Both the position numbers and the translations under genes were made by a program. A stretch of DNA of 14,628 nt from an uncultured Methanosarcinaceae archaeon (GTDB taxonomy: Archaea; Halobacteriota; Methanosarcinia; Methanosarcinales; Methanosarcinaceae), in contig CAVRJG010000025.1 of NCBI GenBank assembly GCA_963721455.1, positions 1-14,628 on the forward strand, read 5' to 3'. Of the stretch, positions 1-14,628 are shown in pieces (within the stretch, counting starts at the first letter, position 1; each line of letters opens with the position of its first letter). The notes below the pieces were generated by a model that saw only the letters and a program-made list of their open reading frames with translations, was not told the origin of the DNA and searched no databases.

Positions 1-427
1 CATCCATTATGAATCCGGATCCGGTTTAGCTTCCAAGTAGGGTAATTGTTATTTCAGCGCCGGTCTCGTCCATGGGATACTCGCCATAAGGACGGAACAT
101 CAGCATTCTGGACCCTGCATCCAGTAATCCGTTCACAGGCTCTTTTGATGCAGAACTTCTGACTATTACGGTTTCTTCCGTAATGGTTGCATTATTCATA
201 GGCATATCGAATTCGATCCAGATAGGAGAATCATGCCTGAAAGCAAAGGTCTGCCTGTCAGGAAAATGGACTTTACCTTCGGAGGAGCCTGCCCGTATTT
301 GAAAGGAACGGAAAAAGATTTTAAAGCTTCAGGGAGGCACTTACTGCAGCAGCACATTTTTTTTAACAGCATATATAATGGCAGCTCCTGCAAATGCACC
401 CAGCAGGAATTTACACCATTTATTCAT
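1..427 (-). pseudogene. Disrupted membrane-anchored Ig-like (Big_5-type) domain protein; runs off the left edge
   Basis: Three frames join into one protein. ATG at 427 gives MNKWCKFLLGAFAGAAIIYAVKK, then a shift at the T8 run 357-364 gives MCCCSKCLPEALKSFSVPFKYGQAPPKVKSIF, then a shift at A4 263-266 gives PDRQTFAFRHDSPIWIEFDMPMNNATITEETVIVRSSASKEPVNGLLDAGSRMLMFRPYGEYPMDETGAEITITLLGS, stop at 26-28, then TGSGFIMD. The P-V-S..P...I.I.F..PM...TI...L.F.P pattern fits Big_5. A purine-rich GAGGAGAGG lies upstream. Confidence 0.65.
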
Positions 428-454
428 TTTATGCAGTTTATCCTCTCCTCAATC

Positions 455-790
455 TTATTCCACTTCGATTTTATGCCCACTCTTTTTAGCAGCATGTTTT
501 TTAAAAGCGTATATGATTGTAGCTCCTGCAAGCACACCGAGAATAATTTTACCGAATTTCATAATTGAAGACCCCTTACCGGCTTCACGTGATTCTATTT
601 CTTCTTCTGGTTCCGCTTCTACTTTTTTATGAGATTTTTCTGACTTGAGTTTCTTAAGGAGATATGCCCCAAGAGCCAGCTTAGCATATCTATGCATTGT
701 CCCTTTGCTCTTTTGAGATCCCCCTGCCTTAATTTTCTTCATTAAATATGCGCTCAGCAACAGCTTACCATATCTCTTCATATTTATCAA
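455..790 (-). CDS. Small Lys-rich hypothetical protein with three amphipathic/hydrophobic repeats
   Basis: 111-aa ORF with SD-like AAGGGGGT before the TTG (alternative start ATG at 781). Internal repeats: MKRYGKLLLSAYLMKKIK, MHRYAKLALGAYLLKKLK, MKFGKIILGVLAGATIIYAFKK. Confidence 0.75.
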   Translation of the reverse strand: MINMKRYGKLLLSAYLMKKIKAGGSQKSKGTMHRYAKLALGAYLLKKLKSEKSHKKVEAEPEEEIESREAGKGSSIMKFGKIILGVLAGATIIYAFKKHAAKKSGHKIEVE

Positions 791-1101
791 TCTTGTACCC
801 CCTTAAGATTTCCCTGACCGGAGAGTCCCTTATTTCTTCATTTCGTCCGGAAAGGAGAGTAATATTAACTTAATACTCCTGTATTTATCCTATAGCTCAC
901 ATATTATATAACGGCAACTATATAAGATATCTAATAATTTTTAACTGAAAACTGTCTCCAGATGCTGTCAAATACCCGGTGAAAATACCGGAGATTATAG
1001 TAAACTCACAAATTAATTTCACTTATAAAAACCAATTATAGTTTAAAAAGTAAATATTTACACTTAAATCACTATAGGTTTTGAATCATTATAAGTTTTA
1101 T

Positions 1102-1186
1102 AACTACGAAAAACACAGGCGTGCAGAAAAAATCCCGATCAAGACACCGTAACCACGGAAAACACGGGAACCACGGAAAACACGGA
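1102..1186. repeat. 18-bp tandem repeat AACCACGGAAAACACGGR (x2, plus a degenerate third copy)
   Basis: 1151-1168 and 1169-1186 differ only at the last base. A degenerate copy aactacgaaaaacacagg lies at 1102-1119. Confidence 0.85.
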
Positions 1187-1220
1187 AAAACTGTAATCTC
1201 GTAAAAGTCTTTCAATTAGT

Positions 1221-1323
1221 CCTCTCGAGCGCAGCGAGAATGACAGCGCACTGCAGAGCCGTAACTCTGCCGAGAAGGACAGCGCACTGCAGAGCCGCAA
1301 CTCTGCTGGCGCAACTCGGGAGG
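1221..1323. repeat. GC-rich REP-like intergenic element with an internal 36-bp tandem duplication
   Basis: Units 1235-1270 and 1271-1306 are identical at 34 of 36 positions. The ends cctctcgag and ctcgggagg form an imperfect inverted repeat. It resembles the dispersed Methanosarcina GAGCGCAGCGAGAAGGACAGCGCACTGC repeat (from recall). Confidence 0.75.
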
Positions 1324-1577
1324 TTTATCATTTTGTTTGGGATTACAGGCAACTCAACAATTAACTGCAATTTCAAGCGTCGTTTACAGTTATTGTTCTT
1401 GTTTATATGTTTAAATATTTACTGCGTTGACTATAATTAAGTACTTTTATTAAGCACCTTTTTACAGGTTTTTCTTTCAGTTTTCACAAATAATAAATAT
1501 AATGCAATAATATTTGTATAATTATATGTGTTAAGCTAATACTGTGTTTTGAATAACGTTTTTCTTGTTCCTAATGA

Positions 1578-1605
1578 AAAGTGTCTGGAACAAAGTGTCT
1601 GAAAC
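1578..1605. promoter_or_regulatory. 14-bp direct repeat AAAGTGTCTGRAAC just upstream of a TATA-like element; possible operator
   Basis: 1578-1591 and 1592-1605 match at 13 of 14 positions and are followed by AAATAAATATATTA (~1617-1630) ahead of the ATG at 1658. Confidence 0.45.
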
Positions 1606-1657
1606 CTAACAGAGAAAAATAAATATATTAGTAAAGTTACAACTTATTGATTAAATT

Positions 1658-2080
1658 ATGCCAGTTGACAACCTACATGAAGTTGTGTGCCCAAACCCTG
1701 AATGTGAATATTATCTCAAGGTGGAAGGAAACGCGATCATAAAACGCGGAAAATATAAGACCGGACACCAGAGGTATTATTGTAAACATTGTGGGAAATT
1801 TTTCATGGACACGATAGGTACCGCTGTTTATCGCAAACATCTGTCTGGAGATGAAATAAAGCTGATATATCGGCTTTTTCTTGAAAAAAATGGGATACGC
1901 AGTATTGAACGGATAACAGGGCACCATAGGGATACAATAAGCCATCTGATAAGAGACACGGTAAAAAACCAAAAAACGGAAGAATATCTGGTCAAACAGA
2001 TAGGGCTGACAGATGATGAATGCGAAAAGTTATGGATACTTCTAGAAAAAAAAAGAGAAACTTCCCGAAAATTACCCTGA
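1658..2080 (+). CDS. IS1-family InsA-like zinc-ribbon + HTH protein without a catalytic DDE domain
   Basis: Zinc ribbon CPNPEC...GHQRYYCKHC, HTH GIRSIERITGHHRDTI, and an A9 run at 2046-2054 where IS1 frameshift sites sit. The -1 frame stops at 2107-2109. No terminal inverted repeats were seen. Confidence 0.8.
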   Translation: MPVDNLHEVVCPNPECEYYLKVEGNAIIKRGKYKTGHQRYYCKHCGKFFMDTIGTAVYRKHLSGDEIKLIYRLFLEKNGIRSIERITGHHRDTISHLIRDTVKNQKTEEYLVKQIGLTDDECEKLWILLEKKRETSRKLP

Positions 2081-2147
2081 AAAAAACAGGTGCAAAATTA
2101 TGTATCTAAACTTGAGTAAGCCGGTGTAGTATCGGAATTATATTTCC

Positions 2148-2188
2148 CATTATCCACAAAAGGACATTATCTCACAAAAGGACATTAT
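2148..2188. repeat. 16-bp direct repeat CACAAAAGGACATTAT x2
   Basis: Identical copies at 2155-2170 and 2173-2188, preceded by a partial CATTATC. Confidence 0.85.
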
Positions 2189-2728
2189 AATACACTGGCA
2201 GTAAACAAGTATTGTACATAGGGGCATCTATCTCATACTCCAGTACCCATTGAAGGTACCTGAAGATATTCGGCAGGATAGTTCCAAAGGTTGTTTTTCG
2301 GACTGTAAATCCAGAAGTTTGATAATATATAACGAATTGATTGCCGAGTAGCAAAAGCCATCTAAACCGATGGGTGTCCAGCCTTCGGCTTACAGTTTTA
2401 TAGCTTGAGCTATAAAGAATGCCTGAATTACATTACTTTTTTAAGATTATTAAATGAAATTTTAATAGGTTGATTTTACTTTGAGAAATAATTTTTCAGA
2501 GCTGATTTGAGATCTTTACAAATATTTGAAAGATCCACAAGTATTTTATAGAAGGACATTTAATAGAACTTATGCACTTTATAAAGAAATCTACTCCCTT
2601 GCAGTCAGTTGAAGAATTATGATTCGTATAGCCAATAATCTTACGCTGTTGATGTTGCAGGGGCCTGGAACCTTGAGTGCTTCAGTTAAAAAATTATAAT
2701 TCTTGATAAAAAGAAAGGAGCCAGACAT

Positions 2729-3997
2729 ATGAGTAAAAGTACAGCATTGAAGGCAATATTCCAGCTTTTATGTGTGTTGCTTTGCCTGGTACCAATACCA
2801 GCTGCATTTGCTCAACCGGAAGAGCTTAACGGAAATGTAATTTACGAAAACGGGACTTACGAAAATGTGACTCCTTATTCAGGAGTAATAATTACTGAGG
2901 GTCCCATAGTACATGAGATAAATCCGTATTACTATGATGATTACATACAGCAGGGGAAAAGCAACAACTTCAATGTGAGTTTCAGAAACAATGGTAATGA
3001 AGCTCTCGATATAAAACCGAAAATTGTACCCGCGCCTTACACTAATAGCAACCTTAGCGAAAGCTGGGTCACTATCTCCCCAACAAACATAACTGTAAAT
3101 GCGGGTGAAGAACAGAACTTTGCCGTCGGAATAACCATCCCGGAAGATGAGGATGGCGGGAGATATGAAGCCTCTATAGCTTTCACAGATGATATTGATC
3201 CGAATACCTCCCAATACGTCAATGTAATGTACCTTTCTGTAGGAGTTCCTATTATTCCGAAGCTGGAGGTTCAGACGAGTTATCTCTCTGATACCATTGA
3301 ACCTGGAAAGGAATATGAATACGCGATAAAAATCAAAAATGTGGCAGACAAGGATGTAACTATTGATCCGAAAGCTACCACCTACGGTATGTATGATGGT
3401 TCATTTAATACATTTGCTCTAAGCGATGATGCGATAGTGATCTCTGCACCTTCAATCATAAAAGCAGGTGAAATCACTAACATGAGCATCTTTACTTCGG
3501 TTCCGGAAAATGCGACAGGAGCTTACAACGGGTACATCGAAATGAACCCTGATGGGAAAGAGAATGACGGATCCGCCCCGCAAATAGGTCTGAGCTTTGT
3601 GGTTGAACGGCCGCCTGCAGTTCCTTACGTAAAAACCTTTAACACCATGACCGCCGACCCGATAACGATTGAAGTTTCGACTGATGCTTATGGCCTGGAT
3701 ATGTTGCCGCGTATCTCACCGAAAAAGGAAGAACCATCTTTGGAATTAAACCTGAAATACAATTCCAGCCCTGTTAATATGACCCTTGTAAAAACAACTC
3801 AAAGCAGCAATGTAAATAATGAAGGGTACAACTTCCCCATCTGGGCAATGGACGATAGCATGACCTATCAGAGTTATAACAACCACTATGTCGAAACCTA
3901 TACAATACCCGGAGCAATCGGAGATTGGGAACTTTCAATTCTCCCGAAAAATACGAATAGTTTTGACTATTCGATAACTGTCGGGAATTCAAAATAA
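2729..3997 (+). CDS. Secreted/cell-surface protein with tandem Ig-like beta-sandwich domains (NEW3/COG1470-like)
   Basis: 422 aa with SD AAGGAG and an N-terminal signal peptide (..IPAAFA|Q). Two similar modules: FNVSFRNNGN..WVTISP..V.AGE..IP..GRYEASI and Y.IKIKNV..I.AGE..VP..GAYNGYI. Many N-x-S/T sequons. Confidence 0.85.
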   Translation: MSKSTALKAIFQLLCVLLCLVPIPAAFAQPEELNGNVIYENGTYENVTPYSGVIITEGPIVHEINPYYYDDYIQQGKSNNFNVSFRNNGNEALDIKPKIVPAPYTNSNLSESWVTISPTNITVNAGEEQNFAVGITIPEDEDGGRYEASIAFTDDIDPNTSQYVNVMYLSVGVPIIPKLEVQTSYLSDTIEPGKEYEYAIKIKNVADKDVTIDPKATTYGMYDGSFNTFALSDDAIVISAPSIIKAGEITNMSIFTSVPENATGAYNGYIEMNPDGKENDGSAPQIGLSFVVERPPAVPYVKTFNTMTADPITIEVSTDAYGLDMLPRISPKKEEPSLELNLKYNSSPVNMTLVKTTQSSNVNNEGYNFPIWAMDDSMTYQSYNNHYVETYTIPGAIGDWELSILPKNTNSFDYSITVGNSK

Positions 3998-4217
3998 AAA
4001 GCATGAGTGCATATTAAAGCGGAAAAATTATGAGAAGTTGGCAGGATTGGTTTAAGTTATTCCTGGGTCCTGTTATCTATATTCTTTAATTTTTCCATTT
4101 TTTGTATTTTCTTTTTTACTTACTTTTTTCATTTTCCAATTATCCTTTTTTACCAGTGAAAAAGAAACCTCAGATTACAGTTTTTATTTTTTGTAATGAG
4201 AGTTTTGATGCAATACA

Positions 4218-4353
4218 AAGAATCCATGTGGATTCGGTTAAGGTACAAAACGCCAAAAAGTGTTATTTTTTGTGTAATATATCTAAGAATTATGTTGGAA
4301 AATCGCTATACGTGGTATTCGAAGTTGTGCATAAAATTCGTTAACCGATGACC
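4218..4353 (-). mobile_element. One-ended copy of the MITE/IS end found at 13421-13607 (inverted orientation)
   Basis: The reverse complement of 4273-4353 is identical to 13421-13501 (81/81), and the next 55 nt match at 43 of 55. It carries the GGTCATCGGTTAAC terminus. No second end was found. Confidence 0.85.
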
Positions 4354-4497
4354 AATGACAAAGAGTCAAACATTTTTCCGACCCCAAAACACGTGCCGAA
4401 AAAAGTGCCCAAGCCTCCGTTATTCAGTATCTTTCCGTGCTGTCGGTGGTTTACCTGCTGGTCTAAAATGGTTGAGGAACTTTGACACCTGAATATA

Positions 4498-4510
4498 GAA
4501 ATCTTTATAT
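4498..4510 (+). promoter_or_regulatory. BRE/TATA promoter of the DUF1015 gene, probably giving a leaderless mRNA
   Basis: GAAATC-TTTATAT ends 24 nt before the ATG at 4534, and there is no SD-like sequence in between. Confidence 0.55.
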
Positions 4511-4533
4511 CCTCTTTCTTTTTTTAACTAACT

Positions 4534-5718
4534 ATGATTTTACATGTTCCTTGTATTCTTCTTCCAAAGGACAATTGGGAAGAATGGGCAGTGATTGCCT
4601 GTGACCAGCATACTCAGGATATGGAGTACTGGAAAAGAGTTGAAGAATTTATTGGAAATACTCCTTCGACTTTTAATCTTATTTATCCGGAAATATATCT
4701 TCCTTTAGATGAAAAAAGAGTAAATAAGATTCATAAAGCTATAAGCAATTACAAAAAAATTCTTGTTGATCATGGCCCCTGCTTTATTCTTGTAAAGCGT
4801 TCTGTCGAAGGTAAGGAAAGAACCGGGCTTGTAGCTGCAATCGACCTGGAAAAATATGAATTCAACGGGTCTGATTCCTTTATCAAACCAACGGAAGGGA
4901 CTATTAAAGAAAGGCTTCCCGCAAGAGTCAGGATCAGAGAAAATGCGGAATTGGAGCTTTCGCATATTTTAGTATTGTATGATGATCCTGACTTTTCTGT
5001 AATTCCCAGAATTACGGATGATCCGGTTTATGAAGGCAATCAGGTCTATGATTTTGATTTGATGGAAAAGGGCGGCCATATCACTGGCTATAAGATCAGT
5101 GATGAAAAAACAATTAAGGAAATCTCGGATAAAATTCTAAGCCTGGGAACCCTTCTTGTTGGCGATGGAAATCACAGCCTTGCTGCGGCAAAGAGTTTCT
5201 GGGAGAAAATAAAAGGAACCGTGCCGGACAACCATCCTGCAAGATATGCAATGGTTGAACTTGTAAATATTCATGACCCGGGGCTTACCTTTGAGCCAAT
5301 TCACAGGGTTGTAAGCGGGGTTGAGCCTGAAGAGCTGCTCAAAAAGTTCAATGCAAGGATTGAAGAATCCCGGGCCTGTCATTCAACTGCTGATCTTTCA
5401 GCTGCAGGGCATTCAATCGGGTTTATTACAAAAGACAGGTGCGGTGTACTTGTTTTTGATAATCCAGCAAACGACCTTGAGGTCGAAACCCTTGATGAGG
5501 TCATTGATAATTATTCAGTCGAATATGAGCACGACCCTGAAATAGTAGAGAAGCTCGGAAAAGAGCAGGGTAATACCGGTTTTTTTCTTCCTCCCTTAAA
5601 AAAGAGCGAATTCTTTTCTCTCATAAAAAAGAAAGGTGTTCTTCCGAGAAAATCATTTTCTCTTGGAAAAGAAAATGAAAAGAGATATTATATCGAGGCT
5701 AGAAAGATTACTCCATAA
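4534..5718 (+). CDS. DUF1015 family protein (ParB/Srx-like fold)
   Basis: 394 aa with family-type motifs WAVIACDQ, IKPTEGTI.ERLP.R, VGDGNH, ELVNIHDPGL.FEPIHRV and LPRKSFS.G...EKRYY.EARKI. Confidence 0.9.
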   Translation: MILHVPCILLPKDNWEEWAVIACDQHTQDMEYWKRVEEFIGNTPSTFNLIYPEIYLPLDEKRVNKIHKAISNYKKILVDHGPCFILVKRSVEGKERTGLVAAIDLEKYEFNGSDSFIKPTEGTIKERLPARVRIRENAELELSHILVLYDDPDFSVIPRITDDPVYEGNQVYDFDLMEKGGHITGYKISDEKTIKEISDKILSLGTLLVGDGNHSLAAAKSFWEKIKGTVPDNHPARYAMVELVNIHDPGLTFEPIHRVVSGVEPEELLKKFNARIEESRACHSTADLSAAGHSIGFITKDRCGVLVFDNPANDLEVETLDEVIDNYSVEYEHDPEIVEKLGKEQGNTGFFLPPLKKSEFFSLIKKKGVLPRKSFSLGKENEKRYYIEARKITP

Positions 5719-6184
5719 CCTTTTTCCTTATCCTGTTATCTCTTTCAATTTTTCTTTATATCAGAATGATAAATGCAATCTATAGTCTCCCGAATGGCGC
5801 AAAGAGTAGAAAGAGGTATTCGAGCTAACCCGGAACGAGGAAAAAACACTTCTGAAGACTTTTCCCTTATTCTACCCGATTTGAAGCCCTATCGTTCCAG
5901 TTTTCGGGTGAAATGTGTACTTTAATTTTACTAAGTTTAACTTGCCCGTTTATCCGATCGCTTATGCTTAATTAGTATATATCTTTTAAATGTAGAATTA
6001 GCCGTGCTTTGATTGTGATAAGTGGGAAGAACTTAGAAGAGTTATCTGTAATTTTAAAAAGGACGATCCCAATTAAAAACGAATGTCTATTCATGAGAAA
6101 GCGACTTACTTTGACAGTCAAATTATAAATACCTTTAATCTAATAATTGATTTATCGGTTAAATAACCACTGGGGGAGTGAAGC

Positions 6185-6340
6185 ATACCGGATTTGATAG
6201 GGCTTGCTGTATTATTTCTAATACTAGCACTGGTTGCATATATAATGGGCGCACGGGGGATTGCCGGTTTCTCTATGGAGATTGCAAGGTGGCTCGTCAT
6301 AATCTTTATTATACTAGCCATTCTCTCGATTTTCTTATGA
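6185..6340 (+). CDS. DUF1328 / UPF0391 (YtjA-like) small two-helix membrane protein; not in the ORF track
   Basis: Translates to (I/M)[50 protein letters not shown]. The A..LG..GIAG....IA..L pattern is typical of the family. SD GGGGGAGTGA at 6172-6181. The start is ATA at 6185 or TTG at 6194. Confidence 0.9.
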
Positions 6341-6887
6341 CGGCAATCTCTGACGAAATGAATGTTAAGTTCGAAATTCATAACGCAAATCGGGGTGATA
6401 GACAGACATCATCGAAGACGGTTTACTCTTTAAAGTGTAGCGATTCCTGACAATTAACCTCTCAGGCACATTGAAGTTTAATTTATTTCCTTTCCTTTAT
6501 CAATTTTTTTAGAAAATTCTAAAAAATATAGGACTTCTTCCGCATTTTCAATGAACTTAATTTCTCTGGTTAAACTATTTGCCAGTTGAGCCAGAGATAA
6601 AGGCAATTAAAACTTTTTTATAAGTTAAACGATGTTTATTACGGAAGAAGATATGCGCATTCAATAAATGCGTGAACTGTCAAATTAGCCTTAATTGAGT
6701 TAATTTAACTTAAATCGGCTTCGATAAAGGACAGCTTATCAGTTCACTACCCTTTAAGTGTACTAATTATTATCCTTGTACTAATCTATAATATTAGTTT
6801 ATACCAATATATTTATATTGTTTGTAGGAATCCCCCGCTTAACTAATCGAAGTATCATCCATACTTTGAATGTACTGGGGAATCAAA

Positions 6888-8996
6888 GTGAACAGATTAA
6901 TCATTTTATTGGCAACTTTTCTTATCTTAACATTAGGCTCGGGTATCGGAACTGCAGCTGAGATTTATGTCCAGCCCGGAGATTCGATACAAACGGCAGT
7001 GGACAATGCAATTTCAGGCGATGTGATTATCTTAAAACCCGGAACCTATACCGAAAATGTCAAAATAAACAAGGATGATCTCGTAATAAGGTCGGAGTCC
7101 GGGAATCCTGATGATACAATAATCACGGCTAAAAGCTCAAGCAATCATGTGCTTGCCCTGCAAGCAGATAACGTGAAAATTAGCGGGCTTGAGATTACAG
7201 GAACAAAAGAAAGCTATACAGGAATCTACCTGTCCGGCTGTAATAACTGCATCATTGATAACAACAAAATTTTGAACAACGGTTATGGAATTTATCTTCT
7301 GAATTCTAAAGGCAACACGCTCTCAAATAATAAGGTTACGAATAACGGAGAATACGGGATCTTATTCTCAATAGCCAGCAACAATACCCTCTCCGGAAAT
7401 ACGGCTTCTGACAATAAAGGCCGTGGCATCCATATAGGTACTTCTGACGGCAACACGCTCTCAGGCAATACCATGTCTTCAAATGGCGTTTACGGCCTGT
7501 TTGTCTGTTCCAAGAGCGATAATAACCTTGTTTTTAACAACTATTTCAATAATACCGTCAATGCAGAAATTAAAAACGGAATCGGAAATTCGTACAATAC
7601 CACAAAAACCGAAGGTACGAATATTGTCGGCGGTTCCTACTTTGGAGGTAATTTCTGGGCAGAACCTGATGGTTCAGGTTTTTCTGAAACCGCAATAGAT
7701 ACGGATGGAGATGGCATTGCGGATTCTGCATATAGACTCGCTAACAGTATCTATTCTGACCAGTTGCCTCTTGTATCTGCATCCATGCCTCAGCAGCCAG
7801 TATTTCCGGTAGCAGATTTCAAAATGGACAATAGTAGCGGTCCTGCTCCTCTTTCCGTCCAGTTTACCGACCTGTCAGAAAATGCAGTTTCGTGGAGCTG
7901 GGATTTTGAAAACGACGGAAATATTGACTCTATAGACGAAAATCCGGTTTATACGTTTACAACGCCGGGAACTTATACCGTCACCCTCACTGTCACCAAT
8001 GAAAATGGAGCGGCTTCCAAAACTGCCACGGTAACTGTTACGCAAGCCATGGAAAATAATTCCGCAAACAACGTAACCGGGGATAATGTAACTGAAAACA
8101 CCGGAACCGGAGATAATATTACTGAAAATATTACTGAAAATAGCGGGACTGAAAGCAGCAGCGGAGATAATGTAGCCGGAGACAGTCAAGCGAGTGGCGG
8201 TGGAACCGATTACAGTCAAACTGAGGACAGCGGAACTGAAGATGATGGAAGCAGCAGTGGTGGAAGCAGCCACAGCAGCGGTGGCGGCGGCGGTGCAGGC
8301 GGTTCCCCTGAACCTGCAAAAAATGTTGAGGTAAAGGAAATTTCACAGACATTTATCTCAAACGACAAAAATATAAAGTTTGATTTCGCAAAGAACGCAA
8401 CCTGTGTTGTGTATGTGAACTTTGACGCAAAAAAGACAGTTGGTAAGACAACAGCCATAGTCGAGATGTTAAAAGAAAAATCCTCACTTGTCTCCGAGCT
8501 GCCTTCAGGCGAGGTCTACAGGTCTTTTAATATCTGGGTCGGAAACGGCGGGTATGCAACCTCTGAGAATATCGAAAATTCGACCATATATTTCAAGGTT
8601 GAAAAATCCTGGATACAGGAAAAGAACATCAATAAATCTTTTATCACCTTCAACAGGTACGACGACGGGAAATGGGAGCAATTGCCAGTAAGCCTGTCAG
8701 AGGAAGATGACAGATTCCTGTATTTCACAGCACAAACCCCCGGCTTCTCATTCTTTGCAATAACAGGTAAGAATGAGGAGGAAGAAACTGCAGTAACTGA
8801 TTCACCGCCTGGTCCACAGCCTGGATCGAAAGCTAACGACCTTAACGGAGAGAATACTGACGTTATAAACAGGTCAAATGTTGAACAGGCACTTGAAAAA
8901 AGAGCAAGCGCACGCTCTCCTGGATTTGAAACGGTTTACGGAGTTATTTCCCTTCTTGCCTTATTCCTGTACAAAAAAGTAAAACCAGGAAATTAA
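6888..8996 (+). CDS. Cell-surface protein: NosD/right-handed beta-helix + PKD + Ser/Gly linker + PGF-pre-PGF domain + PGF-CTERM
   Basis: Signal peptide, IYVQPGDSIQ.AV..A..GD.I...PGTYTEN, Asn-rich GI.L..S..NT repeats, GGNFW..PDG.GFS, PKD WSWDF..DG, GGGGAGGSPEP.KNV, TPGFSFFAITG and a C-terminal SPGF + hydrophobic helix + KK (archaeosortase signal). GTG 6888 after GGGGA is preferred over ATG 6870. Confidence 0.95.
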   Translation: MNRLIILLATFLILTLGSGIGTAAEIYVQPGDSIQTAVDNAISGDVIILKPGTYTENVKINKDDLVIRSESGNPDDTIITAKSSSNHVLALQADNVKISGLEITGTKESYTGIYLSGCNNCIIDNNKILNNGYGIYLLNSKGNTLSNNKVTNNGEYGILFSIASNNTLSGNTASDNKGRGIHIGTSDGNTLSGNTMSSNGVYGLFVCSKSDNNLVFNNYFNNTVNAEIKNGIGNSYNTTKTEGTNIVGGSYFGGNFWAEPDGSGFSETAIDTDGDGIADSAYRLANSIYSDQLPLVSASMPQQPVFPVADFKMDNSSGPAPLSVQFTDLSENAVSWSWDFENDGNIDSIDENPVYTFTTPGTYTVTLTVTNENGAASKTATVTVTQAMENNSANNVTGDNVTENTGTGDNITENITENSGTESSSGDNVAGDSQASGGGTDYSQTEDSGTEDDGSSSGGSSHSSGGGGGAGGSPEPAKNVEVKEISQTFISNDKNIKFDFAKNATCVVYVNFDAKKTVGKTTAIVEMLKEKSSLVSELPSGEVYRSFNIWVGNGGYATSENIENSTIYFKVEKSWIQEKNINKSFITFNRYDDGKWEQLPVSLSEEDDRFLYFTAQTPGFSFFAITGKNEEEETAVTDSPPGPQPGSKANDLNGENTDVINRSNVEQALEKRASARSPGFETVYGVISLLALFLYKKVKPGN

Positions 8997-9008
8997 TTAG
9001 AGACAGAG

Positions 9009-9052
9009 ACAAAAGGATTAAATAAAAACAACAAAACGATTAAATAAAAGCA
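9009..9052. repeat. 22-bp tandem duplication in the 3' region of the surface-protein gene
   Basis: acaaaaggattaaataaaaaca (9009-9030) and acaaaacgattaaataaaagca (9031-9052) match at 20 of 22 positions. Confidence 0.75.
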
Positions 9053-9056
9053 ACAG

Positions 9057-9098
9057 AATGAGGGTTTTAGACCTTCATTTTCTTTTTTGCAGTTTTTT
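9057..9098 (+). terminator. Hairpin plus oligo-T terminator candidate
   Basis: AATGAGGGT pairs with ACCTTCATT, followed by TTCTTTTTTG and a further T6 run. Confidence 0.55.
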
Positions 9099-9189
9099 AC
9101 CTGGGTAAACTGAGAGAGTATCTGAACTCTTGTTTGCCCGGTATTGATAAACAATTTTTTAGATAATATTTTTATCCTGCATTCGGCAG

Positions 9190-9940
9190 ATTCGACAAGA
9201 GGCTATACTATGAATTGCGGAAACGCCACCCCCTCCATTTGAGGTAATCCTAATGTGACATGCATAAATGGTAACGTTTGTGTGTGAAGCTCACAGGACA
9301 ATATCAAGAAATCAAGGAGCCTGACTTTGATAATTGGTTAGGATAAGAATACTATGAAGAACATAAAGTGAACCATCGTAAAAATCGTGAAGTAGAATGA
9401 GCGAAAACAGGTTGACACGTTCAAACCAAAAGGTATAGAATCAGGCCATAATGGGTCTGCCGACATTATGGCAAATGGACAAACGGTTCTCGGTTTACAG
9501 ATGGCTTCTAAGGTATTCACATTATTCGTGGTATGGAACCTGCTAAACCCTAAATGCTCCCATAATGGGTAGGATTCTCGCGAAGGATGACGAAGGCATT
9601 GAGGGTAGAGGATTCAGTAAAAAGCGAATGCCAGCCTGTAATGGGCTGGATAGAGGTTCAAACTTTGCCTTGATCCGAAAGGATGCAGACTTACTGATGG
9701 TGTTTTCTTGTGTGAACGGAAACAAACTCACGAATGTAAGATACTCAAAGACACCTACAGGTGAGAGGCTTACAGACAGTTATGTTAGTGGACTGTTATC
9801 CGGAATCACAAAATCAGTTATGCACAATAACTGATGCCTGATACAGAAAAGGTTTGAAAACACTCGAGCCGTATGAAGGGAAACTTTCAAGTACGGTTCC
9901 TGGGGGAGAAAGGAGGAGTAATCCTCCCAACTTATCCGAC
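9190..9940 (+). ncRNA. ORF-less group II intron (IIB structure, probably chloroplast-like class), 751 nt
   Basis: DV GAGCCGTATGAAGGGAAACTTTCAAGTACGGTTC (9866-9899). DVI has a bulged A at 9934 and ends in GAC. The DI basal stem pairs 9195-9200 with 9706-9711. Ic1 has a GTAA loop and an AAGC bulge (9287-9290). Alpha (9234-9241) pairs with alpha' (9472-9479). EBS1 CTGCCG lies at 9457-9462. DII is 9712-9731, DIII 9735-9774, and DIV is only about 90 nt. Confidence 0.93.
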
Positions 9941-9950
9941 GTTAACGTAC

Positions 9951-10060
9951 TTATAGGTAGATATTTTCATATTTCTTTCCCATGAGACTCAATATTTTCC
10001 AGTGAATCTCCTCCATATTCAATATTTCTGACTCAATTTCCTCTTCTTTCTGAGTTAAGT
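9951..10060 (-). pseudogene. IS1634 transposase C-terminal fragment
   Basis: TQKEEEIESEILNMEEIHWKILSLMGKKYENIYL* matches the typical ..ILSL.G..Y..IY ending of IS1634 transposases. Confidence 0.8.
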
Positions 10061-10238
10061 GGCTCTTCGCTGTTTCGAGTGGGTAATTTACATCCATTTC
10101 TAACTATGGAAGTAGCATGCATAAAATTTAGAAACGTTTGTTGTTGAAAATCACAGTCAAGCTCGATGTTTTTCATTTTGGCCGGACAACTGTCTAACTA
10201 AGCAATTATTTTCAACCCATACAAAACAGCGAAGAGCC
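10061..10238. mobile_element. 178-bp MITE with perfect 15-bp TIRs (IS5-family-like ends)
   Basis: GGCTCTTCGCTGTTT (10061-10075) and AAACAGCGAAGAGCC (10224-10238). No coding capacity and no target-site duplication. Confidence 0.88.
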
Positions 10239-10611
10239 TGATATCATTACTTGCAAGAAGGAAAAGCCCCATTTTCTCCATTTCTTTCAAAATACAAGCA
10301 TCATTAACCTTTATGTTGCCTTCAATCCTGCAATATGTCTTTAATTTCTCATCTTTTGAAGGTCTGCCTCTTTTACCCGGTTCACGTTTATTAATGGCTT
10401 TTAAATCTACTTTATCAAACATGACAGAAGAGAATTCTTGAATCCATTTATCTGCAGCTTTTAATGCATCTTCTTCACAGAAGAAGTCCTCACCTTTCAG
10501 CTTTTTAAAAGACGTCTCTGCTTTTTCAAGCTTCTTTCTTAGAGTTTCCCCTTTCTTCTCTTTCATCTTATGAGAAAGCAACAAAGCCCACTTTTGTTTG
10601 ACTCCGCCATG
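10239..10611 (-). pseudogene. IS1634 transposase central fragment
   Basis: GGVKQKWALLLSHKMKEKK...FFCEEDALKAADKW...KRGRP...GLFLLASNDI carries IS1634 motifs. The N-terminus is missing, and the last 13 aa of the tracked ORF are read from the MITE. Confidence 0.88.
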
Positions 10612-10695
10612 AACGACCGGAAGATACTATGCATGTTGCCTTGGAATAGTACCAATCGATTAAGCACGGAATATCTATTAGCGTTGAAATAATTC

Positions 10696-12090
10696 TTATT
10701 TCCGCCAGCTCCTCTCCATTTTCTCGTACAGGCCAATTAAATTATTCCTTGTGATCTTGAAATAGGGGTGGTCGGGACCGTATTCTTTTTCGATTATGTC
10801 GAGGGCTTTTTCGTAGAGGTCGATTGCGGTTTCGTATTCGTCCATGCTTTCATGGAGGCCTGCGAGGTTGTTCAGGGTAGTGCCGACATCGGGATGGGTC
10901 GAGCCGAGGGTCGTTTCGTAGATCTTGAGGGCGCGGGTGTAGAAGGGGAGGGCTTTTTTGTGCTGGCCGAGGATTCTGTGGAGTTCGCCAAGGTTGTTCA
11001 GGGTCTTGGCAACGTCAGGATTGTCAGGGCCGAGGATACGCTCGCGGATTTCAAGGGCTCGCGTGTAGAGTTCAAGGGCTTTTTCGTGACGACCTTTCTG
11101 GACGTAGACGCCTGCCAGGTTGTTCAGGGTTGTGGCAAAACCCGTGTGTTCGGTTTTTCCGAGTTTTTCCATGATTTCCAGAGACCGGGTATAGAGGATC
11201 TGGGCTTTCTCATACCGTGTGGTCTGGAAATAGAGAAGGGCGAGATTGTTCAGGGTTTGCGCTACCTGCGGGTGCTCCGGGCCATACACCTTTTCCTGAA
11301 GCTTTAAAGCCTGCCCGTACCTGTCTTCAGCCTCCTCAAGTTTGCCCATTTCCGAGAGCAGGACACCCAGGTTATTCAGGGTCCCGGCTTTATATGACAT
11401 AACCCCGTGATTGTCAGGCTCCTGCTCCTGAAGCTTATCAAGAAATTCGAGAGCCCTGGTGAAGAGTTCCTCAGCCTTTTCGGGTTTTTCCATTCCCTTG
11501 TAAAAAAAAGCCATCCTGTTTAGGGTTCTGACAGCAGCAGGATTTTCCGGACTCAGAAATTTTTCCTGAATTTCCAGCGCCCGGCTATAGAATGAAAGGG
11601 CTTCTTCATGCCTGTTCATTAAATAGTAGAGAGTGCCCAGTTCACTGAGCGTATCCCCGGTCTCATGCCGTTTTTGTCCAGGGATATTTTCACGGGTCTT
11701 AAGTGCCCTGGAAAAAAGCCTGAGGGCCTCTTCATAGTTTCCCATATAGCGGTAAATTCCTGCAAGCCCATTCAGCGCAGTTGCAGTTTCCGGACTTTCA
11801 GGCCCGAGGTTCTTTTCCGCAATATCAAGCAGCTCTTCATACAGAGGCAACAGCATTTTCCAGGACCCTGACCTATAGAAAGGCTCGGCTTTGACGGTGA
11901 ACCAGCTTACCAGTTCCCCAGGCTCGATAACCTCTTTTGCATGCATAAAAGCCTCCTTTAAGGCTATCTCATCTCCCTCGGTAACGAGTTCCGGGTCCAG
12001 ATCTTTCAGCCGTTGTCCATACCTTTCAAGCATAACCCTGTGTTTTTCCGCTTTTTCTTCCACTTTTTTTTCTGCGTTTTTATCTTCCAT
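10696..12090 (-). CDS. Tetratricopeptide-repeat protein (42-aa kinesin-light-chain-type TPRs)
   Basis: Repeated HP.VA.TLNNLA.LY...G.YE.A..LY.RALEI.E..LG units. The frame stays open upstream to 12174, next to a strong SD, so the true start may lie further 5'. Confidence 0.95.
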   Translation of the reverse strand: MEDKNAEKKVEEKAEKHRVMLERYGQRLKDLDPELVTEGDEIALKEAFMHAKEVIEPGELVSWFTVKAEPFYRSGSWKMLLPLYEELLDIAEKNLGPESPETATALNGLAGIYRYMGNYEEALRLFSRALKTRENIPGQKRHETGDTLSELGTLYYLMNRHEEALSFYSRALEIQEKFLSPENPAAVRTLNRMAFFYKGMEKPEKAEELFTRALEFLDKLQEQEPDNHGVMSYKAGTLNNLGVLLSEMGKLEEAEDRYGQALKLQEKVYGPEHPQVAQTLNNLALLYFQTTRYEKAQILYTRSLEIMEKLGKTEHTGFATTLNNLAGVYVQKGRHEKALELYTRALEIRERILGPDNPDVAKTLNNLGELHRILGQHKKALPFYTRALKIYETTLGSTHPDVGTTLNNLAGLHESMDEYETAIDLYEKALDIIEKEYGPDHPYFKITRNNLIGLYEKMERSWRK

Positions 12091-12444
12091 CTCAACAGAG
12101 CTGCTTTCGGCAGGAACTCCTTCTTTTCCTGAAATTTCTTCTTTCTCTGAGTTTTTCCTGGAATTGATCGTAATTCACCCCTCCTTAATGAAAAGCAGGA
12201 TAATGAAGGTTTTTATTTGGAGATCTAACTGGATCTAACTCTAAATATTCCAGAGTGCTCCTATATTAAGTATTATAAGTTAGTAGTTATAATCCTGCAG
12301 ATTTGTAGTCTTAAACCTGCATGATTTTGTATGAATGTTATATGTCTTACATATCAGTAGTCAGGGTTGTGCAGGTTTGCAGGTTTAGAACTAAGCTTTG
12401 TTGTTTGTAGTTCTGGACATGGGGTCTGTTCGCGTGTCCTCTAT

Positions 12445-12496
12445 GTTACATGAAGAAGCATAAAACCCGTGGGCCTTTAGCTCAGGGGTAGTTCAC
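12445..12496 (+). mobile_element. IS200/IS605 (TnpB/IS1341-type) right-end remnant
   Basis: ...AAAACCCGTGGGCCTTTAGCTCAGGGGTAGTTCAC fits the characteristic right-end hairpin (CTTTAG loop region) ending in GTAGTTCAC. No tnpB ORF lies upstream. Confidence 0.65.
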
Positions 12497-12539
12497 CAGT
12501 TCAGTAATCTGCACGTCTGCTCTTTGCAAATCACTATTT

Positions 12540-12695
12540 AAATCCTCGTTTCGTCTGTGGCTTCACCCGATCTTCCAGGCAGGGGTCACAGATAAAAAGT
12601 ATGGGGCTTATTTGCTTGTGACCGCTTCCCGAACTCCTGGGGCATTGGACTCGTCACCCTGGAGCCAATCGGCATACCACCTTTCTCAAACTGTC
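12540..12695 (-). ncRNA. Structured small RNA candidate, resembling the Methanosarcina sRNA162-like family
   Basis: GC-rich non-coding island starting GTTTGAGAAAGGTGGTATGCCGATTGG. It has nested stems CCGA/TCGG, CTCC/GGAG and GGG/CCC, then GAAGC and a GGTCACA/TGTGACC hairpin. The family name is from recall only. Confidence 0.6.
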
Positions 12696-12766
12696 AAAAA
12701 CAACAGTATGGAACAAAAACAAATTTGAAACTAAACAAGAAAGAGTGGGGAAGAAGCTAAGAATAC

Positions 12767-12952
12767 TTACTGCCAGGACATCTTATCGAGAATCTTGATT
12801 AAATTACTTGCCTCATCAAAGGATAATTCAGGCCAGCTCTTTTCGTATTCACCACAATACTTACTAATTTTTTTATGCCTCTCCATGTACCGAAGAGACT
12901 TTACTACTAAATTTTTTTGCCTAATAGTCATCGAAGAATCTCTAAACTCCAT
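12767..12952 (-). CDS. Small hypothetical protein (61 aa)
   Basis: SD AAGGAG 6 nt before the ATG, an amphipathic C-terminal helix LSFDEASNLIKIL, a TATA-like TATATATA at ~13055-13062 and a T-rich tract downstream. Confidence 0.65.
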   Translation of the reverse strand: MEFRDSSMTIRQKNLVVKSLRYMERHKKISKYCGEYEKSWPELSFDEASNLIKILDKMSWQ

Positions 12953-13420
12953 AAAATACTCCTTAGATCATGCCTTCATTTTTCAGTATTCTGTAGCTGT
13001 AATCAATCAAAAATCCGGAAACATTAAAAACGTTATACTTTTTGATTGTGATCTATATATATAGCTCACACTATATATACATACCTTACGAGGATATATT
13101 TATTGGATATAAATACCAATATATTCCTGTATTTTTATATGAAATACTCCTGACATTATAACCTAATTTGACAGATTCTGCTAATTAATACAGTATTTTC
13201 TTACAAAAAACACATTTCATCGACACATTACCTCTATGTAATATGAAAAATATCAAAAATCAATAAACATGAGATATATATTTGAATTGTATGAAGAAAA
13301 CAGAGGTAAGAAGCCCATTTATATATTATAAAATATATGCTTCTGTTAAATTAGGTTAAAAAAATAGAACGGGAGGAATAAACAGAGCTTGCAGAGTGGA
13401 GATCAAAGAGAAGATTAATT

Positions 13421-13607
13421 GGTCATCGGTTAACGAATTTTATGCACAACTTCGAATACCACGTATAGCGATTTTCCAACATAATTCTTAGATATATTAC
13501 ATAGAAAATAAGACTTATTGGGGGTTTGCACCTTAACTGGATCCATATGAATTTTTATTAATATTATAAAAATAGAGAAGAGATTATCTAATGGTTAACC
13601 GATGACG
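13421..13607. mobile_element. 187-bp MITE with 14-bp TIRs, flanked by AATT on both sides
   Basis: GGTCATCGGTTAAC (13421-13434) and GTTAACCGATGACG (13594-13607, one terminal mismatch). AATT at 13417-13420 and 13608-13611. A second partial copy lies at 4218-4353. Confidence 0.88.
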
Positions 13608-13611
13608 AATT

Positions 13612-13958
13612 ATAACTCTTTTAGTTGTCTTTCTGGATTATCTGCGAAGCCTTTCAGAGCCTCAGTTCCGCGGGAATACACAACCACCGACTTATCCTGA
13701 AAGTCGAGCTTTGATCTATTGTATAGATCTTGACAACTCAAATAAGGGCAAGCCGGCAGAGAGACGTTGGTGTATGGGAAGATTAATATGCTGTGCAAGG
13801 AAGCAGGTATATATAAAAAGAAGGCAGGTACACTTGCAAACGTATCAAACTATCTTCGGCACAAAAATTTTGCAATGACTATGCTTTATGTGAAGATATC
13901 GACTGTAGATATACAAAAATAGATGGATGAAGTAGGCGGTCCTATACTGGATAAATAA
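13612..13958 (+). pseudogene. Tyrosine recombinase/integrase C-terminal remnant
   Basis: LDYLRS...PESRALI...SNKGKP, then a frameshift, then RETLVYGKINMLCKEAGIYKKKAGTLANVSNYLRHKNFAMTMLYVKISTVDIQK*MDEVGGPILDK*. L.H....T..Y matches the catalytic-Tyr box. The H-x-x-R box is missing. Confidence 0.65.
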
Positions 13959-14042
13959 CGAGTGTTACATGATATTGTTTTTTATATCGCTTTATATCCT
14001 TAAGATGATTGTGTTTTATTGGATTGCGAAAAGAATACTTAG

Positions 14043-14557
14043 GTGGAGAAAAAAGAGGCGAGGGTAGAATTGGATTTTGAAGCTGACATAATGCTAACAG
14101 TGAGGCGCAAAGATCCAACGTTGAAACTGTGTCGAAAGTAAAAGATTCCTACATCCATGTGACTAGTCTGAGCTTGCGAACTGCGCCTATCAGCACTGAA
14201 GGTCCTGTCAGCCTGGCAACAGGCACACCCTGGAGGAAAAGCAATTATTTTTGTCATTGCAGACTGTGGAGAATGTCCAGGCAATCATCCTTTTTGAATA
14301 TACATAATATGAATAACCTTTTTGTCTAAAAAATGTCAATATCCAGCGGGAGATTAACACAATTCTCTTTCTACAGATGGGATTTTCATGCACATTCTGG
14401 ACACTTTTTTGATCCTGAGAGAAAGGGCAAGACCAGGCCAATTTATAGGCTTGAATTGGAAGAAAAGAGAGATTTAAGCCCGGTGGCACCGGAATTTTTA
14501 GCTCTTTTGAGGCAGCTGAAAGACAGTCAGGAAATTTCAGAGAGATTGGCGGAATAG
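14043..14557 (+). pseudogene. Probable decayed gene of unknown family
   Basis: Successive short protein-like segments in different frames: VEKKEARVELDFEADIMLTVRRKD, ALKVLSAWQQAHPGGKAIIFVIADCGEC and FDPERKGKTRPIYRLELEEKRDLSPVAPEFLALLRQLKD. Confidence 0.3.
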
Positions 14558-14628
14558 CGAGAGGGCGAAGGCCTTAACCCTATTACCAGAATCCCACCAT
14601 GTTTTTAGCTCCGGGTGATTCAATTGCT

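Follow-up and report, generated by a model that had tools for sequence, protein, structure and literature searches.

An ORF-less group II intron inside an IS1634-family terminal inverted repeat, and a related intron lineage that specialises in transposon ends in Methanosarcina

Introduction

The strategy by which group II introns hide within other mobile elements is well known (PMC7306698). In Thermosynechococcus elongatus, the TeI3 and TeI4 introns form one lineage whose families carry diverged EBS sequences and use diverged targets (Mohr, Ghanem, Lambowitz 2010, PMC2882425). Many of these copies are ORF-less and depend on a small number of RT-encoding copies to mobilise them in trans, and one family, F4, occupies a conserved site in ISEL1, an element of the IS200 family, while other families reside in other introns (PMC2882425). 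Class C (IIC) introns target the attC sites of integrons and transcription terminators (Zimmerly and Semper 2015, PMC4424553). Among archaea, the group II introns of Methanosarcina acetivorans are described as lying one within another and as having no coding exons (Dai and Zimmerly 2003, as quoted in PMC4424553).

Here, we analysed a stretch of 14,628 nucleotides from an uncultured Methanosarcinaceae archaeon (GenBank assembly GCA_963721455.1, contig CAVRJG010000025.1, positions 1 to 14,628 of the forward strand), hereafter referred to as the window. A preliminary description, made from the letters of the window alone, had proposed that it contains an ORF-less group II intron whose homing site is the terminal inverted repeat (TIR) of an IS1634 element. 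All the positions on which that proposal was built, namely those of TCGGCAG, CTGCCGA, AAGTAG, CTGCAT and the segment 9941-9953, hold in the sequence. Our comparisons further revealed that the intron belongs to a lineage for which residence in transposon ends is the general pattern.

Results

Identity and boundaries of the intron

Window positions 9190-9940 were confirmed as an ORF-less group II intron inserted in the terminal repeat of an IS. The features of the locus, in window coordinates, are as follows:

9176-9189, plus strand: outermost 14 nt of the right TIR of the IS1634-type element, forming the 5' exon (terminal base C9176; IBS2 at 9177-9182, IBS1 at 9183-9189)
9190-9940, plus strand: ORF-less group II intron of 751 nt, from Rfam matches and alignment to copies in the same genome
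9227-9337, plus strand: part of domain I (Rfam group-II-D1D4-7, RF02012)
9390-9395, plus strand: EBS2, AAGTAG, from pairing and from an alignment column that covaries among subfamilies (AAGTGG, AAGCAG, AATTTG)
9445-9472, plus strand: Id3-type hairpin with EBS1 in its loop, from the MFE fold and pairing
9864-9940, plus strand: domains V and VI (D5 at 9866-9899, including the AGC triad; 3' end AC)
9941-10057, minus strand: IS right-end fragment, 91.5% identical to the copies C13, C30 and C67 (GTTAAC, the inner 6 nt of the repeat, at 9941-9946, transposase stop at 9951-9953, last 35 codons at 9954-10058)
10061-10238, no strand assigned: unrelated MITE of 178 bp with a 15-nt perfect terminal repeat, GGCTCTTCGCTGTTT
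10238-10610, minus strand: internal IS fragment of 373 bp (transposase aa 278-409), 86-87% identical to C13, C30 and C67

Rfam group II models matched the intron above their gathering scores. RF02012 (group-II-D1D4-7) matched at 9227-9337 over its full model (1-151) with 66.5 bits (E 4.3e-12, gathering score 34), and RF00029, which covers D5/D6, matched at 9864-9940 over its full model (1-77) with 58.0 bits (gathering score 40), ending exactly at 9940. D5 of the window intron (GAGCCGUAUG...GUACGGUUC) does not differ from D5 of the abundant ORF-less subfamily in the same genome, and a bulged A near 9934, read from the alignment, is the putative branch point. The intron is about 91% identical to ten other ORF-less copies in the genome, and the similarity of all of them stops exactly at 9940, thus confirming the 3' boundary. 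Alignment with three RT-encoding copies gave 86-87% identity over D1-D3, with similarity lost at 9777 and regained in D5; the support for D1-D4 outside the RF02012 match consists of the 86-91% alignment to the other copies. Since the only ORF of at least 80 aa inside the intron (9565-9834, 89 aa) had no match among the NCBIfam families, the intron is regarded as ORF-less.

The 5' end of the window intron reads ATTCGAC and not GTGCGAC, so that AUUCG stands in place of the 5' GUGYG motif, and the 3' end carries the usual AY (AC). GTGCGAC opens 15 of the 17 aligned rows, and ATTCGAC is confined to the window copy and its twin on contig C12. Homology to the canonical copies is unbroken from base 4 on; the AUUCG start is therefore taken as decay in a true member of the group II introns.

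The target is the right end of an IS1634-family element

The element that harbours the window intron belongs to the IS1634 family, and the insertion point is 14 nt from the outer end of its right terminal repeat. An intact copy of this element on contig C30 (7276-8994) spans 1719 bp and encodes a 542-aa transposase with DUF4277 and DDE_Tnp_1 domains, which scored 390.3 bits on NF033559 (NCBIfam IS1634 family, cut-off 100). Its 20-nt terminal repeats, CCTACTTTCGGCAGGTAAAC on the left and CCTACATTCGGCAGGTTAAC on the right (other strand), are alike at 18 of 20 positions; these repeats were missed by an automated repeat search and were read directly from the sequence. Target-site duplications were identified around the C30 element (TTATT) and around the C13 element (CCTTAT).

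All three intron-free IS right ends (C67, C30 and C13) carry the empty site, in which CCTACATTCGGCAG is joined to GTTAACGTAATTA, with GTTAAC directly after the junction; this is the junction CGGCAG-GTTAAC that had been predicted for intact copies. Upstream of the terminal CC, the DNA of these three ends is unrelated, and so is the DNA upstream of 9176 among the copies. At the other side of the window intron, GTTAACGTAC followed by TTA occupies 9941-9953, and the flank of the window copy differs from the intact copies at a single base, G9179 instead of A. The same intron-free arrangement was found in metagenome contigs (runs X1 and X4), where CCTACATTCGGCAG runs straight into the sequence that begins at 9941. 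Taken together, the Rfam matches, the three empty sites and the transposase score bear out the proposal of an ORF-less intron homed to an IS1634 TIR. Its further claim on orientation was also correct: the intron runs antisense to the transposase and lies outside its ORF, the stop codon of which is at 9951-9953. The insertion splits the 20-nt repeat into 14 and 6 nt.

Pairing and covariation of the guide sequences

In the window copy, EBS1 (CTGCCGA, 9457-9463) pairs with IBS1 (TCGGCAG, 9183-9189) at 7/7 positions, all Watson-Crick; a rough calculation puts the chance of an exact 7-nt complement at two given places at ~6e-5. EBS1 is presented in the 10-nt loop of a hairpin with a 9-bp stem, GCCATAATG/CATTATGGC (9445-9453/9464-9472), whose MFE fold of -12.7 kcal/mol was equalled in 11 of 200 shuffles. 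EBS2 (AAGTAG, 9390-9395) pairs with IBS2 (CTGCAT, 9177-9182) at 5/6 positions (four Watson-Crick pairs, one G-U pair and one mismatch) and is complementary at 6/6 positions to the left repeat, CTACTT, of the intact IS copies. Since the local fold around EBS2 was no better than that of shuffled sequences (z -0.22), the basis for its assignment is covariation. IBS2 and IBS1 both fall in the outermost 14 nt of the IS, in agreement with the claim that both elements lie inside the terminal repeat. We also considered C9416 as EBS3; in 16/16 copies of the same genome this column had C with G as the first 3'-exon base and T with A, the correspondence failed in the relatives L061 and L070, and the candidate was dropped.

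Comparison among the copies of the genome revealed four subfamilies, across which EBS1 and EBS2 covary with the variant of the terminal repeat:

Abundant ORF-less subfamily: EBS1 CTGCGGA with IBS1 TCCGCAG; EBS2 AAGTGG with IBS2 CCACTT
RT-encoding subfamily: EBS1 CTGCCGA with IBS1 TCGGCAG; EBS2 AAGCAG with IBS2 CTGCTT
Window copy: EBS1 CTGCCGA with IBS1 TCGGCAG; EBS2 AAGTAG with IBS2 CTGCAT (perfect complement, CTACTT)
C49-type subfamily: EBS1 TACAGAA with IBS1 TTCTGTA; EBS2 AATTTG with IBS2 CAAAAG

Pairing of IBS1 with EBS1 is complete (7/7) in 16/16 copies, across three sequence variants. For IBS2 with EBS2, the same 16 copies pair at 6/6 positions in 11 cases, at 5/6 in two and at 4/6 in three.

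Introns in transposon ends throughout the genome

The genome, a 73-contig draft in which repeat counts are lower bounds, contains 18 RF00029 (D5/D6) matches. Matches to the terminal 14-nt motif C[CT]N[AG]CNTTC[CG]GCAG number 103, against ~2 expected from base composition by a rough calculation, and an intron 5' end directly follows the motif at 15 of these sites. Paired with one another, the sites delimit MITEs of 230-278 bp or IS copies, and 28 of the 34 pairs have target-site duplications of 5-7 bp immediately next to the motif. It follows that the motif marks the real outer boundary of these elements, which also upholds the reading of 9176-9189 as an IS terminus. The MITEs are non-coding, carry the 14-nt motif at both ends, mostly show 6-bp duplications, and are presumably mobilised by the IS1634-type transposase. 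Some of them contain an intron and still retain their duplications, as illustrated by a composite with an RT-encoding intron (C15:59908-62310, duplication TTTTAT) and another with an ORF-less intron (C71:26844-27844, duplication TAATAT).

Intron-free homologues of the 3' flank, with a contiguous terminus, are present for most intron copies, and the other copies of the intron reside at equivalent transposon termini and not at unrelated sites, as the homing-site proposal implied. The abundant subfamily occupies 5 of its 7 perfectly matching sites and the RT-encoding type 3 of 15, the remaining 12 being empty; with so many perfect matches unoccupied, insertion is limited by something more than these 14 nt. 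The C49-type subfamily has its own target, 23 nt inside the terminus of an IS256-family element (transposase, 271 bits on NF033543), between GGCAGTGTAYCRAAAGTTCTGTA and AAAT, and 2 of 29 such termini are occupied. All intron insertions read inward from the transposon end, which means that any transcript of the intron has to be initiated in host DNA beside the element. Specialisation in transposon ends is thus the general pattern of this intron lineage, with EBS sequences that follow the variant of the repeat.

The preliminary description had suggested looking for an RT-encoding relative in the same genome, and three intact copies were found. These are 2143-2148 nt long, 99.7-99.9% identical, and located in two different MITE families (GTCGACAT... 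and GTAACTTG...). Each contains an intact open frame of 512 codons with YADD, and the 497-aa RT/maturase comprises RVT_N, RVT_1 and GIIM domains and scored 353.7 bits on TIGR04416; the Pfam search identified no HNH/En domain in this IEP. The presence of near-identical copies with open frames in two MITE families points to recent retrohoming and not to passive transposition. These relatives could supply the maturase in trans to the ORF-less copies.

Related introns in other genomes

In a search of relatives, 24 of 41 genomes, including that of the window, contained related introns. Junctions of the same kind were identified in the same-genus genomes G004, G009, G013, G015 and G024, IS256-type junctions were also present among same-genus genomes (L039, L040, L058 and L127), and G015 contained a nested intron arrangement (L129). 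We further scanned 185,579 species genomes for the exact junction of TTCSGCAG with GTGCGACAAG and obtained 57 matches. In 16 of them the sequence runs on into this intron, and every one of these belongs to a Methanosarcina, Methanosarcinaceae or Methanobacteriota record, including M. spelaei MC-15, sp. Mfa9, sp. 2.H.T.1A.6 and MAGs. Each has a C[CT]NNNN terminus before the junction, and the DNA beyond that terminus is unrelated; the scan fixed TTCSGCAG by design, so that the 6 nt upstream of it constitute the independent evidence. The 3' end was found by pattern in 2 of the 16 loci, most loci being cut by contig or locus limits, and the 3' exons of these two complete introns are homologous to MITE ends of the window genome. 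The other 41 matches are not introns of this kind (40 in bacterial or other non-Methanosarcina records and one in a Methanosarcina MAG), consistent with the ~35 chance matches that a rough calculation predicts for an 18-mer.

Remains of the IS in the window

The IS that received the window intron is heavily truncated. The right-end fragment corresponds to transposase aa 508-542 (91% identity), and it is followed by the 178-bp MITE, which has many copies elsewhere in the genome at 96-100% identity and occupies the place where ~300 bp of the IS is missing. The internal fragment beyond it corresponds to positions 731-1115 of a query whose IS spans 298-2019, and the IS ends there with its left end absent. 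Altogether, the left end and ~1.2 kb of 1.72 kb have been lost, and a TPR gene lies downstream of the fragments. The suggestion that the intron could travel as IS cargo consequently finds no support in the window copy: its repeat is split into 14 and 6 nt, and an IS that has lost its left end is unable to carry the intron anywhere.

A search of 58 same-genus genomes with positions 8500-9189 found neither an orthologous intron-free locus nor an orthologous intergenic region, the matches being to a repeated surface-protein domain and a conserved terminator hairpin. Public sequencing runs contained at most 0.22 of the sampled window words in any run. Their contigs included neither a spliced junction (CCTGCATTCGGCAG joined to GTTAACGTAC) nor one bridging the locus, and the intron-free IS ends among them derive from relatives. 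One contig from an RNA library (X15) aligned over 660 nt to 9234-9824 with 33 differences; it comes from a relative, and DNA carry-over is possible.

Discussion

Proposed mechanism and alternative explanations

We consider it very likely that an ORF-less intron retrohomed into the IS1634 TIR at nucleotide 14 with an RT supplied in trans, that it belongs to a TIR-targeting lineage, and that the window copy is now a relic. In the mechanism that we propose, the target would be chosen by pairing of EBS1 and EBS2 of the intron RNA with the outermost 13-14 nt of the TIR, and the excised intron RNA, together with a trans-supplied RT/maturase, would reverse-splice into the DNA after base 14. As the window intron has no ORF, both the help in splicing and the reverse transcription must come in trans. 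With an IEP in which no endonuclease domain is detectable, cDNA synthesis may be primed by nascent strands at replication forks, by analogy to other endonuclease-less introns. Both the mobilisation in trans and this mode of priming are suggested by established group II biology.

Two other origins of the arrangement have to be weighed against retrohoming. The fragmentary state of the window IS makes its context ambiguous when taken alone, and one could imagine a chance or ectopic insertion beside an IS fragment, the 14 nt being ordinary flank. We find this scarcely credible in view of the three empty sites with the exact junction, the excess of motif sites and the 15 occupied ones that share the same offset, the target-site duplications adjoining the terminus motif, and the independent genomes with the same junction. 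It is somewhat less far-fetched, and still quite improbable, that the introns spread mainly as passengers of IS and MITEs that transpose as a unit, without site-specific retrohoming. The composites of RT-encoding intron and MITE at C15a and C15b speak for some such movement, as their MITE parts are 98.3% alike and only 88-89% identical to intron-free copies, with different 5' flanks, and as intron-MITE composites keep their target-site duplications. Passive spread, however, does not accommodate a 99.9%-identical RT-encoding intron in two unrelated MITE families, near-identical ORF-less copies in at least five different elements, or the covariation of EBS with IBS, which is a signature of retrohoming; the TIR split by the intron and the window IS without its other end also stand against it.

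As for the present state of the window copy, a still functional ribozyme, spliced and mobilised in trans as an active hyper-parasite, would agree with the D5 shared with the abundant subfamily, the perfect EBS1 pairing, the two Rfam domains above threshold and the intact RT sources in the genome. In other group II introns, mutation of G1 slows splicing but does not abolish it, and in the same-genus genome G009 a TIR-inserted intron starts with ATGCGAC, indicating that G1A variants can persist. Yet the 5' ATTCG of the window copy differs at 2/5 positions of the most conserved motif and is unique to this lineage among the 17 rows, and none of the 35 genomic CCTACTTTCGGCAG sites, which match the window EBS1 and EBS2 perfectly, is occupied by its subfamily. 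The only sister copy, on contig C12, is part of a 7.7-kb stretch sharing 98.7% identity with window 5884-13551; because this stretch is a segmental duplicate, both copies go back to a single insertion. The host IS has long been defunct, the RF00029 score of the window copy is 58.0 vs 63.5 for the abundant subfamily, and a terminator-like hairpin (9060-9090) separates the intron from the upstream NosD/PKD gene. Continued activity thus appears unlikely, and the 5' motif, the truncated IS and the empty matching sites indicate that the window copy is probably an old, inactive relic. Of the hyper-parasite envisaged in the preliminary description, the targeting of a multicopy transposon end holds; the activity of the window copy, with its mutated 5' motif and no recent sister insertions, is less likely than its being a relic.

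Implications

Here, the target of a group II intron is a functional transposon end, namely the terminal 14 nt of an inverted repeat common to an IS family and its MITEs. Such ends provide the intron with dozens of neutral, self-renewing targets per genome, and tie the evolution of the intron guide sequences to that of the transposon ends. A broader reading, which we offer tentatively and to which we give slightly less than an even chance, is that a Methanosarcina intron lineage homes to the ends recognised by transposases, that its EBS sequences co-diversify with them, that RT-encoding copies drive the ORF-less ones, and that the introns act as natural disablers of transposon ends. The last of these may apply since each insertion splits the repeat, and if the reading is correct, a retroelement would be curbing DNA transposons and not merely hiding in them. 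The lineage also offers a natural system for asking by what means an intron without an endonuclease locates short targets, in what way archaeal introns lacking an ORF are driven in trans, and whether intron insertion inactivates transposon ends, where two classes of selfish elements interact. For annotation, the pattern accounts for the apparent absence of coding exons around these introns, as well as for contig breaks at these junctions in related genomes.

Comparison with known systems

RmInt1 of Sinorhizobium meliloti, whose IEP lacks an endonuclease, has its natural homing site in ISRm2011-2, reportedly in the IS body or the transposase gene and not in a terminal repeat. The present introns share with RmInt1 both the endonuclease-less IEP and the IS as target, and differ in that RmInt1 is bacterial, full-length and directed to a site other than a TIR. 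The closest analogue is the TeI3/TeI4 lineage of T. elongatus, which likewise combines diverged targets, ORF-less families, trans-acting RTs and one IS-targeting family. It differs in belonging to a bacterial thermophile and in that its IS target is described as a conserved site and not as a terminal repeat; the accessible text of that account reports no MITE targets and describes no tracking of TIR variants (PMC2882425).

With the IIC introns, the present lineage shares a non-coding target that is the recombination site of another mobile element, and an IEP without an endonuclease domain. Recognition in IIC introns involves a DNA stem-loop and a short IBS1, whereas the Methanosarcinaceae intron relies on pairing through EBS1 (7 bp) and EBS2 (6 bp); the window RNA matches the Rfam D1D4-7 model. 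The introns of M. acetivorans are similar in the kind of host, in the coexistence of ORF-less and RT-encoding copies, in the lack of coding exons and in homing into mobile DNA. Their pattern, as quoted, is homing into related introns and ORFs, and not into the terminal repeats of IS or MITEs (PMC4424553). Within the openly searchable full text, we found no description of group II introns homing into IS or MITE terminal repeats. Hiding in mobile elements is a known strategy, of which the lineage-wide specialisation on transposon ends described here is a new variant.

The intron locus and its duplicate

Three features of the window were noted besides the ORF-less group II intron (9190-9940, forward strand):

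4221-4358 and 13414-13553: a repeat of ~135 bp, present twice in mutually opposite orientation
9060-9090: terminator-like hairpin followed by a T-run, after the NosD/PKD-domain gene (6870-8996)
10061-10238: MITE of 178 bp bounded by perfect terminal repeats of 15 nt, GGCTCTTCGCTGTTT

Comparison with the remainder of the draft genome revealed that window positions 5884-13551 match contig C12 (52426-44763) at 98.7% identity and that positions 13608-14621 match the same contig (44760-43743) at 94.5%, and therefore the intron/IS locus is present in two copies. The second copy arose by segmental duplication or belongs to a strain variant that was co-assembled. The break between the two blocks of similarity (13551/13608) coincides with the second copy of the ~135-bp repeat, which is found in more than 20 copies across the genome. 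Within the IS1634-family remnant, the MITE occupies the deletion junction, and more than 15 further copies of it were identified in the genome, with identities of 96-100%. Upstream of the intron, the hairpin is conserved at the homologous loci of relatives and would limit read-through into the intron.

Other introns and elements of the genome

Further introns were located on other contigs of this genome:

C49:3888-4646 and C50:19989, together with locus L116 (C52:70900-73400): sister intron subfamily with EBS1 TACAGAA and its IS256-family sites
C35:15037-17147: more distant intron of RT size, 67% similar, within another repeated element
C59:1468-1633: 5' fragment (166 nt) of an ORF-less intron, ahead of a full copy at 1852-2600

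Members of the sister subfamily are inserted 23 nt inside the IS256-family terminus GGCAGTGTAYCRAAAGTTCTGTA, termini of this type being occupied by an intron in 2 of 29 cases, and the same junction was also observed in same-genus genomes (loci L039, L040, L058 and L127). The C35 intron does not lie at the very terminus of its element, since at least 40 nt 5' of the insertion site are also conserved in seven intron-free copies. On C59, the fragment and the full copy have their 5' flank and terminus in common and represent a tandem partial duplication. Separately, the IS1634 copy at C13:7558-10602 (locus L027) is broken by an insertion of ~1.3 kb (about 7968-9291) that is itself repeated elsewhere, and this copy retains an intact target-site duplication, CCTTAT.

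Related introns in other genomes

In a same-genus genome, a related intron (L035, G009:C138:1202) is preceded by CCTACATTCCGCAG and starts with ATGCGAC; here G1, the first intron base of the GTGCG motif, was lost independently at a terminal-repeat site for a second time, and the EBS1 of this intron also carries one mismatch. In another genome of the genus (L129, G015:C1:753020-753160), two intron 5' ends are separated by 23 nt (GTGCGACAAGAAGTTATGCCATG|GTGCGACAAG...), in what looks like a nested intron-in-intron arrangement, resembling the nested introns described in M. acetivorans.
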